Shown here: positions 1-64,000 of the stretch, piece by piece
Layout: each line of letters starts with the position of its first letter
How positions within the stretch are numbered: the first letter of the stretch is position 1
Sequence record: PQ306574.1
Strand: one strand, 5' to 3'
Length of the DNA stretch: 64,000 bases
From: Escherichia phage vB_EcoM_PTE-Eco09
Notes under the pieces: generated by a model
The model's database searches: none
The model's input: only the letters and a program-made list of their open reading frames with translations
Told to the model about the DNA's origin: nothing
Program-made: the position numbers and the translations under genes

Positions 1-1
1 A

Positions 2-499
2 AAGCTAGTTCTTGAAAAATATCACCGTGGATTTGTAACAGAAATGTTGAAGGATTCCGGTGTTAAGGCGTCTATCGTCAAGAAATATATTCCATATTTC
101 AATGATCGGATTGCGTATTATCTTGATATCATGGAAGCGGATTATATCTTTACGCTAGATGAAGAGTTTAACGAAACAATCAAATCACGGGGGCGTGAAT
201 CGTTTTCGTATACATCGTTCAGTCAAGGCGAAAAAGCACGTATTGACCTTGCGATGCTCTTTACATGGCGTGATGTTGCTGGTAAAGTATCTGGTACTAA
301 CATTTCTTTGTTGGTACTCGACGAAATTTATGATGGGGCTACGGACGTTCAAGGCGTAAAAGCACTTGATTCCATCATTGACAAGTTAGATGATAACGTG
401 TATATTATCAGCCATCGTGACCATAACCCTGATGATTTTAGCCGTCATCTCAAGATGGTTAAACGTGGGCGATTCACTGAAATGAATGTTAACATTTGA
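2..499 (+). CDS. 46: C-terminal part of recombination endonuclease subunit gp46 (5' end outside window)
   Basis: Frame open from the window edge; sits immediately upstream of 45-44-62-regA-43 as in T4. Assignment mainly by synteny. Confidence 0.5.
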   Translation, partial: KLVLEKYHRGFVTEMLKDSGVKASIVKKYIPYFNDRIAYYLDIMEADYIFTLDEEFNETIKSRGRESFSYTSFSQGEKARIDLAMLFTWRDVAGKVSGTNISLLVLDEIYDGATDVQGVKALDSIIDKLDDNVYIISHRDHNPDDFSRHLKMVKRGRFTEMNVNI

Positions 500-716
500 C
501 AGAGTAACGCAGCCGGAGTTAGAATTGTATACCTTAATCAATCTATATTCCGGTGAAGAATATGTAGTTAGTATGGGGGATATGAAAAACAGCATATACA
601 GCGATGAAGACATAACAAAAATGTTGTCTTGTCGTCATCATGAGTTTATGCTGGTCCCAAACTTTGATAAACTTGATTACCCTGATGCTGGGGTTGCAAC
701 AAACTTTAGAACGTGA
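486..716 (+). CDS. hypothetical small protein
   Basis: 76-aa ORF between 46 and 45, where T4 has small 45.2-type ORFs. Confidence 0.4.
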   Translation: MLTFDRVTQPELELYTLINLYSGEEYVVSMGDMKNSIYSDEDITKMLSCRHHEFMLVPNFDKLDYPDAGVATNFRT

Positions 717-731
717 TATACTGATTTTATT

Positions 732-1124
732 TTGGAGATTAATATTATGACTACTTCCGCAAACCTGGCTAAAATTACTGTAGCAGACATTCAGAACAAG
801 AAAACCAGTCTCGAATTTGACCGAGCAATGAACAAGATCCGTAAAGCGTGGGTACTACAAATGCCGGAAAGCGAGAAAGCTAAAATGAAGGTTATCCCGC
901 AGCAAGCACGCTTTGAACTGTACGCGCATATTGATGATATGGTGCAAAAAGAATGGATCGCGGCAATGCGCAAGTATTACGATGATTCAATTGCTAAAGG
1001 CGCTAAAACTATTCGAGGTAAAGATATTCTCGAAAAGGGTTATCAGATTGATACTGATGAACTGCTGATTGAAGCCGCTAGCGTAGTAGTAACTCGTCTA
1101 ATCGCAATTGCTGATGGGAAGTGA
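732..1124 (+). CDS. hypothetical protein (size and position consistent with RpbA)
   Basis: 130-aa ORF upstream of gene 45; T4 rpbA occupies this position. No motif recognised. Confidence 0.45.
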   Translation: MEINIMTTSANLAKITVADIQNKKTSLEFDRAMNKIRKAWVLQMPESEKAKMKVIPQQARFELYAHIDDMVQKEWIAAMRKYYDDSIAKGAKTIRGKDILEKGYQIDTDELLIEAASVVVTRLIAIADGK

Positions 1125-1128
1125 TAGA

Positions 1129-1506
1129 ATGAAACGTATGAGCTTAAAAGAACAAATGCTATTCATCCTACAAAATAGTAAATTATGTCATATTCCGTTT
1201 GACTATATCAAAGATAATGATGTAATGAACTACCGTCACGGGATAGAGTGTATTGAGTGGTATTTTGTTCTAGATAAATTTGTTGATGATGTGATTCGTC
1301 GTAAACTTGCGTTTGATGTTCGTGGTGATCTGGTATATCTCGACGGCAAAAAGACCGCAAAGAATCCTGTTACTGTCTATGCTCTGCAACAATACTTGAC
1401 AGCTTACATTGGATTGAAGTATACTCACTCATCCGACAAGGAAGCCGAGAAAAAATTTATCGAAAGAATGCTAAAGATTCAAAATGAGCACGAAGTAAAC
1501 CCGTAA
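1129..1506 (+). CDS. hypothetical protein
   Basis: ORF with ATG at 1129; the track ORF 1108-1506 begins at a non-ATG codon. Confidence 0.45.
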   Translation: MKRMSLKEQMLFILQNSKLCHIPFDYIKDNDVMNYRHGIECIEWYFVLDKFVDDVIRRKLAFDVRGDLVYLDGKKTAKNPVTVYALQQYLTAYIGLKYTHSSDKEAEKKFIERMLKIQNEHEVNP

Positions 1507-1536
1507 TTAATTGATTAACATGATAAAGGTGATTTG

Positions 1537-2223
1537 ATGAAACTGACTAAAGAAACCATTGCTACCCTGAAAAACTTTTCCGCTATTAACCCAGGTATCA
1601 TCCTGAAAAAAGGAAACGTCCTAATCACCAAAAACATGACAAACGTTGTATATGGTGAAGCGACTCTGAATCAAGAACTGGAACACGAAATCGGGATCTA
1701 TGATCTTAACTCTTTCTTGGGTATTCTGAATCTGGTAGGCGATGAAGCAGATATTACGGTTGATGACCGCACTGGTAACATTCGTGTGTCTAATGATCGT
1801 CTGAAAATTAATTACCCTGGTGCTAGTGCTGCTGCTATCGTATCACCGAAAGGCCGAGTTACTCCACCTGCAAGCGATGTAGATTACGAACTGAGCAACG
1901 ACGATCTGAAACAGCTTATGAAAATGAGCAATCAGCTTAAAGTGGATCGCCTTGAATTTCTTCCGATTGATGGTCGTCTGATGATCAAAGGTTGGGAAGA
2001 GATTGACAAAAATAATCCTAATGAGATGTTTTGTCTTGATATGGGCGAATATACCGGAACCGCAGACTTCCATTTCTTTATTCGTAAAGATAACATGAAA
2101 CTGGTTGCTACTGACTTCGGCGATTACAAACTGAGCTTCACTCGCCGTAAGGCTGTATGGCTGGCAAGTGAAACCGTATCTTATATGATCGCGTGTGACC
2201 TTGACTCCAGCTACACCGACTAA
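1537..2223 (+). CDS. 45: sliding clamp gp45
   Basis: 228 aa starting MKLTKETIATLKNF, close to T4 gp45 (MKLSKDTTALLKNF); correct size and position upstream of gene 44. Confidence 0.85.
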   Translation: MKLTKETIATLKNFSAINPGIILKKGNVLITKNMTNVVYGEATLNQELEHEIGIYDLNSFLGILNLVGDEADITVDDRTGNIRVSNDRLKINYPGASAAAIVSPKGRVTPPASDVDYELSNDDLKQLMKMSNQLKVDRLEFLPIDGRLMIKGWEEIDKNNPNEMFCLDMGEYTGTADFHFFIRKDNMKLVATDFGDYKLSFTRRKAVWLASETVSYMIACDLDSSYTD

Positions 2224-2235
2224 TATAATGTTTGT

Positions 2236-2260
2236 GGGGAGTATAAATACTCCCCGTTTT
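2236..2260 (+). terminator. intrinsic terminator after gene 45; loop contains TATAAATA
   Basis: GGGGAGTA-TAAA-TACTCCCC perfect hairpin followed by GTTTT. Confidence 0.55.
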
Positions 2261-2288
2261 AATGATGTAATTTGTGAGAGGTGATTAT

Positions 2289-3263
2289 ATGCTGAGTGTT
2301 AATGAAAATGAGTTTCAGTGGGAACAGAAATACCGTCCGAAATCAATTTCTGAATGTATTCTGCCGGAAGCAGATAAAAAGATCTTCGCGCAGATTGTTA
2401 AGCAAGGCCGAATCCCTTCAATGATTCTGCATAGCCCATCGCCGGGTACTGGTAAAACAACCGTTGCTAAGGCGCTTTGCGAAGATGTGGGTGTTGATTA
2501 TCTGTTTGTTAACGGCGCAGATTGTAAGATTGATTTTATCCGCGATGAGATTACACGCTTTGCGCAGAGTGTATCACTCGATGAAGAAAAAAGAGAAAAA
2601 GGCAAAGTTGTTATTATCGATGAGTATGACCGAGCGGGGTTGGCTGACGCTCAAAGACACTTGCGTAGTTTCTCTGAGGCATACTCAAACAATGTGACAT
2701 TCATTATCACAGCAAACGATCTAGAAGGTATTATCCCAGCGTTACGATCTCGATTTGACCCCATAACGTTTGGATCTCCGACTAAAGATGATCAGCTTCG
2801 CATGATGAAAGAAATGATCGTCCGGTGTAAAGCAATTCTTGATAAAGAAGGTGTGCCAGTAGAAGAAATGCGCGTATTAGCGGAACTGGTTAAACAGAAC
2901 TTCCCAGACTTCCGACGCGTAATGAAACTTTTGGACCGCTACGCTAAACATGGTAAAATTGATGCTGGCGTATTGAGCATGGTTATCGAAAGTAGCAATA
3001 CCGAAGTAACCGATGTGGTGGAAGCACTTAAAACTAAACAGTTTGCTAATGTGCGTAAACTTGCGCCGCGATATACCAATACATACGCTCAATTTGTCAA
3101 GAAACTTTATAATGAGTTGTATACTCAAGTTAAGCCAGCGTCTATTATTCGTCTGACCGAGATTATTGGTGAAAATAATCAGATGTTTGCACACGCGGCT
3201 GATAAAGAGATTCACATTGTCTTTTTGTTAATGCAATTAATGGTTGAATTGGAGTTCGTATAA
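2289..3263 (+). CDS. 44: clamp loader large subunit gp44 (AAA+)
   Basis: Walker A SPSPGTGKTT, DEYDR box, SRF motif; ATG at 2289 with RBS. The track ORF starts at an upstream GTG. Confidence 0.9.
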   Translation: MLSVNENEFQWEQKYRPKSISECILPEADKKIFAQIVKQGRIPSMILHSPSPGTGKTTVAKALCEDVGVDYLFVNGADCKIDFIRDEITRFAQSVSLDEEKREKGKVVIIDEYDRAGLADAQRHLRSFSEAYSNNVTFIITANDLEGIIPALRSRFDPITFGSPTKDDQLRMMKEMIVRCKAILDKEGVPVEEMRVLAELVKQNFPDFRRVMKLLDRYAKHGKIDAGVLSMVIESSNTEVTDVVEALKTKQFANVRKLAPRYTNTYAQFVKKLYNELYTQVKPASIIRLTEIIGENNQMFAHAADKEIHIVFLLMQLMVELEFV

Positions 3264-3841
3264 TGTTAGGTCAATTTTTCGGTGAAGATGATACACAATT
3301 AAACGAGCATGAAATTGCATGGCGCTCTCGTGATTGGGAAAAGGTGTCTGAATTAGCGGATACATTCACCGAGAAAACCGACAATGCATTATTTGCTCTG
3401 ATGGATCATATCACCTTAGATAAACAGCGCGTTAATGTGGGAAACAATTCTGCATATAACCAGAGATGGATTAACACCGCTCTTTCCCAGCACGCAGATT
3501 GCCTATATAGCGCGTATGTGATGAATTTAATCGGTCATGGCCTCCCAGATCAAATGCATTTTGATTATCTCTTACAGAGTATTTCTAAGGGGAAACGATA
3601 CGGTAAATGGGCTAAACTAACAGAAGAATTGGACCAAAAATTGGTTTTAATGGCAGTGGCGAAAGCATATTGTGTAAATATGGATGACGCCCGGTTTTAT
3701 CTCGATTTGGCTAATGAAAAGGGATATATGGACAAGTTATTGAAGCACATTAAACCGTATGCGACCGATGAACTTTTGGCGGGTGTTACTAAGAATCAGA
3801 CAGAAAGGAAACGACTTAAAAAGATTATAGAAAGGTGGTAA
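3263..3841 (+). CDS. 62: clamp loader small subunit gp62
   Basis: 192 aa; TAATG overlap with gene 44; QLNEHEIAW and GKRYGKWAKL match remembered T4 gp62. Confidence 0.85.
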   Translation: MLGQFFGEDDTQLNEHEIAWRSRDWEKVSELADTFTEKTDNALFALMDHITLDKQRVNVGNNSAYNQRWINTALSQHADCLYSAYVMNLIGHGLPDQMHFDYLLQSISKGKRYGKWAKLTEELDQKLVLMAVAKAYCVNMDDARFYLDLANEKGYMDKLLKHIKPYATDELLAGVTKNQTERKRLKKIIERW

Positions 3842-3842
3842 A

Positions 3843-4205
3843 ATGATTGAAATTAATTTGATTAGTCCTGAAAACTTCCTTAAAATTAAGGAAACTTTAA
3901 CCCGCTGCGGCATTGCCAACAATCGAGACAAGACGCTGTATCAGTCTTGTCATATTCTCCAGAAGAAAGGGCGCTATTACATCGTTCATTTCAAGGAGTT
4001 GTTGAAATTAGATGGTCGTAGTGTTAAAATGACGTGGGAAGATGAATTACGCCGTAATAACATTGCAAAACTTCTTGCGCAGTGGAATCTGTGTACCCTG
4101 ATTGATAGTGATTTTGAAACTACCGAAGTTAATAATTTCCGTGTACTGTCTTTCAAACAGAAAGAAGAGTGGACGCTGATCGAGAAATATCAGATCGGGC
4201 GATAA
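3843..4205 (+). CDS. regA: translational repressor RegA
   Basis: 120 aa; MIEINL...KETLTRCGIANNRDKTLYQSCHILQKKG closely matches T4 RegA. Confidence 0.9.
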   Translation: MIEINLISPENFLKIKETLTRCGIANNRDKTLYQSCHILQKKGRYYIVHFKELLKLDGRSVKMTWEDELRRNNIAKLLAQWNLCTLIDSDFETTEVNNFRVLSFKQKEEWTLIEKYQIGR

Positions 4206-4226
4206 GATACTGATGGGATAGGGGTA

Positions 4227-4255
4227 TTGACAAACTAAGTCGATTCCCCTATAAT
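4227..4255 (+). promoter_or_regulatory. sigma70-like early promoter upstream of gene 43
   Basis: TTGACA-17 nt-TATAAT; inverted repeat ATAGGGG...CCCCTAT spans the -35/-10 region. Confidence 0.5.
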
Positions 4256-4287
4256 GAGTGTCTTTCGTAAGTGAAGGAGTTTATATT

Positions 4288-5489
4288 ATGTATTTTCTGT
4301 CATGTGAGCGAGTGGGTGATAAGATCTACGAGCGTTATATTGATGATGCTGGACAAGAACAAGAGCGTTACGTTGAATATACGCCAACTTTATTTCATCA
4401 TGCCGCGCCTGGTATGGTTACGAATTATAAAGATATCTATGGCAAGCCTTGCATTGCTAAAAAATTCCCATCTATGAACGAGGCCAACAAATGGCGTAAA
4501 AAGATGGGAGAAATGGGGCAGGAGGCACTAGGGATGGATGATTTTATCATCTCCTATCTGTCTGATACGTATAAAGGCGAGATTCGATATGACCGAAATA
4601 AAATCCGTGTAGCATGGGTTGATATCGAGGTCACTGCCCCAGAATTTCCTAAACCAGAAGAAGCGAAATATCCTATCGATGCAATTACGCATTATGATTC
4701 CGTACATGATCGTTTCTTTGTATTTGACTTGAAAGGAAAAAACGGTGAAATCTGGGAAGCAAGCAAGTCTATTCTTCGACCTGATATTGTAGAGCGCGTT
4801 GTTTATAACGTCTATGACACAGAAGATGAATTGCTGTTAGAATACATCCGATTCTTTGAGGAAAACCGACCCGTTGGTTTCACTGGCTGGAACACAGAAA
4901 CATTCGATATTCCATATATCATTAAACGTATCAGTAATAAGTTCGGAAGTAGAACCGCTAACCGTCTAAGCCCGTGCGGTAAGATTAAATCCAGAATCTC
5001 ACAGGATGATTTTGGCAACGAGCGTGAAGCATTTACGATCATGGGGATCGAAAGCCTTGATTATATTGACCTGTACAAGAAATTTAGCTTTACGACTCAA
5101 CCAACATATGCGTTAGATTATGTTGCTGAATATGAGACAGGAATCGGTAAGGTTGATTATGATGGTCCGTTAAAGAAATTGCGTGATGACAACCATCAAC
5201 TTTACATCGATTATAACATCGGCGACGTTGATCGTGTGCTGGCGATTGATAAAAAGCGTGGATTTATCGATCTTGTGTATAGTCTATGTTTCTATGCAAA
5301 GATTAAATTTAACCATGTTTATAACCCGATGAAAGTATGGGATGCTATTATCTTCGGATCTCTGAAAGCTGAGGGTAAAGTAGTACCGGAAAATAAGATA
5401 CAGCCTAAGCAGACTTATCCTGGCGCATTTGTAAAAGAACCTGTGCCGAATGCTTACCGCTGGATGATGAGTTTTGACCTTACTTCCCT
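4288..5489 (+). CDS. 43: DNA polymerase gp43, exon 1 (N-terminal/exonuclease half, ends within the SLYPS motif)
   Basis: MYFLSCERVGDKIYERYID matches the T4 gp43 N-terminus; FDIEV exo motif. The frame hits a stop 7 nt after the proposed 5' splice site. Confidence 0.9.
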
Positions 5490-6602
5490 AAACTGATATG
5501 GGGCTTTCACTGGTGACAGTGATCGAATAACCTGCTTAATTGCTGGGAAATCTCTAAGGAGACAATCAGCAGCAGTTGCATTTTGAGCTAACGTGTCTTA
5601 TAATGTATATAAATATTGATATACATTGGAGGCGCGAGATGAAAGACATTTTAAGAAAGTACGAAATACATAACGAGGAAGCATTAAACGACTACATTAA
5701 ACTGGTGTCTAATCCGTATCAGGGTGAAGAATATTCCGAGGTGCATCATATATGCCCGAAGTCAATGTTCCCTGAATATCTGTTAGATAAATGGAATCTT
5801 GTTAGGCTTAAGTTTGAAGACCACGTAGAGGCGCATCGGTTATTGTGATTAATATTCAATAACGGTGAATGCAAGAGAGCATATGCTTTCATCTCTAGAG
5901 GATCTTATGACGATAAAGTGAAGGCGTTAACCAAAGATGCATTCGCTGGAGACAATAACCCAGCCAAGCGAGAGGAAGTTAGACTGAAAATATCCGAAAA
6001 CAAGACCGGAAAAGCCAGAACCGATATGAGCGGAAAGAAGTATTTCGGGGCTGATGAGGACATTATACGAAAAGGTCTTGATTCTATGGCAGAAAAGCTA
6101 AAGAATACTGTTATCGTTAAGGATAAGGAAGGAAATCGGTTTAGAGTTAGTTGTGATGATCCTAGATATGTTTCCGGTGAGTTAGTATCATTTAATGCTG
6201 GAGAGAAGCGCGAAAATTCAGCGTCTAAACGACCGGAAGTTATGAGTAAAATAATGTCAAAACGTAATGAAACTTATGCTAAATTTGCAAGTTTCACATT
6301 TGATGAAATGGTGAATTTTCTTGTTGAAGCACATAATTCAGGAAAAGAGATCTTTGGTAAGAAGAAACCTTTTGCCAAGAATTATAGCGGATACTGTAAG
6401 AGAACCCCGTTTGATCAAAATGAGCTTAAAGATGCAGTTGTTCAACGACTATCGAAAGGGTAACGAACCGAGTAGAGTAGAATCAAGCGATTCGAAATGG
6501 CAGGATTCTCTATGAGAATGTGATATAGTCTGATCTACATGGTGACATGTAGCAGTTCGCAAGAGAACGGGCGCGGGAGTAGCGAACCGCGCTGAACATA
6601 TG
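5490..6602 (+). mobile_element. putative group I self-splicing intron in gene 43
   Basis: U at 5489 can pair with G5500 (P1: CCCU/GGGG); terminal G at 6602; P10 pairing GAUAU (5495-5499) with exon 2 GUAUC (6603-6607). Core-like elements AAUUGCUGGGAAA, AAUCAGCAG and GAUAUAGUC; GNRA hairpins. Joining the exons restores TSL-YPSIIRQVNISPETI. Confidence 0.65.
5639..6463 (+). pseudogene. intron-encoded HNH homing endonuclease with NUMOD3-like C-terminal region, interrupted by an in-frame TGA (5846-5848)
   Basis: HNH-like motif EVHHICPKS...NLVRL...HVEAH in the first 69 codons; the same frame continues after the TGA into NUMOD3-like NPAKREEVRLKISENKTGK. RBS GGAGG before ATG 5639. Confidence 0.6.
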
Positions 6603-8079
6603 GTATCCATCAATCATCCGTCAGGTTAATATTTCGCCGGAAACAATCGCCGGATCTTTTGATGCTGCACCGATGCACGAGTATATCAATAAAACTGCCC
6701 CGCGTCCGAGTGATGAGTATTCTTGCTCTCCTAACGGATGGATGTATAGAAAAGATATTCACGGTATCGTACCGATTGAGATTAAAAAGGTATTCGATCA
6801 GCGTAAGCAGTACAAAAACATGATGTTGGCATGTGATCGCAATGCTGAACTCTGTAAAGCGATTCTACACGATGAAAATCATGTTTATGGGGGAACCATT
6901 AGCTATAGCGTTGAAGTACGTCACGACTTTGATGAAGCGTTTAAATCGATGCTTTCTGAATTAAGTAAAGATGCCTTAGAGAAATTGCTGGAAGAATGTA
7001 AAGACGAGTCGATCTTGTGCAATACAAACCAGCTTTCTCGAAAAGTTTTGATCAACTCCCTTTATGGTGCGTTGGGGAATCCTAAATTCCGTTTTTATGA
7101 TCTCCGTAACGCTAGTGCGATCACCTTGTTTGGTCAGCTTGCAATTCAGTGGATTGAGCGTAAGATTAACGAATACTTAAACGAGCTTTGCGGAACAACC
7201 GATTTTGCATATGTTCGTTATTGTGATACTGACTCCGTTTATGTGCTGGTTAACAATGTTGTTGATAAGGTTGGCGGGGAAGACCGTTTCGACGATACCG
7301 AAAAACTTGTTGACTTCCTTGATAATTTCGGTAAACATCGAATGGAACCTATTATCGACAAGGGATATCGCGAGTTATGCGAGTACATGAACAACTATGA
7401 GCACTTGATGTTTATGGACCGTGAGGCAATTGCTGGTCCTCCGTTGAAATCTGCGGGTATCGGTGGATTCTGGACTGGCAAAAAGCGTTATGCTCTTAAT
7501 GTTTGGGATATGGAAGGAACGCGCTTTGCTGAACCTAAGCTAAAAATCATGGGCTTGGAAACGCAACGTAGCTCCACCCCTAAAGCATGTCAGAAATCAC
7601 TGAAAGAATGTATTCGCCGTATGTTGCAGGAAGGTGAAGAGTCATTGCAGGAATACTACGGTATTTTTGAGCAAGAATTTAGAAAACTTGATTATCTTGA
7701 GGTTGCTGCGGTATCATCTGCAAACAACCTACAGAAATACAGCGATTCAAACGGGTATCCGATTAAGGGTTGTCCGTATGCGGTTAAGAGTGTATTGTGT
7801 TATAATCGTAATGCTCGAAAATTCGGACTAGATCCAATTCGTGAGGGCGAGAAGGTTATGATTGTACCGCTGAAAGATCGAAATCCGTTTGGAGAAATCT
7901 GTTTTGGTTGGTTGTCCGGTACTCGTATTCCTCCAGAAATTGAATCAGAGGTGTTAAAGTGGTTAGACTGGCCTTTGTTGTTTAATAAGACTTTCGTCAA
8001 ACCACTGGAGAACATTACCACGGCTGCAAAGCTGCAATATGAGAAAGTTGCTTCTCTGACTGACCTGTTTGACATTTAA
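6603..8079 (+). CDS. 43: DNA polymerase gp43, exon 2 (polymerase half)
   Basis: Frame is open from 6583 and encodes YPSIIRQVNISPETIAG upstream of the first Met (6673). Contains YGALG, DTDS motifs; C-terminal SLTDLFDI resembles the clamp-binding tail. Confidence 0.9.
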
Positions 8080-8140
8080 GATAAAGTGTGTATAATGGCG
8101 GGTGTTGGGTGACGATACCCGCCAACGTGAGAAATATACG

Positions 8141-8329
8141 ATGAGAGACATTGAAAAGATTAAACGTGAACGTGAGGAAGGCATAGAGCATTTCAAGAAA
8201 GTTCACGGAAATCACAGCAACGAAGTATTTGTGACGATCGATGTTGATGCGATGAAAAAGTTAATTCAAGAGCACTACAAAGATCGAATAACAATGAAGC
8301 AATTAAAGTATTACGGATTAACTGAATAG
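8141..8329 (+). CDS. hypothetical protein
   Basis: 62-aa ORF with ATG at 8141 between 43 and uvsX. Confidence 0.4.
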   Translation: MRDIEKIKREREEGIEHFKKVHGNHSNEVFVTIDVDAMKKLIQEHYKDRITMKQLKYYGLTE

Positions 8330-8340
8330 AGGTATTAATA

Positions 8341-9411
8341 ATGTCTGTACTGGAAAAACTGAAAAAGAACTCTACCCTGAAAACTACTGCGGTACTGTCT
8401 AAATCCAGCTTCTTTAACGAAAAAACAAATACTCGCACTAAGATCCCGATGCTGAATATTGCGTTTTCAGGTGATCTTAAAAAAGGCTTTCAATCTGGTC
8501 TGATTTTCTTTGCTGGTCCGTCTAAGCACTTTAAATCAAACATGGGATTAACTTGCGTTAGTGCATACATGAAACAGAATCCTGATGCGGCGTGCTTGTT
8601 CTTTGATTCTGAGTTTGGTATTACGTCCGTTTATCTTGAATCTATGGGTGTAGATCCTGATCGCGTGGTGCATGTTCCAATCAAGAACATCGAAGAACTG
8701 AAATTTGAAATCATGAACCAGCTTGAGCAAATTACCCGTGAAGATAAAGTGATCATCTTTATTGACTCAATCGGTAACTTAGCAAGCAAAAAAGAAGTTG
8801 AAGACGCGATTAATGAGAAATCAGCGCAGGATATGACGCGAGCTAAAGCACTTAAAGGCTTGTTCCGTATGGTTACGCCGTATCTGACTATGAATGATAT
8901 CCCGTGCATCGCTATTAACCACACTTACGAAACGCAAGAAATGTTTAGTAAGACCGTTATGTCCGGCGGTACGGGCGCGATGTATTCAGCCAATGAAGTT
9001 TTCATTATTGGTCGTCGTCAGCAGAAAGAAGGAACCGAAATTACTGGTTATGATTTTATCCTGAATGCGGAAAAATCACGAACCGTTAAAGAAAAATCTA
9101 AGTTCCCGATTAGCGTAACATTTAGCGGTGGTATCGATCCTTATTCCGGGTTGCTGGAATTGGCTGTAGAGTTAGGCTGGGTAGTGAAACCGTCAAACGG
9201 CTGGTATTCTCGTTCAATCCTAAATACCGAGACCGGAGAGATGGAAACCGAAGAACGCAAGTTCCGTGCTAAAGAAACCAATAGCATTGAGTTCTGGAAA
9301 CCACTTCTGACAAACGATAAGTTTAACGAAGCAATCAACGATCATTATAAGCTGGGGCAAGTGATCAGCGACGAAGCAGTTGACAAAGAAATCGAAGATA
9401 TGTTAGCATAA
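8341..9411 (+). CDS. uvsX: recombinase UvsX (RecA-like)
   Basis: 356 aa; long colinear match to remembered T4 UvsX (GPSKHFKSN, IAINHTYETQEMFSKTVM, GGIDPYSGLL). Confidence 0.95.
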   Translation: MSVLEKLKKNSTLKTTAVLSKSSFFNEKTNTRTKIPMLNIAFSGDLKKGFQSGLIFFAGPSKHFKSNMGLTCVSAYMKQNPDAACLFFDSEFGITSVYLESMGVDPDRVVHVPIKNIEELKFEIMNQLEQITREDKVIIFIDSIGNLASKKEVEDAINEKSAQDMTRAKALKGLFRMVTPYLTMNDIPCIAINHTYETQEMFSKTVMSGGTGAMYSANEVFIIGRRQQKEGTEITGYDFILNAEKSRTVKEKSKFPISVTFSGGIDPYSGLLELAVELGWVVKPSNGWYSRSILNTETGEMETEERKFRAKETNSIEFWKPLLTNDKFNEAINDHYKLGQVISDEAVDKEIEDMLA

Positions 9412-9421
9412 CAATGGTAGT

Positions 9422-9446
9422 AAAGGGGCTACGTGCCCCTTTTTCA
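9422..9446 (+). terminator. intrinsic terminator after uvsX
   Basis: AAAGGGGC-TACG-TGCCCCTTT hairpin followed by TTTTTC. Confidence 0.5.
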
Positions 9447-9466
9447 TATCTAGAGAGGATTATATT

Positions 9467-9784
9467 ATGGATAAGAAACCAACAAGTTTAGAAGAAGCAC
9501 ACGGCTTGATTCAAGAAGCAATGAAGACAGTTATTCAGGAACTGATAATTGTTGATGAAGAGGGAGAACATCATATTGTCTATATTCATAATGTTGAATA
9601 CGATACAGACACTAAAGGTATTGTGGTCGACTACTCCACGCCGTCAGATCGTGATGTGGTATATCCACACGTCATTAAGGCGTTAACCGCGCAGATCAAA
9701 GAAGCAGAAGAAAAGTTGAAAAAAGAAACTTTCTGGTATAAACTCAAGACCTTTGTTATGCGTGTAGTTGGGGGCTATGTATGA
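9467..9784 (+). CDS. hypothetical protein; position matches gene 40
   Basis: 105 aa with hydrophobic C-terminus, located between uvsX and 41. Confidence 0.4.
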   Translation: MDKKPTSLEEAHGLIQEAMKTVIQELIIVDEEGEHHIVYIHNVEYDTDTKGIVVDYSTPSDRDVVYPHVIKALTAQIKEAEEKLKKETFWYKLKTFVMRVVGGYV

Positions 9785-11193
9785 TTAAAACTATCTTTTC
9801 ACAGTTGATTTACAATGGCGCATTCTTTACGAATGTATGGCCTCACCTTAAAGCGGACTACTTCACCGAAGACGAAGAAAAACTGATTTATAAGCTGATT
9901 AAAAAGCACGTAGACGAATATTCCAACATTCCTACGCCAACTGCATTACAGATTGCTTTAGACAAGGAGAGAGGCAATCAGACAACATATGAAGGGGCTA
10001 AAACTCTTCTTGATTCGCTTGAGAATACACCGGAAGACCTTGATTGGTTAATGAAGGAAACCGAAAAATTTATTCGTGACCGTGCCATGTATAATGCAAT
10101 GTCACGGGCGCTAGAGATTCAGGCGAACGCACAACTACCAAAAGAGAAACAGAATAAGAAATTGCCGAGTGAGGGTGCTATTCCTGAGATCATGCAGGAA
10201 GCACTATCCATTACGTTTGATTCTGATGTAGGTCATGACTGGTTTAATGACTTTGAAAAACGATTCTTGCTATATCAGACTAAGGCGAATAAGATCCCGT
10301 TTAAGCTGCCGATGTTGAATAAAATCACGAAAGGAGGTGCGGAAAGAAAAACGCTAAATGTGTTGCTTGCTGGTGTAAATGTTGGTAAATCGCTTGGATT
10401 ATGTTCTCTTGCTGCGGATTATATGGAATGTGGTTATGATGTATTGTATATCTCAATGGAGATGGCAGAGCATGTCGTAGCCAAACGTATCGACGCAAAC
10501 TTGCTTGACATTACATTAGATGAATTGGATAATGGTAATGTTTCTTTTGCGGAATATTCCGCACGTATGAAGCGTGTTAAGAATAAGAAGATCGGAGATC
10601 GTCCGGTTGGAAAATTGATGATCAAGCAGTATCCGACTGGTGGCGCGAACTCCAATCACTTTGAGGCGTTAATGAATGAATTGCGACTCAAGAAACAGTT
10701 TAAACCTGATGTTGTGATTGTTGACTATCTGGGGATTTGCGCATCGTCTCGCTTGCGTGTATACTCTGAGAATAGCTACACTCTCGTTAAAGCGATTGCG
10801 GAAGAACTTCGCGGATTTTTTGTTAAGTGGGATGTTGTTGGTTGGACTGCGGCACAAACTACCCGTGCTGGTTGGGATGCTTCCGACCTTAACATGAGTG
10901 ATACCGCTGAATCAGCAGGTCTTCCGGCTACTGCCGACTTTATGTTGGGTGTTATCGAAACCGAAGACCTGGCTAAAATGGGCGTCCAACTCATGAAGCA
11001 GATCAAGTCTCGTTACGGTGATAAGAACTATTATTCACGGTTTAACGTTGGTGTGAAAAAAGGCAATCAGCGTTGGTATGAAGTCCCAAACCAGATCGCA
11101 GATCAGGAGAATGCACAAGTTAAACCACAAAGCGCACAGCAAGCCGAGAAACGAGAAAAACTCGACGAGCTAGCAAATAACATGACTTTCTAA
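9781..11193 (+). CDS. 41: replicative DNA helicase gp41 (DnaB-like)
   Basis: 470 aa; Walker A AGVNVGKSLGL; long match to remembered T4 gp41. Confidence 0.9.
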   Translation: MIKTIFSQLIYNGAFFTNVWPHLKADYFTEDEEKLIYKLIKKHVDEYSNIPTPTALQIALDKERGNQTTYEGAKTLLDSLENTPEDLDWLMKETEKFIRDRAMYNAMSRALEIQANAQLPKEKQNKKLPSEGAIPEIMQEALSITFDSDVGHDWFNDFEKRFLLYQTKANKIPFKLPMLNKITKGGAERKTLNVLLAGVNVGKSLGLCSLAADYMECGYDVLYISMEMAEHVVAKRIDANLLDITLDELDNGNVSFAEYSARMKRVKNKKIGDRPVGKLMIKQYPTGGANSNHFEALMNELRLKKQFKPDVVIVDYLGICASSRLRVYSENSYTLVKAIAEELRGFFVKWDVVGWTAAQTTRAGWDASDLNMSDTAESAGLPATADFMLGVIETEDLAKMGVQLMKQIKSRYGDKNYYSRFNVGVKKGNQRWYEVPNQIADQENAQVKPQSAQQAEKREKLDELANNMTF

Positions 11194-11243
11194 TAAAATG
11201 CGCCCTACGGGGCGCTGGTGAATGATTTGATAGGAGATATAAC

Positions 11244-11879
11244 ATGATCGCTAATGCTTTACCGCCAAAATGGATCGTAAGTCGCTTTTATACTCTCAAG
11301 GAAGGTAACGCACCTGATGGTCGTCCGATCCGAGATCTGTTTCTGGAGATGACTACAGCCGAAGCACAGTTTTATAATGATCTGACAGACGATAAGCCAT
11401 TTCTCGTAAATTCGGTGGACCTTGATGGCAATGTCACATCAATCATCACACATGGTGGGGGAGTGAAAAATATTACTTCTCTGCGTGATCACGGTTGGGA
11501 AATTGCTTGTGTATTTCCTGCGGATGTACGCGGATTCTTTGATGAGGTATCTGATATTAAAGTAAATGCACTGGAACCATATGACGAGATCCCACCACTG
11601 AAAGAAGAAAAAGAGTTGACACCGGAAGATGTAGATAGTACACTACACCCCGACCTATTTAAGAAGATTAGCGGTTTATGGACTGTTACCCTGTATCCAA
11701 CCGCATTAGGTCTAGAATTGGGTATGCCAACTTATTCTGATATTGATAACTGGAATAAGAGCATTGATAAAGAGGTTACAAGAGAGCGAAATAATGCTAA
11801 AATGCAACTTAAAGAGAAACGCAAAGATCTTGAACGACAACTGAAAGAAACAAAACGTTTGCTTTCTACATTCGCTTGA
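11244..11879 (+). CDS. hypothetical protein
   Basis: 211-aa ORF with RBS; no motif recognised. Confidence 0.5.
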   Translation: MIANALPPKWIVSRFYTLKEGNAPDGRPIRDLFLEMTTAEAQFYNDLTDDKPFLVNSVDLDGNVTSIITHGGGVKNITSLRDHGWEIACVFPADVRGFFDEVSDIKVNALEPYDEIPPLKEEKELTPEDVDSTLHPDLFKKISGLWTVTLYPTALGLELGMPTYSDIDNWNKSIDKEVTRERNNAKMQLKEKRKDLERQLKETKRLLSTFA

Positions 11880-11909
11880 TCTATAATGAAACTCTAAGGA
11901 GACGATATT

Positions 11910-12287
11910 ATGAAAAATATGATTACGCCGGAAGATGTAGCATTCAAAACCGCATTCAACGGAGATATTCTTATTTTTATCGACGGTAAACACGCCGGAA
12001 TGATTGAACCGGAAGGTCGCTGGGGTGTTGCTGAACTATATAACGTGGCGGGTGTAGAAGGTCATAAAACAGCACTTGTTTTCTTGTCAGATAAAGATCA
12101 AATGCGTCGAAAAATTGCTGCGCTCTATAATGAAGCAGTATATTTCTACGAACCGTTTCATCGTATTAAAACGATCTCCCGCGTGACTCGAAAAGATGTT
12201 AATGCTTGTGTTATCAAGATTGTAGAGAATCAGGATAAACTGACGAAAGACCAGATTGTTGACTTACTGAAAGAGATTATTCTATGA
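11910..12287 (+). CDS. hypothetical protein
   Basis: 125-aa ORF with RBS. Confidence 0.5.
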   Translation: MKNMITPEDVAFKTAFNGDILIFIDGKHAGMIEPEGRWGVAELYNVAGVEGHKTALVFLSDKDQMRRKIAALYNEAVYFYEPFHRIKTISRVTRKDVNACVIKIVENQDKLTKDQIVDLLKEIIL

Positions 12288-12460
12288 TTGGATTTAAACA
12301 GTTTGTTGAAGAAAATAAACTCAAAGAAGATATGACCGCTGGCGATGCTGGCGGCAATCCTGAGAAGATCGCAGCAGGGGAAACGAGCGGATCTATTACC
12401 AATCGTGGACCTAGTGTAGCGGGTAAAGAAAAACGCAAAAAGGAGAAAGACGGTGCTTAG
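12284..12460 (+). CDS. hypothetical small protein
   Basis: 58-aa ORF, ATGA overlap with the upstream gene. Confidence 0.35.
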   Translation: MIGFKQFVEENKLKEDMTAGDAGGNPEKIAAGETSGSITNRGPSVAGKEKRKKEKDGA

Positions 12461-12467
12461 TATCATC

Positions 12468-12611
12468 ATGTTTATCGTTGGCTTGCTGTCCGCTATTATC
12501 GGTGTTGTTGTTTTCGGATTATCTGGACACAAAACAAAAACAGAAAAGTTATCCGAGATCACAATGTATGTTGGTGTAGTTCTCATTCTGTTGTCGGTGG
12601 CGCTTAAATGA
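12468..12611 (+). CDS. small membrane protein (two predicted TM helices)
   Basis: 47-aa ORF MFIVGLLSAIIGVVVFGL...YVGVVLILLSVALK; the antisense track ORF 12230-12586 is judged spurious. Confidence 0.35.
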   Translation: MFIVGLLSAIIGVVVFGLSGHKTKTEKLSEITMYVGVVLILLSVALK

Positions 12612-12811
12612 TTACGATGAAATGTCTTAAAAGCACATATGCACTTTTTGAAGCCGGAAAAGAATATGAATTTACAGAACTTGATTCGGTAGGCCGTTTT
12701 CGTGTATTCTCTTACACATCGCCAGATGGTAGTGTATACAAATTTGGCTTAGATGAAAACGGAGAGAATGAAAATGAAAGTGTAGGAACTTTCATGAAAT
12801 TTGAGCTATAA
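12608..12811 (+). CDS. hypothetical protein
   Basis: 67-aa ORF. Confidence 0.4.
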   Translation: MITMKCLKSTYALFEAGKEYEFTELDSVGRFRVFSYTSPDGSVYKFGLDENGENENESVGTFMKFEL

Positions 12812-12820
12812 GAGGTTATT

Positions 12821-13849
12821 ATGATTTACTACGCAGATTATGAAATAGCGGAAAAAGCCATATACGGCGAACGAAATTTTAAACGGTTGCATACTAGCTC
12901 ATTTACGCTGGTCTGTAGTTGTCCGATCTGCGGTGACTCAAAGAAAAATCATACTCAAGCGCGATTCCGTATCTATACCTATAAAGATAGTTTGCGTTGC
13001 GGCTGTTTCAACTGTAACTACAATCAGCCGTTAGGTGAATTTCTCAAACAGTATAAGCCGGACCTATTCAGGGAATGGCTTATGGAACGACGGAAGGAAC
13101 AAGGCGACCACAAGAACACCACGTTCAAGCCACTGAAAAAGGTAGAAAAGCCGGAGATTAAGAAAGTGCAAACATTGCCTTTCTGCGAGAGATTAGATAC
13201 TCTTCCGGCTAATCATCCTATAATAAAGTATGTCAGTGATCGTTGCATTCCCCACGATAAATGGGATCTTCTGTATTTCACGAGAGAATGGCAAAAGGTA
13301 GCAAATCACATTAAGGCTGATACTTTCAAGAATCCACAACCTGAACCGCGTTTAGTTATTCCTATCTTTAACCGCGAGAACAAGATAGAATCCGTTCAGG
13401 GGCGAGCATTGAGAAAGGATTACGGAAAGACCAAATATATGACGATTAAAACTCACGAGTTAGCGAGTAAGGTCTATGGTCTTGAACGCGCCGATCCGAG
13501 TAAACCAGTGTATTTCTTAGAAGGTCCGATCGATTCATTGTTTATTGATAACGGGTGTGCAATTACTGGCGGTACGTTGGGATTAGATGAAATCCCTTTC
13601 CCAGACCAGCGAGTGTTTGTACTTGATGCGGAACCACGGTCTGCCGATACAATGCACCGACTGGAAAAGTTTATCAATGCAGGGGAAAAGATTGTTTTGT
13701 GGGATCGCTGCCCGTGGCATTCTAAAGACGTTAACGCCATGATTCAGGACGAGGGCGCTACACGCGACCAGATCATGGAATACATCAAAGAGAACACCGT
13801 ACAAGGTCTGATGGCTAAAATGCGGTTTATGAAATATTGTAAATTTTAA
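12821..13849 (+). CDS. 61: DNA primase gp61
   Basis: 342 aa; N-terminal zinc finger CSCPICGDSKKN...CGCFNC; TOPRIM-like acidic motifs. Confidence 0.85.
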   Translation: MIYYADYEIAEKAIYGERNFKRLHTSSFTLVCSCPICGDSKKNHTQARFRIYTYKDSLRCGCFNCNYNQPLGEFLKQYKPDLFREWLMERRKEQGDHKNTTFKPLKKVEKPEIKKVQTLPFCERLDTLPANHPIIKYVSDRCIPHDKWDLLYFTREWQKVANHIKADTFKNPQPEPRLVIPIFNRENKIESVQGRALRKDYGKTKYMTIKTHELASKVYGLERADPSKPVYFLEGPIDSLFIDNGCAITGGTLGLDEIPFPDQRVFVLDAEPRSADTMHRLEKFINAGEKIVLWDRCPWHSKDVNAMIQDEGATRDQIMEYIKENTVQGLMAKMRFMKYCKF

Positions 13850-13863
13850 TTAATGAGGTGAAT

Positions 13864-14382
13864 ATGTCAGAATTTAATTCTTGTGCTGGTCTGGTTAACG
13901 AAAAAGATATTAACGCGGCTATCGCCGCATATCATCACGCTATTGCAGAAGGTAAAGATCCGTTTCAGGTGATGCTCGAAATGCAAACTGGTTTGCAGGT
14001 TGCATTATCCGAAAAATTTGATTGGGTCCCAAATCCAACTAAGCTAGAGACTTGCGGTGAAATGCTGGATTGGATGCAACGGATGGATGACGCTATCGCA
14101 GACGAAACACGAGAGCTTTACACATCGCTGGGTGGAATGTCCAATGGTAAAGATGCAAGTGCAATCTGGAAAATGTGGAAAAAGAACCACGGAGAAGCGC
14201 GAGCGCGTAAATTCTCTGAACTGTCACCGGAAGATCAGCTTGAAGTGAAATTTGAATTTGTGGACGCGATCCACTTCATTCTGTCAAAGATGATCCCGCT
14301 GGGTATTGACGCTCAAGAACTCTTTATTCTGTACTATCTGAAAAATGCTGAAAACTTCGCCCGTCAAGAACGCGGCTACTAA
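13864..14382 (+). CDS. putative dNTP pyrophosphatase (gp56 dCTPase-like)
   Basis: About 172 aa at the position where T4 has gene 56; acidic helical protein. Assignment tentative. Confidence 0.4.
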   Translation: MSEFNSCAGLVNEKDINAAIAAYHHAIAEGKDPFQVMLEMQTGLQVALSEKFDWVPNPTKLETCGEMLDWMQRMDDAIADETRELYTSLGGMSNGKDASAIWKMWKKNHGEARARKFSELSPEDQLEVKFEFVDAIHFILSKMIPLGIDAQELFILYYLKNAENFARQERGY

Positions 14383-14418
14383 AAATTAGTTGACACTACT
14401 CTATAATGGTTTTATTAT

Positions 14419-14442
14419 GCCTCCCGTCGAAAGATTGGAGGC
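14419..14442 (+). promoter_or_regulatory. 5' leader hairpin immediately upstream of the ADP-ribosyltransferase-like gene
   Basis: GCCTCC-CGTCGAAAGATT-GGAGGC followed by TTTTTTATT and ATG 14452. Confidence 0.4.
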
Positions 14443-14451
14443 TTTTTTATT

Positions 14452-14955
14452 ATGCAATTTACACCAGAAGAACTTAACATCATTGATGAAGTGATGAACT
14501 CTAAAGAAAATATCGATATGTCGATCCTTAATGGATTGATTGAAAAGACTGAGCGGTTAGTGCATCATGAAGCCTTGTATCGCGGTGTGAGCAAAAGAGA
14601 AGGCCGTAAGCTGGATACCTTAATTGTGGGTGATTCTTTCGTTGTAGAGCGTCCTATGAGCTTTACGCCACTACAATCAACAGCAGAGGACTTTGCAACC
14701 GATGTTTATGCAACAGGAAAGATTATTGCAATAAAACCTACCAAGCCTTGCATGAATTATTACGAACATGCTATTGACCGAGTGGTGTCTAAAGAGTATG
14801 ACAATCCGACTACTCGACTGTCTTTGTATGCTATGTTGGCAGATGAGCGCGAGTGCATATACAAGACAGGGACGACCATGATCCTTGATGAGATCGAGGA
14901 AGTTTACGCGTGTAACGGCGATCTGATAGAGATTTACAAATTTTCTTTAATTTAA
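14452..14955 (+). CDS. putative ADP-ribosyltransferase (Mod/Alt-like, R-S-ExE type)
   Basis: Ordered motifs LYRG (Arg), SFT (STS-like) and ERE (ExE); located near dda where T4 has modA/modB. Confidence 0.5.
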   Translation: MQFTPEELNIIDEVMNSKENIDMSILNGLIEKTERLVHHEALYRGVSKREGRKLDTLIVGDSFVVERPMSFTPLQSTAEDFATDVYATGKIIAIKPTKPCMNYYEHAIDRVVSKEYDNPTTRLSLYAMLADERECIYKTGTTMILDEIEEVYACNGDLIEIYKFSLI

Positions 14956-14958
14956 GTG

Positions 14959-14987
14959 TTGACAGCACAAACCAGATAGACAATAAT
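14959..14987 (+). promoter_or_regulatory. sigma70-like early promoter
   Basis: TTGACA with an A/T-rich -10 17 nt downstream. Confidence 0.45.
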
Positions 14988-15016
14988 ACACACATACCAA
15001 CTAAGGAGAATCAATT

Positions 15017-15772
15017 ATGAAACTGTTTGCTTTTAAATCTAACGAAGAATTGGCGCTGGTTGTTTTCCGGCTGAACTCTATCATGGCTGGTGCTTCACGT
15101 CGCAACAAAGACTTCTCTATGAGCTTAGTCACTGTTCGTAACATTTACCGTCAGACTCATTGTGCCTATTCAGGTGAGGCTTTCGGTGAAGGTGATGACG
15201 GACTCTCCTTAGAGCGCATTGATTGCAATCTGGGATATGTTGATGGCAATGTAATTCCGGTTAAACTGAAATACAATTCTTTCCGTGGAAATCACACTAT
15301 CGAATCTCTTAAAGAGATCCAGGAACTGGGAACTAACGGTAAACTTTCTGATGATGAAATTGCCCTACGTGCGAAGTACATCGAGTGGATCGAACTTAAC
15401 GAGAATCGCATCAAAAATCAGGAAATGGCAATCGAAGAAAAGAAATTAGCAATCGAGCGCCACAAAAAGCACAACGAACCGGAGAAAGCAGAGGCAGCCG
15501 AGCGAGCGATTAAAAATACTCTCTTCCGTATGGAAGAACGTTATCAGAAAATTGCAGATCTCAAGCAAGCACTTAGCGAAATCAACAAGAAAGAAGAAAA
15601 ACTTAAGGCTATTGCAAACAATACCGAAATCGTGCTAAAATATACCAGCGTTTTGATTGAATCTCTTTCTAAGTATGAGAACTTAACGCCAGCACAAAAA
15701 GAACGCGTGAAATACGGGCTTCCGATTGATGCGTCGTGGATTGAATTGATGAAAGCGAAGGTAGGTTTATAA
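15017..15772 (+). CDS. hypothetical protein with degenerate HNH-like motif and long coiled-coil C-terminus
   Basis: HCAYSGEAF...LERIDCNLGYVDGNVIPV...NSFRGN resembles an HNH core with the catalytic His replaced; remainder charged and helical. Confidence 0.45.
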   Translation: MKLFAFKSNEELALVVFRLNSIMAGASRRNKDFSMSLVTVRNIYRQTHCAYSGEAFGEGDDGLSLERIDCNLGYVDGNVIPVKLKYNSFRGNHTIESLKEIQELGTNGKLSDDEIALRAKYIEWIELNENRIKNQEMAIEEKKLAIERHKKHNEPEKAEAAERAIKNTLFRMEERYQKIADLKQALSEINKKEEKLKAIANNTEIVLKYTSVLIESLSKYENLTPAQKERVKYGLPIDASWIELMKAKVGL

Positions 15773-16086
15773 TGCATGTATTTGCTGTATGTTATCGTGA
15801 TAAAGACGGATTCTTTCAATACTCAGTGGACGCGAAAGGTCGCGTCCTAACTTGCGAAACACATGATGCTGCGTTAGCGTCAATGTGTGATCAGATAGAT
15901 TATTGTGAGAGTCTATTGGCTGGTGAACCGAAATACAAGGTTGTACCTAAACGAAAATTTGGCATAATCCGGTCTTCTGAAATTGTTCGGGATGGTATCG
16001 AATATAAAATTCCTGAATATGAAAAAGAACGGGTACGGCGAGAACTCAATACTATCTGTGTTCGCAAGGTGAGGATTTTAGGATAA
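15772..16086 (+). CDS. hypothetical protein
   Basis: 104-aa ORF, ATGA overlap with neighbours. Confidence 0.45.
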   Translation: MHVFAVCYRDKDGFFQYSVDAKGRVLTCETHDAALASMCDQIDYCESLLAGEPKYKVVPKRKFGIIRSSEIVRDGIEYKIPEYEKERVRRELNTICVRKVRILG

Positions 16087-17477
16087 TGAGCAGAGTATTA
16101 ACTTTCGATATGTTAACAGACGGGCAAAAACATGCTTTTGATGTTCTAATGAAACGTATTGAACAAAAGAAGCATACAACTGTCCGTGGTGCGGCGGGTA
16201 CTGGTAAAACCGCAATGATGAAATTCATTGTTCAGGAAATGGTCCGCCGTGGTGTAACTGGTGTGGTTTTGGCAACGCCTACCCACCAGGCTAAAAAAGT
16301 TTTGAGTAAAGCGGTAGGTCGTCAAGCATTTACTTTACATGCACTACTGCGACTAAACCCGACCAACTATGAAGATACTCAAGTATTTGAGCAAAAAGAT
16401 ACTCCTAAGCTAGATGATGTTCAGATCATCATTGTTGATGAAGCGAGTATGGTCGATAAGAAACTATTTGATATTCTCATGAAGAGTATCAACGGTCGAA
16501 TTGTTATTATTGCCGTGGGTGATCTGTACCAGTTACGACCAGTTGATCCGAGCGGTGCAACGTCGATCTCTCCTTTCTTCACCGATGAAAGGTTTCAGAA
16601 TGTAGAACTTACAGAGATTAAACGATCTAATGCGCCAATAATTGATGTGGCGACCGCTGTCCGTAATGGTAAATGGGTATTCGAAAAGCAGTGCGGCAAC
16701 GAGGGTGTATTCCATAGCTCAACTCTGCCGGAGTTTATGAAGCATTATTTCGAAACCGTTAAAACGCCGGAAGACCTTCTAGAAAACCGTATTCTGGCCT
16801 ACACTAACAAGAGCGTCGAAAAACTCAATGAAATTGTGCGTAAGCGCGTTTATAACACCGATGAACCAGTGATTGTAGATGAAATTCTGGTTACTCAGGA
16901 ACCATTGATCGAATATCTGCGAGATGAACGCGGGAAGAAGATCCCCAATGTTATTTTTAACAATGGTGAGATGATCCGAGTTAAAGAGGTTATACCGCGC
17001 GAATTTACATTACGTTGCACGGGGGTAGATCCGCAACCAGTTTTAGGCTATACTCTGAAAGTGGAAAGCGTCGATGATGACGAAGACAAAGAAATCCTAA
17101 ATCAGAAAGTCGGTTTAGATACAGTCGGAATCACTACAGATAAACCGGATTTGGTAGAAATCAACATTCTGACAGAACAACGTCAGAAGAACATTTTCTC
17201 TATCTATCTGAATACGGTTGCCGGACAATATCGCGAAATGAAGAAAGAGAATCCAAAATTTAAACCAGATTGGGATTCATTCTGGACGATGAAGCGTATG
17301 TTCTTGAATGTAAAAGCATTACCAGCTTGCACCATTCATAAGTCACAAGGGATCAGCGTAGACCGCGTGTTCCTGTATACTCCTTGCATGTGTACAGACA
17401 ATGTTGACTTTGAATTGGCAATGCAGTTATTATATGTTGGTGTTACCCGTGCGAGGTATCGAGTAGACTATATTTGA
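16086..17477 (+). CDS. dda: DNA helicase Dda (SF1)
   Basis: 463 aa; Walker A GAAGTGKT, DEASM, QGISVDRVFLY; long match to remembered T4 Dda. Confidence 0.95.
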   Translation: MSRVLTFDMLTDGQKHAFDVLMKRIEQKKHTTVRGAAGTGKTAMMKFIVQEMVRRGVTGVVLATPTHQAKKVLSKAVGRQAFTLHALLRLNPTNYEDTQVFEQKDTPKLDDVQIIIVDEASMVDKKLFDILMKSINGRIVIIAVGDLYQLRPVDPSGATSISPFFTDERFQNVELTEIKRSNAPIIDVATAVRNGKWVFEKQCGNEGVFHSSTLPEFMKHYFETVKTPEDLLENRILAYTNKSVEKLNEIVRKRVYNTDEPVIVDEILVTQEPLIEYLRDERGKKIPNVIFNNGEMIRVKEVIPREFTLRCTGVDPQPVLGYTLKVESVDDDEDKEILNQKVGLDTVGITTDKPDLVEINILTEQRQKNIFSIYLNTVAGQYREMKKENPKFKPDWDSFWTMKRMFLNVKALPACTIHKSQGISVDRVFLYTPCMCTDNVDFELAMQLLYVGVTRARYRVDYI

Positions 17478-17487
17478 GGAAATTATT

Positions 17488-17655
17488 ATGATTATGCGAA
17501 GTATCCCCGAATTTGACGAAGTGACGGTACGCCGTCACAATGGAACTGTTACCATGTGTTTTAGTTGGGGTCATTATGGATGGAACGTATCCGGCGACAG
17601 TGAAGCTGAATGTATCAATAAAATGATCGAATATTTCACTAAGCGAGGGTTTTGA
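17488..17655 (+). CDS. hypothetical small protein
   Basis: 55 aa; C-terminus encoded by the repeat at 17611-17660. Confidence 0.35.
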   Translation: MIMRSIPEFDEVTVRRHNGTVTMCFSWGHYGWNVSGDSEAECINKMIEYFTKRGF

Positions 17656-17838
17656 TATGGCTAATGAAGCTAGAAGAAAGAAGAGTTTAGATACGCGGTG
17701 TAAGCCAACAATGACAAACGAACAGTTACAGGATTTTTTGGCCGTAGCTCTTAATTCGTCAAAAAAATCTCGTGACTACCAAGCTGTATGTATCAATAAA
17801 ATGTCAGAACATTCCACTAAGCGAGGGTTTTGATATGG
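17611..17838 (+). repeat. two copies of an approx. 50-bp direct repeat (17611-17660 and 17789-17838)
   Basis: TGTATCAATAAAATG...CACTAAGCGAGGGTTTTGATATGG repeated with about 5 mismatches. Confidence 0.7.
17657..17833 (+). CDS. hypothetical small protein
   Basis: 58 aa; C-terminus ...CINKMSEHSTKRGF parallels the preceding ORF. Confidence 0.35.
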   Translation: MANEARRKKSLDTRCKPTMTNEQLQDFLAVALNSSKKSRDYQAVCINKMSEHSTKRGF

Positions 17839-18077
17839 TTGTTATTAATAATGTGGCTAATGTAATACATCTACAATCAATTGTCGCGTGGAACCGTCAA
17901 AAGATTCATTGTGACTATGCACAACATGTAATGAATTTTAACAACAAAGTACGCGCATACATGGCAACGGAACGACTGTTAACCGATAATTACGGTAACG
18001 GGATTATTGATTGTAGCGGTTTCATTCTGGATAAAAACGATCTGGAGTTGTTCCGGCATATCGCGGAGGATATTTAA
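17835..18077 (+). CDS. hypothetical protein
   Basis: 80-aa ORF from the ATG at 17835. Confidence 0.4.
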   Translation: MVVINNVANVIHLQSIVAWNRQKIHCDYAQHVMNFNNKVRAYMATERLLTDNYGNGIIDCSGFILDKNDLELFRHIAEDI

Positions 18078-18078
18078 A

Positions 18079-18747
18079 ATGCTTCCAGTGGATTTAATGA
18101 TTGACTTTGAAAGTTTAGGTTATCCGCCTGATGGGGCGGTTATCAATATGGCGGCAATCGGATTTAAAGAAGATCCGCACAACCCACCTACATTTAAAGA
18201 ACTGGTTGACAATTCCTTTCTGGTAAAATTTGATATTCCTTCCCAGAAAGGTGTAAGGGTGTTTGATCATGGTGTGGTTGAATGGTGGAAGAGTACCGCC
18301 TCAGAAGGCATGAGAAAGCAATTAATCACAAATGGTACGGAAGTATCAACTAAAGAAGGTTTAGCGCGTTTTAACGCATTCTGTGAAGCCGTAGGGGTAG
18401 ATCCGGTTAAATCCGTATTGTGGTCACGCGGTAATGCGTTTGATATTCCGTTACTAGTTGATATGATCCGCCGTGCACACAATACACGAGAGACGTTCAA
18501 TCTTGAACCTGTGCGATTCTGGAATATCCGAGATGTTCGCACCGCCATTGAGCGTACATTGATGCATCGCGGGATGTGTGAGTGTCCGTTACCAATGGGT
18601 ACGCTAGATGGTTTTATCGCACATGATGCAATTCATGATTGCGCTCGCGATATTCTTATGCTAATCTATGCACAACGTTATGCTATGGGTCTGGAAGACC
18701 TACCAGAAAATCCAGATCCAAATTCAGTTAAGAAACAAAGGGGATAA
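18079..18747 (+). CDS. dexA: exonuclease A (DexA, DEDD-type 3'-5' exonuclease)
   Basis: 222 aa; IDFES, GTLDGFIAHDAIHDCARDILM, YAMGLED closely match remembered T4 DexA; adjacent to dda. Confidence 0.85.
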   Translation: MLPVDLMIDFESLGYPPDGAVINMAAIGFKEDPHNPPTFKELVDNSFLVKFDIPSQKGVRVFDHGVVEWWKSTASEGMRKQLITNGTEVSTKEGLARFNAFCEAVGVDPVKSVLWSRGNAFDIPLLVDMIRRAHNTRETFNLEPVRFWNIRDVRTAIERTLMHRGMCECPLPMGTLDGFIAHDAIHDCARDILMLIYAQRYAMGLEDLPENPDPNSVKKQRG

Positions 18748-18748
18748 T

Positions 18749-18922
18749 ATGCCATTATACGATTATTCTTGTGAAGAACACGGTCAATTTCAGAAAATCC
18801 GCAAAATTTTCGAGCGTGAAAAGGCAGAATGCCCTGAATGTGGGAAAGAATGTAAACAGGGATTAACTGCCCCGCGCGGGATTAATGGCGGGTATTACGA
18901 TAAAAATGTGCGCGTGTCATGA
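18749..18922 (+). CDS. small zinc-ribbon protein (FmdB-like CxxC...CxxC)
   Basis: MPLYDYSCEEHG...CPECGKEC. Confidence 0.5.
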   Translation: MPLYDYSCEEHGQFQKIRKIFEREKAECPECGKECKQGLTAPRGINGGYYDKNVRVS

Positions 18923-18954
18923 GTCATATACTTGACAATCACTCAATTTTTAAT

Positions 18955-19029
18955 ATGATTGTTGCAGCCGTCTTTGTGGCGGTTGCAGTAAGTTATGGTT
19001 ATGTTATGAAGAGGTTTAATAATGAGTGA
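18955..19029 (+). CDS. tiny hydrophobic leader ORF overlapping the gene 39 start
   Basis: 24 codons (MIVAAVFVAVAVSYGYVMKRFNNE); its stop overlaps ATG 19022. Confidence 0.25.
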   Translation: MIVAAVFVAVAVSYGYVMKRFNNE

Positions 19030-20845
19030 GTTTCGCATTTTATCTGATCGTGAACATGTCCTTAAGCGTGCAGGAATGTATATAGGATCAACAACTTACG
19101 AAGAACACCAACGTTTCCTGTTCGGTAAATGGACAAAAATTTCATATGTTCCAGGACTGGTTAAAATCATTGATGAGATCATCGACAACTCTGTAGACGA
19201 GGCGATTCGCACTAATTTTGAATTTGCCAATGTGATTAGCGTCGATATCCAAAACAATATTGTTACGGTAACAGACAACGGTCGCGGTATTCCTCAACAT
19301 ATGGTTACTACCCCAGAGGGCACGCAGATTCCGCAACCTGTAGCCGCATGGACACGAACAAAAGCAGGGTCTAACTTTGATGATACCAATCGATTAACGC
19401 AAGGGATGAACGGTGTGGGGTCGTCGTTGTCAAATTTCTTTAGCGATTGGTTTACTGGTGTGACCTGTGACGGAGAAACAGAAATGACCGTTCAATGTAC
19501 AAACGGTGCTGAAAATATCACATGGTCATCGAAACCATCAAAATTGAAGGGAACAAAGGTTACATTTTGTCCAGACTTCGACCACTTCGAAGGTTATATG
19601 ATGGACAACTCTGTTTTAGATATTGTTCATGATCGTCTGCAATCATTGAGCGTAATCTTTCCTAAGATCACGTTTAAGTTTAATGGTAAACGTATTGTTA
19701 GTAAGTTCAAGGATTATGCTAAACTATACAATGATGATCCGTTTGTCATTGAAGATAAAAACTTTTCACTTGCCCTAGTTCCTGCGGTCGAGGGAGAAGG
19801 TTTTAAATCAGTATCCTTTGCTAATGGTCTGTTTACCAAAAACGGGGGAACACACGTAGACTACGTGACAGATGATCTTTGTGAAGAGATTGTAAAACGA
19901 ATCAAGAAAGAACATAAGGTTGATGTTACTAAAGCTGCGGTTAAGTCTGGATTGACCTGTATTCTTATTGTTCGTGAATTGCCTAACCTTCGTTTTGATT
20001 CACAGACAAAAGAACGATTGACTAATCCAACTGGTGATATCAAGCGTCATATTGATCTTGATTTTAAAAAGCTGGCTAAAGTCATTGCGAAGAAAGAAAA
20101 CATTATCATGCCTATTATTGCTGTAGTCCTGGCACGCAAAGAGGCAGCAGATAAAGCGGCAGCGACTAAGGCAGCCAAAGCAGCGAAACGGGCTAAGGTA
20201 GCAAAACACGTTAAAGCTAACCTTATTGGAACTGACGCAGAAACTACCCTGTTTTTGACGGAAGGTGATTCCGCGATCAACTATCTGGTCTCTGTACGTG
20301 ATCCAGATTTACATGGAGGTTTCCCGTTGCGAGGCAAAACTCTTACAACGTGGGAACAACCGGAGGCAAAGATCGTTAAGAACGCCGAAATTTTTAACAT
20401 CATGGCGATCACTGGTTTGCAATTTGGTGTTGATGCATTGGAAGTTATGCAATACAAAAATATTGCGATTATGACAGACGCTGATACTGACGGGATCGGG
20501 TCTATTAAACCTAGTCTGATCTCTTTCTTTGCACGTTGGCCTGAATTGTTCGAAGATGGACGAATCCGGTTTATCAAAACACCTATTATCATTGCGGAAC
20601 CAAAGAAAGGTGATGATGTTCGATGGTATTATGACCTAGAAGATTTCGAGAACGACCGAGATAATATCAAAGGTTATAGCATTCGATATATCAAAGGGTT
20701 AGCATCTCTTACAGAATCAGATTATCATCGCGTGATCAACGATCCTGTAATGGAAATCATCACGTTACCGGAAAACTATAAAGAGCTATTCGATTTGCTC
20801 TATAGCGAAGATTCAGACCGCCGCAAAATTTGGATGCAATCATAA
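19022..20845 (+). CDS. 39: topoisomerase II large subunit (GyrB-like), fused gp39/gp60-type
   Basis: 607 aa; GHKL ATPase motifs (IDNSVDE, DNGRGIP); Toprim region continuous with no gap. Confidence 0.85.
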   Translation: MSEFRILSDREHVLKRAGMYIGSTTYEEHQRFLFGKWTKISYVPGLVKIIDEIIDNSVDEAIRTNFEFANVISVDIQNNIVTVTDNGRGIPQHMVTTPEGTQIPQPVAAWTRTKAGSNFDDTNRLTQGMNGVGSSLSNFFSDWFTGVTCDGETEMTVQCTNGAENITWSSKPSKLKGTKVTFCPDFDHFEGYMMDNSVLDIVHDRLQSLSVIFPKITFKFNGKRIVSKFKDYAKLYNDDPFVIEDKNFSLALVPAVEGEGFKSVSFANGLFTKNGGTHVDYVTDDLCEEIVKRIKKEHKVDVTKAAVKSGLTCILIVRELPNLRFDSQTKERLTNPTGDIKRHIDLDFKKLAKVIAKKENIIMPIIAVVLARKEAADKAAATKAAKAAKRAKVAKHVKANLIGTDAETTLFLTEGDSAINYLVSVRDPDLHGGFPLRGKTLTTWEQPEAKIVKNAEIFNIMAITGLQFGVDALEVMQYKNIAIMTDADTDGIGSIKPSLISFFARWPELFEDGRIRFIKTPIIIAEPKKGDDVRWYYDLEDFENDRDNIKGYSIRYIKGLASLTESDYHRVINDPVMEIITLPENYKELFDLLYSEDSDRRKIWMQS

Positions 20846-20848
20846 CAC

Positions 20849-20891
20849 TTGACATACAAGGGAGATTCTCTATAATGGGAGTCTCCCTTTT
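20849..20891 (+). promoter_or_regulatory. sigma70-like promoter with the -10 element inside a GC-rich inverted repeat
   Basis: TTGACA-16 nt-TATAAT; GGGAGA...TCTCCC flank the -10, followed by TTTT. Confidence 0.5.
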
Positions 20892-20910
20892 CGTTTATGA
20901 GGATTTAATA

Positions 20911-21210
20911 ATGAGCAAAAAGAATAACATGATGATGAGTATGACAAAGTTCATGGAAGTAGACCTGATCAAAAATACAGTACAACATGAACGCCAGCGA
21001 GAAGCCGCAGTGATTGCAGAACAAGGTTTTCAGGTTATCCACAATCCACCTAAAGACACGGTTAAATCGAAATACAGAGACGATCTGAAAGACCATGAAG
21101 TACGGGAACTGGTTAATGATCTGCGTGACATTGCCATCAAATATCATGGTTATCAGTGCTTACGAGAACTGATCGCAGAGCGAGTAATGGATGCATTGAA
21201 AAAAGATTAA
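20911..21210 (+). CDS. hypothetical protein
   Basis: 99-aa ORF with RBS GAGGA. Confidence 0.45.
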   Translation: MSKKNNMMMSMTKFMEVDLIKNTVQHERQREAAVIAEQGFQVIHNPPKDTVKSKYRDDLKDHEVRELVNDLRDIAIKYHGYQCLRELIAERVMDALKKD

Positions 21211-21217
21211 AAATCTG

Positions 21218-21246
21218 TTGACACTGGATCGGGGATATATCATAAT
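21218..21246 (+). promoter_or_regulatory. sigma70-like early promoter
   Basis: TTGACA-17 nt-CATAAT; GGGGA...TCCCC flank the -10; CATCGAAAAC leader. Confidence 0.5.
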
Positions 21247-21267
21247 GTCCCCATCGAAAACAAAAGG

Positions 21268-21471
21268 TTGACTTATATGAAACCGTTTAAGAATGAAGAA
21301 ACTCAAAAATTTTGTGAAAAAATTGCAGAAATCTACTTGACAGGGGAGAAGGAAAAAGCTAATATTATGTTCAAAGAGTCAGTTTCCATGATGAAAGTAG
21401 CACGCTGGGAACTGATCGCAATGCAAGACCAAATTCGTTATCTAGTAACAAAGGAGAATCAAAATGCGTAA
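21268..21471 (+). CDS. hypothetical small protein
   Basis: 67-aa ORF. Confidence 0.4.
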   Translation: MTYMKPFKNEETQKFCEKIAEIYLTGEKEKANIMFKESVSMMKVARWELIAMQDQIRYLVTKENQNA

Positions 21472-21658
21472 CCATTACATCGAATTGGCAAGCCGTAAAG
21501 TTTCAGACCTGAAAGGCGTAATTGCTTACTATGAAGAAGTCCTGAAAAACGAAATTGCCGAGTGGGAACGTAAAGAATACAGCAAGTGCTTAGAGAAAAG
21601 CCGCGCTGAACTGGTTGACGCAGAAGCCCATCTGCAATGGGTAATTGAAAATGTATAA
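21464..21658 (+). CDS. hypothetical small protein
   Basis: 64-aa ORF. Confidence 0.4.
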   Translation: MRNHYIELASRKVSDLKGVIAYYEEVLKNEIAEWERKEYSKCLEKSRAELVDAEAHLQWVIENV

Positions 21659-21669
21659 GGAGTAGAAAA

Positions 21670-21927
21670 ATGAGTCGAAGTTTTGATTTTATGATCGCCA
21701 AGTGTCATCGAGAAAAGAAATCGATGGACCTGTTTATGAAATGTCTGAGATATGAATATGCGCACCTTCGTAAACACAAAATTGACCCGCAAGTTTCCTA
21801 CGAAAACATCAAGAAATATGCGAAAGAAGTGATTGACAACGATTGCACCGTGACATATAATGCGTTTATTGATTTATGGGCGTGGGATGTAATCTACGCA
21901 GAGATGGACAAAGAAGATTTTAATTAA
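21670..21927 (+). CDS. hypothetical small protein
   Basis: 85-aa ORF. Confidence 0.4.
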   Translation: MSRSFDFMIAKCHREKKSMDLFMKCLRYEYAHLRKHKIDPQVSYENIKKYAKEVIDNDCTVTYNAFIDLWAWDVIYAEMDKEDFN

Positions 21928-21941
21928 GTGAGGATTATATT

Positions 21942-24056
21942 ATGAAAATGCATATTGATAATGAAGAAGTATTTGGCAGTGACCTGAGCGGTGCGGTTGA
22001 TTTTTCACTGAAAGCAAGTAGCAAGGCTTTTATGGTGCTTTCTAAGAACACTTATCAATATTGTGAGCGTGCTTGCGTCCGTGAGTATTCGTGCAATGCT
22101 ACCGACACTCACAAAGAAGCCGGAACCTTAGATCGTCCGTTTGATATTCATTTACCGACTGCAATCGAACCGTATTTCTCTGTGCGTGATTATGGTACTG
22201 GTATTCCGTCTAAGAAAGAATTAGAACAACTGTTTACGGTTTACTTTGAATCAACAAAAGACCAGACTAATGACTATATCGGGTCTTTTGGTTTAGGTGC
22301 GAAATCTGCTTATAGCTACACTGACACCTTTACAATCGTAAACTATTACAATGGTCGCGCTTATGGCTTTACGGCATTTGTGCAAAACTCTATGCCGAAA
22401 ATGGTGCAGATTTTCGACGAACCGACCTATGAAGACAATGGTCTGAAAATCACTATTCCGGTGAAAGAAAAAGATATTCAGACATGGCATCGAGAAGCGC
22501 AATTTGTACTGCGTCATTTTGGGGAACACAAACCTAATATCAATGCAATCGAAATTAATTATTTCCCTAGCTTTGATAATTATTATGTTTGTAATGGGCG
22601 TGATAACGATTCCTATGTAGTATATGCAATCATGGGTAAGATCCAGTATCCGATCCCGTATGAATATGTTCGCGGAACATGGTTAGAAGCTGTAAACCGC
22701 CAGCACCAGACCATTTACATTAATTTTGAGTTGGGTGATCTGGACCTGATGCCATCGCGTGAAGAAGTTCACTTGTCAATTGAGACTAAAGCGAACATCG
22801 AAAAACGCATTGCAGAAATCAATGAAATGATGTTGGAAAAGGTCAAAGAGAAGATCGCCAACATTAAAACAGAGCGTAAACTTGCGCAATTTATGAGCGA
22901 GTATTCATCGACTCAACGCAATATTATTAGCAAGATGGGTAAGATCGGGCAGTGGGATGATCCGGTAGCAATCTATAATAAGTTTGTGAATGCGGGTAAA
23001 GATTCGCCTAATGACGTAGAAGGTCAGGTGTATACTCTGTATCGTACTCGTCACACAATCAGTAAATTGCGCCCTGCTTTCGTTAGCAGTCAATACAACA
23101 TTACGCATTTTGTATGGATGCATAAAGAAGATATTATGTGTCTTATTGATGATACCGATAAACCGAAACTACGCGCACTGACTCTTAACGGTATGGTCCA
23201 GGAATACGGCATCAATAAAAAGGTACTGGTGTTCCGTCAGCGCAACGAAAAACATATGGAAACTTTCGAGTACATCAAACAGTATTATGATGATTCTGAA
23301 ATGACCGTGATTAAAGTTTCTGAGGCCGATGATCTGCGTGCTAAAGCAGTTAAACCGGAGAAGACCGAGCGTACACGTACACAACGTGAAGCGACTCCTA
23401 AGCTGCCTAACGTGTATATCATGGAAAAGATTGGTGACAGTTGGCATAAAACCAGCCATCACATGAAAGCGGCAGAGATTCGCGAGTTATCAGGCTTGCA
23501 CATGTTCCGCGTAGGTGATGCATTCGAAAGCCGTAGTCGTAAATCGATCCATAGTGAAAATACATTACACACGGCGCTTGACTACTTCGGGGTAACAAAG
23601 TATATTATTACTCGAAACGAGACACAAAAATATCTCGTTGACGAACAATTGGAATGTGCGCTAGAATTTGTTCGCGGTAAGCTGGCTGGTCTGGCTAAGA
23701 AGGTTAAGACCAATCATCTGGGGTATGGCGAATATCTGGGTGTGATCACTATGTTGTTTCATGACGATGAACTAGAAAGCTGTGTTCCAGAATTTATTGA
23801 CAGACTGTACGGTCGTCATTATAATAAAGAGGTTTCCAAGTTACTCCTTCGTACTCGTTGGATTATGGACGAAGAAACTAAAAAGATTTGTGATGAAAAA
23901 TTCACGGTAGCAAACGAACGAATTAAAGCAGTTTGTGCGAAGTTTAAAGAGAATAGCCCGTTACTGTATGATATTGTAGATAACTGGTATCGTATTCTGC
24001 ATAATGACAAACGCGCACAAGACTTTATGAAACTGGTTAAGAATGTTAAATTTTAA
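21942..24056 (+). CDS. rIIA: rIIA-like protein with N-terminal GHKL-type ATPase fold
   Basis: 704 aa; Bergerat-fold motifs (DYGTGIP, GSFGLGAKSAYSY); position 39 -> rIIA -> rIIB as in T4. Confidence 0.7.
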   Translation: MKMHIDNEEVFGSDLSGAVDFSLKASSKAFMVLSKNTYQYCERACVREYSCNATDTHKEAGTLDRPFDIHLPTAIEPYFSVRDYGTGIPSKKELEQLFTVYFESTKDQTNDYIGSFGLGAKSAYSYTDTFTIVNYYNGRAYGFTAFVQNSMPKMVQIFDEPTYEDNGLKITIPVKEKDIQTWHREAQFVLRHFGEHKPNINAIEINYFPSFDNYYVCNGRDNDSYVVYAIMGKIQYPIPYEYVRGTWLEAVNRQHQTIYINFELGDLDLMPSREEVHLSIETKANIEKRIAEINEMMLEKVKEKIANIKTERKLAQFMSEYSSTQRNIISKMGKIGQWDDPVAIYNKFVNAGKDSPNDVEGQVYTLYRTRHTISKLRPAFVSSQYNITHFVWMHKEDIMCLIDDTDKPKLRALTLNGMVQEYGINKKVLVFRQRNEKHMETFEYIKQYYDDSEMTVIKVSEADDLRAKAVKPEKTERTRTQREATPKLPNVYIMEKIGDSWHKTSHHMKAAEIRELSGLHMFRVGDAFESRSRKSIHSENTLHTALDYFGVTKYIITRNETQKYLVDEQLECALEFVRGKLAGLAKKVKTNHLGYGEYLGVITMLFHDDELESCVPEFIDRLYGRHYNKEVSKLLLRTRWIMDEETKKICDEKFTVANERIKAVCAKFKENSPLLYDIVDNWYRILHNDKRAQDFMKLVKNVKF

Positions 24057-24067
24057 GAGGTGATATT

Positions 24068-24199
24068 ATGACTAAACTGACCGCTATCCAGAAAGAAACA
24101 ATCCGTAAACAATACGCTCGCGGCTTGACTAAAGGCGAACTGGCACGAATCTATAATGTATCAGACCGCACAATCCGCAAGGTTGTAGAAGCAAAATAA
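24068..24199 (+). CDS. stand-alone helix-turn-helix mini-protein, paralogous to the rIIB N-terminus
   Basis: 43 aa LTAIQKETIRKQYARGLTKGELARIYNVSDRTIRKVVEAK; similar to residues about 20-60 of the downstream ORF. Confidence 0.5.
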   Translation: MTKLTAIQKETIRKQYARGLTKGELARIYNVSDRTIRKVVEAK

Positions 24200-24252
24200 T
24201 TCTGGTATACTGATGTGAATCGGGCGGCGAGAGTCGCCCAACTAATAGAGGA

Positions 24253-25254
24253 ATGAATACTATGACTAAAGCAAAAATCACCGTCTCTGACCGTAACGTT
24301 CAATGCCTGGATTCTGAAAAACAAATCAAACTGGCTAAACAGTGGGGCGAAGGTAAGTTTACTACCCGCGAAGCACTTGCGGCAGCATTTGGGGTATCTC
24401 GTCGTACTGCCTCCCGTGTATTACTGATTCAGAAAGACGCAGTAGCGGAAGGTCGCAAGGCACTAGAAAAACGTAAAGCACGCCGTAAAACCAGTAAAGG
24501 AAAAGGCGGTGAACGCGCAAAAAAGCCCGTAACTACTTCCTCAAAAATCGTAGCCATAGCCTCAACTAAGTTTATTACTATTACATGTGGTGACATTGTT
24601 TATACTGCTGATCCATCACATGTTAACTTTAAGGAAGCACTGGAAGCGATTAAACATAATGATTTCATCAAAGCTATTACGCTGATTGACATTAAGAAAG
24701 CGGTTGAAGTATATTATCACGGCGCTTTCCGTATCGAAAATGGTATTGTGTATTATCATAATATTGTTCTTGATAATAATCTGACTCGTCGAGTTGTGGA
24801 GTCGATTAAAGAGAATAAGCCATATACGCACTATCTTAACTTCTTTGAGAAGTGCAAGAAAAACCCTAGCCGTAAGGCCGTAGATCGTCTATTTGACTTC
24901 TTAGAGCACAACGACATTGAGATCGTGGAAGATGGTTGTTTCTATGCATGGAAACGTGTTGATGTTGATTATAAAGATTTCTTTACGCATACGTTTGATA
25001 ATAGCCCAGGTCGCACGGTTAAAATGAAGCGTAAAGACGTGGACCCAGATGATGATCGCACTTGCTCTAATGGCCTCCACGTTGCAGCTAAACACTATAT
25101 TCCGCACTATGGCGGTGGACGAGGCCGAATCATTAAATGTAAAGTTGATCCGCGTCACGTTGTAAGTATCCCGAAAGATTATGCGAATGCCAAAATGCGC
25201 TGTCATCGTTACTATGTGGTTGAAGATGTAACCGAAGGTTTTAGACATTACTAA
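24253..25254 (+). CDS. rIIB: rIIB protein
   Basis: 333 aa; PSRKAVDRLFDFLEHNDIEIVEDGCFYAWKRV...FDNSPGRTVKMKRKDVDPDDDRTCSNGLH matches remembered T4 rIIB. Confidence 0.8.
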   Translation: MNTMTKAKITVSDRNVQCLDSEKQIKLAKQWGEGKFTTREALAAAFGVSRRTASRVLLIQKDAVAEGRKALEKRKARRKTSKGKGGERAKKPVTTSSKIVAIASTKFITITCGDIVYTADPSHVNFKEALEAIKHNDFIKAITLIDIKKAVEVYYHGAFRIENGIVYYHNIVLDNNLTRRVVESIKENKPYTHYLNFFEKCKKNPSRKAVDRLFDFLEHNDIEIVEDGCFYAWKRVDVDYKDFFTHTFDNSPGRTVKMKRKDVDPDDDRTCSNGLHVAAKHYIPHYGGGRGRIIKCKVDPRHVVSIPKDYANAKMRCHRYYVVEDVTEGFRHY

Positions 25255-25268
25255 CAGAGGAATTAATT

Positions 25269-25595
25269 ATGGTTGATATGAAAGTTACTTGCGAAAGTGC
25301 ACATGTTGAAGTTGAAAGTAGCCAATATTCATTGCGTCCGTCCGGTCGCGTTACTGTGACTATGGATGATGTTGATTTGGTTAATAATGTTAGTGTTGAA
25401 GATATCGTTAATGAGTATGATCATAGCGAACTACTAGACGCAATTCCTGAACATGTTGTGATCCAGCACGTAGTAAGCAATAATGATCCATCGACTTTCA
25501 TCAAAGAATATGGCTCTGATGAAATGCTCGATGAAATTGGCGAAAAGATTGTTATTGCATGGCTTGAAAACAACGGTTATACTGTAGAACAATAA
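25269..25595 (+). CDS. strongly acidic small protein (DNA-mimic candidate)
   Basis: 108 aa with about 24 Asp/Glu versus 5 Lys/Arg. Confidence 0.5.
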   Translation: MVDMKVTCESAHVEVESSQYSLRPSGRVTVTMDDVDLVNNVSVEDIVNEYDHSELLDAIPEHVVIQHVVSNNDPSTFIKEYGSDEMLDEIGEKIVIAWLENNGYTVEQ

Positions 25596-25640
25596 TCAAC
25601 ATAGGCCGCTTTGCGCGGCCTTTCTTAGAGGGAATACATT

Positions 25641-25934
25641 ATGACGGTCACGGTTATTACCAAATACGACGACGAAAATGTGATTTACGGTGACGTGGTT
25701 GTTGTTCACGGTCGTAGCATGAAAGTTACTGGTAATTGTAAAGATGGTGCTATTATTTGCGGTGAATTGGTGAGAACAGTCAATCCTATCACCGACGAAC
25801 AAAAGCGAGTCATTATCAGAAAACTTAAAGACAGTGGATATTGTAACGTCGTGGTGATTCAAGAAAAAATTGAAGTAGGCCACTTATACACAAATCAGAA
25901 AACAATTCCTGTATCAATGGTTAAAGGCGGTTAA
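25641..25934 (+). CDS. hypothetical protein
   Basis: 97-aa ORF following a hairpin. Confidence 0.45.
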   Translation: MTVTVITKYDDENVIYGDVVVVHGRSMKVTGNCKDGAIICGELVRTVNPITDEQKRVIIRKLKDSGYCNVVVIQEKIEVGHLYTNQKTIPVSMVKGG

Positions 25935-25936
25935 TA

Positions 25937-26299
25937 ATGCTAGGTCATTCTAAAATAGAAGATTGCTCATTCAGAGCAATGAAAGATGATTTTTCGGTCC
26001 TGTACGCGTCTATCCGAGAGTTGTTTGTAGATTTTAAGCAATTCAGAGAATACAAAGGCGTTAAGATGCGGGAGTGGGTATTCTGGCCTTTCTATATCAT
26101 TACTCTGTTTTCTATGGTATTTTGTTTTGTCGGGATCACTATCGCTAGTTTTGTCACTTGCGTTTTCCTGATTATCAGGTGTATCATGTTTGCTTTGATT
26201 GCTGCCCCGTTTATTGTGTCAATCCTTCCGTTAAAATGGCTATTGGATTGGGCTGATAAATCTGATAAAGTAAAGAATGTGATTTGTAAGCGTGTATGA
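25937..26299 (+). CDS. integral membrane protein (2-3 predicted TM helices)
   Basis: Hydrophobic stretches WVFWPFYIITLFSMVFCFVGITIASFVTCVFLII and MFALIAAPFIVSILPL. Confidence 0.5.
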   Translation: MLGHSKIEDCSFRAMKDDFSVLYASIRELFVDFKQFREYKGVKMREWVFWPFYIITLFSMVFCFVGITIASFVTCVFLIIRCIMFALIAAPFIVSILPLKWLLDWADKSDKVKNVICKRV

Positions 26300-26306
26300 G
26301 GTGAAG

Positions 26307-27653
26307 ATGAATAAATCAGTTACTTACCGCAGCCTTGAAAGCATTGTACATAATGAAGCTAAGGAATATGCGATCTATTCTGCCGAGGAACGCGGGATTC
26401 CTCAATTAGTGGATGGGCTTAAACCAGTGCAACGCTTTGTTATGGAATGTGCTTTGCAAAAGAGTAAAGGCGACCGTAAGAAATTCCGTAAGATGGCAGA
26501 TATTGGATCTGGTGTCGCTGAGTTGGGGTATCACCACGGCGAAACTAATGCCGTAGAAGCCGGATCACTCATGGCGAATACATGGAGCAATAATACTCCA
26601 CTGCTTGACGGTCAAGGTAACTTCGGATCGCGTTTAGTCCAGAAAGCAGGAGCGGCACGTTATATCTTTGCTCGTGTGCATGAAAACTTCTTTAAAATCT
26701 ATAAAGATATGAATTGCGCACCTAAGCACGAAGATCTGGAACACATCCCGCCAGCGTTCTACTTGCCAGTTGTGCCAATGGTATTGGCTAATGGTATTAG
26801 TGGTATTGCTTCAGGGTATAAAACTGACATTTTACCGCATTCACTGGAAAGCCTTATTGAATGCACAGAGCTAGCACTTGCCGGAAAACTGGATAAAGAA
26901 CCTAATGTTCAATTCCCGAAATTCACGGGTAAAGTTATCCCGCGAGATGATCGCGATGGTGTGATTCTTGAGGGTACATATGAACTAAACGGCAAGACTA
27001 AACTGACAATATCAGAAGTTCCTTATAAGTTCGACCGTGAAGAATATGTAGCGGTACTGGATGCACTGGAAGAAAAAGATCTGATTGTATCGTATAATGA
27101 CCGTTGCTCTAAGGACGGATTCAGATTTGAAGTAACACTGAAACGCGATTATTTCAAAAGCGAAGATGAATCCGCTCGACATGAGCAAATCATGAAGGAT
27201 TTTAAACTAACACAGTTAGTAGCCCAGAATATCGTAGTGGTTAATGAACGTGGTTTAGTAGAAGTATTCGAGAAAGCGAGCGATCTGATCCGTCGATTCG
27301 TCGAAATCCGATTAGGGTATGTCGATAAACGCATTGAATTGATGCAAGCGGAAACGCTGGAAGCATACAATTATGCAATGGCTAAAGCCGAATTTATCGA
27401 CCGCGTAATTAAGGGCGAAATCGAGCTACAGGGCAAGAAAAAGGCCGAGGTAATGCAATCCATCAATGGACATGAAAAACTGCGTCCATACGCCGATAAG
27501 CTAGTTTCTATGCCATTGTATAGCGTTACTCAAGAAGAGTATGATCGACTGGTCAAAGATGCCGATAAACATCATAGTGAATATGAGTATTGGACAAAGA
27601 CGACCGCAATGAAGGAATATAAGAAAGATCTTAAAGAACTTAAGAAGGGTTGA
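26307..27653 (+). CDS. 52: topoisomerase II medium subunit gp52 (GyrA-like)
   Basis: GLKPVQRF, ANTWSNNTPLLDGQGNFGSR, ARYIFARV; ATG 26307 with RBS. The track ORF begins at an upstream GTG. Confidence 0.9.
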   Translation: MNKSVTYRSLESIVHNEAKEYAIYSAEERGIPQLVDGLKPVQRFVMECALQKSKGDRKKFRKMADIGSGVAELGYHHGETNAVEAGSLMANTWSNNTPLLDGQGNFGSRLVQKAGAARYIFARVHENFFKIYKDMNCAPKHEDLEHIPPAFYLPVVPMVLANGISGIASGYKTDILPHSLESLIECTELALAGKLDKEPNVQFPKFTGKVIPRDDRDGVILEGTYELNGKTKLTISEVPYKFDREEYVAVLDALEEKDLIVSYNDRCSKDGFRFEVTLKRDYFKSEDESARHEQIMKDFKLTQLVAQNIVVVNERGLVEVFEKASDLIRRFVEIRLGYVDKRIELMQAETLEAYNYAMAKAEFIDRVIKGEIELQGKKKAEVMQSINGHEKLRPYADKLVSMPLYSVTQEEYDRLVKDADKHHSEYEYWTKTTAMKEYKKDLKELKKG

Positions 27654-27853
27654 TTATGAAAGAATATCCAGAAGGCGGTTATATTGCATTTGTGTACAAC
27701 AATAAAAAGATTGTGCCAATGGTCGTTGAGACTATGGAAGAAGCCAACCGGATCACTATTGAATCTCTGAGCAAATTAGCAGAGATGACAAACACACCAG
27801 AACACAGAGCAAAGATCGACAGCTTGATGAAAGAATTTTCAGAGAGGAAATAA
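27650..27853 (+). CDS. hypothetical small protein
   Basis: 67-aa ORF, ATGA overlap with gene 52. Confidence 0.4.
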   Translation: MIMKEYPEGGYIAFVYNNKKIVPMVVETMEEANRITIESLSKLAEMTNTPEHRAKIDSLMKEFSERK

Positions 27854-27856
27854 ATT

Positions 27857-28252
27857 ATGACTGAACGACGCATCACTTCAAATGGTTTGGGTACTCATCA
27901 TGCATGGATGGTTGACCCAGACAAAAATCCTTATAAACTTTACGACACAACGATTAAACCGTGGAATAATGGTGTATGGAAAACACCACCAACAACAGCA
28001 CCTATTATGACTGATCCGAAACCGATTAGCCCGATGGCTGAACCAGTACAGATCAAGCCGTTGCCTTACCAGATAACGACGAATAGCATCGCCAACAAAC
28101 AAGAAAATGATATTGATATGATCTACGAGATGATTAAACTTTGGCGTGATGTTTATCTGGGTGTTCTCTGCAACACAGATAAAAGTGCACATGCGGCAGC
28201 GGTGCTGGCATCTCATGCAGTAGACGAAGCCAAAAAGAAATTTAGTAAGTAA
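27857..28252 (+). CDS. hypothetical protein
   Basis: 131-aa ORF. Confidence 0.45.
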   Translation: MTERRITSNGLGTHHAWMVDPDKNPYKLYDTTIKPWNNGVWKTPPTTAPIMTDPKPISPMAEPVQIKPLPYQITTNSIANKQENDIDMIYEMIKLWRDVYLGVLCNTDKSAHAAAVLASHAVDEAKKKFSK

Positions 28253-28263
28253 CTGATTATTAA

Positions 28264-28290
28264 GCCGATCCTTGTGGTCGGCTTTTTTAT
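28264..28290 (+). terminator. intrinsic terminator
   Basis: GCCGATCC-TTG-TGGTCGGC hairpin followed by TTTTTTATTTT. Confidence 0.7.
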
Positions 28291-28302
28291 TTTAAAAAGT
28301 TG

Positions 28303-28331
28303 TTGACTTACAGAATCCAACATTGCATAAT
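28303..28331 (+). promoter_or_regulatory. sigma70-like early promoter
   Basis: TTGACT-17 nt-CATAAT; conserved leader CCAAACAAAAGGAGAATCA before the ATG. Confidence 0.55.
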
Positions 28332-28362
28332 ACACCCATACCAAACAAAAGGAGAATCAAAG

Positions 28363-28635
28363 ATGAACAACGAAAACAGCAAAGTGTTGGCAATTGCAGA
28401 TAAAGTATGTTACTGGAAATGCTGGGATGATATGGAGAAATTAGGCGGTCGCTATCTCGATAACTTAGAGTTGCATTATTGCCAAGCGCGTAATACAGAA
28501 GTTGCGGGAGTAGCAATTGAAGATATCCCGTCTAAGGTCTTCGGATTCTCTAAAGATGATACTTTAGAATATGTTTTCAAGGCTGTTATGGATCAAGCAT
28601 GGGAAGACGCAGAGACACGCGCTCTTGACTGGTGA
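28363..28635 (+). CDS. hypothetical protein
   Basis: 90-aa ORF with RBS AGGAG. Confidence 0.45.
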   Translation: MNNENSKVLAIADKVCYWKCWDDMEKLGGRYLDNLELHYCQARNTEVAGVAIEDIPSKVFGFSKDDTLEYVFKAVMDQAWEDAETRALDW

Positions 28636-28639
28636 TATT

Positions 28640-28810
28640 ATGAACTGGTATAAAATTTGGAAAAATCAGGTTGAGGCTTATCTAGGGTATAAGCCCACCG
28701 ACAAAGAATTACTTGATGCAATGTACGAAGACGGACTAAATCCGAAAGTAGCCGCACAAGAATACGCGGAATGGGTGAAGGTCGAAGATAACCTAAAGGG
28801 GAAACTATGA
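28640..28810 (+). CDS. hypothetical small protein
   Basis: 56-aa ORF from the ATG at 28640. Confidence 0.35.
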   Translation: MNWYKIWKNQVEAYLGYKPTDKELLDAMYEDGLNPKVAAQEYAEWVKVEDNLKGKL

Positions 28811-29031
28811 AGAAAATGATTGCGATTGCTTTGCTGGCTAGTGCATGTACGGTAAATGCTAATACCGCAGCGATGGTCGCGGCTGTAACTGCTGCAAATG
28901 CGTCTGTTATGGCATCTCAAGAGGCAGCACGCCAGCAAGCACAACAAGAAGCCCAGCGAAAAGCACATGAGGCGACGAAAAATTTTCACGAAAATAACAA
29001 AAAACTAGTTGACGCCAAAGGTCATCGGTAG
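28807..29031 (+). CDS. small secreted/periplasmic protein (signal peptide)
   Basis: MKKMIAIALLASACTVNA signal-like N-terminus, then an Ala/Gln-rich helix. Confidence 0.45.
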   Translation: MKKMIAIALLASACTVNANTAAMVAAVTAANASVMASQEAARQQAQQEAQRKAHEATKNFHENNKKLVDAKGHR

Positions 29032-29037
29032 TATTAT
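29009..29037 (+). promoter_or_regulatory. sigma70-like early promoter
   Basis: TTGACG-17 nt-TATTAT, then ACTCCCATACCGAAACGAA leader. Confidence 0.5.
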
Positions 29038-29071
29038 ACTCCCATACCGAAACGAACTGGAGGAAATAAAA

Positions 29072-29218
29072 ATGGTTAAAGTTAATGTTATCGAAGTTGC
29101 ACTGTACGACGCTGGAATCTTCCTGAATGAAAAAGAAGCTGCTGTGCTCGACGAACTGAAAACTGTTTTTGTTCCTGTAGTAGAAGACGTTGAAGCAATC
29201 AAAAATCGCTTCTCGTAA
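29072..29218 (+). CDS. hypothetical small protein
   Basis: 48-aa ORF with RBS GGAGG. Confidence 0.35.
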   Translation: MVKVNVIEVALYDAGIFLNEKEAAVLDELKTVFVPVVEDVEAIKNRFS

Positions 29219-29321
29219 ACTGTCCCGCGAAGCATTCGATATGATTGACCCGGTTTTCAAAGTTATGCACGAATGCGCGGTGATGATGACCGAAGAAGAA
29301 GCGAAAAATTTCTAAAACTGG

Positions 29322-29356
29322 TTGATGTAAAGAAATGGGAGTATTAACATACTCCC
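29322..29356 (+). promoter_or_regulatory. sigma70-like early promoter with palindrome around the -10
   Basis: TTGATG-17 nt-TAACAT; perfect inverted repeat GGGAGTA-N6-TACTCCC (29337-29356). Confidence 0.5.
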
Positions 29357-29383
29357 ACACAGAAACGAAAGAAGGAGAATCAC

Positions 29384-29596
29384 ATGAAATCTATTGAGCA
29401 AGTAGTGACCGAATTTATGAGCTACGAAGGAAACCGCATCTTTGGACGTTCTCAAGTTCGCGAGATCGTAGAAGAAGTTGCGGGAGAGTTTGCGGAATCT
29501 GGTCACGTTATCACGCAAGAACGTAAAGAAGAAGCTGTAAGCCAGATCATGGCTATGCAGAAAATGCGTATTAATGCACGAGCGGGTAAAAATTAA
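29384..29596 (+). CDS. hypothetical small protein
   Basis: 70-aa ORF with RBS. Confidence 0.45.
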   Translation: MKSIEQVVTEFMSYEGNRIFGRSQVREIVEEVAGEFAESGHVITQERKEEAVSQIMAMQKMRINARAGKN

Positions 29597-29603
29597 AAAG
29601 TAG

Positions 29604-29638
29604 TTGACACCGGATTAAGGGAGTAGTAAGATACTCCC
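29604..29638 (+). promoter_or_regulatory. sigma70-like early promoter with palindrome around the -10
   Basis: TTGACA-17 nt-TAAGAT; GGGAGTA-GTAAGA-TACTCCC (29619-29638). Confidence 0.55.
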
Positions 29639-29666
29639 ATCAAGACAAAACATTGAGGAATATATT

Positions 29667-30425
29667 ATGAAAAACATTATCGCTGCTATCGTTCTTTCCG
29701 CTACTGCTTTCGGTGCTAATGCTGCGTCCTTTGATTGCGCTAAAGCCACTACCAAATCAGAGAAGTTTATTTGTGCTAATGAGTCAATCTCCGCACTGGA
29801 TTCGAAACTTCATGAAGTATATGTTAAGGCTGTTAAGATTGATCCGTCTCTTAAACAAGAGCAACGTAACTGGAATAAAACTGTTCGTGATACAATGATC
29901 AATATCGGGCAGATTCAGCCACTGGAGGCTGTATATAACGCTCAAATCCAAAACTTGATGAATGTATTACCTAAAGAAGAAACCGCGTCAGAAAGCGATT
30001 CAGAGACTTCTGTGAAGGTTGAAGAAGAACAACCGAAACAGGAAGCAAAAGTGGTAGAAGAACCGAAGGTCGAAACTTTTACCTATCAATGCACCGTTCG
30101 TTATGAGTGGAGTATGAAAGATGGAATTTCTACCAAAATTAAAGAAGCGCCACTGTATGCCAAATATGGAAATCAACCAGGAGATCTTAAAGTAACCATT
30201 AAAAATGGGAAGATGGTTGATTTTGTATACATTGATGAATACAACGTACACAAAGCAAACGTACAAGAAACCGTTATGACTAAAGGCGGGTTTTATAAGA
30301 ATGTTGGCAAGAAAGATCTATATGAATACTCCGTTTTCGAACCAAACGACGGAACTATTCGATTTGAAAAACGTCATCCGACATTCGGTGGAGCAATTGA
30401 TGTAGATCAATACGTTTGCAAGTAA
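29667..30425 (+). CDS. secreted protein with DUF1311/LprI-like N-terminal domain
   Basis: Signal peptide MKNIIAAIVLSATAFGANA; then FDCAKATTKSEKFICANESISALDSKLHEVY, matching the DUF1311 pattern as remembered. Confidence 0.5.
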   Translation: MKNIIAAIVLSATAFGANAASFDCAKATTKSEKFICANESISALDSKLHEVYVKAVKIDPSLKQEQRNWNKTVRDTMINIGQIQPLEAVYNAQIQNLMNVLPKEETASESDSETSVKVEEEQPKQEAKVVEEPKVETFTYQCTVRYEWSMKDGISTKIKEAPLYAKYGNQPGDLKVTIKNGKMVDFVYIDEYNVHKANVQETVMTKGGFYKNVGKKDLYEYSVFEPNDGTIRFEKRHPTFGGAIDVDQYVCK

Positions 30426-30436
30426 GAGGTTAAATT

Positions 30437-30724
30437 ATGCAATTCAATAACATGAAGGTCACAAAAGATTGGTGGGATGCAATGCGAGATACTCCAGAAA
30501 CCAAATTGAATGAGACCACAACCACAATACAAGTTGATTACGAAGATCCTAAAGACATATACAGAGAGATTTTAATCAGAGAGCTTATAAAAGCTGGAAA
30601 CTATCAAACACCAGATGGCCTTATTGACATGATGGTTAAAGGTCTGTATAGTGGTAAAAATCCAGATATTTTACCGTGGTACGAGGGATATTTTAAAACA
30701 TATCGTGATCACAACCGAAAATAA
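30437..30724 (+). CDS. hypothetical protein
   Basis: 95-aa ORF. Confidence 0.45.
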   Translation: MQFNNMKVTKDWWDAMRDTPETKLNETTTTIQVDYEDPKDIYREILIRELIKAGNYQTPDGLIDMMVKGLYSGKNPDILPWYEGYFKTYRDHNRK

Positions 30725-30747
30725 GTTGTTGACGTGAGGATTATATT

Positions 30748-30939
30748 ATGGTAATTTTTAATCGTGATGGTATCATAGTTCGACAGCATCCATTCCTTGA
30801 ATACTATCAGGTTGAACAATGGGGATATGGAGATTGCAACCGCTCATACGGTCAAAGCTGGGGATACCGTACAGTTTTTGAATCAACTAATATTGACAAA
30901 GTACGACAGAAAGTTTTAGAACTTATTAACGATAAGTGA
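30748..30939 (+). CDS. hypothetical small protein
   Basis: 63-aa ORF. Confidence 0.4.
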   Translation: MVIFNRDGIIVRQHPFLEYYQVEQWGYGDCNRSYGQSWGYRTVFESTNIDKVRQKVLELINDK

Positions 30940-30949
30940 GGATTATATC

Positions 30950-31318
30950 ATGGAAATTCAAAACAATTACGAAAAATGTGTTATTATCAATGATCTGCAA
31001 CGTCAATTGCACAACTACGAAACCGATTATAAAACAGCAACCAAAACCGGAAAGTTGAAAGTGTGGGAAGTCTGGTATAACCGGAACTATCTAGGAAGCA
31101 TCCACAAACTTGATCGCAGTGATGTTTATACAATGCATGTAGGCGCGTGTGGTGAATCGGATGTAGCATCTAATTTCATGGAAGCACTTGCATTCTATGT
31201 AGAATATCTGGTAGACTATATCGAGTTGGAAGAGGAAGTGGTAGAATTGCTTCCTCCACCGGAAGAAGCGCCGGAAGCAACGATCTTGAAAGCATTAAAG
31301 AAAATCTTTGTTAAGTGA
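30950..31318 (+). CDS. hypothetical protein
   Basis: 122-aa ORF. Confidence 0.45.
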   Translation: MEIQNNYEKCVIINDLQRQLHNYETDYKTATKTGKLKVWEVWYNRNYLGSIHKLDRSDVYTMHVGACGESDVASNFMEALAFYVEYLVDYIELEEEVVELLPPPEEAPEATILKALKKIFVK

Positions 31319-31326
31319 GGTGAACT

Positions 31327-31659
31327 ATGAAAAATGTACTGATTGTGTGGGAACTGATTCCAGAAACTACTGAATTATACATGGTACAGGTTGACAATAA
31401 AGAATTTGAAATTCTGAAACGCGTCAACTGCAAATATATTAACATTGATGACATGACCCCAGAAATGGACTATGTAAACTATGCTCTCATGCAGCCTAGT
31501 TGGATTATGGATGAAACTAAAGCAGACGCCGAATCGCTGGGTGTACCGGAAGAAGTATTAGCGAAATGGCATCAATTCAAAGTTGAAATAAAAGAGGGCG
31601 AACCGTTTATTCCTAGCGGTATGATCGATGCGGTGATCGTAACAGGTTTTCATCTGTAA
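31327..31659 (+). CDS. hypothetical protein
   Basis: 110-aa ORF. Confidence 0.45.
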   Translation: MKNVLIVWELIPETTELYMVQVDNKEFEILKRVNCKYINIDDMTPEMDYVNYALMQPSWIMDETKADAESLGVPEEVLAKWHQFKVEIKEGEPFIPSGMIDAVIVTGFHL

Positions 31660-31671
31660 GGAGATTATACA

Positions 31672-32004
31672 ATGTTTAACTATGACAAATATGAATCATG
31701 GAAAGCGACTGAATTGAAAGAGGCAGCGCGGTTAATCACACCGCGTCTTTATCCGGTGTTGTTTAGCGCCGATAAAGTAACAAGGGAAGTAAACGAGGCG
31801 CTATCGGCTTTAGGCTATCTGATCGATAAAGTCGAGAAAACATCGGTATTCACAAATAGCGTAGAATATACCCGGTATCGAGTGTTTTTAGATTCCTTGC
31901 TCGTTGTTATTAAAGCACTAAATGATCATAACTACACCATGAACATGACGAAAATAATCGACGAAGCAAGAATTATGACAGAGAATATTTTCGGTAAATT
32001 TTGA
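31672..32004 (+). CDS. hypothetical protein (paralog of 32113-32442)
   Basis: 110 aa; shares size and the C-terminal motif EN(I/V)(F/Y)GKF with the next ORF. Confidence 0.45.
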   Translation: MFNYDKYESWKATELKEAARLITPRLYPVLFSADKVTREVNEALSALGYLIDKVEKTSVFTNSVEYTRYRVFLDSLLVVIKALNDHNYTMNMTKIIDEARIMTENIFGKF

Positions 32005-32112
32005 TTATGAAAGATGATGAATCATTGAAAATTGCACTGGTTATGCTATTACAAGGTATAGAATTAGCAAACCACGAAAAAATGTTGAAACAACAGCGTG
32101 AAATTATGAGAG

Positions 32113-32442
32113 GTGATTATGATCGAGTTTGAAATTGACAACTTTCACGAAAAAGCAGAAGACCTAACCAAAATTTTGATTAGTCGAGGTGCATATAATA
32201 CGAAAGATATTATAAAAGAAGTTAATGTAGCGATGGACGCGATCCGAAAGGAATTTAAACATATTTCAGCAATTGGAGAAAATGGTCATCTTGAAGATGT
32301 TGAGCTGGTAGCACTGCGACGCTATTACTTCTTTGTTGATTGCATCATTGATCTAGCTAAAAATTATAGTCATTACATGAAAGATATTGTAAAAGATGCA
32401 CGTAAGCTGGCAGAGAATGTTTACGGGAAGTTTCCAGAATGA
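32113..32442 (+). CDS. hypothetical protein (paralog of 31672-32004)
   Basis: 109 aa; see above. Confidence 0.45.
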   Translation: MIMIEFEIDNFHEKAEDLTKILISRGAYNTKDIIKEVNVAMDAIRKEFKHISAIGENGHLEDVELVALRRYYFFVDCIIDLAKNYSHYMKDIVKDARKLAENVYGKFPE

Positions 32443-32687
32443 AATTAGAACAAGCGATTGTTTATTTTGAGATGGGCTATGATATTGCTCGTGTAGAGTG
32501 GGAAGATGGTGATTTTGTCCGATTGATTGATCTTCCCGAAACAGCTATTGCACTGGTCAAAGTAGAAAACGGCATACAACGCAATTACGCGTTTTCTGAC
32601 GAAGACAAACAAGCCGATGACTGGTACGCTACCTGTTTTCATCATACAGCGTCAAAATGTGATTCAGGGGCTTCTATGCGCCAATAA
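32439..32687 (+). CDS. hypothetical protein
   Basis: 82-aa ORF, the last + strand gene before the convergent holin. Confidence 0.4.
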   Translation: MKLEQAIVYFEMGYDIARVEWEDGDFVRLIDLPETAIALVKVENGIQRNYAFSDEDKQADDWYATCFHHTASKCDSGASMRQ

Positions 32688-32720
32688 AAAAGAAGGGGAG
32701 GCCGAAAGGCTTCCCCTTTA
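32687..32720. terminator. bidirectional terminator between convergent genes
   Basis: AAAAAGAAGGGGAGGCC-GAAA-GGCTTCCCCTTTA hairpin with A-run and T-run on either side. Confidence 0.6.
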
Positions 32721-32722
32721 AG

Positions 32723-33379
32723 TTATCTAATCCTTCCGAGGATTCTGGCAGATTGATTGCAAAGAGTATCTAAATTCTCAATGTCAATATCCGGTTTATT
32801 CTTCCATGCAATGGCGATACTACCAGAATAGACATTATCGAGATTGAATATAGGGCAAGAATACATAAACCCTATATCGATACTCTCTAATTTCTTTTCT
32901 CTTGATGGAATATACTGGAAATCTTTATCGGTAAAATAGGATTTACCTAAAAGATGCCTACGATATTCTTCACTCGTTTTATTGATAGGGAATCCGCCTA
33001 AATTCTTTTCGTCGATTGTATGAGGTAACTTTCCTTCATATGCCACCAAATCAACAAAATAGTTTAGGTTTTTCGGACGAAAACTAAAAACAGCAGAAAA
33101 ATCGGCATCAGCCGACACATGAACTATCTGTAACTGCTCCTGTGCTGCATTATCAAAATTGCGGTCTTTCTCTACCTGGAGAACGTGAGCATAAGTCTCA
33201 TAACGAGTCTCTTTATAAAGCGCAAATAACTCGTTTTTACTATAAACGACAAATGCTAATATGGACAACACGACGGCAGCAAAAACACGAAGTACGAGCA
33301 ACTCCGTGCTTTTAGTTGTGAAAATAGCGCGCAGGACATTTGAGATAGCAAAGTCTTTCCCTTTTTCAGAAACTTGCAT
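32723..33379 (-). CDS. t: holin T (T4 t-type, single N-terminal TM plus periplasmic domain)
   Basis: 218 aa; EQLQIVHVSADADFSAVFSFRPKNLNYFVDLVAYEGKLP...ARILGRIR matches remembered T4 gp t. Confidence 0.9.
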   Translation of the reverse strand: MQVSEKGKDFAISNVLRAIFTTKSTELLVLRVFAAVVLSILAFVVYSKNELFALYKETRYETYAHVLQVEKDRNFDNAAQEQLQIVHVSADADFSAVFSFRPKNLNYFVDLVAYEGKLPHTIDEKNLGGFPINKTSEEYRRHLLGKSYFTDKDFQYIPSREKKLESIDIGFMYSCPIFNLDNVYSGSIAIAWKNKPDIDIENLDTLCNQSARILGRIR

Positions 33380-33412
33380 ATAATGCCCTAAGATAACTAT
33401 GACAGTGTACTC

Positions 33413-33652
33413 TTATTTAGGTAGTTGACTATCACTAGGGTTATCTTGCTCGTTACTATCTTCTGACTGATCTTTATTAAACTCCTTATAAAGTTCTTCC
33501 ACAAAACGATCATCAATTGGCGTATTGGTATAAGCCGCAAGACGACGAGCGCAATAGAAGAAAATTTTAGTGAGCATCTTTTCACTAATTAGCTTTGACA
33601 ATAATTTCATTCCGAAATTAGACAAAGCACCAATGACGATATTATAGACCAT
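33413..33652 (-). CDS. hypothetical small protein between fibre gene 37 and holin
   Basis: 79 aa; amphipathic N-terminus and acidic C-terminus; occupies the slot where T4 has gene 38. Confidence 0.4.
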   Translation of the reverse strand: MVYNIVIGALSNFGMKLLSKLISEKMLTKIFFYCARRLAAYTNTPIDDRFVEELYKEFNKDQSEDSNEQDNPSDSQLPK

Positions 33653-33692
33653 AGCCGTTTCTCCTTAGTAGTTCCCTTCCCTGGGAGTTTCC

Positions 33693-36635
33693 TTAATTCT
33701 TTTTAAGTTCCGCTAGTTCAGCTTTAACGGCTTTCAATTCTTCGCTCATTTCCTGAAACGCCTTAATTAAAAGAGCGTTGACAGCGGAGTTAGAAATTGT
33801 TAAGATCTCTTCTGGATTATCTGGATCGCCGATCTTAGAAGTTGTTACGGCTTCCGGCAATTCTTTTTCAAGATCCTGAGCAATAATACCAACTTCATGA
33901 GCAATGACAGTACGGTCGGTTAAAGATTTAACCTTGTCATAGGTGTATACCGTCAAGCGATTAACTTTATCGGTTGCATTCTCTTTATACTCTTCCTTGT
34001 TGATTTTAAGGCGAGCATCAGAACGAATATACACATCGTTAAAGTTACCATTGCGACCAGCTTGGAAATCACCGGAGGCGTTAAAGTCAAAGTTTGTGGT
34101 ATGAATATGAAGACGTGCCATAGCATTAGTAATAACACCACTAGGAACGTGTACACCCATTGCTGCGATGTGGTCGAAACCCCATTTGGTCGCTTTCCAT
34201 ACGTTATATGCGGAAGTTTGAGCATTAGGACAATCAACCAATAAGCCAGCAGCGCGAGTTTTCCATTCTGACCATGCACCACCTTGTACTTCTCCGCGAA
34301 TCAGGCCATTACCATCACCGGATACAGTGCCAGATTCCAACTGGATCATTTTATCCGCAAATTTCCACGCCTGGGCTTGTTTCTGACCACGGAAGCGAAT
34401 AACACCAGCATCATCGCAGTACATCAAGCCTAACTCTAAACCGTTTGGATCTCTAAACCAGATGTGCTTATTGCCAGTGCGTTTAAACTCAATATCAGCA
34501 CCGTTCAGGGTAATATTACCGCCAGTGTGAATTGCTTTAGGCTTAACAGTACCATTAATGCCAAACTCGATTAATTCAGTACCCGGACCACCCGCACGTT
34601 GAGTATACCAATGCCAGCCGCTTTCATCAGCACATTCAAATACTTGTTTACGAGCATCAGCGCCCCATGCACGAATATTGAAACTAGAAGTAGCTGTACC
34701 CTTACCCCAGCGAATCAGACCAGCAGATTCCAAATCACCGAAGAATTTAGTTTTAATCGCACCAGTTGCTAAAGTACGTTCAGTGGTGAAGTGAGCACCT
34801 TTACTATCTTCAAGCTGTATAACGTTATCACGAGCGTTATTGCTATCGCCCCAATGACTCAAACGGAAATAGTCGCGGGATTGTCCAGCACCAGCATCAA
34901 ATGTTAAATATTGGCCTTTAATGTATGTGTTTCCAGCAAAACGAGCAGCACGACTTGCACGTTCTAAGACTAATGCACCTTCTTTACCATCACCACCCAA
35001 AGTAACATTACCGCTACCCAGATTGTAAGTGAATGGACGATAGCCGTTCCAACCACCAAATTTATCATTTTCGGCAGTAGACAGAAGATATACGTTTTGA
35101 CCATCATTACGCCAGAATGCACCATAGTTACCGTAAATCATACGGAATGCATCACTGTTAGCAGCTACATATTGACCATTGGTGTATACAATTTTTGTTT
35201 TTCCTGTAGTCAAATTTACTTGTCCACTACCTTCCAAATCAAATGAGTTAGCACCAACATCATTACGCCACACAAAACCATCACTAGTACCATCCGCATG
35301 ACCGATATAACCACTACGTTGGTTTTTACCATCACGACGATCCCACCACGCCATATATGCAGCTTGACCAGTCTGTCGATGTAAAGTCATCGCATTACCA
35401 CCACCGTGCAATTCCATTTTACCAGTAATTACATATCCTTTATAATTACCCGGTATTGCACTATTAGAATCAATTCTAATAACTTCTGTAGAATCTGTAG
35501 CACCAGTAGCAAGACGATATACAGCACCCTGAACGGTTTCATGCCAGGTCATTTCATTATAGTTACTACGGAATTTACGAATATATTTTCGTCCAGTACC
35601 CCTATCATTACTCAAGTGAACAATATCATAACTGTTTTGTGTGTTATCGTCAAAACTCAACACACCTCGTTTGTTTTCGGTGTTGAAAAGAGTTACAGCA
35701 CGACCGCCAATAACATTATCACCAGCAGGACGTTCAGCAACAAAATCTGGAACGTCATGAACTACCAGATTAACACCAACACTTTTACCAAATTCAACAA
35801 TAACGTTATCAGTGTAACGCTGATATTTCACATAGATATCATAGTTATCACCAGAAGTATTAACAGCCAAAACATCAAATGATTTGTTTGTATTTCGGCG
35901 ATATGCAATAACGTTAACACCTTTAGGGCGACCATTTCCACTGCGAATAACAATTTCTACAATATCAACTTGATCGTATGCAGTAACGTTATATCCGTTA
36001 CCGCCATGAATACGGAAAAATACGCTAAGACCGTTTTGTGGAATCATTGCAGTTGCTAATTTAAAATAGCCTTCAACGATATCACTAGGAGATGTAGCAA
36101 GTTTAACGTTCTTAACAAACATACGGTCAACTTCTTGTTTGCTATAGACGTTCAATTCTCCTGGAGTTGGTTTATCACCTTCGTGATACATTTTATAGCT
36201 AAATGCTTTTTGACCTTCTCTATTATAGCCATAGGTTTCAACACGAGATCCAGCAGACGCATAACGGAAAGTAAATCCGCGACCGTGCGCTTTACCGGCA
36301 GAATGAGGAACGTTAAGAGTTAGATCCCTGAGTCCATCTTGACCATTGGTACGGAAAGCACCAAAGTAGTTAAGATCTCTCGCTGTCTGGTCTTCCAAAT
36401 AGTTAGCTGTTTTACTTAAGATATAATTATTACCTTTAACCTTACCCGCCATTGTAACATCGCGGTCATACACCGGAGGACAACTTAAATTGATAATATC
36501 ACCGGAATCATTTTTAGTAAGAAGATATTGATCCGCAAGGTTGATTGCCAATTCCCCCGGATTCATCGTACTAGCATCCGGTTTACGACCTTTAGTGCTA
36601 GTGCGTTTAAATTGGATTCTGCTTAAATCTGCCAT
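33693..36635 (-). CDS. 37: long tail fibre distal subunit gp37 with C-terminal intramolecular chaperone domain
   Basis: 980 aa; N-terminus MADLSRIQFKRTSTKGRKPDAS...GELAINLAD matches the T4 gp37 N-terminus; C-terminal SDARLKINKEEY plus coiled coil is typical of autoproteolytic chaperone domains. Confidence 0.8.
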   Translation of the reverse strand: MADLSRIQFKRTSTKGRKPDASTMNPGELAINLADQYLLTKNDSGDIINLSCPPVYDRDVTMAGKVKGNNYILSKTANYLEDQTARDLNYFGAFRTNGQDGLRDLTLNVPHSAGKAHGRGFTFRYASAGSRVETYGYNREGQKAFSYKMYHEGDKPTPGELNVYSKQEVDRMFVKNVKLATSPSDIVEGYFKLATAMIPQNGLSVFFRIHGGNGYNVTAYDQVDIVEIVIRSGNGRPKGVNVIAYRRNTNKSFDVLAVNTSGDNYDIYVKYQRYTDNVIVEFGKSVGVNLVVHDVPDFVAERPAGDNVIGGRAVTLFNTENKRGVLSFDDNTQNSYDIVHLSNDRGTGRKYIRKFRSNYNEMTWHETVQGAVYRLATGATDSTEVIRIDSNSAIPGNYKGYVITGKMELHGGGNAMTLHRQTGQAAYMAWWDRRDGKNQRSGYIGHADGTSDGFVWRNDVGANSFDLEGSGQVNLTTGKTKIVYTNGQYVAANSDAFRMIYGNYGAFWRNDGQNVYLLSTAENDKFGGWNGYRPFTYNLGSGNVTLGGDGKEGALVLERASRAARFAGNTYIKGQYLTFDAGAGQSRDYFRLSHWGDSNNARDNVIQLEDSKGAHFTTERTLATGAIKTKFFGDLESAGLIRWGKGTATSSFNIRAWGADARKQVFECADESGWHWYTQRAGGPGTELIEFGINGTVKPKAIHTGGNITLNGADIEFKRTGNKHIWFRDPNGLELGLMYCDDAGVIRFRGQKQAQAWKFADKMIQLESGTVSGDGNGLIRGEVQGGAWSEWKTRAAGLLVDCPNAQTSAYNVWKATKWGFDHIAAMGVHVPSGVITNAMARLHIHTTNFDFNASGDFQAGRNGNFNDVYIRSDARLKINKEEYKENATDKVNRLTVYTYDKVKSLTDRTVIAHEVGIIAQDLEKELPEAVTTSKIGDPDNPEEILTISNSAVNALLIKAFQEMSEELKAVKAELAELKKN

Positions 36636-36669
36636 TTTATAAAATCCTTAAACGGTTATTAGAATAATA

Positions 36670-36700
36670 TTATTTAGAAAAGCGGGGAGATAATCCCCGC
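36670..36700 (-). terminator. hairpin terminator between genes 36 and 37, with a late-promoter-like element for gene 37 nearby
   Basis: Minus strand GCGGGGATTATCTCCCCGC followed by TTTTCTAAATAAT. Confidence 0.45.
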
Positions 36701-36705
36701 TAAAA

Positions 36706-38196
36706 TTAGAAAGTACCAAAATCAATCACCGCATTAAGTGGAACCGCTCCAACATCAGCCGGAGTAGGTTTATTACCTTCATGATAAAGCTGATAGCGGT
36801 CCACGGTTTGAGTATTGTTTCGAGAACGGAAAAACACGACCTTTGAGTCGTGGGTGATCCCCAGCTTTTCGGTCCCTTTAATATCACTAATGCGGTGAAT
36901 CATAGCAGTACCATCAGCACCGCTTAACGCCGCATAACAGTTATCCCCGTTATAGTTAGTTTTAGCTGTTCTAACGCCATTTGCAGCCGGAACAGTTAAC
37001 GGTCCTGTCATGGTATCGCCAGTTACGTTAACATAGCGAATATCGGCTAATTTACGGTGATCTACATAGTTCCATGCAGTCCAGGATTCATTAGAACACG
37101 AACGCCAGCACATCGGATGGTCAATAGATTCAGGATAATACACCTGAACAATTCGACGAGTACCGACCGCATCTTCTGGTCGATATACCATCAAAACGCC
37201 GTTATAATAGCTATCAGACGGTTTATTAGTACCTGACCCAGCATTTTCCACACGATAGATACCGCGATTAATAAGAGTGTTCCAATCAACGTTTCCAATG
37301 ATGGTTGGATTTGCTACCATTGATTTTCGCTCAAAGTAGCTCAAACGAACCAATTCATTAGGACCAGCGGGATCGTTTGTCGCCAACATTCTAGGCGCTT
37401 GCAAGTTACCTTCCATAATATCACCAGCACGTTTAACCTGTGCATCATTGGTGACATTGCCTAGCCCAACATCGGCTTTAGTTGGTTTATTGTTGGTGTG
37501 ATAAAAACGACCTTCTCTGCCATTAACAAAAATGGTAGGCTCATCTTTACTTCGGAAGACCAACGTATCAAGAACGTTACCATAATAGATCTTAGTCGCA
37601 TCAAAATTAATTAAATCACGTTCCCTTGCAATTAATTTCGAATCAACCGATAGTTTAACAGTGACAGTGTTTAAATTATACGTTCCTGAGAGAGTATCAC
37701 CGCGACGGGAAACTAAATCCAAATCATTATTCGTTGGTTTATTAACAGGGCTATAGACACGTTGACCTGTGTCTTTAATGGTTGTCCCTTCGATAGTCCC
37801 TTTAGACTTAAATTCGCCCGTTGTGGTGTCAATATACGCCATAATAACGCCATCACGGGCATTAACAAAGCCGATTGACTTCCATGAATGCAAACCCCAG
37901 CTTACGCCGTCAAAATTAGCAGCGTCGCTCTGACCTTTAAAGATACCATTCTTTTTGGTTTCTCCAGCCGATGCGCTACCTACGCTTAAACCTTCCTCGA
38001 AATGAACTTGCTTTTGAAATGTGCCACCTTCGGATGCACTAACAGCATCAAAATCGGTAGCCGAAGGTCTATCAAAAGCGGTATAGATTTTATGACCTTT
38101 GTAGAAAAGCTGATCCCCCGCTGGCTGGATCGTCAAGTTTCCTTGCGTCCAAATGGGAGATCCACCTACAGTAGATCCATATTTCAAATCTGCCAT
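36706..38196 (-). CDS. 36: long tail fibre hinge/distal connector gp36 (enlarged)
   Basis: N-terminus MADLKYGSTVGGSPIWTQGNL matches T4 gp36 (MADLKVGSTTGGSVIWHQGNF), but 496 aa versus about 221 aa in T4. Confidence 0.75.
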   Translation of the reverse strand: MADLKYGSTVGGSPIWTQGNLTIQPAGDQLFYKGHKIYTAFDRPSATDFDAVSASEGGTFQKQVHFEEGLSVGSASAGETKKNGIFKGQSDAANFDGVSWGLHSWKSIGFVNARDGVIMAYIDTTTGEFKSKGTIEGTTIKDTGQRVYSPVNKPTNNDLDLVSRRGDTLSGTYNLNTVTVKLSVDSKLIARERDLINFDATKIYYGNVLDTLVFRSKDEPTIFVNGREGRFYHTNNKPTKADVGLGNVTNDAQVKRAGDIMEGNLQAPRMLATNDPAGPNELVRLSYFERKSMVANPTIIGNVDWNTLINRGIYRVENAGSGTNKPSDSYYNGVLMVYRPEDAVGTRRIVQVYYPESIDHPMCWRSCSNESWTAWNYVDHRKLADIRYVNVTGDTMTGPLTVPAANGVRTAKTNYNGDNCYAALSGADGTAMIHRISDIKGTEKLGITHDSKVVFFRSRNNTQTVDRYQLYHEGNKPTPADVGAVPLNAVIDFGTF

Positions 38197-38227
38197 AAAG
38201 TAACCTCAAAAATTAGTTATAGTTCCG

Positions 38228-38250
38228 AGTATTTATAGAATGTTAACAAA
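38228..38250 (-). promoter_or_regulatory. T4-type late promoter (TATAAATA) upstream of gene 36
   Basis: Minus strand reads CTATAAATACTC about 40 nt upstream of ATG 38196. Confidence 0.5.
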
Positions 38251-38355
38251 ATATCGCTTCGCGACGTGCCGTAGGCACTGGCTATTTTTTAACCGAAACA
38301 AATTTTCTATTATTCTAAAGATCTTTCTTCGTTTTGGTTACAATTTAACCAACTG

Positions 38356-38386
38356 TATAAAAATAAAGCCGACCACATGGATCGGC
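38356..38386 (-). terminator. intrinsic terminator after gene 35
   Basis: Minus strand GCCGATCC-ATG-TGGTCGGC followed by TTTATTTTTATA; same hairpin as the + strand terminator at 28264. Confidence 0.65.
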
Positions 38387-38398
38387 TTGTTAAAAATG

Positions 38399-39538
38399 TT
38401 AATCAACATCGAACTCTTTAAAGTTGTTGGATGTGATGTGTTTATTATCTCTGGGTAGTTTAAGAAGACTCATTACAGGGTTAGTAAAATCACCGTTATC
38501 CTGAATATGAGTTGTTCTAACACCATTAACACCAAATGAAGTAGGACCAGTAGTTTTGACGACTCCACTGATCGGCGTTATTAGTATGTTTCTAATTTTA
38601 ACCATACCTTCATTGGAGTTGGTTGGATATCTGATACAACCAGTTACTACACTATCAACTCCTTCCGGTACGGTATAGACGGCTTCAAACTTTTCCCATT
38701 GGTCTTTTTTGCTGGCATTGTATCGAACACCAGTTTGATATTGTCCATCGGTGAAGTAGTTGTGATAGAAACGCGCTGTTACGTTGGCTGCGGCTGCGGC
38801 ACTATCACGGAACAATTCAAAGGATATTGATAGTTTGTCACCTGCCTTTATGTTAAAATCCTCAAGTGGGGCGCTGGTCTCATCATGAGGCCATTGTATT
38901 AGCTCGAAATGTTCGGCATCTTCGCTAACATACTCAACCGGATAATCTAAAAATCGTTGTGGTGTTCCTGTTATAGCAAGATCATCTATAGTATCATAGA
39001 CTTTCTCAATTTGTATAGATGAATCTTGTCCTTCCCCGTGAGTTGCTTGCATCCCTTCGCACACAATTTTACCCATTTTAGTAGAATAAATTGCTGCATA
39101 TGATACACGAGGCATTTGCTGTAGCAAAATGTGATTCGGGAATGATACAGATCCCAGCTTAGAGAATACACCATCACTGATCGGATCTGCAAACAATTCT
39201 CCATGCGTTGCCATCGCAATGATATAGTCACCTTTCAGCAAAGAAAGATAATCACGCATTGCCAAAACAGCACCGCGACCATAGAATACCTTTTCTTCGT
39301 GTAGTTGTCCAGTTGGAGTAAGAACTTTAAAATTTAGGCCATTTTCATAGCCAGTGCCAACGATCTCCACTCCATTAAATCTAATCCTTGCTGGTTTGGT
39401 AGAATCCGCATTAGATCCGCGCACTTCCAGCTTATACATCACAGAGTTATTTTCTGAAATGCTGGTAAATGTCGCAGAGTCTTCGTCGAAATGCGCAAAC
39501 CTAATTCCAGTATTGCGTAATTCTATATCTTGTGTCAT
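38399..39538 (-). CDS. 35: long tail fibre hinge protein gp35
   Basis: 379 aa (T4 gp35 is about 372 aa); position between 34 and 36. Confidence 0.6.
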   Translation of the reverse strand: MTQDIELRNTGIRFAHFDEDSATFTSISENNSVMYKLEVRGSNADSTKPARIRFNGVEIVGTGYENGLNFKVLTPTGQLHEEKVFYGRGAVLAMRDYLSLLKGDYIIAMATHGELFADPISDGVFSKLGSVSFPNHILLQQMPRVSYAAIYSTKMGKIVCEGMQATHGEGQDSSIQIEKVYDTIDDLAITGTPQRFLDYPVEYVSEDAEHFELIQWPHDETSAPLEDFNIKAGDKLSISFELFRDSAAAAANVTARFYHNYFTDGQYQTGVRYNASKKDQWEKFEAVYTVPEGVDSVVTGCIRYPTNSNEGMVKIRNILITPISGVVKTTGPTSFGVNGVRTTHIQDNGDFTNPVMSLLKLPRDNKHITSNNFKEFDVD

Positions 39539-39571
39539 AATAACCCCATAGGGGGCTTTCGCCCCCTTTAA

Positions 39572-42500
39572 TTAGTCTTCCCAGATAAAGTCTACGGTAC
39601 GAGTCAGATTATTGGCGATGATTTTAACATTACCAACCTTGATCCAGTCACGAACCGTCATAGAGTTCATTAAACCACCTTCTGCAACAACTGCCCCGAT
39701 TTCCTGAGCGGTAGGCTTATTCTGTTTGGTGTAAATTTCACCCCATGCGGTCCATTGACCACCAGTACCGGAACGGATATAATGTTTATGAGTACCATCA
39801 GGGGACCAAAGCTGGGTAAGCCCGTCCGCGTCAGTACCCCATTGCATCAGAGTACCGTTTTTCTTCTCTGGATAAGTTTCTTTGATGTTCTGGGTAGTAA
39901 CTCGCATATTCCAGAAACCGATGTTACCGATTGCCGGAGCGGTTGCCGCGCTAGCTTCATGCTTAACAGAAACAATAGGCGCATTATCCATAGTCAGCTT
40001 GCCGACCATTGTATCGCCAGCATTCTTAACAAACCGACGGTTAAGAACTTCGTCGGCGTTTCCTGCGTGTACGATCTGATATTTCTGTCCGGCGATCTCT
40101 GTAGTTAACGTTTGAGAACCTGCCTTGATGTTAACACTTCCACCGTGACCGATATTCAGCGTACCATCTGGGGAACGAGTCATTGCCGGATTAGACTGGT
40201 CAACAATGTATAAACCGCCTTGTTTCGCATACAGGTTACGACCTGCAATAAAGTCTCTATATGCTGTCGCGTCGCCATTGTGTTTCATAGCAAAGGCGTA
40301 ATGCTCAACGACTCCACCATCATTGATTTTACCGAAAGAGATAGCATCACTATCAACAACTTGCGCTGTTCCAGTACCACCAACGATAATAGACCAAGAG
40401 TTTTTCATTCCTTCCGATGCGGTTGTGCCATGCAGAGTAATTCCGGTGTGACCGTCAACTCCACGATCACCCAACACCAGATGACCATTACTCGGAACAT
40501 CGGTCGAGTTCTTAGTCACAGACAGAGTTTCAAAGGAACCTGATTTTAAGCACTCTAAATCGCCCTTCACGTTAACGTTTTTATTAAACGTGTAATTGCT
40601 CTCTATGGTCTGATCAATGTCTCTACGCGCCCATTTAGAGGCCTCTACGTTACCCAATTTCAAACTATTCTGAGCGGTTGCCATCTTAGGTAAGAAATTA
40701 GCAAGTGCGTAGTTTAATCCTTTAGGGGTAACAGCAATTCCGTCATGCTGGTAGTTTCCTAGTTCTTGAGTAGAACCTTGCAGATTATCACCAACAAAAC
40801 AGTTTTCCTGAGTAGCAACTTTCAAGAATCCACGACGCGCTTCGGTTGCTTTCCATGTATCCTCTGTCTGAACAACATATTTGAAGTTCTTCGGAGAAAT
40901 TGCTACATTGTCCATAATACCAGCCACGGTTTCGGCGTGAGTACCAACTCGGATAATACCTTCTTTACCTTCGGTGGCCTTTTTGCCTTGCAGCTTTTTA
41001 GGCGTGATGATTGTAGTATCATCTTGACCAGCGTCAGTAAGCTGAGTAGTCGCAACTTTAGCGACACCTTTTGTATCTTCGGTTGCATCCAGACCGCTGA
41101 TCATGATACCTTGCCACAAATCACCAGTAAGGTTAAGCCCCTGAGTCGGATCTACTTTCAAACGCTGTGCATTCTCAAAGAAGGTTTTAATCTTCAATGG
41201 GGTAGAAATGCGATCATCGTCACGACCTGCGTCAAATTCCGGCTGAGTTGCAATTTCTGCTAAACCGTGTAAAGTTTCCGTTGCGCGGCGAGTATGCAAC
41301 TTTTTAGGCGTGATGATATGGTTATCACTTTGACCTAAGTTTGTTTCTTCCTGAGTTGCAATTTCAGCGATACCAGTGCGCGATTCGGTAGCAGTACGTT
41401 TCGTTAGCGTGCGAGTCGTGATTAGTAAAGCATCTTGCGGGGTTGATTCTGTAGCCCCTTGCACTTCCGCGTCAGTTGCCAGATAGCCAACACCACGGGA
41501 AGTTTCGGTCGCCTTGACTTCGTTGATGTTTTGTGGCGTAACAATTTTAGCATGGTCGTTGATGTTATAGATCCCTGTACCAGCTTCGCCACGTCGAGCG
41601 GCAGCACTACCGCCAACCTGAACAATTTCAGCAATACCAGCGAGATCTTCGGAAGCGCGACGTTCTTCTAATTTCTTAGGAGTTATTGCGCGAGTATCGT
41701 CTAAACCTTCATTGGTTTCGTGCTGGGTTGCAATTTCCATCACACCACGACGGGCTTCGGTAGCAACACAGTCATTTAACTTTTTGGGTGTAACGATAAC
41801 ATCATCCAGGAAGTTGGAACCAGTATCTTGATGCGTTTCCGCTTGAGTCGCAATGCGAGCAATACCGCGTCGAGTTTCGTTGGCTGTTTTATTAGACAGC
41901 ATTTTTGGTGTTACAGCAACTTCGTCGCTAGGATTCTCTTCATGGTTTTTATTCGTTTCAGTCTGGGTAGCCAGTGCAATTACACCAACACGATCTTTAC
42001 GAGTCGGATCTACTCGTTCTACAATCGGGTGAGCATGTGCCACCAACCAGTATTTCTTACCATCATCACCTTCTGAATAAGAGAACTCCAGATAAGGTAC
42101 ATAATCATTTGCAGCGTTGAAAGACAATTCAGACACTCCAGTCCATGTATCGGTCCCATTGAATGGGTACTCGCTACGCTTAGGAAACTGAACCATGTTT
42201 TTCTGCATAAGGATTTTTGTATCCTCTTCTGAGGTAATGATTCGGCAAGTCTGGTTTCCGTGCATATACTGCATAGAAACTTGAATACGATCACCCGGCT
42301 CGACATTGGTCGGCAGCGTCAGAGTAACATCACGACCACCAAATACAGCAACATAGCTATTAGGTTGCAAGCGAGTGTCATTGATGATCGGTTTAAGACG
42401 AACAGACTGATCACCATCCCACAAACGCCATAAGTTTTCCGTCTTGTCAAAGATGAATACACCATGACCGCTACGCTTACCGATAATCTCTTTTAGACCG

Positions 42501-43312
42501 GACGTGCCAATTGATTGTTCTTCTGCGTGCTCATGAACTTTAACCGTAACGTGGTTGGTTGCGGTTAATCCGTCAAGGTCTGTAGTCTGGATCATGTCGC
42601 CATTGTTGGCAAACTTAGGAAGCACTAAGGTAATATTACCCAACGAACTACGACGAAATACCTGATCACCATTCTGCATTTGAATAGCATCAATCGCTGG
42701 CTGTGCGTACACACCGCGTGGCTCTGTTCCTGTCTGATAAACATGCCAACGATTACGAACAAAGATGAAATAGTTCATTGCATACGGGGTAGTGCAATAC
42801 CATTTTCGGTTGTACACATTACCGTTATGGTAAAACTCATGTCCTGTACTCAAAAACGATAATTCGTTAACACCACACTTGCCACCGATATCTTTTACTG
42901 TTATAGTGTCTCCCTCTGCTGGTTTAGTTGGCATAGAGAAAGTCAAGTTTGCAAATTGACCATCTGCTGCGATATAATCACCAGACTGTAAAGGAGTATC
43001 ACCGGAAGTTGCTGCAATATAATCCCAACGTGGGTCCGTGCGCAGTGCTTGCCATTTAGTCGGGTCAAAATCACCTGCTGGCTTTGTGATATCTTCTTTT
43101 GCATAATACGGACGGTTTTGATAGATTGTAGTTCCGTATTGATCATAACCGCGAGTTGTGTCATACTGAGTAATGCCATTATGGTAATTGAAAAATTCAA
43201 CGTTGACCGCATCCGTTGATGTGTTTTTATCTGCGTATGCTACATTGACGACCTTTTCATTACCAGCGTCAAAGCCAAATGTGGCCTTGAAATGTTGAGA
43301 AAAATCTGCCAT
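39572..43312 (-). CDS. 34: long tail fibre proximal subunit gp34
   Basis: 1246 aa; repeated ATE(T/A)RRG(V/I)AEIATQ units; C-terminus GNVKIIANNLTRTVDFIWED matches the T4 gp34 C-terminus. Confidence 0.9.
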   Translation of the reverse strand: MADFSQHFKATFGFDAGNEKVVNVAYADKNTSTDAVNVEFFNYHNGITQYDTTRGYDQYGTTIYQNRPYYAKEDITKPAGDFDPTKWQALRTDPRWDYIAATSGDTPLQSGDYIAADGQFANLTFSMPTKPAEGDTITVKDIGGKCGVNELSFLSTGHEFYHNGNVYNRKWYCTTPYAMNYFIFVRNRWHVYQTGTEPRGVYAQPAIDAIQMQNGDQVFRRSSLGNITLVLPKFANNGDMIQTTDLDGLTATNHVTVKVHEHAEEQSIGTSGLKEIIGKRSGHGVFIFDKTENLWRLWDGDQSVRLKPIINDTRLQPNSYVAVFGGRDVTLTLPTNVEPGDRIQVSMQYMHGNQTCRIITSEEDTKILMQKNMVQFPKRSEYPFNGTDTWTGVSELSFNAANDYVPYLEFSYSEGDDGKKYWLVAHAHPIVERVDPTRKDRVGVIALATQTETNKNHEENPSDEVAVTPKMLSNKTANETRRGIARIATQAETHQDTGSNFLDDVIVTPKKLNDCVATEARRGVMEIATQHETNEGLDDTRAITPKKLEERRASEDLAGIAEIVQVGGSAAARRGEAGTGIYNINDHAKIVTPQNINEVKATETSRGVGYLATDAEVQGATESTPQDALLITTRTLTKRTATESRTGIAEIATQEETNLGQSDNHIITPKKLHTRRATETLHGLAEIATQPEFDAGRDDDRISTPLKIKTFFENAQRLKVDPTQGLNLTGDLWQGIMISGLDATEDTKGVAKVATTQLTDAGQDDTTIITPKKLQGKKATEGKEGIIRVGTHAETVAGIMDNVAISPKNFKYVVQTEDTWKATEARRGFLKVATQENCFVGDNLQGSTQELGNYQHDGIAVTPKGLNYALANFLPKMATAQNSLKLGNVEASKWARRDIDQTIESNYTFNKNVNVKGDLECLKSGSFETLSVTKNSTDVPSNGHLVLGDRGVDGHTGITLHGTTASEGMKNSWSIIVGGTGTAQVVDSDAISFGKINDGGVVEHYAFAMKHNGDATAYRDFIAGRNLYAKQGGLYIVDQSNPAMTRSPDGTLNIGHGGSVNIKAGSQTLTTEIAGQKYQIVHAGNADEVLNRRFVKNAGDTMVGKLTMDNAPIVSVKHEASAATAPAIGNIGFWNMRVTTQNIKETYPEKKNGTLMQWGTDADGLTQLWSPDGTHKHYIRSGTGGQWTAWGEIYTKQNKPTAQEIGAVVAEGGLMNSMTVRDWIKVGNVKIIANNLTRTVDFIWED

Positions 43313-43346
43313 TATTGGGTCTCCTGTTATAATATGAAATTATTTA

Positions 43347-43928
43347 TTGTGTGAGGTGTTTGTTGTGGCAAAAACAAAATTTTGGGATATCGAGACACAG
43401 AAAGCGATAAAAGGTAGATTCTATCATGTCGATGGAATATTATACCATTTAAAGGATTCTGTAGCTGCTGGATTCCGAAAAGAAGGGTCCATATACAAAA
43501 AAGGTGATGTGGTAAGGGTATGTCTCCATAAAGAAGGATATTTATACTTTACATTTTACAACAATGGTCATAAACTTAATCTGTTTGTACATAGAGTTGT
43601 CTGGTTTTTAGAGTATGGTACTCAGGTTGAACGAATAGATCACATAGACCAAGACAAAACTAACAATAGACCGTCAAACATGAGAGAAGCAACCGAACAG
43701 CAAAATCAGTTTAACGTCTCAAAGAAAAAGGCTTGCCATAGCAAATATAAAGGTGTATCATTATCACCAAGCAAGAAAAAGCCGTGGAAGGCGTATATTG
43801 TTATCAATCGAAAGAATATACATCTAGGATACTTTGAGACAGAAGTTGAGGCGGCTAAGGCTTATGACCGTGCAGCACATGAAATAGTTGGCGAGTATGC
43901 TTATTTAAATTTTCCAAAAAGAGGATGA
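43347..43928 (+). CDS. free-standing HNH homing endonuclease with C-terminal AP2-type DNA-binding domain
   Basis: HNH_3-like HRVVWFLEYG...ERIDHIDQDKTNNRPSNM; AP2-like YKGVSLSPSKKKPWKAYIVINRKNIHLGYFETEVEAAKAYDRAA. No in-frame ATG; start is TTG 43347 or GTG 43356/43365. Confidence 0.7.
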   Translation: MCEVFVVAKTKFWDIETQKAIKGRFYHVDGILYHLKDSVAAGFRKEGSIYKKGDVVRVCLHKEGYLYFTFYNNGHKLNLFVHRVVWFLEYGTQVERIDHIDQDKTNNRPSNMREATEQQNQFNVSKKKACHSKYKGVSLSPSKKKPWKAYIVINRKNIHLGYFETEVEAAKAYDRAAHEIVGEYAYLNFPKRG

Positions 43929-43934
43929 TATATT

Positions 43935-44120
43935 ATGGTTAAAGTTGATTTGTCAGAAGGTGCAAAATGGGTAGTTGACAGAATCCCTGATAAGGATTAC
44001 AATTATTTCCGCGCCGAATTAAACAATGCAATTCTGCGAGTTATGGAGAAGTACGGGTATGACCGTGAAGTATCTAACTCGTTTGGCGAATATGTTGTTG
44101 TGAGAGTGGAGAGAACTTAA
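43935..44120 (+). CDS. hypothetical small protein
   Basis: 61-aa ORF. Confidence 0.4.
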   Translation: MVKVDLSEGAKWVVDRIPDKDYNYFRAELNNAILRVMEKYGYDREVSNSFGEYVVVRVERT

Positions 44121-44122
44121 TT

Positions 44123-45070
44123 ATGACGTATAACCCATTTACAAAAACGACCGCTACACTTAATGATTTCTTCGATGATCCAGAAGATAAACTGCCGGAA
44201 GGTGTGCATTTGATTGATATGTCGCAGCTTATGATTGCTACTATCTCACATACCTTTAAACCGGAAGATCCTATTAATGAAGGTATGATCCGTCATCTTA
44301 TCCTTGACACCATGCGTTATAATATGACAAAATTCAAAGAGCAATACCCAATTACGGTACTTGCCTTTGATTCAAGCAAAGGTTACTGGCGACGTGATAT
44401 CGCCCCTTACTATAAACGCAACCGTAAGGAAAAACGAGACGCAGATCCGCGTGATTGGGAGATGATCTTTGCTGCGATCAATAAGATCACCGAAGAGTTT
44501 AAAGAGAACATGCCTTATCACGTTATTAAGGTTGACAAAGTTGAAGCGGATGATATAATCGCTGTATTAACTAAAAAGTTTTCTGTAGAAGGTCGCCAGG
44601 TGCTAATCAACTCCGGCGATGGTGACTACACACAGTTGCACAAATACAAAAATGTGAAACAGTGGGCACCAGTACAGAAAGCGTGGAAGAAATGCAAATA
44701 TGGTAGCCCTTACAAAGACCTTATGGTAAAATGTGTTAAGGGTGACGCAAAAGACGGTGTAGCTTCTATCAAGTGCCGTAGTGATTTCATTATCTCACGA
44801 CTGGAAGGAGAACGAGCTAAACCAATTGCAACCAAATGGTTAGAGCAAATTTTCGATGCCGAAGATCCAAAGTCTTTGATGACAGAGGAAGAAGCACGAC
44901 GCTTTGACGAAAACCGCGAACTTATTGATTTTGAATTTATTCCTGATAACATCGAATATGAAATTTTGTTAGCATGGGAAAAATCTAAACCAGCACCACG
45001 CGGTAAAATTTATAACTATTTTGTAACAAATGCGTTAGTTAAAATGTTGCAGAAAATTGGTGAGTTCTAA
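44123..45070 (+). CDS. rnh: RNase H / 5'-3' exonuclease (FEN-1 family)
   Basis: 315 aa; GYWRRD, ADDIIAVL, SGDGDYTQLHKY, RGKIYNYF match remembered T4 RNase H. Confidence 0.9.
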   Translation: MTYNPFTKTTATLNDFFDDPEDKLPEGVHLIDMSQLMIATISHTFKPEDPINEGMIRHLILDTMRYNMTKFKEQYPITVLAFDSSKGYWRRDIAPYYKRNRKEKRDADPRDWEMIFAAINKITEEFKENMPYHVIKVDKVEADDIIAVLTKKFSVEGRQVLINSGDGDYTQLHKYKNVKQWAPVQKAWKKCKYGSPYKDLMVKCVKGDAKDGVASIKCRSDFIISRLEGERAKPIATKWLEQIFDAEDPKSLMTEEEARRFDENRELIDFEFIPDNIEYEILLAWEKSKPAPRGKIYNYFVTNALVKMLQKIGEF

Positions 45071-45080
45071 GGGTTGACAC

Positions 45081-45680
45081 ATGAAAGAACTTGAATTAAA
45101 ATACTATGCACACTCACAAATTGGCGTCGAAACCATCTGTGATTTGTGGGTGGCAATGTATGACGGGTACAATCTCTTAGACCGAGATAACATATTAAAA
45201 CACGAATTTTATTATGATACCGAAGATCATGCGCTACGTCAAAAAGGAATTTATGCACGACTTGACTGTAGAAAATCAGAGATCATGGTCAAAATGGGTG
45301 ATAATGAATCTGGACTATTCAACCGCGAGGAAATGACATTTTCAAATTGGGATGAGTTCGTCCATTTTATTGATAGTCTAGGGGTAAACTCCGACTATAT
45401 CACTGCAATAATGCAAGTAATGACATATCGCAAGTCATTGACTCTAGATATGGGTTGTGGTATAGTGGAAATGTGCAAAGACACTTTCTATTATGGCAAA
45501 GTAGGCGAAGGATTGGGAAACACTGCTCATTATGAACTTGAGTTCGAGTTAAAATCAGGTGATGAAAAAGCACTTGACATTATCCGAGAAATGATGCTAG
45601 AATATGTTGGTGACGATTTAAGTCCTAGCGAAATTTCAAAAGCTGAACGTGGTTTTCAATTAATGACGAAAGAGGGTTAA
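45081..45680 (+). CDS. CYTH-like (triphosphate tunnel metalloenzyme) domain protein
   Basis: N-terminal ExExK (MKELELKYY) and C-terminal ExExExK (HYELEFELK) signatures; 199 aa. Confidence 0.5.
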   Translation: MKELELKYYAHSQIGVETICDLWVAMYDGYNLLDRDNILKHEFYYDTEDHALRQKGIYARLDCRKSEIMVKMGDNESGLFNREEMTFSNWDEFVHFIDSLGVNSDYITAIMQVMTYRKSLTLDMGCGIVEMCKDTFYYGKVGEGLGNTAHYELEFELKSGDEKALDIIREMMLEYVGDDLSPSEISKAERGFQLMTKEG

Positions 45681-45685
45681 ATATT

Positions 45686-45961
45686 ATGACTGAACAGAAA
45701 AAAGAAAAAGTAGTATTCGATGAAAATGTACACGGAAATACCCTGGCACAACTGATTAAAGAAGCCAGCGATCAGAAAACCATTCAAGAAGCATATGGCG
45801 ATAAGATCAAAGAGATCAAACAGCGTGCTAAAGAAGAATTAGGCGTAGATGGTAAAATGTGGGGCATTCTGTTTAAACTGTATCACCAGCAACAGCGCGA
45901 AACCTTCGAAGCAGAACGCGACGAAGCGGTAGAACTCTATGATCGGGTGTTCAATGCTTAA
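45686..45961 (+). CDS. hypothetical protein (dsbA/33-region)
   Basis: 91-aa charged helical ORF. Confidence 0.4.
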   Translation: MTEQKKEKVVFDENVHGNTLAQLIKEASDQKTIQEAYGDKIKEIKQRAKEELGVDGKMWGILFKLYHQQQRETFEAERDEAVELYDRVFNA

Positions 45962-46208
45962 TGAACATGCGGTAAAAGCCGCGAATAAAACAGCAAACGG
46001 TCTTGCAATCGAAAAACTGGTTGTTGAAGAGGGATTGACTTATCTTGAAGCGACAACGCAGTTTGTAGAGGAAAACTCTATCGAATATGGTCACTATCAG
46101 AAGTATATTCCGGTGTCCATTATTGACAAGATCACACAAGAATGTATAGTAAATAGAACACTCAGGAAGGGAGTGATCGACGAACCAACCAACACTCTCG
46201 ATATTTAA
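45939..46208 (+). CDS. hypothetical protein (possible gp33-like late transcription co-activator)
   Basis: 89 aa; C-terminal ...EPTNTLDI resembles clamp-binding tails; position between rnh and 59. Tentative. Confidence 0.35.
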   Translation: MIGCSMLNEHAVKAANKTANGLAIEKLVVEEGLTYLEATTQFVEENSIEYGHYQKYIPVSIIDKITQECIVNRTLRKGVIDEPTNTLDI

Positions 46209-46217
46209 GGGGTATGT

Positions 46218-46898
46218 ATGATCAGAAACCGTCTTCCTCCAGATCCAGATATGCGAATTAATGCTAAATCTGTGTATATGTTATATTGCATGATGAAAGC
46301 TCATATGAACGGGCGTTATGATTGCGTAAAATACAATTGGAGGATGCGGTTGTCTGATGCCGCATTCAATAAACGCAGAGATAAGTATTATTTCGCAAAA
46401 TTAGCGGAAAAGTACAATCTAAGAGAATTATACTTCCTATTCCTAAGCAATCTGGTAGCTAATACCGATGCATGGGTAGGTGAAATCACCGATGTTGACG
46501 CATACGGGTTTTACATGGAGTACATCGGTAAAATCACTGATGCGGCAACACGATTTGACGATGACATTAAAAGTCTTGTATACTTCTCAGAGAAACGCGG
46601 GGTTACTCTTAAAGAGCTAATTACATATAATCCCGCAACCGAAACTAGCGGTATCTTTAAACTACTGCAAAATCGGATTATATCGTTTGAGTCGTTTATG
46701 TTGTTAGATAGCTTTCTAAATATAATCGACGAACACGACAAGGTAGCCAAAGACTTGATTTGGCAAACTTATAGTGTTAAAATGAAGGCGTACAAGAAAC
46801 TACTTGTTATTGACGCCGCAAAAGCAAGAGCATTATTTGTTAAAGTAGTTAAAGAGTGTAAAGAAATATCTCAATTAAAAGCCGAAACAAATAGTTGA
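46218..46898 (+). CDS. 59: helicase loader gp59
   Basis: 226 aa; SVYMLYCMMKAHMNGRYDCVKYNWRMRLSDAAFNKRRDKYYF and FLSNLVAN match remembered T4 gp59. Confidence 0.9.
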   Translation: MIRNRLPPDPDMRINAKSVYMLYCMMKAHMNGRYDCVKYNWRMRLSDAAFNKRRDKYYFAKLAEKYNLRELYFLFLSNLVANTDAWVGEITDVDAYGFYMEYIGKITDAATRFDDDIKSLVYFSEKRGVTLKELITYNPATETSGIFKLLQNRIISFESFMLLDSFLNIIDEHDKVAKDLIWQTYSVKMKAYKKLLVIDAAKARALFVKVVKECKEISQLKAETNS

Positions 46899-46958
46899 CA
46901 AGTAAATTTAAATCTGTATAATAGTCTAGTAAATTAATCAAAAGAAGGAATAGTGAAT

Positions 46959-47927
46959 ATGTTTAAACGCCAAGATTCTTCCAAACTGCAAGCTCAACTG
47001 GCCGCACTGAAAGGTGGCAACGGTTTCTCCAAAGAAGATCCGAAAGAGTGGAAGATTAAGACTGATGCAGCAGGTAACGGTGAAGCCCTGATTCGCTTCC
47101 TGCCGTCTAAGACAGAAGACGGTCTGCCGATTGTGAAACTGGTAAACCATTCCTTCAAAGTTAATGGCAAATGGTATTGGGAAAACTGCTCCAGCACCCA
47201 CGGTGATTTTGATTCTTGCCCTGTGTGCAAATATATTAACGAAAAAGACTTGTACAATACCGATAAAACCGAATGGCAACTGATTAAGCGTAAAGCGTCT
47301 TACTACGCAAACATTCTGGTACTGAAAGATCCTCAAGCACCAGAAAATGAAGGTAAGGTATTCAAATTCCGCTTCGGTCAGAAAATTTATGATAAGATCG
47401 TTGCAATGGTGAACGTGAATACCGATATGGGCGAAGTTCCGGTCGATGTAACTTGTGTGTTCTCTGGTGCTAACTTCCTCCTGAAAGCTAAGAAGGTTGA
47501 TAAACACCAGAACTATGATGATTCTCGTTTCATGCAGCAATCACAGCTTCCGAAAATTGAAGACGAAGCATATCAGAAATATCTGATGGAAAACATGGTT
47601 GATCTGAGTGAGATTGTAGCGCCTAGCCAGTTTAAACCGTTCGATGAACTGGAAACCAAATTTAAGAAAACTATGGGCGTTTCTATGGTAGCTGGTGCTG
47701 CGGCTTCCAGTGCTGCGGCAGCGATTAACAGCCAGCTTGACGATTTTGACGCACAGATGAATGCATTCGATTCTGGTATGACCGCAGCTAACACTGTAGT
47801 TGGTATTAACGCAGCTAGCACGGCGTTAGATTCTTCCGCTGATGACCTGATGGCATCTCTGGACCTGGGTGGCGGTACTTCCTCCGCTTCTGATCTGGAT
47901 GATCTTGACGCTCTGTTAGGGATGTAA
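46959..47927 (+). CDS. 32: single-stranded DNA-binding protein gp32
   Basis: MFKRQ...IRFLPSK...[17 protein letters not shown]...[12 protein letters not shown]; acidic C-terminal tail; long match to remembered T4 gp32. Confidence 0.95.
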
Positions 47928-47936
47928 TGAATTTTA

Positions 47937-47965
47937 CAGCCTCCCTCCGGGAGGCTTTTTTATTG
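47937..47965 (+). terminator. intrinsic terminator after gene 32
   Basis: AGCCTCCC-TCCG-GGAGGCT followed by TTTTTTATT. Confidence 0.7.
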
Positions 47966-47987
47966 CCTAAAATTTTATGAAAAGGTG

Positions 47988-48015
47988 TTGACATGCTTAT
48001 GTGGTAATGTATAAT
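47988..48015 (+). promoter_or_regulatory. sigma70-like early promoter
   Basis: TTGACA-16 nt-TATAAT, then CATCGAAACAATGGAGGA leader. Confidence 0.55.
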
Positions 48016-48045
48016 GCACACATCGAAACAATGGAGGATAAAAAT

Positions 48046-49260
48046 ATGTTAGTACGTCAAGCGCATGAAATTGAATGGACTAAGGAGAAACATAATTGTA
48101 GAGCGAAAAGCCCAACAGATTTTTATGGTAAAATTTTAGAAATATGTAAAACAGAAAATTTAGTTTTTGTCGGCTTTGTTGGGGAATGGGAAGGAAACAA
48201 AACAAAAATAAAACTTATCTGCGAACATGGTCATGAATGGATATGTTCGATAGATAAATTTGTAAGTAAAGGAACAAGATGTTCTCATAAACAATGTAAA
48301 GGTAAACGAATATCTAAAAAATTGTCTATATCCGAAACGGAATACAAAACGAGAATTTTAGAAATATGTGAAACTGAAAATCTAATTTTCTTAGGTTTTG
48401 TTGGTGAATGGAAAGGGTGTGATACTAAAATTCGCATAAAATGCAAATACGGTCATGAATGGGATGTATCTATATATAGCTTCACAAAAATGAATACCAG
48501 ATGCCCTACATGCGCAGGACAGAACAGGACAAAAGACGAATACAAAACGAGAATTTTAGAAATATGTGAAACTGAAAATATAATTTTCTTAGGTTTTGTT
48601 GGTGAATGGAAAGGATGCCGCACAAAAATAAAACTTAGCTGCAAACACGGTCATGAATGGATATCTTCCATATTATGTTTTGTGTATCAAAATACTCGCT
48701 GTCCTGTATGTGTTGGTAGATTGTCTATCGACGATAGAATGATACAGATTAATCAAGTTTGCAATTCTTTAGGTTATGTAATAATTAAGATCCACGAAGA
48801 ATGGAAAAACACAGAAACTAAAATTGATGTTAAATGTTTATGTGATTATATATGGACAACAACAATACATAGAGTCATACATGGGACTACAGGTTGCAGA
48901 AAGTGTGCTACACATGGATACAATACAAAAAAATCGGGGACTCTTTATATACAGAAATTAACCAACGATGATTCCTTTGTTGGTGTGAAATTTGGAATAA
49001 CAAACAGAGACACGAATGAACGAATGAAAAACCAATCATCAAAGTCTAAATTCGACCATGAGATCTTTTATGAATTGACTTTACAAGACGGTCAAAAGAT
49101 CTTAGAATTAGAGAACAAGATCAAGAAAGCGATGAAAGGTAAAACTTCCTATATCTCAAAAGAAGATATGCCGGATGGCTGGACCGAAACAGTAGCGCCG
49201 TCTGAATTGAGCACTATCATGTATATCGTAAAAACTTTTGAAAAAGAGTTGACAGCGTAA
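48046..49260 (+). CDS. protein with three tandem zinc-ribbon repeats and a C-terminal T5orf172/GIY-YIG-like domain
   Basis: Repeats FxGFVGEW.G..TKI...C..GHEW......F......RCP.C; C-terminal GTLYIQKLTNDDSFVGVKFGITNRDTNERM. Confidence 0.55.
   Translation: MLVRQAHEIEWTKEKHNCRAKSPTDFYGKILEICKTENLVFVGFVGEWEGNKTKIKLICEHGHEWICSIDKFVSKGTRCSHKQCKGKRISKKLSISETEYKTRILEICETENLIFLGFVGEWKGCDTKIRIKCKYGHEWDVSIYSFTKMNTRCPTCAGQNRTKDEYKTRILEICETENIIFLGFVGEWKGCRTKIKLSCKHGHEWISSILCFVYQNTRCPVCVGRLSIDDRMIQINQVCNSLGYVIIKIHEEWKNTETKIDVKCLCDYIWTTTIHRVIHGTTGCRKCATHGYNTKKSGTLYIQKLTNDDSFVGVKFGITNRDTNERMKNQSSKSKFDHEIFYELTLQDGQKILELENKIKKAMKGKTSYISKEDMPDGWTETVAPSELSTIMYIVKTFEKELTA
48340..48735 (+). repeat. 198-bp tandem duplication inside the 48046-49260 CDS
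   Basis: About 78 bp from 48340 and from 48538 are identical apart from one mismatch; a more diverged third unit lies upstream near 48121. Confidence 0.75.
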
Positions 49261-49276
49261 CGCAATAGTGTATAAT
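49249..49276 (+). promoter_or_regulatory. sigma70-like early promoter
   Basis: TTGACA-16 nt-TATAAT, then ATCGAAACAACGGAGGA. Confidence 0.55.
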
Positions 49277-49305
49277 GCACATATCGAAACAACGGAGGAT
49301 TAACA

Positions 49306-49635
49306 ATGTTTTTGAATGCCACCCTTTCCCAGAAAAGTGATAAAATCGAACTTCTGTATGTCATTGCTGATGTGGACGTACAACGAAGAAATATAGATTT
49401 AAAAATTCACAAATATTATACTATGAGCGAATATCATGAAATAGAGATCCCACATAGTGTGTATCCTGCATTATTGTTAGGAAAAGGAAATCTAAGTGAA
49501 TATTCTTTGAAAGTCATCAAAGATTCTAAATCAATGCTTGCTCATATGGAAAAAGATTTTCTTGATGAAGTTTCCGCGCTAGTTATTAAACTGAAAGAAG
49601 AAACAGCACCGCTTTTCATGGAACAAAAAGGTTGA
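49306..49635 (+). CDS. hypothetical protein
   Basis: 109-aa ORF. Confidence 0.45.
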   Translation: MFLNATLSQKSDKIELLYVIADVDVQRRNIDLKIHKYYTMSEYHEIEIPHSVYPALLLGKGNLSEYSLKVIKDSKSMLAHMEKDFLDEVSALVIKLKEETAPLFMEQKG

Positions 49636-49659
49636 CGCCGAACACAGATGATGTATAAT
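49632..49659 (+). promoter_or_regulatory. sigma70-like early promoter
   Basis: TTGACG-16 nt-TATAAT, then CATCGAAACAAAGAGAGGA. Confidence 0.55.
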
Positions 49660-49690
49660 ACAAACATCGAAACAAAGAGAGGACTATATT

Positions 49691-50020
49691 ATGTGGACAG
49701 TAGAAAAAATCGTTGACGAATCAACCGAAATTGTCTCGTGTGGCACTATTGAAGAATGTCTTAAAGCCGCTAACCGTGAATGTATTACGGTTTATGAATC
49801 CCGTCGCGGTGATGGTAGCTTGATTCAAAGTGATTATCGTTACACCGCACATAAAATTGTATTCCGTTTCTGGGAAAACGGTGTCAATGTCGGTGTCAGC
49901 TTACTGAAAATGTGGCGTGATTATTCCGAACGCTACTATGTTTCTCCTGATGATGGTAATGAATTTAAGACAGCAATCACAGAAGAAAATGTAAACGAAA
50001 ACTATTTCAAACTGATTTGA
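49691..50020 (+). CDS. hypothetical protein
   Basis: 109-aa ORF. Confidence 0.45.
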   Translation: MWTVEKIVDESTEIVSCGTIEECLKAANRECITVYESRRGDGSLIQSDYRYTAHKIVFRFWENGVNVGVSLLKMWRDYSERYYVSPDDGNEFKTAITEENVNENYFKLI

Positions 50021-50035
50021 TGGGAGATTTATATT

Positions 50036-50605
50036 ATGATTCAATGTGTATTTGCTATTGGTGACACTAAAATGTCAGATGAAAATTGGGCTTTTGGTTT
50101 TAAAGGCGGTTTACCGTGGGGGCGTCCAATTAAAAAGGACATGGAAAACTTTAAAATGCGCACTATGGGAGATGTTGATCTTGCGGCGGTTGTAATGGGA
50201 CGTAATACCTTTGAAAGTCTGCCTAAAGCACTGGAAGGTCGTCTTAATGTGGTTATTAGTACCGATGCCAGCAAGCCGACACCGAAAGCCAAAAACGGCG
50301 ACCAGCCTAATGTGTATACTGGAATTGAATTAAAGGATCTGTTAAAAGTCCTGGAGAAAACGCAAGGTTTGGTAAGTGTTATCGGTGGACCTTCCCTGAT
50401 TGAAAAAGCGGTTGACTTTGCGGATCGTATTGTGTTAACATATGTTCAACGAGCAGGAATTAATGATCCGTTCGAATATGATGTTGGTATCTCTAAGGAA
50501 ATGATTCAGGAATTATATTTTGACTTTGCAACAAAAGAAGAACATAATTACTTCCTTGATGATTACCTGATCAGCGAACAAATTTTAGAACGTAAGAAGG
50601 CGTAA
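50036..50605 (+). CDS. frd: dihydrofolate reductase
   Basis: 189 aa; GGLPWGRPIKKD, AVVMGRNTFESLP, VIGGPSLIEKA are DHFR motifs; position before td. Confidence 0.8.
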   Translation: MIQCVFAIGDTKMSDENWAFGFKGGLPWGRPIKKDMENFKMRTMGDVDLAAVVMGRNTFESLPKALEGRLNVVISTDASKPTPKAKNGDQPNVYTGIELKDLLKVLEKTQGLVSVIGGPSLIEKAVDFADRIVLTYVQRAGINDPFEYDVGISKEMIQELYFDFATKEEHNYFLDDYLISEQILERKKA

Positions 50606-50606
50606 C

Positions 50607-50699
50607 ATGAAAATTCTGACAGATTATGAGTGCAAACATTGTGGTGAATCTTTGATGTTTGCTGGTAGTCGGTGCTTACATTGCGGACGGGAACAATAA
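50607..50699 (+). CDS. tiny zinc-ribbon peptide
   Basis: 30 codons with CxxC...CxxC (YECKHCG...RCLHCG); TAATG overlaps on both sides. Confidence 0.3.
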   Translation: MKILTDYECKHCGESLMFAGSRCLHCGREQ

Positions 50700-50968
50700 T
50701 GAAAGTCGGTATTATTCAATTATGGACGGCTACCAGTGAAAACTACGCAGTAGCCGTAGATTATTACGGTTTACAATATCTCTATGATGAAGCGAGCGCA
50801 TCATGGCTTCCTGTGCAAGAAAATAGCGATATCTCAAGACCTGCTACTATATTCGACCGTGGCGTTGTCTTTATCGATATTGACGAGACAGTAGCAAAAC
50901 TGCGTAAGAAAGCAATCAACAAGAAAAAGGTGATGTGGGATGAAAGAATATTTGAAACTATTGCGTGA
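50699..50968 (+). CDS. hypothetical protein
   Basis: 89-aa ORF from ATG 50699; overlaps the td start. Confidence 0.4.
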   Translation: MKVGIIQLWTATSENYAVAVDYYGLQYLYDEASASWLPVQENSDISRPATIFDRGVVFIDIDETVAKLRKKAINKKKVMWDERIFETIA

Positions 50969-52160
50969 TGTTCTCGATAATGGCTGGCCTCGTGAAGATC
51001 GAACGGGGGTAGGTACGCTCTCTAAATTCGGCGCAGAGATGCGAATTGACTTAAGCAAGGGTTTCCCATTACTGACCACTAAAAAGATGGCTACAGCCTC
51101 TGTAATTGGCGAATTGCTATGGTTTATGGAGGGATCACTTGACCGCCGTCGCTTACAGGAAATTACACGCGGTAAGTTTGACGAAGAAGCCTTCGACATT
51201 TGGCGCGGCAACTGTCTTGATATGAAAGAAAAGAATCCTTTGCGATTCAATGGTTATAATGTCGGCAATATGTATGGTATGGCGTGGCGACGCAAACCGA
51301 TTCATCCACACGGTGAAATCAAAATTAAGCGCGTTAAGAGCAAATATACACATACATTTAAGCACCCGTGGGTAGAAGACTTTACGCCAACCAATGAAAC
51401 AGAAGACCGTTTATGTGCTATCTGGCGTGGTATGCGTTATGAAGAGTTTGATTATATTCTGGTAGCAGACCACTGGAAGACTCAATCTAATTTTGTTAAT
51501 GATGCATATTGCTTGTGGGGATTCCAGGAATGGGTAGATGATGGTTATTTCGGTTATCTGCTTGATAGTGATTATCTGGGTGGGGATATTATAGCACCGG
51601 ATACCACGATGTTTGTTAGTATGGACGTAGACACATCAAGCACTAAAGACGATGAAGAATATGTCTATCGCCCGAAGATTTGGGAAGACCAGTTACAAAA
51701 CGTGATCGAACAAATTAAAAACAATCCAACGGATCGCCGGATCATTATTGACTCATGGAACGTACAAGGAACACATAATGCTGTATTAGGTGTATGTCAT
51801 CCTTTCGTGCAATTCTACGTCAATGAAGGTAAACTGTCTTGTATGTGGTTTCAGCGAAGCGTAGACAGCTTTTTAGGCTTGCCCTTTAACGTCGCCAGCT
51901 ATGCGCTGTTAACTCACATCATAGCGAAAATGTGTGATCTTGAGGTAGGAGAACTGATTTTCTCTGGTGGAGATACTCACATTTACAAAAACCATTTTGA
52001 TCAAGTCATGGAACAGTTAAGCCGTGTTCCGTTTGATAAACCAACAATTGAGTTGCCGGAATTTAAATCTTTAGATGAGGTATTGACAAAGACTCCGAAA
52101 GACTTTAAAATTCACAACTATCAAAGCCATCCAGCGATCACCGCTCAAATGGCAGTATAA
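50940..52160 (+). CDS. td: thymidylate synthase with a large internal insertion
   Basis: TS motifs DRTGVGT, YGMAWRR, DRRIIIDSWN, LGVCHPFVQFYV, LSCMWFQRSVDSFLGLPFNVASYALLT; 406 aa with extra residues between WRR and DQL. Confidence 0.9.
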   Translation: MKEYLKLLRDVLDNGWPREDRTGVGTLSKFGAEMRIDLSKGFPLLTTKKMATASVIGELLWFMEGSLDRRRLQEITRGKFDEEAFDIWRGNCLDMKEKNPLRFNGYNVGNMYGMAWRRKPIHPHGEIKIKRVKSKYTHTFKHPWVEDFTPTNETEDRLCAIWRGMRYEEFDYILVADHWKTQSNFVNDAYCLWGFQEWVDDGYFGYLLDSDYLGGDIIAPDTTMFVSMDVDTSSTKDDEEYVYRPKIWEDQLQNVIEQIKNNPTDRRIIIDSWNVQGTHNAVLGVCHPFVQFYVNEGKLSCMWFQRSVDSFLGLPFNVASYALLTHIIAKMCDLEVGELIFSGGDTHIYKNHFDQVMEQLSRVPFDKPTIELPEFKSLDEVLTKTPKDFKIHNYQSHPAITAQMAV

Positions 52161-52165
52161 ACAAA

Positions 52166-52181
52166 GGGGGCGAAAGCCCCC
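52166..52181 (+). other. GNRA-loop hairpin after td
   Basis: GGGGGC-GAAA-GCCCCC with no U-tract; the same hairpin occurs at 39551-39566. Confidence 0.4.
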
Positions 52182-52228
52182 AATATGGAGGATAAACTTG
52201 TTCCTGCTAAAATATGAAGTGAGGTAAT

Positions 52229-54472
52229 ATGATTAAAAATGTTGTTAAGTCTTCCGGTCTGACTGTTCCGTTTGAAAAAGAAAAAGTAATGAAAATTCTG
52301 GAAGCGGCAGCCGAAGGTCATAACGTTGATCCATATGAATTGTTTGATATGGTTGAACCACTTCTGACAGAAGGTATGTCTACCAATGATATCCAGAAAG
52401 TATTGATTAAGGTCGCCGCAGATAACATCACGGTAGAAACACCCGATTATCAATATGTAGCAAGTAACCTTGCAATGTTCGCGCTTCGTAAATCAGTATA
52501 CGGTCAATTCCAACCTATTGATTTTTATAGCCATATTGAGCGTAATATTGCAACCGGAAAATATGATCGCGAAATTCTGCAAAAATATTCCCGTGAAGAA
52601 GTGGAATATCTGGAGAAATTCATCGACCATAAACTTGATTTTAAAATGACCTATGCTGGTGCGATGCAGTTAAAAGAGAAATATCTTGTTCAGGATCGCA
52701 GCACTAAGAAAATCATCGAAACACCGCAATTTGCGTATATGCTGATCGGTATGTGCTTGCATCAAGAAGAGACCGAAAATCGACTTGAACATGTGATTGA
52801 TTTTTATAATGCGGTTGCGAATAAGCAAATCTCTCTGCCTACTCCGATTATGGCAGGTGTGCGTACCCCAACACGCCAATTTAGTTCGTGTGTGGTGATT
52901 GAAAGTGATGACTCATTGCAGGGTATTAATGAAACCGCAAATGCAATCATCAAGTATATTAGCAAGCGTGCTGGTATCGGTATCAACGCTGGCATGATTC
53001 GCGCGGAAGGATCTAAGATCGGGCATGGTGAAGTTCGTCATACTGGAGTTATCCCATTCTGGAAACATTTTCAGACTGCCGTTAAGTCATGCTCACAAGG
53101 CGGTATTCGTGGCGGGGCGGCGACTCTCTATTACCCAATGTGGCATTTAGAGTTTGAAAGTCTGATTGTGTTAAAGAACAATAAGGGGGTGGAAGATAAC
53201 CGCATTCGTCATCTTGATTACGGCGTACAGATTAATAACCTGATGGTAGAGCGATTCCTTAAACGGGATTACATTACTCTGTTTAGTCCAGATGTTGCAG
53301 GTGGCTTGTTGTGGGATCTATACTTCCGAGATGAGGAAGGTTTCCGCCAGCTTTACGAAAAACTGGAAAAAGATCCGAGTGTTCGTAAAACTCGTGTTAA
53401 AGCCGAAGACCTGTTTTTAGCGGTGGCAATTGAACGTTTTAACACTGGTCGAATCTACCCAACGTTCACAGACAACATGAACAATCACGGGGCGTTTATT
53501 CGTAATGTAGCACCGATTAAACAATCTAACCTGTGTTGTGAAATTGCTCTGCCAACAAAACCGATGGGTCGTGATGATTCAGAGATCAGCCTATGCACTT
53601 TGGCAGCATATGTTTTAGGTAATTTCGATATCGAAAATATGGAAGAAGTAGAACGCATTGCTATGGTTATGGTGCGTGCACTTGACAACCTGTTAGATTA
53701 TCAGGATTATCCTGTAGAACAAGCTCTGACAGCCAAAAAACGTCGCTCTCTGGGTGTTGGTGTGACTAACTTTGCATCGTATCTAGCAGATAATTTCTTC
53801 ACATATGAAGACGCTAGCGAGTTTACGCATAAAACGTTTGAACGCTTGCAATATGCTCTGATTAAGGCTAGTGTGCGACTGGCTAAAGAGAAGGGTGCTT
53901 GCGAACTGATGCACGAAACACGCTATGGTCGCGGTGAACTTCCTATCGACTGGTACAAAAAGACAGTAGATGAACTGGTTGATCCGGTGTATGAGATGGA
54001 TTGGGAAGAACTGCGCGAAGACCTGAAAAAATATGGCATTCGTAACAGTACGCTTTCGGCGCTGATGCCCTGTGAGTCATCTTCTCAGGTGTCTAACAGC
54101 ACAAACGGTATTGAACCGCCTCGCGGGATTGTATCGGTTAAAGGATCGAAAGAAGGGCAATTTAATCAGGTTATTCCGAACGTAGAGAATAATGCTGATG
54201 TTATTGACCTGCTTTGGACACTGATCAAGAAAGGTAACAAGCCCTATCTGACACTGGCAGCGATCATGCAGAAGTTTGTAGATCAGGCGATTAGTTCCAA
54301 TACATCCTATGATCCAAGCACTTATAAGACTGGTAAAGTCGATATTGCTGATGTGTTAGATGATATGTTGTTCGCTCAACATTACGGTCTGAAAACCCTG
54401 TATTATGCGAACGTTCGCGACGGTGCAGATGGTACGGAAGACGCTAGCGAGTGCTCATCTTGCAAGCTGTAA
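52229..54472 (+). CDS. nrdA: ribonucleotide reductase large subunit NrdA
   Basis: 747 aa; N-terminal ATP-cone, class I RNR core; C-terminal CSSCKL-type tail. Confidence 0.9.
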   Translation: MIKNVVKSSGLTVPFEKEKVMKILEAAAEGHNVDPYELFDMVEPLLTEGMSTNDIQKVLIKVAADNITVETPDYQYVASNLAMFALRKSVYGQFQPIDFYSHIERNIATGKYDREILQKYSREEVEYLEKFIDHKLDFKMTYAGAMQLKEKYLVQDRSTKKIIETPQFAYMLIGMCLHQEETENRLEHVIDFYNAVANKQISLPTPIMAGVRTPTRQFSSCVVIESDDSLQGINETANAIIKYISKRAGIGINAGMIRAEGSKIGHGEVRHTGVIPFWKHFQTAVKSCSQGGIRGGAATLYYPMWHLEFESLIVLKNNKGVEDNRIRHLDYGVQINNLMVERFLKRDYITLFSPDVAGGLLWDLYFRDEEGFRQLYEKLEKDPSVRKTRVKAEDLFLAVAIERFNTGRIYPTFTDNMNNHGAFIRNVAPIKQSNLCCEIALPTKPMGRDDSEISLCTLAAYVLGNFDIENMEEVERIAMVMVRALDNLLDYQDYPVEQALTAKKRRSLGVGVTNFASYLADNFFTYEDASEFTHKTFERLQYALIKASVRLAKEKGACELMHETRYGRGELPIDWYKKTVDELVDPVYEMDWEELREDLKKYGIRNSTLSALMPCESSSQVSNSTNGIEPPRGIVSVKGSKEGQFNQVIPNVENNADVIDLLWTLIKKGNKPYLTLAAIMQKFVDQAISSNTSYDPSTYKTGKVDIADVLDDMLFAQHYGLKTLYYANVRDGADGTEDASECSSCKL

Positions 54473-54480
54473 AATAAGTG

Positions 54481-54509
54481 TTGACGCGGGGAGAAATCCC
54501 CGCTATAAT
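54481..54509 (+). promoter_or_regulatory. sigma70-like early promoter with hairpin in the spacer
   Basis: TTGACG-17 nt-TATAAT; GCGGGGA-GAAA-TCCCCGC lies between -35 and -10. Confidence 0.5.
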
Positions 54510-54540
54510 ACAACCATCAAAAACAAGTGAGGATTTTATT

Positions 54541-54708
54541 ATGACCAAATTAAAATGTGTTGCTGTAGATTTTGAGCTAGCTGATAGCTTTGTTGTTGGT
54601 GATGAATATGATGCTCGACATGATGGGACTTGCTACTACGTCGAGGATGAATACGGTGTAGAATGGGCGATTCTTCCTGATGATAAATGTTTTGAGGTTG
54701 TCGGATAA
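54541..54708 (+). CDS. hypothetical small protein
   Basis: 55-aa ORF. Confidence 0.35.
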   Translation: MTKLKCVAVDFELADSFVVGDEYDARHDGTCYYVEDEYGVEWAILPDDKCFEVVG

Positions 54709-54881
54709 TGGCTACTGTATGGTTATTGATTGCAATAAGCAATTCAATGTATAATTACGGAAATATGTCAAGCATTGAGTTTGCAACAAAGCAGGATTGC
54801 GTTAAAGCTCGCGAGATTATCCGCGAAGACAATAAACGCTTTATGAATCTATATTGCGTTGAAAAACAAAAGGTGAACTAA
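54708..54881 (+). CDS. small hydrophobic-N-terminus protein (tandem paralog 1)
   Basis: 57 aa MATVWLLIAISNSMYNYGNMSSIEF...; TAATG overlap. Confidence 0.4.
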   Translation: MATVWLLIAISNSMYNYGNMSSIEFATKQDCVKAREIIREDNKRFMNLYCVEKQKVN

Positions 54882-55048
54882 TGGCTACATTATGGTTATT
54901 GCTTTCCGTTAGCGTAGGCGTATATAATAAAGGAACTGTTACCAGCGTAGAGTTTTCATCATATCAAAATTGTTTTGAAGCTGTGCAGGAATTGCAGCAG
55001 GATAGCGAAATAAACAGAAATACTAAGTTCTTTTGTGTTAAAAAGTGA
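54881..55048 (+). CDS. small hydrophobic-N-terminus protein (tandem paralog 2)
   Basis: 55 aa MATLWLLLSVSVGVYNKGTVTSVEF...; similar to the preceding ORF. Confidence 0.4.
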   Translation: MATLWLLLSVSVGVYNKGTVTSVEFSSYQNCFEAVQELQQDSEINRNTKFFCVKK

Positions 55049-55057
55049 TAGTGAGGT

Positions 55058-55117
55058 GAATTAATCCTTCTTCTGGATACCTGATAAATAATGGTATACA
55101 GAAAAGAGGATTAATTC
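55058..55117 (+). promoter_or_regulatory. RBS-sequestering inverted repeat with late-promoter-like element upstream of the mobE-like gene
   Basis: Perfect 11-bp inverted repeat GAATTAATCCT (55058-55068) / AGGATTAATTC (55107-55117); the 3' arm covers the RBS; loop contains GATAAATAAT. Confidence 0.55.
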
Positions 55118-55765
55118 ATGAACTTACAAAAACTACATGACGCAATCATAGAAAAAGCAAAGACGAGAGGAACCGTTGAAGGGTATAAGGAAACACATCA
55201 TATTTTACCGCGATCTATGGGTGGCGGTGATGAAGTTGATAACCTGATTGAGTTGACAGCAAAAGAACATTTCGTGATTCATCATCTGCTAGCAAAAATT
55301 CATGGTGGACCTATGGCACAAGCATTTGGTATGATGTGTTTAGCAAAAAATGCGAAGACCAATAAAAGAGATTATATTGTTTCGTCTAGGGTATATGAAC
55401 AAGCTAGGGTACTTATCTCTGAACAAAGAAAGGGCAAACCTATGAAAGAAGAAACGCGAAGAAAGATTAGCGAATCTTCGAAAGGTGTGTTGAAATCAGA
55501 AGAGACAAAAGCTAAAATGCGTAAGCCAAAAACAAAGGAGCACGCGTTAAACATTTCAAAAGCTAGAATGGGCAGTAAAAATCCTATGTTTGGGAAACCA
55601 TCGCCAACTAAAGGAATACCACATAGTGAGGAAATGAGAAAGCTGATTGCACAAAGGACAAAGGAAGCAACAATGGCAGATCCTTGTCCGCATTGCGGTA
55701 AAATTACCAATAAAGGCAATTCTCTACGATGGCACTTTGATAACTGTAAAATGAGGAATATGTGA
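55118..55765 (+). CDS. mobE: HNH homing endonuclease with NUMOD3-like repeats (MobE-like)
   Basis: HNH motif HHILPRSMGGGDEVDNLIELTAKEHFVIHH; repeated ...R.KIS.S.KG... NUMOD3-like units; located between nrdA and nrdB like T4 mobE. Confidence 0.75.
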   Translation: MNLQKLHDAIIEKAKTRGTVEGYKETHHILPRSMGGGDEVDNLIELTAKEHFVIHHLLAKIHGGPMAQAFGMMCLAKNAKTNKRDYIVSSRVYEQARVLISEQRKGKPMKEETRRKISESSKGVLKSEETKAKMRKPKTKEHALNISKARMGSKNPMFGKPSPTKGIPHSEEMRKLIAQRTKEATMADPCPHCGKITNKGNSLRWHFDNCKMRNM

Positions 55766-56932
55766 ATGGGAAATACGGTATTTAATCGTGAACACGTTGA
55801 TATTATGAATGAACCGATGTTTCTGGGCAGCGGTTTAGGTATCGCTCGTTATGACATTCAGCGTCATCAAGTATTTGAAGAATTAATTGAAAAATCTCTG
55901 TCATTTTTTTGGCGCCCCGAAGAAATTTCACTTGCAACCGACCGCATTCAATATCTTAATATGGGTGACGTTGAAAAGCGTTTCTTTACTGAAAACTTGA
56001 AGTATCAGACATTACTTGATTCTATTCAAGGTCGCGCACCGTCCGCAGCATTTGGTCCAATTGTATCTGATCCAACTCTCGATACATGGTTGCAAACATG
56101 GACATTCAGCGAAACGATTCATAGCCGAAGCTATACACACATTATGCGTAACTGTTTCATTGATCCGGCTAGTGAGTTCGACCAGATCATCGATAACCCT
56201 GCTATCATGAAGCGAGCGGAATCTATCGGGAAATATTATGATGATGTTCTTTATTGGATTCGTAAGTATGAGAATGCAAAAGAAGATCTCCGCTATTGGG
56301 AAGAACGAGACGACCAGACAGCATTAGATGATGCAAGAAGATTTTTTGAAGATACAAAACGAGATCTGATGGCTTCGATTTATCTGTGTGCACACTGCGT
56401 AAATGCACTGGAAGCAATCCGTTTTTATGTGTCCTTTGCATGTACTTTCAGCTTTGCCGAACGTGGTTTACTGGAAGGTAACGCGAAGATCATGAAATTT
56501 ATTGCGCGTGATGAACAACTTCACTTAAAAGGAACACAATACATTATTCGTCAATGGCAAACGGGGGTTGATGGTGATGAGTGGAAACAGATTGCGGAAG
56601 AACTTGAAGGCGAAGCAACGAAAATCTTTCTGGATGTTGTCGAGCAAGAAAAAGAATGGGTAGACCACCTATTCGCAATGGGGGCAATTCCTAACCTGTC
56701 ACCGGAAATTCTGAAAACCTATGTAGAATACCTGGCAGATTCCCGTATGCGTGCTGCCGGACTGAAAAGCCCGTTTAGTGTTCGTCGTCATCCGTTACCG
56801 TGGATGCGTAAATGGTTGAACTCTGACGAAGTACAGAATGCAGCGCAGGAAGTAGAGATTATGTATCTGGTATCTCAGGTTAATACCGATTTAACAGACG
56901 ACGACTACAACCGATTCGGGAAATATCTATGA
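55766..56932 (+). CDS. nrdB: ribonucleotide reductase small subunit NrdB (uninterrupted)
   Basis: 388 aa; di-iron ligand regions (SETIHSRSYTHI, EAIRFYVSF, DEQLHLKG); continuous ORF. Confidence 0.85.
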   Translation: MGNTVFNREHVDIMNEPMFLGSGLGIARYDIQRHQVFEELIEKSLSFFWRPEEISLATDRIQYLNMGDVEKRFFTENLKYQTLLDSIQGRAPSAAFGPIVSDPTLDTWLQTWTFSETIHSRSYTHIMRNCFIDPASEFDQIIDNPAIMKRAESIGKYYDDVLYWIRKYENAKEDLRYWEERDDQTALDDARRFFEDTKRDLMASIYLCAHCVNALEAIRFYVSFACTFSFAERGLLEGNAKIMKFIARDEQLHLKGTQYIIRQWQTGVDGDEWKQIAEELEGEATKIFLDVVEQEKEWVDHLFAMGAIPNLSPEILKTYVEYLADSRMRAAGLKSPFSVRRHPLPWMRKWLNSDEVQNAAQEVEIMYLVSQVNTDLTDDDYNRFGKYL

Positions 56933-57405
56933 TATATTTTGTCGATTTAGATTTTACGATCACAGATCCAACGCATCGACTAGCAAAGATGCCAACCGAA
57001 AATCTTGATAAAGTCGAGTCATGGATCGAATATAACAAAGCATGTGGGGGAGATTCCCCCATTTACGATGTAATTCGTGTTATTAATGCTCTTTCCGACA
57101 ACGGGCATTTGATTTACATCCTCACAGGACGAAGTTCACATGCTTACATGGAAACAATTGATTGGTTAATTTCTAACGGGGTGTGTTTTGATAAAATCTT
57201 TATGAGAGGCCGTACCGATTCCCGTAAAGACTATCACATCAAATTAGAGGTAATTAAATCCTTTGATAAAGATGAAGTTGTCGGAGTCTTTGAGGATAAC
57301 CCAGAAGTGATTAAAGTTTTGCGTGAAAATGGTTATCGTGTCTTTGACGTAGGAAATCACAAAGATAAGACGCGAGCGGATATTGCAAATCACGGTCATG
57401 ATTAA
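56929..57405 (+). CDS. HAD-superfamily phosphatase/nucleotidase-like protein
   Basis: HAD motif I FVDLDFTIT; later DN-type acidic motif; ATGA overlap with nrdB. Confidence 0.5.
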   Translation: MIYFVDLDFTITDPTHRLAKMPTENLDKVESWIEYNKACGGDSPIYDVIRVINALSDNGHLIYILTGRSSHAYMETIDWLISNGVCFDKIFMRGRTDSRKDYHIKLEVIKSFDKDEVVGVFEDNPEVIKVLRENGYRVFDVGNHKDKTRADIANHGHD

Positions 57406-57417
57406 TGTTTGTTCAAA

Positions 57418-57441
57418 GTCGCCCATAGTGGCGACTTTTTT
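57418..57441 (+). terminator. intrinsic terminator
   Basis: GTCGCC-CATAGT-GGCGAC followed by TTTTTTG. Confidence 0.7.
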
Positions 57442-57452
57442 GTTATTGGGTG

Positions 57453-57481
57453 TTGACAATCGGATCGGGGTATAGCATAAT
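57453..57481 (+). promoter_or_regulatory. sigma70-like early promoter
   Basis: TTGACA-17 nt-CATAAT, then GCACCCATCGAAACGGAGGA. Confidence 0.55.
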
Positions 57482-57505
57482 GCACCCATCGAAACGGAGG
57501 AACAT

Positions 57506-57724
57506 ATGGAAACAGAAGAACAAGTCATTGCATATTTTCATCGTAAAAAGATGAAACTTAGAATCGAAAAGCAGTACATCAATCACTACATTGACCGAGT
57601 TCACTTAACAAGTACACCTTACCTATTCCGGTTGATAAACCCTAGAAAACGGTGGGAGAAGTTGGATAGAAACACAAAAATAATTGATAAGCTCACCCAG
57701 TGGTGGAATGAATACAACAAGTAA
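57506..57724 (+). CDS. hypothetical small protein
   Basis: 72-aa ORF. Confidence 0.45.
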   Translation: METEEQVIAYFHRKKMKLRIEKQYINHYIDRVHLTSTPYLFRLINPRKRWEKLDRNTKIIDKLTQWWNEYNK

Positions 57725-57731
57725 AAAGTAG

Positions 57732-57766
57732 TTGACACTGAATAACTGGGGTAGTAAGATACTCCC
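57732..57766 (+). promoter_or_regulatory. sigma70-like early promoter with palindrome around the -10
   Basis: TTGACA-17 nt-TAAGAT; GGGGTAG-TAAGA-TACTCCC; CATCGAAACGAAACAAAGGAGAATCA leader. Confidence 0.55.
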
Positions 57767-57793
57767 ATCGAAACGAAACAAAGGAGAATCAAA

Positions 57794-58012
57794 ATGAAAT
57801 TTACTTGCACCGACTCTATCAGCAAGCACTTTGTAGTAGGCGAAGTATACGAATCTACTACCATTCGCCAGCGTGACCTGATGGGTCGCCTTTACAATCA
57901 GCCAGTATTCATTATTGGCGAAGAATTGTTCTACATTGAAAACCGTCCGTGGGTTGCTTTCAATAAACGAGGACGCAAGGTAGCAAAATTCGAACTTGTC
58001 ATTAAAAAGTAG
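57794..58012 (+). CDS. hypothetical small protein
   Basis: 72-aa ORF. Confidence 0.45.
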   Translation: MKFTCTDSISKHFVVGEVYESTTIRQRDLMGRLYNQPVFIIGEELFYIENRPWVAFNKRGRKVAKFELVIKK

Positions 58013-58047
58013 TTGACAGCATGAAACGGGGGTAGTAATATACCCCC
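58013..58047 (+). promoter_or_regulatory. sigma70-like early promoter with palindrome around the -10
   Basis: TTGACA-17 nt-TAATAT; perfect inverted repeat GGGGGTA-GTAATA-TACCCCC; CATCGAAACGAAA leader. Confidence 0.55.
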
Positions 58048-58079
58048 ATCGAAACGAAATACACTTTAAGGAGAATCAA

Positions 58080-58229
58080 ATGAACAACTTTGACGCGGTA
58101 CTGAAAATGGCAATCGAAACTTACGCGGAGATCTCCGGCGAGAAAGTAGAGGACATTATCAAAGAATGTCAGAACTTTGAAAGCCAGACAGCCAAGAATG
58201 TTCAAATGTTGATGTTTGCGGTTGCATAA
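58080..58229 (+). CDS. hypothetical small protein
   Basis: 49-aa ORF with RBS AGGAG. Confidence 0.4.
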   Translation: MNNFDAVLKMAIETYAEISGEKVEDIIKECQNFESQTAKNVQMLMFAVA

Positions 58230-58237
58230 AAAAGCAG

Positions 58238-58272
58238 TTGACAGCATATCACGGGAGTAGTAAGATACTCCC
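58238..58272 (+). promoter_or_regulatory. sigma70-like early promoter with palindrome around the -10
   Basis: TTGACA-17 nt-TAAGAT; GGGAGTA-GTAAGA-TACTCCC. Confidence 0.55.
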
Positions 58273-58299
58273 ATCCCAAAACAACTAAGGAGTATCAAG

Positions 58300-58698
58300 A
58301 TGATTAAATTTCAAACTCGCAAAGACGTTCTGGACTTCGTTAAAGTTTTCGGTTACGCTGCATTGCAACATGCAATGGACAAAATGACCATCTCCCCAGA
58401 TCAGACTATGCTGATCCGTATGGTTAAAGCAACCGCCTACAAAAACGACATTACCCTCTCAGAAATCAACGACGGTAATACTGTCCGCGAGGTAATTGTT
58501 TCTTTCGAATCACCGAAAATTGGAGGTTTTCATACCACGATGTTAGGTGAAATCACTGTCACTGTATACGGGCAAGGTGGCGGAGTGTTTACCGTCAAAG
58601 AAGCAATGGAAAACGGAACACTGAACAAAGAAAAACTGGAATTTGTCCTGAAAATCATCAATGAGCGTAACGAAGCTCGCGATATTCTGGAAAGTTAA
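58300..58698 (+). CDS. hypothetical protein
   Basis: 132-aa ORF with RBS AGGAG. Confidence 0.5.
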   Translation: MIKFQTRKDVLDFVKVFGYAALQHAMDKMTISPDQTMLIRMVKATAYKNDITLSEINDGNTVREVIVSFESPKIGGFHTTMLGEITVTVYGQGGGVFTVKEAMENGTLNKEKLEFVLKIINERNEARDILES

Positions 58699-58705
58699 TA
58701 AGGTG

Positions 58706-58730
58706 GGCGGGAGAAATCCCGCCTTTGTTG
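58706..58730 (+). terminator. intrinsic terminator
   Basis: GGCGGGA-GAAA-TCCCGCC followed by TTTGTTG. Confidence 0.6.
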
Positions 58731-58748
58731 TGACGTGAGGAAAGGATA

Positions 58749-59210
58749 ATGATTAATGAGCTAATAGAAAACTATGGATTCGTTAAATATTCATGTTTAG
58801 AGTGTAAAGATGGTGACGTGATTCTACCGCCTCAGAAGAACCGTTTAAATGTTCTTTACGCTATTTCGGTTGATGATGAACTGGTATACATTGGTCAGAC
58901 TGTCAATCTCAGAAAGCGGATCAATTATTAACGGACTAGCATTAACAGACAAACACCAACAGCGGATACTCGCAAGAGTAAGAATATTCATAAGGCGCTA
59001 GAGGAAGGTAAGACAGTAACATTCTATTACCGCCAGTGCTTTGAGTTATATATTGAGAATCCAACGGGTAAAGATATTATAAGCACTGCCGATATCGAAG
59101 AACCTGTTTTGATCACCAAATTTAAACCAGAATGGAACACAAATTATGTCAACAAAAGAAAACAACAAAAAAGTTTTAGCATTGTTCAAAAATCTGATGG
59201 CACTATGTGA
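58749..59210 (+). pseudogene. GIY-YIG nuclease-like reading frame interrupted by an in-frame TAA (58929-58931)
   Basis: N-terminal VLYAISVDDELVYIGQTVNLRKRI (GIY...YIG...R); the same frame continues after the TAA through ...EEPVLITKFKPEWNTNY and overlaps the rnlA start. Confidence 0.5.
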
Positions 59211-60315
59211 CGGATCTGATACGTTCTATTACAAAGATGAAATTACGGCGATGCAAACCCGTATGCGCATTTTTAGCTATCTGTACTTGAGCAAACCTGA
59301 AATGTGGAATAAACCAGATGCGTTAGAGTGTCGCGGGATCATGTTTGAAATTGACGATAAAGGTCGTCCGGTCCGCATCGCATCTCGTCCTATGGAGAAG
59401 TTTTTTAATTTGGGTGAGAATGATCGCGCTCGCTTTAAGCCGGAAGATGTGGAAATGGTCATGGACAAAATGGACGGTAGTCTAGTAAGCACATACATTG
59501 ATAACGGCTATGTTCAGTTGAAGTCTAAAGCGGCCTTGTACTCAAGCCAGGCAGAGAGAGCAAACGGTCTTCTGTATTCAGAGAAGTATGCGGATCTACG
59601 CGCTAAGATTGCTGATATTGGGTCTGATTATACTTTCAACTTTGAATATACAGCGCCCAGCAACCGAATTGTTGTAGAATATTCTGAACCGTCGCTAACA
59701 CTTCTGAATGTACGCCATAACGTCACAGGAGAGTACGTACCGCATCAAATGCTATTTTCTGACGCAATCCTACGTCCTCATCTGGTAAATGCGTTACAGG
59801 TTGATTCAGCGCGTTTTAGCAATATTCTTGATGAAGTTCGGACCGCAGAAGGTATCGAAGGAATTGTTGCACGCACTAAAGACGGTCAAATGTTCAAAGT
59901 GAAGAGTGAATGGTATATTGGTGTGCATAACATTAAAAACACATCGATGTTTCCTAATAACCTGATCTACTATGTCGTAGAAAGCGAAACCGATGATTTG
60001 CGTGCTGCATATGAAGGCGAACCGGAAGCACTGGAACGAATCGAGCTATTCGAGGAAGCATTCAGGTCTATTCTTCGCAATGCCTTCACGACAGCAACAG
60101 AATTTTATAACGCACACGCGGGAGAAGACAGAAAGACATATGCATCAAATGCGACTATCGAATCACGTAAACATGGTGATGCACAAGCATATATTTTCAT
60201 GTGTCTGATGATTGCATTTGATGGTCTTGATTATGACCGTATTCTGGATTCAATGAAAACTTACTATCTACGGAATTATAAGAAACTTATTCCGGCTGAT
60301 AAGATTGATTGGTAA
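59146..60315 (+). CDS. rnlA: RNA ligase 1 (gene 63-type)
   Basis: 389 aa; LECRGIMFE, IASRPMEKFFNL, KMDGSLVS, FEYTAPSNRIV match remembered T4 Rnl1. Confidence 0.9.
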   Translation: MSTKENNKKVLALFKNLMALCDGSDTFYYKDEITAMQTRMRIFSYLYLSKPEMWNKPDALECRGIMFEIDDKGRPVRIASRPMEKFFNLGENDRARFKPEDVEMVMDKMDGSLVSTYIDNGYVQLKSKAALYSSQAERANGLLYSEKYADLRAKIADIGSDYTFNFEYTAPSNRIVVEYSEPSLTLLNVRHNVTGEYVPHQMLFSDAILRPHLVNALQVDSARFSNILDEVRTAEGIEGIVARTKDGQMFKVKSEWYIGVHNIKNTSMFPNNLIYYVVESETDDLRAAYEGEPEALERIELFEEAFRSILRNAFTTATEFYNAHAGEDRKTYASNATIESRKHGDAQAYIFMCLMIAFDGLDYDRILDSMKTYYLRNYKKLIPADKIDW

Positions 60316-60321
60316 TAATAA

Positions 60322-60344
60322 GCGGGGCTAGTTCCCCGCCTTTT
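60322..60344 (+). terminator. intrinsic terminator after rnlA
   Basis: GCGGGG-CTAGTT-CCCCGC followed by CTTTTG. Confidence 0.6.
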
Positions 60345-60359
60345 GTCGTTGGGGGTAAT

Positions 60360-60683
60360 ATGTCAAAGCTGATATACATTGTTATCATCTCTGTGTTGCT
60401 AGGGGTAGGTGGTAATATGTGGTGGGAAAATAAAAAGGAGGTAGATCGACTGAATCAGGAATTTACAGAGTATAAGAAAAAGACAGATGAAAAGATGAAG
60501 GTCGTAGACTCACTACAAAAGGAGATGTACGGAATAAGAACTAAGTTTGCAGAAGAACAAAACAAAGCAATGAAAGACGCTACACGAGGCTATGTAGTAG
60601 CACAAAAACCAAAGTTGGTAGAGAAACAGCTTAATGATTCATTTAAGGAGTTTACCGAAGAATTAAAGGAGGCTACTAAATGA
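60360..60683 (+). CDS. putative i-spanin (N-terminal TM plus coiled coil)
   Basis: 107 aa; TM LIYIVIISVLLGVGGNMWW then charged coiled coil; directly upstream of pseT, like T4 pseT.3. Confidence 0.55.
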   Translation: MSKLIYIVIISVLLGVGGNMWWENKKEVDRLNQEFTEYKKKTDEKMKVVDSLQKEMYGIRTKFAEEQNKAMKDATRGYVVAQKPKLVEKQLNDSFKEFTEELKEATK

Positions 60684-60799
60684 GCATAGAAATATTGCCT
60701 ACACAAGAGCAGATAAGCAATTTTAATCTGGTTGATTATCTGTGGATAGGTGCAAGCATTATTATCCTGATGGTGTTTTCAATTTTCGTGATACACTGG

Positions 60800-61132
60800 A
60801 TGTTTAAGAAAGCACATAAGAATTTTCAGACCTCCATAATCCATGTCTTCGCTTTGCCTATTGTATTTGCGCTTTCTTCGTGTACAATGGACCATTATTC
60901 ACAGGAACCGAAAGTACATCCTCCACTACCAGCACCAATAGAAAAAGTTGACATTGACCTGAAAGTGGATACAATAGACGGTAAACCTAGAGTTTCTATG
61001 TCGTGGGAGGACTCCCAAAAATTCAGAGTCTGGCTTGCGGATATTAAGAGATATACACTTGAAAGTAAGTTGATCATGTGTTATTATCGAAAAGAACTTA
61101 ATGAGGAACGGTGCAAACCGAAGGAGAAATAA
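60800..61132 (+). CDS. putative o-spanin lipoprotein (in-frame start within track ORF 60680-61132)
   Basis: MFKKAHKNFQTSIIHVFALPIVFALSSC looks like a lipoprotein signal with a lipobox; TAATG overlap with pseT. Confidence 0.45.
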   Translation: MFKKAHKNFQTSIIHVFALPIVFALSSCTMDHYSQEPKVHPPLPAPIEKVDIDLKVDTIDGKPRVSMSWEDSQKFRVWLADIKRYTLESKLIMCYYRKELNEERCKPKEK

Positions 61133-62010
61133 TGCCGAAATGTGAAGTGATTTTAACCGTTGGTTGTTCTGGGTCCGGTAAAACTACATGGGCGATGGAA
61201 ACATGTAAACGGTTTAGTAATTATCGTAATGTGAATCGTGATGATCTTCGTCTTATGTTGTTTGGTGTTGACTCACATTTGAAATACAAGTATACTAAGG
61301 AAAAAGAAAAGCTGGTAGAGTCTATTCAGAGAATGATTGCTCGTGAGACTCTATCACGCGGATTGAGTATCATTATCTCCGATACCAACCTGAAAGAAAA
61401 ACATCGTGTATTCTACAAAGAACTTGCAAAAGAATTTAACGCGGTGTATACTGAACAAGTGTTCAATGAATCATTTGAGACACTAAAGAAACGTAATTTC
61501 TATCGCGGTGAGAAAGCAATTCCACTTTCTCATTTGCGCAACCAATTTTATCTGATGCAGGAATATATGGGTCAAGAAGTATACAAACCGAATACCATGC
61601 TGCCAAAGGCAGTGATCTTTGATATTGATGGGACATTAGCGGATAAGGGCGGTCGTCATCCGTTTGACTGGACAAAGGTCAAAGAAGATAAACCTCGTCC
61701 GCAAGTGGTCGAAATGCTTAAACTGTATCGTGATAATGGTTATCGTATCATTACATGCTCAGGGCGTGAGGATGTTTGCGAAGAAGATACTCTGCAATGG
61801 TTGCGTGAACAGGGTATTGAACCGAGTGATCACTTTCAACGTGAAACTAATGATCGTCGTCCTGATCATGAAGTGAAGAAAGAGATCTTCTTCTCTGAAA
61901 TTGCACCGCGTTATCATGTTGTTTTGGCGGTAGATGACCGTGATCAAGTGGTTGACATGTATCGCTCAATTGGTGTAGAATGTTTTCAGGTTAACTACGG
62001 AGACTTTTAA
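61132..62010 (+). CDS. pseT: polynucleotide 5'-kinase/3'-phosphatase
   Basis: Walker A GCSGSGKTTWA; HAD phosphatase motif VIFDIDGTLA; C-terminus IGVECFQVNYGDF matches remembered T4 Pnk. Confidence 0.9.
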   Translation: MPKCEVILTVGCSGSGKTTWAMETCKRFSNYRNVNRDDLRLMLFGVDSHLKYKYTKEKEKLVESIQRMIARETLSRGLSIIISDTNLKEKHRVFYKELAKEFNAVYTEQVFNESFETLKKRNFYRGEKAIPLSHLRNQFYLMQEYMGQEVYKPNTMLPKAVIFDIDGTLADKGGRHPFDWTKVKEDKPRPQVVEMLKLYRDNGYRIITCSGREDVCEEDTLQWLREQGIEPSDHFQRETNDRRPDHEVKKEIFFSEIAPRYHVVLAVDDRDQVVDMYRSIGVECFQVNYGDF

Positions 62011-62213
62011 TGTTTACCGATAAACTCAAGCAATTAGGCGAAGCACTTGCTAAACGTGGTTTTAGTGTTGATATTGAACCAGCGCCAGTTATGCCGTTTA
62101 GCGATGAACGTCGCAGTGTATATGTCATCATGAGAAATAATCATGGTGTGAATACATTCAATGTAAAACAGTATAGCGACGGATCAGTAGAATACTTTCG
62201 CGTATACGGTTAA
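62010..62213 (+). CDS. hypothetical small protein
   Basis: 67-aa ORF, TAATG overlap with pseT. Confidence 0.4.
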   Translation: MFTDKLKQLGEALAKRGFSVDIEPAPVMPFSDERRSVYVIMRNNHGVNTFNVKQYSDGSVEYFRVYG

Positions 62214-62234
62214 TTAATATGTGAGGATTATATT

Positions 62235-62741
62235 ATGTTGTCACAAACTTACATGCAGATCGCCTATCTGATCGCAAAGAACTCTAAATGTGTTTCGTGG
62301 AAGGTAGGCGCACTGATCGAAAAAGACGGGCGAATCATTTCTACTGGATTTAACGGAACTCCAGCAGGGCAAGTAAATTGTAGCTGTCATGCACATAAAA
62401 ACGGTTGGCTGGATGATGACGGCAAAATGATCCCAGAAAAACGACCAGAGCATAGTGCATGGTCACAGAAAAACGAGATCCACGCTGAATTAAATGCTAT
62501 TTTGTTTGCTGCCCGTAGCGGTGTATCGATTGAAGGCGCTAGTATGTGGTGTACTGCTTCACCGTGTCCAGATTGCGCTAAAGCAATTGCAAACAGTGGA
62601 ATTAAATATCTATACTATTGCGACACATATGATCGAAATGGTGGGCGTGATTGGGCTGATATTCTGAATAATGCAGATATTACAATCACGCGTATTCCAA
62701 AAGCATTATTGACTGATTTGAAGGGTATTGATAATGACTGA
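62235..62741 (+). CDS. cd: dCMP deaminase
   Basis: Zinc-binding deaminase motifs HAELNAI and CTASPCPDCAKAI; 168 aa. Confidence 0.85.
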   Translation: MLSQTYMQIAYLIAKNSKCVSWKVGALIEKDGRIISTGFNGTPAGQVNCSCHAHKNGWLDDDGKMIPEKRPEHSAWSQKNEIHAELNAILFAARSGVSIEGASMWCTASPCPDCAKAIANSGIKYLYYCDTYDRNGGRDWADILNNADITITRIPKALLTDLKGIDND

Positions 62742-63048
62742 ACAAGTTGATAATATCGCACTTCGTGAAGCACTAAAGAAAATGTTTTCGGTCGGTACTC
62801 ACTCTTTTCAGTTTACTAAGAAAGATGGTACTGTCCGTGAGATGATCGCCACGCGAGATCCGGCACTGATGCCGTTTGAAACATACGAAAAGTGGTTAGT
62901 TCCGAATGTTGAAAAACCGCGTAAAGAATCAGAAACATCTTTGCCAGTATATGAAATTGCAGTTGAAGGTTTCCGTAGTTTTGGGCTTGATAGTCTGATT
63001 AATGTAGACGGGCTGACTCCAGCGCAGATCGTCGAAATTTATAAATAA
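62728..63048 (+). CDS. hypothetical protein
   Basis: 106-aa ORF. Confidence 0.45.
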   Translation: MIMTEQVDNIALREALKKMFSVGTHSFQFTKKDGTVREMIATRDPALMPFETYEKWLVPNVEKPRKESETSLPVYEIAVEGFRSFGLDSLINVDGLTPAQIVEIYK

Positions 63049-63089
63049 TTCATCATTAAACTGTATTGATTTGAAGAGGTAATAAAATT

Positions 63090-63413
63090 ATGACCGTTAA
63101 AACTCCTAAAGCACTTGGTGACTATGTGATCATTGAAGCTAAAGCAGAAAGCGCAGGGACAGAAGTAAAAAGCTCTATGGGGATCATTATTGAGCAAAAG
63201 CGCACTATGGGCGAGATTCCGCTGGTAGGTAAGATTATTGATATCGGTGAAACGGTAGATAAAGAATTGCTGGGTAAAACTGTTTTACTGCCACATGGCA
63301 AGATGAATAAAGTTCCTCATCCAGACGTTATTAACGGCGTTAAGAAGGAAGAAGAGATCGACCTGAAATGGACTGTAACACACAAACAGAATATTGTGGT
63401 AGTTTACGGTTAA
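63090..63413 (+). CDS. 31: GroES-like co-chaperonin (gp31-like)
   Basis: 107 aa; GDYVIIEA...GIII...VGKIIDIG...VLLPHGKMNKVPHPDV fits a GroES/gp31-like pattern; position after cd as in T4. Confidence 0.55.
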   Translation: MTVKTPKALGDYVIIEAKAESAGTEVKSSMGIIIEQKRTMGEIPLVGKIIDIGETVDKELLGKTVLLPHGKMNKVPHPDVINGVKKEEEIDLKWTVTHKQNIVVVYG

Positions 63414-63423
63414 TGATTTTAAA

Positions 63424-63449
63424 CGGCGGGAAATAATCCCGCCTATATT
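63424..63449 (+). terminator. intrinsic terminator
   Basis: GGCGGGA-AATAA-TCCCGCC followed by TATATTTT. Confidence 0.55.
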
Positions 63450-63495
63450 TTGGCTATATGATTTTGTAAGTTATTGATTATTAAGGAATTTTATT

Positions 63496-63660
63496 ATGAA
63501 AACTATGAATGTAAACATCCACGAAATCCATACCGAAGTATTCACCGAAGAAGACCAGTTTGGTGTATGGGTAAATCCTCATTCGATTACTATCGATATT
63601 CCTAATGACGATTATGATCCGTTCTCTCTGATTAGCGAGATTAGTTTTAATGACTTCTGA
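63496..63660 (+). CDS. hypothetical small acidic protein
   Basis: 54-aa ORF. Confidence 0.35.
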   Translation: MKTMNVNIHEIHTEVFTEEDQFGVWVNPHSITIDIPNDDYDPFSLISEISFNDF

Positions 63661-64000
63661 AATTGATATCTATGCGGGTGGACCTTATCCATCGGGTGAA
63701 TTGAGTAATTTCAATAAAAGACCATTCCGTCTATTTGGTTGCGATATTAACAGCACAGAAGGATTTTTACAGGGGCTAAGATTTAAGAACCCTCAGAGAC
63801 AAAGAGAAATCTTTTTGATGCACGGTGGCAAAGCAAAAAGAACCGGAAGAACTGAAAAGATTGAGAATCACCTGTTATATTTTCAGGGTCGCCAGATTCA
63901 TCGAATGAGTGAGCATTATTACAGACTGGTACATCTGGCATTTGTTACGATGGCACGGAATAACCCAGAATTTTGTAAAGCATTACTCGCTACCGGAAAT
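63650..64000 (+). CDS. NADAR/YbiA-like domain protein (3' end outside window)
   Basis: GGPYPSGELSNF, STEGFLQGLRF, KAKRTGR, ALLATGN resemble the NADAR pattern; ORF runs off the window end. Confidence 0.45.
   Translation, partial: MTSEIDIYAGGPYPSGELSNFNKRPFRLFGCDINSTEGFLQGLRFKNPQRQREIFLMHGGKAKRTGRTEKIENHLLYFQGRQIHRMSEHYYRLVHLAFVTMARNNPEFCKALLATGN

What the first reader, a model, noticed from the sequence alone, without database searches (positions are those of the whole stretch)
51295..51660. Thymidylate synthase carries an insertion of roughly 115 aa in the small-domain region
All TS catalytic motifs are present, but between YGMAWRR and DQLQNVIEQIKNNPTDRR there are about 120 residues where E. 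coli ThyA has about 10, giving 406 aa. The insert lacks intein boundary residues and the gene has no intron (unlike T4 td), so it looks like an in-frame domain insertion.
Basis: partly seen in the sequence, partly recalled or inferred. Interest (0 to 1): 0.4.

Follow-up and report, generated by a model that had tools for sequence, protein, structure and literature searches.

The report
Decayed homing-endonuclease domain inside thymidylate synthase
The thymidylate synthase of this RB49-like phage carries a folded 131-residue extra domain, the worn-down remnant of a homing-endonuclease-like element that sits in frame in a surface loop of the enzyme with no intron or intein to remove it.

Summary
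The td ORF (50940-52160, 406 aa) is a complete ThyA-type thymidylate synthase. One contiguous block of 131 residues (aa 119-249, nt 51294-51686) lies between YGMAWRR and DQLQ, where E. coli has 10 residues and T4 has 5. It is not an intron or an intein, and it is translated (dN/dS about 0.15). AlphaFold models it as a compact domain.

The origin is new. The same loop in many other phage TS genes holds a 244-283 aa module, and that module also exists as small free-standing phage genes that PHROGs labels HNH endonuclease. A profile built only from free-standing proteins hits the window insert (E=1.3e-9; hhalign 98.4%). Syntenic contigs supply a filled and an empty site. A second insertion site exists in an Enterococcus phage TS.

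The Krischvirus copy has lost both flanking subdomains, every signature residue and its positive charge. It is therefore most likely a fixed, inactivated relic that persists because it cannot be deleted cleanly. Nuclease activity and homing of the parent module are inferred, not shown. I found no paper describing this. I rate it a new variant of a known kind, with interest about 0.6.

The parts
50940..52160 (+). td gene: ThyA-type thymidylate synthase, 406 aa plus stop, carrying the insert
   Evidence: ORF. PF00303 283.8 bits, TIGR03284 283.4 bits against a cut-off of 108. AF2 pLDDT 92.4; TS core TM 0.93 to E. coli TS. 97-98% DNA identity to RB49-like Krischvirus td.
50940..51293 (+). TS core, N-terminal part (aa 1-118), ending in YGMAWRR (aa 112-118)
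   Evidence: Aligns to E. coli ThyA 1-82 and beyond. Motif coordinates.
51294..51686 (+). The insert: 131 aa (aa 119-249), a degenerate homing-endonuclease-like module
   Evidence: Boundaries. Homology to long TS-embedded modules: tblastn E=2e-12. Homology to free-standing proteins: HMM E=1.3e-9, hhalign 98.4%. Modelled on its own with pLDDT 91. dN/dS 0.11-0.17. pI 4.75.
51294..51341 (+). Entry strand of the insert (KPIHPHGE-IKIKRVKS, aa 119-134). The P-x-P-H-G part corresponds to the native TS loop PTPDG.
   Evidence: Strand 118-130 in the model. Conserved KPxxPHG in all insert-bearing TS.
51399..51455 (+). Helix 1 of the module core (TEDRLCAIWRGMRYEEFDY, aa 154-172). It keeps the family W and M, but the R-C pair and the NPxxxxxxY loop are lost. 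A 4-aa indel polymorphism lies here within the genus (RB49 has EFDSEYNLF).
   Evidence: Helix 153-171. Column comparison. 393-nt and 405-nt versions of the insert.
51471..51548 (+). Helices 2-3 of the module core (HWKTQSNFVNDAY-CLWGFQEWVDDGY, aa 178-203). This is the best conserved part of the family (W, F, D, LxGF/YxxW).
   Evidence: Invariant W/F/D columns in A2 and A3. Alignment to the free-standing profile.
51555..51617 (+). Vestigial beta-hairpin (YLLDSD … GGDIIAPDTTMFV, aa 206-226). The family signature LDKD…YSxxTCxF is degraded to LDSD…IAxxTTxF.
   Evidence: Strands 206-209 and 224-227. K152, Y160, S161 and C165 are lost in all 7 short inserts but kept in 74-96% of long ones.
51618..51659 (+). 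Acidic linker (SMDVDTSSTKDDEE, aa 227-240). It replaces the conserved Asn helix and the NUMOD-like tail of about 70 aa found in the long modules.
   Evidence: Alignment gaps relative to the long inserts.
51660..51686 (+). Exit strand (YVYRPKIWE, aa 241-249) that returns the chain to the TS core
   Evidence: Strand 241-250. Y-V-Y/V-R-P-x-I-W/Y is conserved in almost all insert-bearing TS.
51687..52157 (+). TS core, C-terminal part (aa 250-406), with DQLQ, DRR, the catalytic C286-H287, QRSVD…N317 and H347/Y349
   Evidence: Aligns to E. coli ThyA 110-264 (165 bits). Invariant columns.

Best explanation
The window comes from an RB49-like T4-type phage (Krischvirus). Its td gene encodes a catalytically intact ThyA-type thymidylate synthase. 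A 131-residue folded domain is spliced in frame into the surface loop between YGxxWR and DQ (E. coli residues ~100-109).

This domain is a trimmed descendant of a homing-endonuclease-like module of about 245-285 aa. The full module has three parts: an N-terminal beta-rich part ending in GVGYLG, a core with the signature W..M..RC…Y..V.VC.RW.NF.NF..D…L.GY..W…LDKD…YS..TC.F…N, and a NUMOD-like helix-turn-helix tail. It occupies exactly the same loop in many other phage TS genes. It also exists as free-standing genes of 170-300 aa next to replication genes in more than a thousand phage genomes.

Inferred history: a mobile endonuclease-like element colonised td by inserting in frame into a permissive loop, so the host enzyme stayed functional without an intron or an intein. 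In the lineage leading to Krischvirus and related T4-like phages the element became fixed. It then lost both flanking subdomains, all its signature Cys/Lys/Tyr/Ser/Asn residues and its positive charge. It now persists as an inactive but well-folded appendage. Selection keeps it foldable because an imprecise deletion or a misfolding mutation would damage an essential enzyme.

Shown: the single insert, its translation and constraint, its fold confidence, its homology to the long modules and to the free-standing genes, the loss of signature residues, and the existence of filled and empty sites.

Inferred: that the parent module is or was an active site-specific nuclease that homes into td, and that the Krischvirus copy has no function of its own.
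For: - **Single insert.** One contiguous block lies at the same TS position in 18 aligned long TS proteins, with sizes 126-283 aa.
- **Long inserts match HEG-annotated families.** They hit phrog_2081 'HNH endonuclease' at E=1.7e-33, phrog_953 at 1e-25 and phrog_374 at 2e-20.
- **Free-standing relatives.** tblastn of a long insert finds 1435 phage records. Most of the listed hits are small genes annotated as HNH endonuclease, DNA-binding protein or hypothetical protein, for example between the primase and DNA polymerase genes.
- **Window insert to long TS inserts.** tblastn gives E=2e-12 to jumbo-phage TS and 5e-7 to a Vibrio phage TS-like protein.
- **Window insert to free-standing proteins.** An HMM built only from 41 free-standing proteins hits Td aa 171-249 at E=1.3e-9, the only hit among 648 window ORFs. 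hhalign of short inserts against free-standing proteins gives 98.4%, E=1e-14.
- **Abundance.** A profile search of 1.84 billion representatives gives 8383 hits. Of the top 148 new proteins, 67 are TS with the module at TS-profile position ~120-127 and 81 are free-standing or tandem.
- **Decay.** Residues conserved in 86-99% of free-standing proteins are kept in 62-99% of 77 long TS-embedded modules but lost in all 7 short ones. The insert has pI 4.75 and net charge -11, against pI 8.2-9.3 for long inserts. Intermediate lengths exist, such as P0014 and several proteins of 448-490 aa.
- **Mobility.** P0017 (559 aa) has a TS core 84-85% identical to insert-less TS. It lies in a contig syntenic with one carrying the empty gene, and DNA homology stops at codon 122 and resumes at codon 404. 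Module identity and core identity correlate poorly (r=0.29), with pairs where the module is more similar than the core. A second, different insertion site occurs in Enterococcus phage 163 TS.
- **Translation and constraint.** dN/dS of the insert is 0.11-0.17, with 21 nonsynonymous against 25 synonymous changes (binomial p=4e-6). Within the genus it is 0.2-0.4 against 0.01-0.04 for the core.
- **Enzyme intact.** AF2 gives pLDDT 92.4 and pTM 0.91, and the core has TM 0.93 to E. coli TS.
Against: - No nuclease activity has been shown for any member of the module family.
- The family has no Pfam, NCBIfam or PDB sequence match.
- The filled/empty pair is only 68-78% identical in flanking DNA. It documents gain or loss but not recent homing.
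- Purifying selection on the insert (dN/dS well below 1), its high model confidence and its retention across T4-like lineages only 52-61% identical are equally compatible with an acquired function.
Confidence: 0.72

Rival explanations
1. Exapted domain. The insert does descend from the endonuclease-like module, but in Krischvirus it has been recruited for a new job. Candidates are docking Td into the phage dNTP-synthesising or replication complex, modulating folate or dUMP access, or acting as a decoy or interaction surface.
For: dN/dS of 0.11-0.17 is well below 1. The domain is compact and confidently modelled. It is retained in all 58 Krischvirus records that hold a full-length Td match and in uncultured T4-like phages whose TS is only 52-61% identical. 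A conserved patch, CLWGFQEWVD, is nearly invariant among the short forms.
Against: Within the genus, nonsynonymous change is 5-10 times faster in the insert than in the core, and an in-frame 4-aa indel segregates there. All family signature residues and the basic charge are lost. The conserved patch is the hydrophobic core shared by the whole family, so it may only reflect folding. Constraint against misfolding of an essential enzyme explains dN/dS<1 without any function. No partner or activity is known.
Confidence: 0.2
2. The parent module is not a selfish nuclease. It is a DNA- or RNA-binding domain, and TS proteins carrying it are functional fusions, for example for autoregulation or tethering to DNA. 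On this view the Krischvirus insert is a reduced form of a functional fusion, not a dead mobile element.
For: The module has no canonical HNH His (it has LDKD) and no Pfam nuclease match. Some homologues are annotated 'DNA binding protein'. The module occurs in tandem copies and at different positions in larger proteins. Long TS-embedded copies keep the signature residues as well as the free-standing ones do, which implies ongoing selection.
Against: Free-standing members sit between replication genes, the usual place for homing endonuclease genes. They often carry NUMOD-type tails. All 42 tested fall in PHROG 'HNH endonuclease' families. The distribution across TS clades is patchy, with a filled/empty pair, two insertion sites and module/core incongruence, which is the pattern of a mobile element.
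Confidence: 0.15
3. The insert is removed before the enzyme works, either as a cryptic intein, as a self-splicing intron that happens to be in frame, or by translational bypass.
For: td genes of T4 and of Bacillus phages are classic intron hosts (established knowledge; PMC2988022). The position lies between two highly conserved motifs, as is typical for introns and inteins.
Against: No Rfam match at E<=10. No stop codon and codon-level purifying selection across the block. No Cys/Ser/Thr at the N-junction or His-Asn plus nucleophile at the C-junction, and no Hint domain in Pfam. The model shows the insert as a domain on a two-stranded stalk with the TS core intact around it.
Confidence: 0.01
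4. Lineage-specific elaboration of the TS small domain, unrelated to mobile elements and comparable to the 50-residue insert of Lactobacillus casei TS or the eukaryotic inserts.
For: This region of TS is known to vary in length. Human TS has a longer loop at this very site, and L. casei has 50 extra residues nearby (established knowledge; 1lca aligns with a 52-residue offset).
Against: There is significant sequence and fold similarity to free-standing phage proteins that contain no TS and to the long modules. Closely related TS cores exist with and without the module.
Confidence: 0.02

Closest known systems
Inteins that carry a homing endonuclease, including HNH-type inteins of phages
   Same: Both are an in-frame insertion of an endonuclease-type module inside a conserved nucleotide-metabolism gene, between highly conserved motifs. 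Both show patchy distribution, filled and empty alleles, and decay to mini forms.
   Different: There is no Hint splicing domain and no junction nucleophiles. The insert stays in the mature protein as an extra domain, so tolerance comes from its position in a surface loop and not from protein splicing.
The T4 td group I intron with I-TevI, and I-BmoI in Bacillus thyA
   Same: The same host gene family is used by a homing endonuclease, and conserved TS-coding sequence is a plausible target.
   Different: The elements are of different types (GIY-YIG enzymes inside self-splicing RNA). By my recollection of Edgell et al. 2004 (cited in PMC2988022), their insertion site is near the active-site-coding region, not in this loop. 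Here no RNA structure is found and the sequence is translated.
Free-standing phage homing endonuclease genes (seg/mob of T4; PHROG families 2081, 953, 374 and 3377, 'HNH endonuclease')
   Same: The insert is homologous to the core of these proteins. The long TS-embedded forms cover nearly the whole free-standing protein, including the N-terminal subdomain and the NUMOD-like tail.
   Different: Free-standing genes lie between host genes, or split them into two ORFs, as in Aeh1 nrdA and as seen in locus L011. Here the module has no start or stop of its own and is embedded in the host polypeptide. The Krischvirus copy has lost the family signature.
Small-domain inserts of thymidylate synthases (L. 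casei 50-residue insert; eukaryotic insert 2)
   Same: The same variable, solvent-exposed region of TS tolerates extra residues without loss of catalysis.
   Different: Those inserts are short (8-50 aa) and have no known relatives outside TS. This one is an independent domain with relatives outside TS. The L. casei site (between W83 and Y94 in E. coli numbering) is the one used by the Enterococcus phage 163 module, not the window's site.
Rickettsia palindromic elements inserted in frame in protein-coding genes
   Same: Both are mobile DNA that survives inside genes because it lands in surface-exposed parts of proteins and is translated (from memory: Ogata et al. 2000).
   Different: RPEs are short, non-autonomous repeats that encode no folded domain and are scattered over many genes. 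Here a whole protein-coding module targets one gene family at defined sites.

Membership tests
ThyA-type thymidylate synthase (Pfam PF00303, TIGR03284) | Profile match above the curated cut-off | tested here: met
   PF00303 283.8 bits (cut-off 24.3). TIGR03284 283.4 bits (cut-off 108.35). The match is split in two by the insert.
ThyA-type thymidylate synthase (Pfam PF00303, TIGR03284) | Catalytic Cys-His, the dUMP-phosphate arginines, Asn177, His207/Tyr209 and Glu58/Trp80/Tyr94 (E. coli numbering) | tested here: met
   C286-H287, R21, R266/R267, R306, S307, D309, N317, H347, Y349, E58, W88 and Y112 all fall in invariant columns.
ThyA-type thymidylate synthase (Pfam PF00303, TIGR03284) | TS fold | tested here: met
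   AF2 model pLDDT 92.4. Foldseek to E. coli TS gives TM 0.93 normalised on the target, E=9e-29.
ThyA-type thymidylate synthase (Pfam PF00303, TIGR03284) | dUMP to dTMP activity | not testable with these tools
   Needs an enzyme assay or thyA complementation. Core dN/dS of 0.01-0.13 argues for a working enzyme.
Intein | Cys/Ser/Thr at the first residue, and His-Asn at the end followed by Cys/Ser/Thr | tested here: not met
   The junctions are WRR|KPIH and KIWE|DQL. The same is true of the long forms (…WRY|QPSE…, …KIYI|DQL).
Intein | Hint splicing domain | tested here: not met
   No Pfam hit to any Hint or intein family at E<=10 for the short or long inserts.
Group I intron (as in T4 td) | Ribozyme core detectable by covariance model; the reading frame usually interrupted | tested here: not met
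   cmscan of 50500-52600 at E<=10 gives only two chance hits outside the insert. The ORF is uninterrupted. Codon-level selection is present.
HNH (beta-beta-alpha-metal) endonuclease | Catalytic His at the end of strand 1 and a metal-binding Asn/His in the following helix | tested here: not met
   The window has LDSD and lacks the helix with the conserved Asn. The parent family has LDKD…N, that is Lys in place of His.
HNH (beta-beta-alpha-metal) endonuclease | Match to a curated HNH profile or to a solved HNH structure | tested here: inconclusive
Free-standing phage HEG-like family (phrog_2081/953/374) | Significant sequence homology to the family core | tested here: met
   An HMM built only from free-standing proteins gives E=1.3e-9. 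hhalign gives 98.4%, E=1e-14 over 106 columns. Foldseek BFVD hits free-standing members at E=3.5e-4.
Free-standing phage HEG-like family (phrog_2081/953/374) | Family signature residues (R-C, D-K-D, Y-S, T-C, N) and full architecture (N-terminal subdomain, core, optional NUMOD tail) | tested here: not met
   All are lost or substituted in the window and in the six other short inserts. Both the N-terminal subdomain and the tail are absent.
Active homing element | Site-specific cleavage of the empty allele and super-Mendelian inheritance in crosses | not testable with these tools
   Only indirect evidence is available: a filled/empty pair, two insertion sites, and module/core incongruence.

The most novel reading that the evidence does not exclude
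The long TS-embedded modules (244-283 aa) may be active homing endonucleases that need neither an intron nor an intein. They would be translated as an internal domain of thymidylate synthase, cut insert-less td alleles of co-infecting phages, and spread by recombinational repair. That would be a fourth lifestyle for homing endonuclease genes, and the Krischvirus insert would be its fossil end-state. It would also make TS a natural scaffold showing where a 30-kDa domain can be inserted without loss of catalysis.
Probability: 0.4. Interest if true: 0.8.

Novelty: new variant of a known kind. Interest (0 to 1): 0.6.

Why it matters
Homing endonuclease genes are thought to persist in essential genes only by hiding in self-splicing introns or inteins, by sitting between genes, or by splitting genes in two. 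This case suggests another solution: insert in frame into a permissive surface loop and remain part of the enzyme.

The data contain a full decay series. It runs from free-standing genes, through complete modules inside TS, to intermediates and finally the stripped Krischvirus relic. That series gives a testable model for how selfish DNA turns into an ordinary-looking protein domain.

There are also practical consequences. The finding explains why RB49-type Td is 120 residues longer than T4 Td. It flags many metagenomic and phage proteins that are annotated either as 'HNH endonuclease' or as 'thymidylate synthase' but are both. It also marks a loop of a well-studied drug-target enzyme that accepts insertions of up to about 280 residues.

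Tried and rejected
- **Group I intron.** Rfam at E<=10 found nothing in or near the insert.
- **Intein.** The junction residues are wrong and there is no Hint domain.
- **Insert-only homologue search.** The word-indexed search with the insert alone returned no candidates, although a 97%-identical protein is in that database. I treat this as a limitation of the index and not as evidence.
- **The search for related loci in viral contigs.** It returned only two near-identical loci, so I collected coding sequences through GenBank phage records and the look-up of encoding contigs instead.
- **Other copies in the window.** Scanning all 648 six-frame ORFs with the module HMM found only td.
- **AFDB50 fold search.** The library was not available.
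- **Whole-protein fold search.** It returned only TS structures.
- **Literature.** Six full-text searches and readings of the T4-like genome, mobile-element and jumbo-phage papers turned up no description of a td insert. The RB49 genome paper was not held.
- **L. casei-type insert.** I rejected this equivalence because that site lies upstream of the YG motif.
Full report
**1. What is in the sequence**

The region lies in a 406-codon ORF at 50940-52160 on the + strand. Its neighbours follow the T4 order:
- gp59 at 46218-46898
- gp32 at 46953-47927
- a CapR-repeat protein at 48001-49260
- frd at 50036-50605
- td, the ORF in question
- nrdA at 52229-54472

Megablast places the window in the genus Krischvirus (RB49-like phages), at 96-98.5% identity. 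There the gene is annotated simply as thymidylate synthase.

phmmer against PDB sequences aligns aa 1-82 with E. coli ThyA 1-82. It aligns aa 250-406 with ThyA 110-264 and with T4 Td 120-286. Pfam PF00303 also matches in two pieces.

A MAFFT alignment with E. coli, T4 and homologues puts essentially all the extra length in one block. The block is aa 119-249 (nt 51294-51686), between YGMAWRR and DQLQ. E. coli has 10 residues there and T4 has 5. All catalytic residues fall in invariant columns.

**2. The insert is translated and retained**

- Rfam finds no intron.
- The junctions carry no intein residues, and no Hint domain is found.
- Codon comparisons of 12 td genes give a dN/dS of 0.11-0.17 for the insert against the 89%-identical metagenomic relative. 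That is 21 nonsynonymous against 25 synonymous changes, p=4e-6 against neutrality.
- Within the genus, dN/dS is about 0.2-0.4 for the insert and 0.01-0.04 for the TS core.
- The block is therefore read as protein and is constrained, but its amino acids change 5-10 times faster than those of the enzyme.
- An in-frame 4-aa indel segregates inside it (393-nt and 405-nt versions).
- AlphaFold2 with a 52-sequence alignment gives pLDDT 92.4 and pTM 0.91, with the insert at pLDDT 86-98.
- In the model, two long strands (118-130 and 241-250) lead out of and back into the TS core. Between them lie three helices and a beta-hairpin.
- The TS part superposes on E. coli TS with TM 0.93.
- The insert modelled alone also folds confidently (pLDDT 91).

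**3. Where the insert comes from**

A search with the whole protein found three groups of relatives:
- the Krischvirus cluster
- uncultured T4-like phages with inserts of 126-139 aa, whose TS is 52-61% identical and which keep the frd-td-nrdA synteny
- TS proteins of 517-613 aa with 244-283 aa at exactly the same position

The long inserts match PHROG families annotated 'HNH endonuclease': phrog_2081 at E=1.7e-33, phrog_953 at 1e-25 and phrog_374 at 2e-20.

tblastn of one long insert against 50,697 phage records finds 1435 records. Most of the hits listed are small independent genes. One example is a 174-aa gene between the primase and DNA polymerase genes of Vibrio phage D432. Another is a 198-aa gene next to the Pol I gene of E. 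coli phage PD06.

These free-standing proteins share a full motif series with the long inserts: …GxxxxxGK…FxxTG…VKD…P.V.GVGYLG…W..M..RC…Y..V.VC.RW.NF.NF..D…L.GY..W…LDKD…YS..TC.F…N.

Several lines tie the window's own insert to this family:
- tblastn hits the long TS inserts of jumbo phages at E=2e-12, and a Vibrio phage TS-like protein at 5e-7.
- A profile built only from 41 free-standing proteins hits Td aa 171-249 at E=1.3e-9, the only hit among all 648 six-frame ORFs of the window.
- hhalign of short inserts against free-standing proteins gives 98.4% probability, E=1e-14.
- At the fold level, BFVD's best matches to the insert model are two long TS proteins and free-standing phage proteins. 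Weaker matches (E 0.1-0.2) are labelled homing endonuclease or I-HmuI NUMOD-like.

**4. How common it is and whether it moves**

A profile of the inserts, searched with HMMER against 1.84 billion cluster representatives, gives 8383 proteins at E<=1e-3 and 2304 at E<=1e-10. Of the 148 new proteins in the top list:
- 67 are TS proteins with the module at TS-profile position about 120-127
- 81 have no TS domain; these are mostly free-standing proteins of 170-300 aa, and some carry two modules in tandem

Four observations suggest the module has moved between TS genes:
- P0017 (559 aa) has a TS core 84-85% identical to insert-less TS proteins, but at most 62% identical to any other filled TS.
- Its contig is syntenic with one that carries the empty gene. 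DNA homology stops at codon 122 and resumes at codon 404.
- Across 67 filled TS proteins, module identity and core identity correlate poorly (r=0.29). In some pairs the module is more similar than the core, for example 53% against 34%.
- Enterococcus phage 163 carries the same kind of module, complete with a helix-turn-helix tail, at a different point of the small domain. That point lies between W83 and Y94 in E. coli numbering.

**5. State of the Krischvirus copy**

| Feature | Free-standing proteins | Long TS-embedded modules (77) | Short inserts (7, including the window) |
|---|---|---|---|
| Signature residues R106, C107, D151, K152, D153, Y160, S161, C165, N173 | 88-99% conserved | 74-99% kept | R106, C107, K152, Y160, S161, C165 lost in all 7; D151, D153, N173 kept in only 3-4 |
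| N-terminal subdomain | present | present | absent |
| Asn helix and NUMOD-like tail | Asn present; NUMOD tail detected in 8 of 42 | present | absent |
| Whole-insert pI and net charge | not computed | pI 8.2-9.3, net +2 to +13 (10 computed) | window: pI 4.75, net -11 |

Intermediate lengths also exist, such as P0014 at 162 aa and several TS proteins of 448-490 aa that lack only the N-terminal part.

The simplest reading is a decay series. The window's insert sits at the inactive end of it. What remains is the hydrophobic core of the domain: W162, M165, W179, F185, D188 and LWGFQEW.

**6. Mechanism proposed**

*Shown:* the insert is a retained, translated, folded relic that is homologous to a homing-endonuclease-like module.

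*Inferred:*
- The parent module is or was a site-specific nuclease that spreads into insert-less td alleles.
- In-frame placement in a loop already known to vary in TS (eukaryotic insert 2 lies at the same spot; established knowledge) makes splicing unnecessary.
- After fixation the nuclease and its DNA-binding parts decayed.
- The remaining domain is kept foldable because td is essential to a phage with unmodified DNA, and only a precise in-frame deletion could remove the domain safely.

The main rival is exaptation to a new role. It fits the purifying selection and the long retention, and I give it about 0.2.

It also remains possible that the parent module only binds nucleic acid. The family has Lys where HNH enzymes have the catalytic His. 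It has no Pfam, NCBIfam or PDB sequence relative. Its nuclease label rests on PHROG names, on sub-threshold NUMOD tails in 8 of 42 members, on gene position, and on the weak PacI similarity.

**7. Comparison with what is known, and novelty**

The host protein is a member of the ThyA family by every sequence and fold test. The insert is not an intein, not an intron and not the L. casei-type insert. It is homologous to the PHROG 'HNH endonuclease' families but fails their signature.

The closest concepts are HNH-bearing inteins, the td intron with I-TevI, and free-standing or gene-splitting homing endonuclease genes. The difference here is that nothing removes the element from the RNA or the protein.

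Full-text searches and the T4-like genome, mobile-element and jumbo-phage papers I could read do not mention it. I cannot exclude a description in literature that is not held.

I rate it a new variant of a known kind. For the window's own decayed copy the interest is moderate to high (0.6). The wider phenomenon deserves more if homing is demonstrated.

Noticed in passing
window 48001-49260 (+): A 419-aa ORF between gene 32 and frd has four CapR-homology repeats (PF21817, E=2.7e-31) and a DUF4379 treble-clef zinc finger. The related contigs L008 and L009 carry variants of 340 and 405 aa at the same place. It looks like a free-standing homing-endonuclease-type or domesticated DNA-binding gene.
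   Followed up: partly
L011 4689-7876: In an uncultured T4-like phage with a short-insert td, nrdA is split into two ORFs (476 and 324 aa) by a 237-aa gene with a faint I-HmuI NUMOD-like hit. This is a 'gene in pieces' like Aeh1 nrdA.
   Followed up: no
L006 2138-3571 (Vibrio phage D181) and L003 3647-5200 (Klebsiella phage phiKp_21): TS-family proteins that carry the full module are annotated 'HNH endonuclease' and 'hypothetical protein' respectively. The D181 protein is a divergent TS relative that lacks the DRTG motif, so its substrate may differ.
   Followed up: partly
L007 2090-3565 (Enterococcus phage 163): A TS-family protein of 491 aa has the module plus a helix-turn-helix tail inserted at a second site, upstream of the YG motif. 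This is the site of the L. casei small-domain insert. Its active-site motif reads PCVW where PCH is usual.
   Followed up: partly
P0142, P0144, P0219, P0232, P0249, P0255 (metagenomic TS): Several module-bearing TS proteins have a second extra segment of about 20-70 aa in the hairpin between FQFYV and LSCQLYQRS, just after the catalytic Cys.
   Followed up: no
P0130, P0131, P0143, P0145 and others: Non-TS proteins of 330-724 aa contain two copies of the module in tandem (one has a weak third partial match), and no Pfam domain is detected.
   Followed up: no
window 50672-50968 (+): A 98-aa ORF with a GTG start (89 aa in RB49, ORF236c) overlaps the start of td by 29 nt, has no Pfam match and is conserved in Krischvirus records.
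   Followed up: no
window 51786-51806 (td aa 283-289): The TS proteins with the insert at this loop that I examined, except P0017, read LG(V/I/M/A)CH around the catalytic Cys where the usual sequence is LPPCH. The recently filled P0017 keeps LPPCH.
   Followed up: no
L008 4001-5221 (P0002): This td is identical to the window's over the first ~155 aa but much more diverged downstream. That suggests a recombination mosaic with a breakpoint inside the insert.
   Followed up: no
tool behaviour: The word-indexed homologue search found no candidate for the 131-aa insert alone, although a 97%-identical protein (P0001) is in the same database.
   Followed up: no

Follow-up and report, generated by a model that had tools for sequence, protein, structure and literature searches.

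Genes and features at the locus

The genes described here lie in a 64-kb stretch of the genome of Escherichia phage vB_EcoM_PTE-Eco09 (record PQ306574.1), which we analysed as a whole and call the window. The window comes from an RB49-like phage of the Straboviridae, genus Krischvirus, and the region of interest matches 58 phage records at 90-99.8% identity, some of these records being duplicates of one phage. The local gene order is td (50940-52160), nrdA (52229-54472, + strand), three small ORFs, a homing endonuclease gene, nrdB (55766-56932, + strand) and a phosphatase-like gene. All three small ORFs are on the + strand. The first, which we call ORF0 (54541-54708), encodes a 55-aa homolog of RB49p233 that belongs to phrog_16302. 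The two that follow encode a 57-aa homolog of RB49p232 (copy 1, 54708-54881) and a 55-aa homolog of RB49p231 (copy 2, 54881-55048), and both belong to phrog_5579. A preliminary description of this DNA had singled out these two adjacent ORFs, and it gave their coordinates, lengths and N-termini correctly. It had also reported that the ORFs are linked by TAATG overlaps; both overlaps are indeed found in the sequence, at 54706-54710 (ORF0/copy 1) and at 54879-54883 (copy 1/copy 2). A plausible Shine-Dalgarno (SD) sequence precedes each copy: for copy 1 it is GAGG, at a distance of 10 nt, and for copy 2 AGGTG, at 5 nt. The three ORFs would appear to be translationally coupled. ORF0 itself shows no similarity to either paralog (shuffle z = 0.04 and 1.1).

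The pair had been placed between nrdA and mobE, and this is where it lies. Upstream is nrdA, and downstream, at 55118-55765 on the + strand, is a MobE-type HNH/NUMOD3 homing endonuclease gene (phrog_655 match at 1.8e-55, together with a NUMOD3 match), whose product shares 49% identity with T4 MobE and 56% with T4 NrdB.1. The endonuclease gene is variably present among relatives: it occurs in SSG23, phiS, JSE and AV108, and from annotation only in SFHK24, and it was not seen in RB49 or the other relatives inspected. The nick that MobE makes in T4 is at the 5' end of nrdB, and homing there is accompanied by co-conversion over as much as ~2 kb (PMC2790892). If this behaviour holds here, the pair would sit inside the homing tract of the adjacent endonuclease, and its mosaicism may be increased.

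The arrangement resembles that of T4, whose td-nrdA-nrdB cluster also has a MobE endonuclease gene at the corresponding place, between nrdA and nrdB. T4 NrdB.1 corresponds to the C-terminal part of the endonuclease of the window, and T4 nrdA.1 and nrdA.2 lie upstream of nrdA, between td and nrdA; a profile comparison ruled out all three products (NrdB.1, NrdA.1 and NrdA.2) as homologs of the pair. In fact, the family profile matches no ORF between positions 135000 and 146000 of the T4 record (pseT.1 to frd.1), the best E being 0.16, and no Tequatrovirus record was listed by tblastn searches with copy 1 or with a homolog from a Koutsourovirus.

Copies 1 and 2 are 98-100% identical to annotated proteins of RB49-like phages, the phi1 equivalents being ORF232 and ORF231. 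In every record inspected both genes are annotated as hypothetical protein, and none of these records notes the paralogy, the fold or a function of RB49p232 and RB49p231. What is already known of the genes is thus their presence in the databases as hypothetical proteins and in a PHROG of unknown function, and they fit a pattern of ORFans described for RB49 and phi1, to which we now turn.

An early-type promoter and stem-loop in front of the string

Directly after the nrdA stop codon lies a sigma-70-like promoter of early type (54481-54509, + strand; TTGACG-17-TATAAT), which scores 11/12 in a promoter scan. Its spacer holds a stem-loop, GCGGGGA-GAAA-TCCCCGC (54486-54503), with an RNA fold z-score of -3.86. 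The promoter/stem-loop is followed by a GAGGA SD sequence and then by the ATG of a small ORF, so that the element has all the features that define a PeSL (promoter-early stem-loop). Across the window there are 13 TTGAC-N16-19-TATAAT sites where 0.35 would be expected, and every one of them is on the + (coding) strand. RB49, FL20 and a metagenomic contig from a sister lineage (L026, described below) all carry the promoter/stem-loop element behind nrdA in identical form; it is annotated as a promoter in the GEC-3S record and as a terminator in the Makalu_003 record.

PeSLs were defined in RB49 and phi1 by Arbiol et al. 2010 (PMC2839356), who showed for representative elements a strong early promoter joined to a terminator/attenuator, beside non-essential ORFans in plastic regions. 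The main text of that paper does not mention ORF231-233, nrdA or nrdB (PMC2839356). The locus shares with the RB49/phi1 cassettes the strong early-type promoter, whose -35/-10 spacer holds a GGGG...CCCC stem-loop, the SD sequence behind it, and small ORFans whose presence varies among close relatives. It differs from PeSL-bounded cassettes in having a single PeSL, upstream of the cassette: the promoter scan found no second promoter/stem-loop between copy 2 and the endonuclease gene or nrdB. The manner of loss also differs, since genes are lost here through the paralog 5' ends or through a 4-bp microhomology and not by PeSL-PeSL excision. We infer from the promoter sequence that the three ORFs would be expressed early.

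The two genes are old tandem duplicates

The preliminary description had proposed that the two ORFs share a motif, and similarity in a formal alignment was the obvious check. The paralogs align far above chance. BLASTP gives 38% identity and 75% positives (E=6e-16), and the Smith-Waterman score is 118, against 21.9 +/- 4.4 in 2000 shuffles, none of which reached 118 (z=21.8). Even when the first 8 residues, which hold the shared MAT.WLL start, are left out, z is still 13.5. Moreover, both copies match the phrog_5579 profile over its full length (1-52 of 52), with E=6.8e-24 and 5.7e-24. The residues of the proposed motif are right, but two of its spacings are not: EF is separated from the first Cys by 5 residues and not 4, and A34 from the second Cys by 18-20 residues and not 7.

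A local duplication had been suggested as the origin of the pair, and the wider comparison bears this out. The copies are adjacent members of one family and the only two phrog_5579 members in the window, and every other phage locus examined carries one family member. The most telling relative is the sister-lineage contig L026 (~73% nucleotide identity), which has a single member, P0018, at exactly this site and behind the same promoter/stem-loop; its gene order is frd, td, nrdA split by an endonuclease gene, the same PeSL, P0018 and nrdB. P0018 is 47% identical to copy 1 and 51% identical to copy 2, the copies being 38% identical to each other. Its position and its roughly equal distance from both copies fit a duplication at this site in the Krischvirus lineage, after which both copies diverged. 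An alternative history, in which the sister lineage once had a pair that collapsed long ago, could leave the same picture. In a neighbour-joining tree each copy is nearer to metagenomic homologs than to the other copy, a result obtained with 55-aa sequences and carrying no bootstrap support. We did not accept an independent acquisition of the two genes from this tree, because of the short sequences, the missing bootstrap support and the equidistant, syntenic single-copy relative. Thus, sequence comparison identifies the two ORFs as old tandem duplicates within a widespread phage ORFan family, phrog_5579, and they are probably expressed early.

The window holds another pair of paralogs, which had been noted at the same time (31672-32004 and 32113-32442) and which also stands: the two proteins, both of phrog_9457, are 26% identical (BLASTP E=8e-8). 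Both genes are on the + strand. The first encodes 110 aa; the second encodes 109 aa when read from a GTG, and its true start is probably the ATG at 32119, behind GAGGTG.

Natural loss and fusion of the genes

The records themselves document what recombination does to the pair. When the three ORFs (ORF0, copy 1 and copy 2) were used as a single query, 52 of the 58 Krischvirus records covered it fully, one copy was present in 2, and the remaining 4 matched ORF0 only. FL20 and G37-3 carry a single fused gene, composed of the start of copy 1 and the body of copy 2. The crossover lies within the shared 5' segment, and exactly one unit is gone (174 bp in FL20). In fact, the first 24 nt of the copies are identical at 21/24 positions, as against 75/135 in the rest. 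JSE and AV108 have lost both genes by a precise deletion between two GATA tetranucleotides (microhomology); both phages carry the MobE-type endonuclease gene and keep nrdA and nrdB. FL15 likewise matches ORF0 only. Since phages with one copy and with no copy exist in nature, the pair appears dispensable for propagation on the isolation hosts. A 44-aa chimera that is out of register (P0017) occurs in a metagenome. A scan of IMG/VR for related loci returned two RB49-like loci only.

Losses, fusions and an out-of-register chimera are also what would be expected if the ORFs were non-functional filler, spurious or decaying, in a recombination-prone intergenic region by a homing-endonuclease insertion site, and the region is indeed an insertion hot spot. 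The coding sequences speak strongly against this. We compared 15 sequences, the window and 14 related loci, with 11-15 distinct alleles per gene, and both ORFs are intact in all of them. By the Nei-Gojobori method, copy 1 has a dN/dS of 0.054, copy 2 one of 0.17 and ORF0 one of 0.19, the low values of 0.05-0.17 for the two copies being obtained with many synonymous differences. Together with the 52 fully covered records, the SD sequences and coupled starts, the confident predicted folds and the homologs with conserved core residues in unrelated phage groups (both described below), these values make such an explanation very improbable. In short, the substitution pattern identifies both copies as real genes under purifying selection. 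The selection is spread along the proteins: dN/dS is at most 0.21 in any segment of either copy. The helix region of copy 2, where positive selection was looked for, gave a negative result (omega 0.21), and segment-wise dN/dS showed no sign of the diversifying selection that an arms-race binder might show.

A family of small phage proteins with two conserved cysteines

To what family do these proteins belong? An exhaustive HMM profile search of 1.84 billion representative proteins (cut-off E<=1e-3) gave 69 matches, of which 2 are spurious long repeat proteins; the others are mostly 50-65 aa long, with a range of 42-113. A second, word-indexed search with a wider alignment brought in further members, none of them named or carrying a Pfam domain. 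The phrog_5579 profile is matched by 60 of 70 independently found relatives, and the neighbouring PHROG, phrog_3766, is also of unknown function. Pfam and NCBIfam scans of both proteins and the 70 relatives gave no family, and a profile search of the PDB gave chance matches only (E>0.4), hence no sequence relative there. Our reading of the literature on phrog_5579, on RB49 nrdA/nrdB, on the Krischvirus homing endonuclease and on RB49 anti-defense found nothing on these genes.

The members are divergent (mean column identity 19%) and nevertheless keep a distinct core. C31 is invariant in the 70-sequence alignment, where conservation of C50, L7, G18 and F25 is 90% or more; in a 52-sequence alignment the residues at this level are W5, L6, L7, I8 and C50. 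Exactly two cysteines are present in 66 of the 70 members. Both copies show the family core, namely a W-L-L strand, a G-x-Y-N-x-G turn and E-F, together with a Cys at the start of the helix and a Cys-Val in the last strand.

The phages that carry these genes are varied. The member in an Enterobacter Koutsourovirus (Autographiviridae) is unannotated and lies between the genes for an AAA-family ATPase and the DNA polymerase. Others are found in a 366-kb Erwinia jumbo phage, in a temperate element with integrase, Lar and methylase, in a NinB-containing region and in other uncultured phages. In one unrelated phage contig the family gene ends 2 nt upstream of a thioredoxin gene (WCSPC motif), near ThyX and DNA ligase. 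The member is always found within a run of small overlapping ORFs, and elsewhere family genes adjoin small early, replication or accessory genes of unrelated phages. Across nine non-Krischvirus contexts there is no conserved neighbour: an all-against-all BLAST of the flanking ORFs returned no matches.

The proteins are predicted to be soluble

Both proteins had been described as small and membrane-associated, owing to their hydrophobic N-termini. This part of the preliminary description is not borne out: the hydrophobic stretch is too short, and it is modelled as a strand of a sheet. In copy 1 the hydrophobic run extends over about residues 4-10, in copy 2 over about 4-14 (~10-13 residues), whereas a segment that crosses the bilayer needs about 18-20. 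Averaged over 19 residues, Kyte-Doolittle hydropathy peaks at 0.61 for copy 1 and 1.07 for copy 2, short of the customary threshold of 1.6. Few parts of the family are as conserved in sequence as this segment, whose W5, L6 and L7 are nearly invariant.

AlphaFold2, run with the 52-sequence alignment, models both copies with confidence. For copy 1 (pLDDT 87.4, pTM 0.68) the model has strands at 5-11, 20-25 and 46-52 and a helix at 28-41; for copy 2 (pLDDT 93.2, pTM 0.72) it has strands at 5-13, 16-25 and 48-54 and helices at 28-38 and 42-47. In residues 1-20 the pLDDT block means are 84-93. The copy-1 model also agrees with a BFVD model made for an ortholog of copy 2 (TM 0.83). In these models the N-terminus is the first strand of a beta hairpin, within a three-stranded sheet packed against one helix (beta-beta-alpha-beta). 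Because the N-terminal segment is short, uncharged, conserved and modelled as a strand, it points to a soluble domain and not to an anchor, and both proteins are predicted to be small soluble domains.

One may still ask whether this segment acts as a membrane anchor or as a short signal peptide, in which case export would leave a mature protein of ~42 residues with a periplasmic disulfide. The N-terminus is hydrophobic and uncharged, small residues follow the run in a -3/-1-like pattern, which reads S-x-S in copy 1 and S-x-G both in copy 2 and in the consensus of the family, and two cysteines, both invariant or nearly so, would suit an oxidising compartment. Against these features stand a stretch of only ~10 residues and the low hydropathy maxima; only 2 of the 70 members reach a Kyte-Doolittle value of 1.6, and these two belong to the weaker matches (E 2.8e-5 and 9.6e-5). 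Neither copy has K or R in its first six residues, where an n-region would be expected, and only 14% of the family do; a near-invariant W-L-L is unlike signal or transmembrane segments; and AlphaFold2 places the segment in a sheet with high confidence in both copies. We therefore consider membrane association or export unlikely, and prefer the soluble domain.

Comparison with known structures

Foldseek searches of the PDB with both models returned nothing significant, in that no match had E<0.6; the best was a PII-like protein, at E 0.67. Two kinds of protein recur in the lists for both models, T4/RB69 Dmd and phi29-family p56, with TMq 0.40-0.57 and E 2.6-5.5, which is not significant. The Dmd structures are 5hy3_B (TMq 0.57, E 2.6) and 5i8j_B (TMq 0.40, E 3.4), and those of p56, the phi29/PZA UDG inhibitor, are 4l5n_C, 2le2 and 3zoq_C. 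Like Dmd, which is an antitoxin against RnlA/LsoA, and like p56, the proteins studied here have 50-62 aa folded into one small alpha/beta domain and are products of probably early, apparently dispensable genes. They differ in having no sequence similarity to either (a PDB profile search for similarity to Dmd gave no match), so that the resemblance is one of size and topology only. To our knowledge, neither Dmd nor p56 has the conserved cysteine pair or the W-L-L strand. In BFVD, many uncharacterised phage proteins of 50-70 aa share the fold, with TM 0.7-0.8; one BFVD match labelled DUF1482 was set aside for want of sequence support.

A proposed role, and the place of the cysteines

To explain these results as a whole, we propose that the two genes encode duplicated, early, soluble accessory factors that bind a protein, a reading to which we give a probability of about 0.5. 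Early expression from the PeSL promoter would precede an accessory, non-essential role, in which the proteins, like small phage inhibitors or antitoxins, would bind a partner protein stoichiometrically; this partner would most likely come from the host. The proteins would probably act as homo- or heterodimers formed via strand 1 of the sheet, because this strand (W-L-L-I-A-I) is hydrophobic on both faces and the sheet has a single helix to cover one of them. Both dimerisation and the binding of a partner are suggested here only by the secondary-structure pattern of the models. The two cysteines, invariant or nearly so, probably form a structural or metal-binding site. By analogy with such small inhibitors, a non-essential, protein-binding accessory factor is the most likely function.

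The cysteines and the position of the genes also bring to mind another function: the proteins could assist the phage RNR or thioredoxin in nucleotide metabolism, as accessory factors with a redox function or a bound metal, for example as a dimer whose four cysteines carry a metal or Fe-S centre. In E. coli, nrdAB is followed by yfaE, a small ferredoxin gene. The family gene lies between nrdA and nrdB both in Krischvirus and in the ~73% identical sister lineage, it has thioredoxin, ThyX and DNA ligase near it in the unrelated contig mentioned above, and C31 is invariant and C50 nearly so at a mean column identity of only 19%. However, most members are found away from nrd or thioredoxin genes, and JSE and AV108 retain nrdA and nrdB in the absence of both copies. 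Nor do the proteins look the part: they have no CxxC motif, the monomer holding two cysteines 19-21 residues apart, and neither Pfam, NCBIfam nor Foldseek gives a sequence or fold match to redoxins or ferredoxins. On balance we find a redox role doubtful, about as improbable as export. A more explicit form of it is a shade less probable again: the family might be a new class of cysteine-pair mini-proteins whose dimers, which in Krischvirus would be heterodimers of the two paralogs, enclose a metal or redox centre and tune the dNTP supply via RNR or thioredoxin. If true, this would account for the thioredoxin neighbour in one phage as well as for the site between nrdA and nrdB that two T4-like lineages share. 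The accessory factor that binds a host protein remains our preferred reading.

What the pair may mean

About 50 sequenced RB49-like phages, some of which were isolated with phage therapy in mind, carry these two hypothetical genes, for which a fuller description can now be given: they form one duplicated family, their fold is predicted with confidence, one cysteine is invariant, their regulation is probably of early type, and natural isolates indicate that phages can do without them. In practice this is a modest gain, and the finding is well-behaved and fairly ordinary. The locus does show cleanly how recombination between conserved 5' ends collapses a tandem pair of paralogs, here beside a hot spot for homing endonucleases, and the natural variants FL20, G37-3, JSE and AV108 are ready-made comparison strains. 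Beyond Krischvirus, the family is found in T4-like, T7-like, jumbo and temperate phages and is without a solved or characterised relative. We envision it as a reasonable and cheap candidate for screens of small proteins that may serve host takeover or anti-defence.

Homing endonuclease genes around nrdA and nrdB

Around nrdA and nrdB lies a hot spot where homing endonuclease genes of different kinds have inserted; the sites compared are 55049-55117 in the window and its equivalents in the comparison loci L006 (1679-2218), L014 and L015, and in the sister-lineage metagenomic contig L026 (3260-3973). A MobE-type endonuclease gene is present in the window and in SSG23, phiS, JSE and AV108. In G37-3 the inserted ORF, 179 aa long, is unrelated to the MobE type and, judged by eye only, looks like an HNH/AP2-type endonuclease. 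In the sister lineage, nrdA itself is split by an endonuclease gene, and KMB43 appears to carry a methyltransferase insertion.

We aligned the MobE-type endonuclease of the window (55118-55765, 215 aa) to two products of phage T4 (NC_000866, 4717-5417). Its residues 1-120 share 49% identity with T4 MobE (141 aa), and residues 134-214, the NUMOD3/Cys-rich part, share 56% identity with T4 NrdB.1 (83 aa), the product of a separate ORF labelled 'hypothetical'. Because the one endonuclease aligns to both, T4 mobE and nrdB.1 look like a single gene split in two ORFs; the main paper on T4 mobE does not mention nrdB.1.

Upstream ORF and early promoters

In phage FL20 (L004, 1836-2001), paralog 1 is lost and the upstream RB49p233-type ORF, the first small ORF before the pair, carries a 2-bp deletion that breaks it into two short annotated ORFs. 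This deletion is a genuine frameshift mutation or else an artefact of sequencing.

At 54481-54509 of the window lies an early promoter of the PeSL (promoter-early stem-loop) type, whose spacer holds a GGGG...CCCC hairpin. Promoter and hairpin are identical, base for base, between Krischvirus and the sister-lineage contig (L026, 4946-4972), which elsewhere share only about 73% identity. Across the whole window the exact pattern TTGAC-N16-19-TATAAT occurs at 13 sites, all on the + strand, as against 0.35 expected by chance; the motif count therefore indicates that strong early promoters would be densely set in this part of the genome.

A family member beside thioredoxin

In an uncultured 37-kb phage contig (L030, 4001-4466), a thioredoxin gene with a WCSPC motif starts 2 nt after a phrog_5579 family member, and ThyX and DNA ligase are encoded nearby. 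Away from the nrd locus, a redox link is hinted at by this thioredoxin neighbour alone.

The second paralog pair

In the second pair (phrog_9457), mechanical ORF calling starts paralog B at the GTG at 32113 (start region 32113-32125), yet the more likely start would be the ATG at 32119, which is preceded by GAGGTG and gives 107 aa. The end of the pair is overlapped by an 82-aa ORF (32439-32687) that matches the Pfam Tad2-like domain (Thoeris anti-defence 2-like, PF11195) at 27.9 bits (E = 3.4e-6), exceeding the cutoff of 25 bits. This match thus suggests that an anti-defence gene cluster may lie at the second paralog pair.

Follow-up and report, generated by a model that had tools for sequence, protein, structure and literature searches.

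A MobE-family gene directly upstream of nrdB

The nrdA-nrdB region of the window (the whole 64 kb stretch of DNA analyzed) raises the question of whether the endonuclease gene located there carries its own timing device. The original prediction was of an intact HNH/NUMOD3-like ORF, similar to MobE and occupying the nrdA-nrdB spacer as does T4 mobE. The features first needed to address this are as follows.

54481 to 54509, + strand: early sigma-70-type promoter-like site (TTGACG-17-TATAAT), matching 11/12 of the consensus, just after nrdA
55118 to 55765, + strand: MobE-family HNH/NUMOD3 homing endonuclease gene, assigned by homology, PHROG 655, NUMOD3, and pN/pS

The intact ORF was confirmed. 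It encodes 215 aa between an ATG start and a TGA stop codon, the latter lying immediately 5' of the nrdB ATG (55766) with no gap. A tblastn search against T4 mobE gave 48.7% identity (E=5e-64, query residues 1-214), and the MAFFT alignment with T4 MobE was collinear at 51-52% identity. Invariant between the two aligned proteins were HH-x13-N-x8-H-x3-HH (residues 27-56) and the C-terminal Cys/His motif CPHCG...W-H-x-D-x-C. The ORF also matched PHROG 655, "homing endonuclease" (E=1.8e-55), and Pfam NUMOD3 in two stretches (E=2.7e-9, 37.2 bits versus a cut-off of 20.4). The match to Pfam HNH was sub-threshold (E=0.016, 15.8 bits versus a cut-off of 21.4), and a PDB sequence search returned only weak HNH-motif matches (E=0.02-0.05); it is the homology to T4 MobE that settles the identity of the endonuclease. 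The pN/pS among alleles was 0.05-0.10, with a pS of 0.18 in the ORF, indicating that the protein is under purifying selection. Judged by its sequence, the ORF is a true, full-length MobE homologue directly 5' of nrdB.

The ORF map shows a free-standing gene, outside any intron or intein, that lies between nrdA and nrdB and abuts the latter, and a mobE-type gene is found in the same place in T4, LF82-1, UPWr_E2, and the metagenome contig P0004. The predicted arrangement therefore held on the nrdB side, but the gene does not fill the spacer, as three small ORFs (54478/54541-55048) lie between it and nrdA and place its start 646 nt past the nrdA stop codon. The endonuclease gene, nrdA, and nrdB share a common strand, and no + strand terminator-like site was found between 54300 and 56000. 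In phage GEC-3S, the counterpart of the promoter-like site just after nrdA carries a promoter annotation, and the window site would be one source of early read-through RNA over the small ORFs, the endonuclease gene, and nrdB.

The cassette is inserted at the nrdB start codon

The window, JSE, and phiS were aligned against RB49, FL04, GEC-3S, PHB13, KFS-EC, and JK32, a set of nine genomes, which defined the following features.

55053 to 55065, + strand: orphaned ancestral nrdB translation-initiation region (GAGGTGAATTAAT), recognized in alignments with insert-free phages
55066 to 55777, + strand: insertion relative to RB49-type genomes, 712 bp replacing 4 nt (GAGC)
55753 to 55757, + strand: replacement nrdB Shine-Dalgarno (SD) sequence (GAGGA), within the 3' end of the endonuclease ORF and 8 nt before the nrdB ATG
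55766 to 56932, + strand: nrdB, its start rebuilt by the cassette (MGNT-VFN versus MS-VFN)
55786 to 55898, + strand: co-conversion tract in nrdB, holding all 15 fixed carrier/non-carrier differences over ~5 kb

In addition to a leader and the endonuclease ORF, the 712-bp insert provides nrdB with a new SD, a new ATG, and three new codons; the cassette junctions fall exactly at the nrdB start codon. In the insert-free phages, the G that follows GAGGTGAATTAAT completes the nrdB ATG. The insertion displaced this initiation region, and expression of nrdB therefore had to be rebuilt; the region of the replacement SD has no stable structure (z=+0.8).

The cassette is present in 7 of 58 Krischvirus records, representing six distinct phages, and is lacking in ~51 of the 58. 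This patchy presence among close relatives and the co-conversion of the flanking nrdB sequence form a homing footprint. Four sites within the tract (55831, 55834, 55837, and 55849) split carriers from non-carriers in 9/9 genomes compared. The complete tract is confined to insert-bearing records, and mosaic tracts occur in 10 insert-free records. The tract at 55786-55898 is probably the region of target-site divergence. The empty site was also considered as a simple deletion derivative of the occupied one, and was rejected as such, since neither the junctions (GAGC versus 712 bp) nor the nrdB tract fit a deletion.

A predicted stem-loop covers the endonuclease ribosome-binding site

The leader of the endonuclease gene was predicted to fold as follows.

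55051 to 55127, + strand: predicted RNA stem-loop of 77 nt sequestering the endonuclease SD and AUG
55051-55 with 55123-27, + strand: outer helix, 5 bp
55056-69 with 55106-19, + strand: main helix, 14 bp
55071-75 with 55099-103, + strand: inner helix, 5 bp
55078-81 with 55093-96, + strand: inner helix, 4 bp
55082-92, + strand: apical loop, 11 nt
55106 to 55110, + strand: endonuclease SD (GAGGA), 7 nt before the ATG and wholly in the 3' arm

A perfect 11-bp inverted repeat with the ribosome-binding site and start codon in its 3' arm had been claimed at this position. The repeat is indeed perfect, but it is one base pair longer, with 12 bp of 100% complementarity between 55057-55068 (TGAATTAATCCT) and 55107-55118 (AGGATTAATTCA). 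It is the sole perfect spaced repeat of such size in the 64 kb window, in which two spaced inverted repeats of any kind were returned. The SD is fully inside the 3' arm as claimed, but in the predicted fold the start codon is paired at its A and U only, the G residing in a 3-nt bulge. The spacing of 38 nt between the arms likewise stood, but the loop they enclose is itself structured: the repeat is prolonged to 14 contiguous pairs, two of them G-U, to which are added the outer 5-bp and the inner 5- and 4-bp helices.

The predicted dG for 55040-55135 was -33.1 kcal/mol (z=-8.2, with 0/200 shuffles as stable), and that for 55051-55127 was -30.3 kcal/mol (z=-6.9). As modeled, this stem-loop structure is exceptional for the 64 kb window. 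No such structure is predicted at the uninterrupted site of RB49 (z=+0.5). In the window, 9 of the 12 nt in the 5' arm, as well as some of the outer helix, come from the orphaned nrdB initiation region. No Rfam family was found at gathering score across the window, and 54400-56000 gave noise only at E<1, indicating that the leader belongs to no described RNA family and that the gene does not lie in a recognised intron. An intrinsic terminator or attenuator at the stem was considered and rejected, as the stem is not followed by a U-tract and no terminator-like site turned up.

A candidate late promoter in the apical loop

The loop contains one further feature.

55083 to 55090, + strand: late-promoter-like GATAAATA, a 7/8 match to TATAAATA that deviates at -13

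The original prediction of a motif close to the late-promoter consensus was thus borne out, with the motif situated in the 11-nt apical loop and 27 nt from the endonuclease ATG. The predicted late RNA would start at ~55096, which is 3' of all 5' strands of the stem-loop, and the predicted probability that the SD is unpaired increases from 0.02 in the long RNA to 0.65-0.71 in RNA beginning at 55096/55097.

The core ATAAATA is rarer in the window than expected (7 observed versus 22.3 +/- 4.4), and each of the seven sites is either TATAAATA or the variant 8-mer AATAAATA or GATAAATA. The variant AATAAATA is found ahead of gene 23 and gene 34. The 8-mer sites of the window and the late-gene motifs of JSE lie mostly 21-42 nt upstream of a start codon, and those JSE NATAAATA motifs close 5' of gene starts are in nearly all cases 21-34 nt away. 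The 27-nt spacing between GATAAATA and the endonuclease ATG fits the latter range and was counted in favor of a promoter. Late gene 4 of JSE resembles the window gene further, having GATAAATA 31 nt ahead as the only NATAAATA in front of it, with GATAAATA in a hairpin loop and the SD in the 3' arm. A parallel had also been drawn with the intervening ORF of gene 43, and it is valid: gene 43 of the window is split, and its intervening HNH ORF has TATAAATA at 5608 and a hairpin that pairs its SD. JSE also has, on its late strand, a related endonuclease gene with GATAAATA but without a hairpin (z=-0.3), as expected if the hairpin only silences early read-through RNA. These placements make GATAAATA a candidate late promoter, lying 3' of the 5' arm and 5' of the SD.

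The G at -13 of GATAAATA is a departure from the consensus, and relative to the TATAAATA of relatives GATAAATA resembles a 2-nt deletion derivative, so that the promoter may have little or no activity. In RB49, conservation at position -13 is poor (PMC1524935). Were GATAAATA inactive, the hairpin might silence the endonuclease on all transcripts, a domesticated low-toxicity state having no temporal switch, in which a trickle of enzyme would be made when the stem breathes or by coupling to the ORF upstream. T4 mobE is known to function without its own promoter (PMC2790892), and the nearest upstream ORF stops at 55046-55048, only 3 nt ahead of the stem base, both in keeping with such silencing. 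A ribosome terminating there would open the outer part of the stem; the SD partner at 55066-55069 is probably beyond its footprint. We nonetheless regard silencing on all transcripts as unlikely, given that the motif is strongly avoided elsewhere and stands at a typical distance ahead of JSE late gene 4, that the loop is invariant in all carriers despite the ORF pS of 0.18, and that relatives retain a perfect TATAAATA in the corresponding loop. A hairpin that is bypassed by late transcription is the reading we prefer.

Retention of the leader among alleles and relatives

Examination of the other carriers revealed that the perfect repeat is a minority allele. The equivalent of A->T at 55113 is present in phiS, FL15, and AV108 and produces one U-U mismatch in the stem; the same change in SSG23 and SFHK24 was judged from identical scores. 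Leaders with the T allele still fold (-29 to -30 kcal/mol, z -4.4 to -5.9), and the stem-loop is kept in every carrier examined, including phiS, FL15, and AV108, with the loop invariant in all carriers. The insert-derived leader (51 nt) differs between the window and phiS by 1 substitution, versus the ~9 that the synonymous rate of the neighboring ORF would predict. No compensatory change was found among the Krischvirus alleles, in which the leader hardly varies and the sole stem polymorphism (55113 A->T, the majority allele) weakens the stem.

Two 53%-identical metagenome homologues, P0004 and P0002, are likewise located in front of nrdB. Their leaders are homologous to that of the window (shared CCTTCTT..CCTGATA), with the SD and AUG paired and a perfect TATAAATA in the loop, but the arm sequences differ. 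The SD-AUG spacers are unrelated, being AAGGTTT and ACTCCATA in P0004/P0002 versus ATTAATTC in the window, and each of the former is paired to a complement of its own, with z=-5.9 and z=-5.7; the 5' arms of P0004 and P0002 are not nrdB sequence. In all three leaders, divergent as they are, it is exactly the SD and AUG that the stem covers. As the stems lie in different registers across the three homologous leaders, strict column-by-column covariation is not countable, and conservation of the leader was taken as shared architecture with differing arms, not as compensatory pairs. The T4-type mobE loci of T4, LF82-1, L029, and UPWr_E2 have no leader and no structure, which makes them unusable for covariation. 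The leader seems to be part of the mobile cassette.

A scan of IMG/VR returned only distant relatives (<=45% identity). Some of them (L031, L036, and L008) have a hairpin and a (T/C/G)ATAAATA motif, and are too distant for alignment of the leader.

The coverage of the SD and AUG bears on whether the stem-loop instead serves the RNA of nrdB or the operon, acting in processing, in stability, or as a partial transcription barrier that sets nrdB dosage, with occlusion of the ribosome-binding site being secondary. There is precedent for such an element in the functional weak terminator of T4 mobE, 27 nt after the AUG (PMC2790892), and displacement of the nrdB initiation region left nrdB expression in need of rebuilding. 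However, the stem is not followed by a U-tract, the + strand yielded no terminator-like site, Rfam gave no match, and the stem is fitted exactly to the endonuclease SD and AUG in each of the three leaders, so that we consider this quite improbable.

Still less probable, to the point that we give it very little weight, is that the inverted repeat is a functionless by-product of the insertion junction, arising from the A/T-rich near-palindrome AATTAAT. This sequence is present in the old nrdB and the endonuclease initiation regions alike, AATTAATT is self-complementary, and the 9 of 12 nt of the 5' arm noted above are host sequence predating the insertion. Yet 28 bp are paired, including helices internal to the insert, at a stability reached by none of the 200 shuffles, the leader evolves ~9 times slower than synonymous sites, and the same architecture recurs in relatives whose 5' arms did not come from nrdB. 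Sequestration of the endonuclease ribosome-binding site on long RNA is the function we favor for the stem-loop.

Proposed mechanism

The above considerations make it likely that the locus is a selfish MobE-family HNH cassette inserted at the nrdB start of a JSE/RB49-type (Krischvirus) coliphage and carrying its own timing device. From the homology, the insertion junctions and co-conversion tract, the fold predicted for the leader and its retention, and the motif and its placement, we infer promoter activity, timing of translation, cleavage, and a cleavage site in the following scheme. Early in infection, RNA from promoters after and before nrdA would read through the cassette, since nrdB depends on such RNA. 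The leader of this long RNA would fold into the stem-loop of ~-30 kcal/mol, in which the SD and the first two bases of the AUG would pair with an anti-SD (CCUU) and the displaced old nrdB initiation region. With SD and AUG paired, the endonuclease would go untranslated early, and nrdB would be translated from the new unstructured SD at the cassette's 3' end. At late times, gp55-RNA polymerase would initiate at the apical-loop GATAAATA, near 55096, and the resulting RNA would be without any 5' strand of the stem-loop, leaving the SD free and allowing the endonuclease to be made. As for T4 MobE, the enzyme would then cut the cassette-free nrdB of co-infecting phages, within about the first 130-160 nt of nrdB, and repair would copy the cassette along with ~130 nt of flanking nrdB. 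Within the reach of computation, the regulatory part of this scheme is supported.

More tentatively, a joint account of the origin of the hairpin and of the target site can be offered, one that we consider possible but doubtful as a whole. The hairpin may be a chimera, with the anti-SD (CCUU), the promoter, and the SD from the cassette and the outer 9 nt of the perfect arm from the host; the recipient's orphaned nrdB initiation region would supply most of the bases with which the SD-AUG spacer and the first codons pair. Two routes to this arrangement may be envisioned. Recombination may have brought the cassette in at an 8-9-nt microhomology ((T)GAATTAAT) that its 5' arm shared with the initiation region of nrdB, or the endonuclease spacer and codon 3, which is Leu in the window and Tyr in most relatives, may later have been retuned to pair with host sequence. 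The enzyme may recognize or cut nrdB at the four carrier/non-carrier sites of 55831-55849 (codons for GSGLGIAR), and the mosaic tracts in the 10 cassette-free genomes may be scars of repair without copying of the cassette.

Comparison with known systems

T4 MobE, the nearest homologue to have been characterised, is alike in its full-length homology (~49-52%), with HNH-like motif, NUMOD3 repeats, and C-terminal Cys/His motif, and in that its gene ends at or abuts the nrdB start. The footprint of recombination also lies in the 5' part of nrdB in both, at 55786-55898 here and with a recombination point within the first 189 nt in T4/T2 crosses (PMC2790892). T4 mobE has no promoter and no leader, its start coinciding with the stop codon of nrdA; it is transcribed together with nrdA and has the functional weak internal terminator mentioned above (PMC2790892, Wilson & Edgell 2009); its start region has no hairpin over the ribosome-binding site (fold z=+0.8). 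In contrast, the window gene has its own leader (51-52 nt) with a stem-loop and late-promoter motif, is parted from nrdA by three small ORFs, and is without an internal terminator, no hairpin with a U-tract being found in its 5' coding region.

A closer likeness in regulatory design is seen with Aeh1 mobE (Gibb & Edgell 2007, 2009), which is described in the review PMC2988022 as having a late promoter and a hairpin sequestering its ribosome-binding site. In the account given there, it too is an HNH mob-type endonuclease gene within an early ribonucleotide reductase transcription unit, the ribosome-binding site is sequestered on long RNA, and the late promoter is placed such that late RNA is without the 5' arm; unlike the window gene, it is inserted inside nrdA, which it splits. 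The Aeh1 late consensus is CTAAATA (PMC1524935). Section 12 of the same review presents the scheme as established for I-TevI, I-TevII, I-TevIII, segB, and Aeh1 mobE. As described there, the I-Tev and segB genes have their SD sequestered on early/middle RNA (the scheme of Gott et al. 1988), and a late (or middle) promoter just 5' of the ORF yields a shorter translatable RNA (PMC2988022). They differ from the window gene in being intron-encoded (I-Tev) and/or in encoding GIY-YIG enzymes. I-TevI is moreover an autorepressor that binds an operator over its own late promoter. The best similarity between the window leader and nrdB is only 16/20 (with nrdB 55907-55926), which was reached by 3/200 shuffles, and an I-TevI-like operator was rejected as too weak.

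The endonuclease gene of MIZ3, a 40%-identical relative, is likewise inserted exactly at a host start codon, that of gene 4. It takes over the promoter, hairpin, SD, and ATG of gene 4, whereas the window cassette carries most of the device itself, with only the outer 5' arm from the host. By analogy and by the modeled fold, the window gene most likely follows the known logic of I-TevI and Aeh1 mobE, a logic that T4 mobE is without.

The control scheme was already known in homing endonucleases of the T4 family, and understanding of how such elements work is unchanged. The locus adds a probable, well-delimited natural example to the few homing endonucleases with temporal translational control; its junctions are exact, and it comes with a co-conversion tract, several alleles, and numerous relatives whose site is empty. 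It also presents one family at one locus, directly 5' of nrdB, with two coexisting regulatory solutions: T4 mobE lacks a promoter and is attenuated through a terminator, and the JSE-type gene and its two metagenomic relatives have a hairpin and a late-promoter motif. JSE/RB49-type phages are in use in phage-therapy cocktails. The cassette accounts for part of the mosaicism of these phages around nrdB, and for the differing annotation of the start of this ORF between genomes.

A mobE homologue between nrdA and nrdB

The window represents an RB49/JSE-type T4-like coliphage of the genus Krischvirus. The 2-kb region around the endonuclease ORF matched 58 phage records at 90-99% identity, about 51 of them without the ORF. 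The genes are arranged as listed below, and the TGA stop codon of the endonuclease ORF is immediately 5' of the nrdB ATG.

Gene order around the endonuclease ORF (window coordinates)
First in order, before nrdA, + strand: td
52229-54472, + strand: nrdA
54478/54541-54708, + strand: small ORF 1
54708-54881, + strand: small ORF 2 (PHROG 5579, function unknown; tandem paralog of 54881-55048)
54881-55048, + strand: small ORF 3 (PHROG 5579; tandem paralog of 54708-54881)
55118-55765, + strand: endonuclease ORF, 215 aa
55766-56932, + strand: nrdB

The endonuclease ORF matched Pfam NUMOD3 (E=2.7e-9), with a sub-threshold HNH match (E=0.016), and PHROG 655, "homing endonuclease" (E=1.8e-55). A tblastn search of 50,697 phage records matched T4 mobE (E=5e-64), with 48.7% identity across residues 1-214. 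The MobE proteins of T4 and LF82-1 aligned collinearly with the endonuclease at 51-52% identity, and an HH...N...H motif and a C-terminal CPHCGK..NKGN.LRWH.D.C motif were invariant. Among the alleles of the window, JSE, and phiS, pN/pS was 0.05-0.10, and the protein is therefore maintained by selection. Judged from these comparisons, the ORF is a genuine MobE-family member; the searches, the alignment, and the ORF map thus bore out the original prediction of a mobE homologue between nrdA and nrdB.

Both PHROG 5579 ORFs (54708-54881 and 54881-55048) are deleted in JSE (L001), FL15 (L049), and AV108 (L050), where the leader, the stem-loop region preceding the endonuclease ORF, directly follows the first small ORF with TAGTGAGGTGAATTAAT again as the junction sequence. 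A DNA methyltransferase gene is inserted right behind nrdA in Delraymugoa (L038 527-1366) and Aragogtheria, and the nrdA-nrdB interval is therefore an insertion hotspot in Krischvirus. The thymidylate synthase ORF (50940-52160, 406 aa) has two Pfam-matched stretches separated by an in-frame insertion of about 140 aa, whose junctions had no intein-like look when inspected by eye.

A strong sigma-70-type site (TTGACG-17-TATAAT, 54481-54509) follows nrdA, and a promoter is annotated at the equivalent site in GEC-3S. No + strand terminator-like site was found between it and nrdB, so that nrdB would depend on RNA reading through the inserted cassette, a setting where the endonuclease would be expected to be silenced early. 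The endonuclease ORF itself contains a further sigma-70-like site (TTGAAA-17-TAAAAT, 55490-55518, 10/12 match), which, if real, would serve nrdB as an embedded promoter of the kind reported within several seg and mob genes of T4. Sigma-70-like matches were not enriched in the region (8 found versus 5.4 expected).

Insertion at the nrdB start

The non-carriers RB49, FL04, GEC-3S, PHB13, KFS-EC, and JK32 read ...TAGTGAGGTGAATTAATGAGCGTATTTAA..., comprising the nrdB SD, spacer, and ATG, whereas the window, JSE, and phiS read ...TAGTGAGGTGAATTAAT / CCTTCTT... and, after the ORF, ...GAGGAATATGTGAATGGGAAATACG / GTATTTAA.... Judged against the non-carriers, 4 bp have therefore been replaced by a 712-bp cassette (55066-55777). 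From the cassette, nrdB gains a replacement SD (55753-55757) and ATG as well as three new codons, and the nrdB N-terminus reads MGNT-VFN in carriers versus MS-VFN in non-carriers. The former nrdB SD and spacer, left orphaned, contribute 9 of the 12 nt in the 5' arm of the leader repeat and also make up the outer helix. It was mildly unexpected that, by this alignment, the displaced host nrdB initiation region serves as the outer arm of the predicted hairpin. The empty RB49 site gave no structure when folded (z=+0.5).

In the approximately 5 kb compared, carriers and non-carriers show 15 fixed differences, every one of them within nrdB 55786-55898, which on this pattern is a one-sided co-conversion tract. 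Ten genomes lacking the cassette have mosaic forms of this tract, and only positions 55831, 55834, 55837, and 55849 part carriers from non-carriers in all nine aligned genomes. The location agrees with that for T4 MobE, for which crosses between T4 and T2 placed the recombination point inside the first 189 nt of nrdB (PMC2790892).

Predicted fold of the leader

The leader contains a perfect inverted repeat (TGAATTAATCCT, 55057-55068; AGGATTAATTCA, 55107-55118), the sole perfect spaced repeat of its size within the 64 kb. Its arms are 38 nt apart, as originally proposed, and 12 bp rather than 11 bp long.

Elements of the predicted RNA fold of 55051-55127
55056-69 with 55106-19: stem, 14 contiguous pairs
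55051-55 with 55123-27: outer helix, 5 bp
55071-75 with 55099-103: inner helix 1
55078-81 with 55093-96: inner helix 2
Apical loop, 11 nt: UGAUAAAUAAU

The predicted stability was -30.3 to -33.1 kcal/mol (z=-6.9 to -8.2), equaled by none of 200 shuffles. Placement of the RBS and start codon in the 3' arm held for the endonuclease SD (GAGGA, 55106-55110), which is wholly paired, and for the A and U of the AUG, while the G is bulged. The late-promoter-like motif GATAAATA (55083-55090) is looped exactly within the 11-nt apical loop, and not in an open 38-nt loop, since the 38 nt themselves hold the two inner helices.

A candidate late promoter in the apical loop

The window contains fewer copies of the core ATAAATA than expected (7 versus 22.3 +/- 4.4), and the other six are upstream of genes, among them AATAAATA, 28 nt ahead of a gene 34-like ATG, and TATAAATA, ahead of gene 36. 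Across 50 kb of JSE, nearly all NATAAATA motifs that lay close upstream of a gene start did so at 21-34 nt, and the major capsid gene has AATAAATA in front of it. JSE late gene 4 has GATAAATA as its sole such motif, at 31 nt, in a hairpin loop with the SD in the 3' arm; GATAAATA also lies 34 nt upstream of another JSE endonuclease gene on the late strand, with no hairpin (z=-0.3). The T at -13 is poorly conserved in RB49 late promoters (PMC1524935), and 9 of 50 T4 late promoters have A there (PMC2988020).

The leader motif ends 27 nt before the endonuclease ATG. By the T4 convention (motif at -13 to -6), transcription would start at about 55096, downstream of all 5' strands of the structure. 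In the long RNA, the SD has a computed probability of 0.02 of being unpaired, versus 0.65-0.71 in RNA that begins at 55096/55097. GATAAATA is thus a candidate late promoter, and its activity is the weakest link of the interpretation.

Related arrangements were seen elsewhere. In MIZ3 (L045 420-1196), a 40%-identical MobE-family gene is inserted precisely at the gene 4 (head completion) start codon and takes over the GATAAATA, hairpin, SD, and ATG of that gene (z=-6.0); in JSE (L044 18395-18470, minus strand), the same hairpin precedes gene 4 itself. Divergent late promoters in the JSE gene 4/gene 53 intergenic region form an inverted repeat (ATAAATA...TATTTAT). At 2236-2255 of the window, 39 nt ahead of the ATG of clamp loader gene 44, GGGGAG-TATAAATA-CTCCCC presents a consensus late-promoter motif as the loop of a 6-bp G+C-rich stem. 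Leader positions 55068-55087 (TTCTTCTGGATACCTGATAA), overlapping the promoter motif, match the reverse complement of nrdB 55907-55926 (codons for FFWRPEE, at the co-conversion tract edge) at 16 of 20 positions, as did 3 of 200 shuffles; the leader segment might be a copy of the target acting like an operator, on the I-TevI pattern, but the match is too weak to support that claim.

Conservation of the leader

The structure is retained in every carrier examined. The stem is perfect in JSE and the window; phiS, FL15, and AV108 have a U-U mismatch at 55113, as do SSG23 and SFHK24 judging by identical scores, and these leaders fold at -29 to -30 kcal/mol. No compensatory change was found in the stem within Krischvirus carriers. 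The 51-nt insert-derived leader differs at one site between the window and phiS, versus about nine expected from the synonymous divergence (0.18) of the adjacent endonuclease ORF, which indicates strong constraint. The A-to-T change at 55113 in phiS, FL15, and AV108 also removes an in-frame TAA, so that the ORF extends back to an ATG at 55091 lacking an SD; FL15 is annotated from there (224 aa instead of 215), probably an annotation artefact.

Two metagenomic relatives from a large protein database, P0004 and P0002 (53% identity), likewise lie between nrdA and nrdB, abutting nrdB. Their leaders are recognizably homologous to that of the window (common C(C/A)TTCTT.TG.A..CCTGATA), and each folds as a hairpin (z=-5.9 and z=-5.7, respectively) whose 3' arm contains both SD and AUG and whose loop presents a perfect TATAAATA. 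The SD-AUG spacers are dissimilar (ATTAATTC in the window, AAGGTTT in P0004, ACTCCATA in P0002), and each has its own complement upstream of the promoter motif. Because the registers of the stems differ, what is conserved is the architecture, and column-wise covariation cannot be counted. The comparison shows that the predicted stem-loop device belongs to the cassette and is maintained. A metagenomic T4-like contig with a 53%-identical relative (L051) also carries a SegE-type GIY-YIG gene (4479-4916) two genes beyond nrdB, following a glutaredoxin gene.

Relation to known regulatory schemes

For T4 I-TevI, I-TevII, I-TevIII, and segB and for Aeh1 mobE, the RBS is sequestered on early RNA, and translatable RNA arises from a late promoter inside the structure (PMC2988022). 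The predicted design of the window leader corresponds to that of Aeh1 mobE and I-TevI. T4 mobE, the closest characterized homologue, does not use this scheme; it is promoter-less and co-transcribed with nrdA, with a weak internal terminator (PMC2790892), and T4-type mobE loci gave no structure when folded. The likening to T4 mobE therefore stood for identity and position, the regulatory parallel being with Aeh1 mobE and I-TevI.

The suggested parallel with the gene 43 intervening ORF was upheld. [quoted passage not shown] Rfam identified no group I intron in this sequence at gathering score. The split agrees with the JSE gene 43 intron, which has a truncated endonuclease gene (HEG); two mob-like HNH genes are also listed for JSE (PMC2993671).

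We found no published analysis of the endonuclease leader in the literature. With small corrections, the observation as a whole is confirmed; the hairpin/late-promoter interpretation is supported computationally, and strong analogy together with conservation of design argues that the endonuclease would be silenced early and translated late. There are two regulatory solutions in one endonuclease family at one locus, which is mildly unexpected. The control scheme is already known from other phage homing endonucleases, and the endonuclease gene of the window adds another example.
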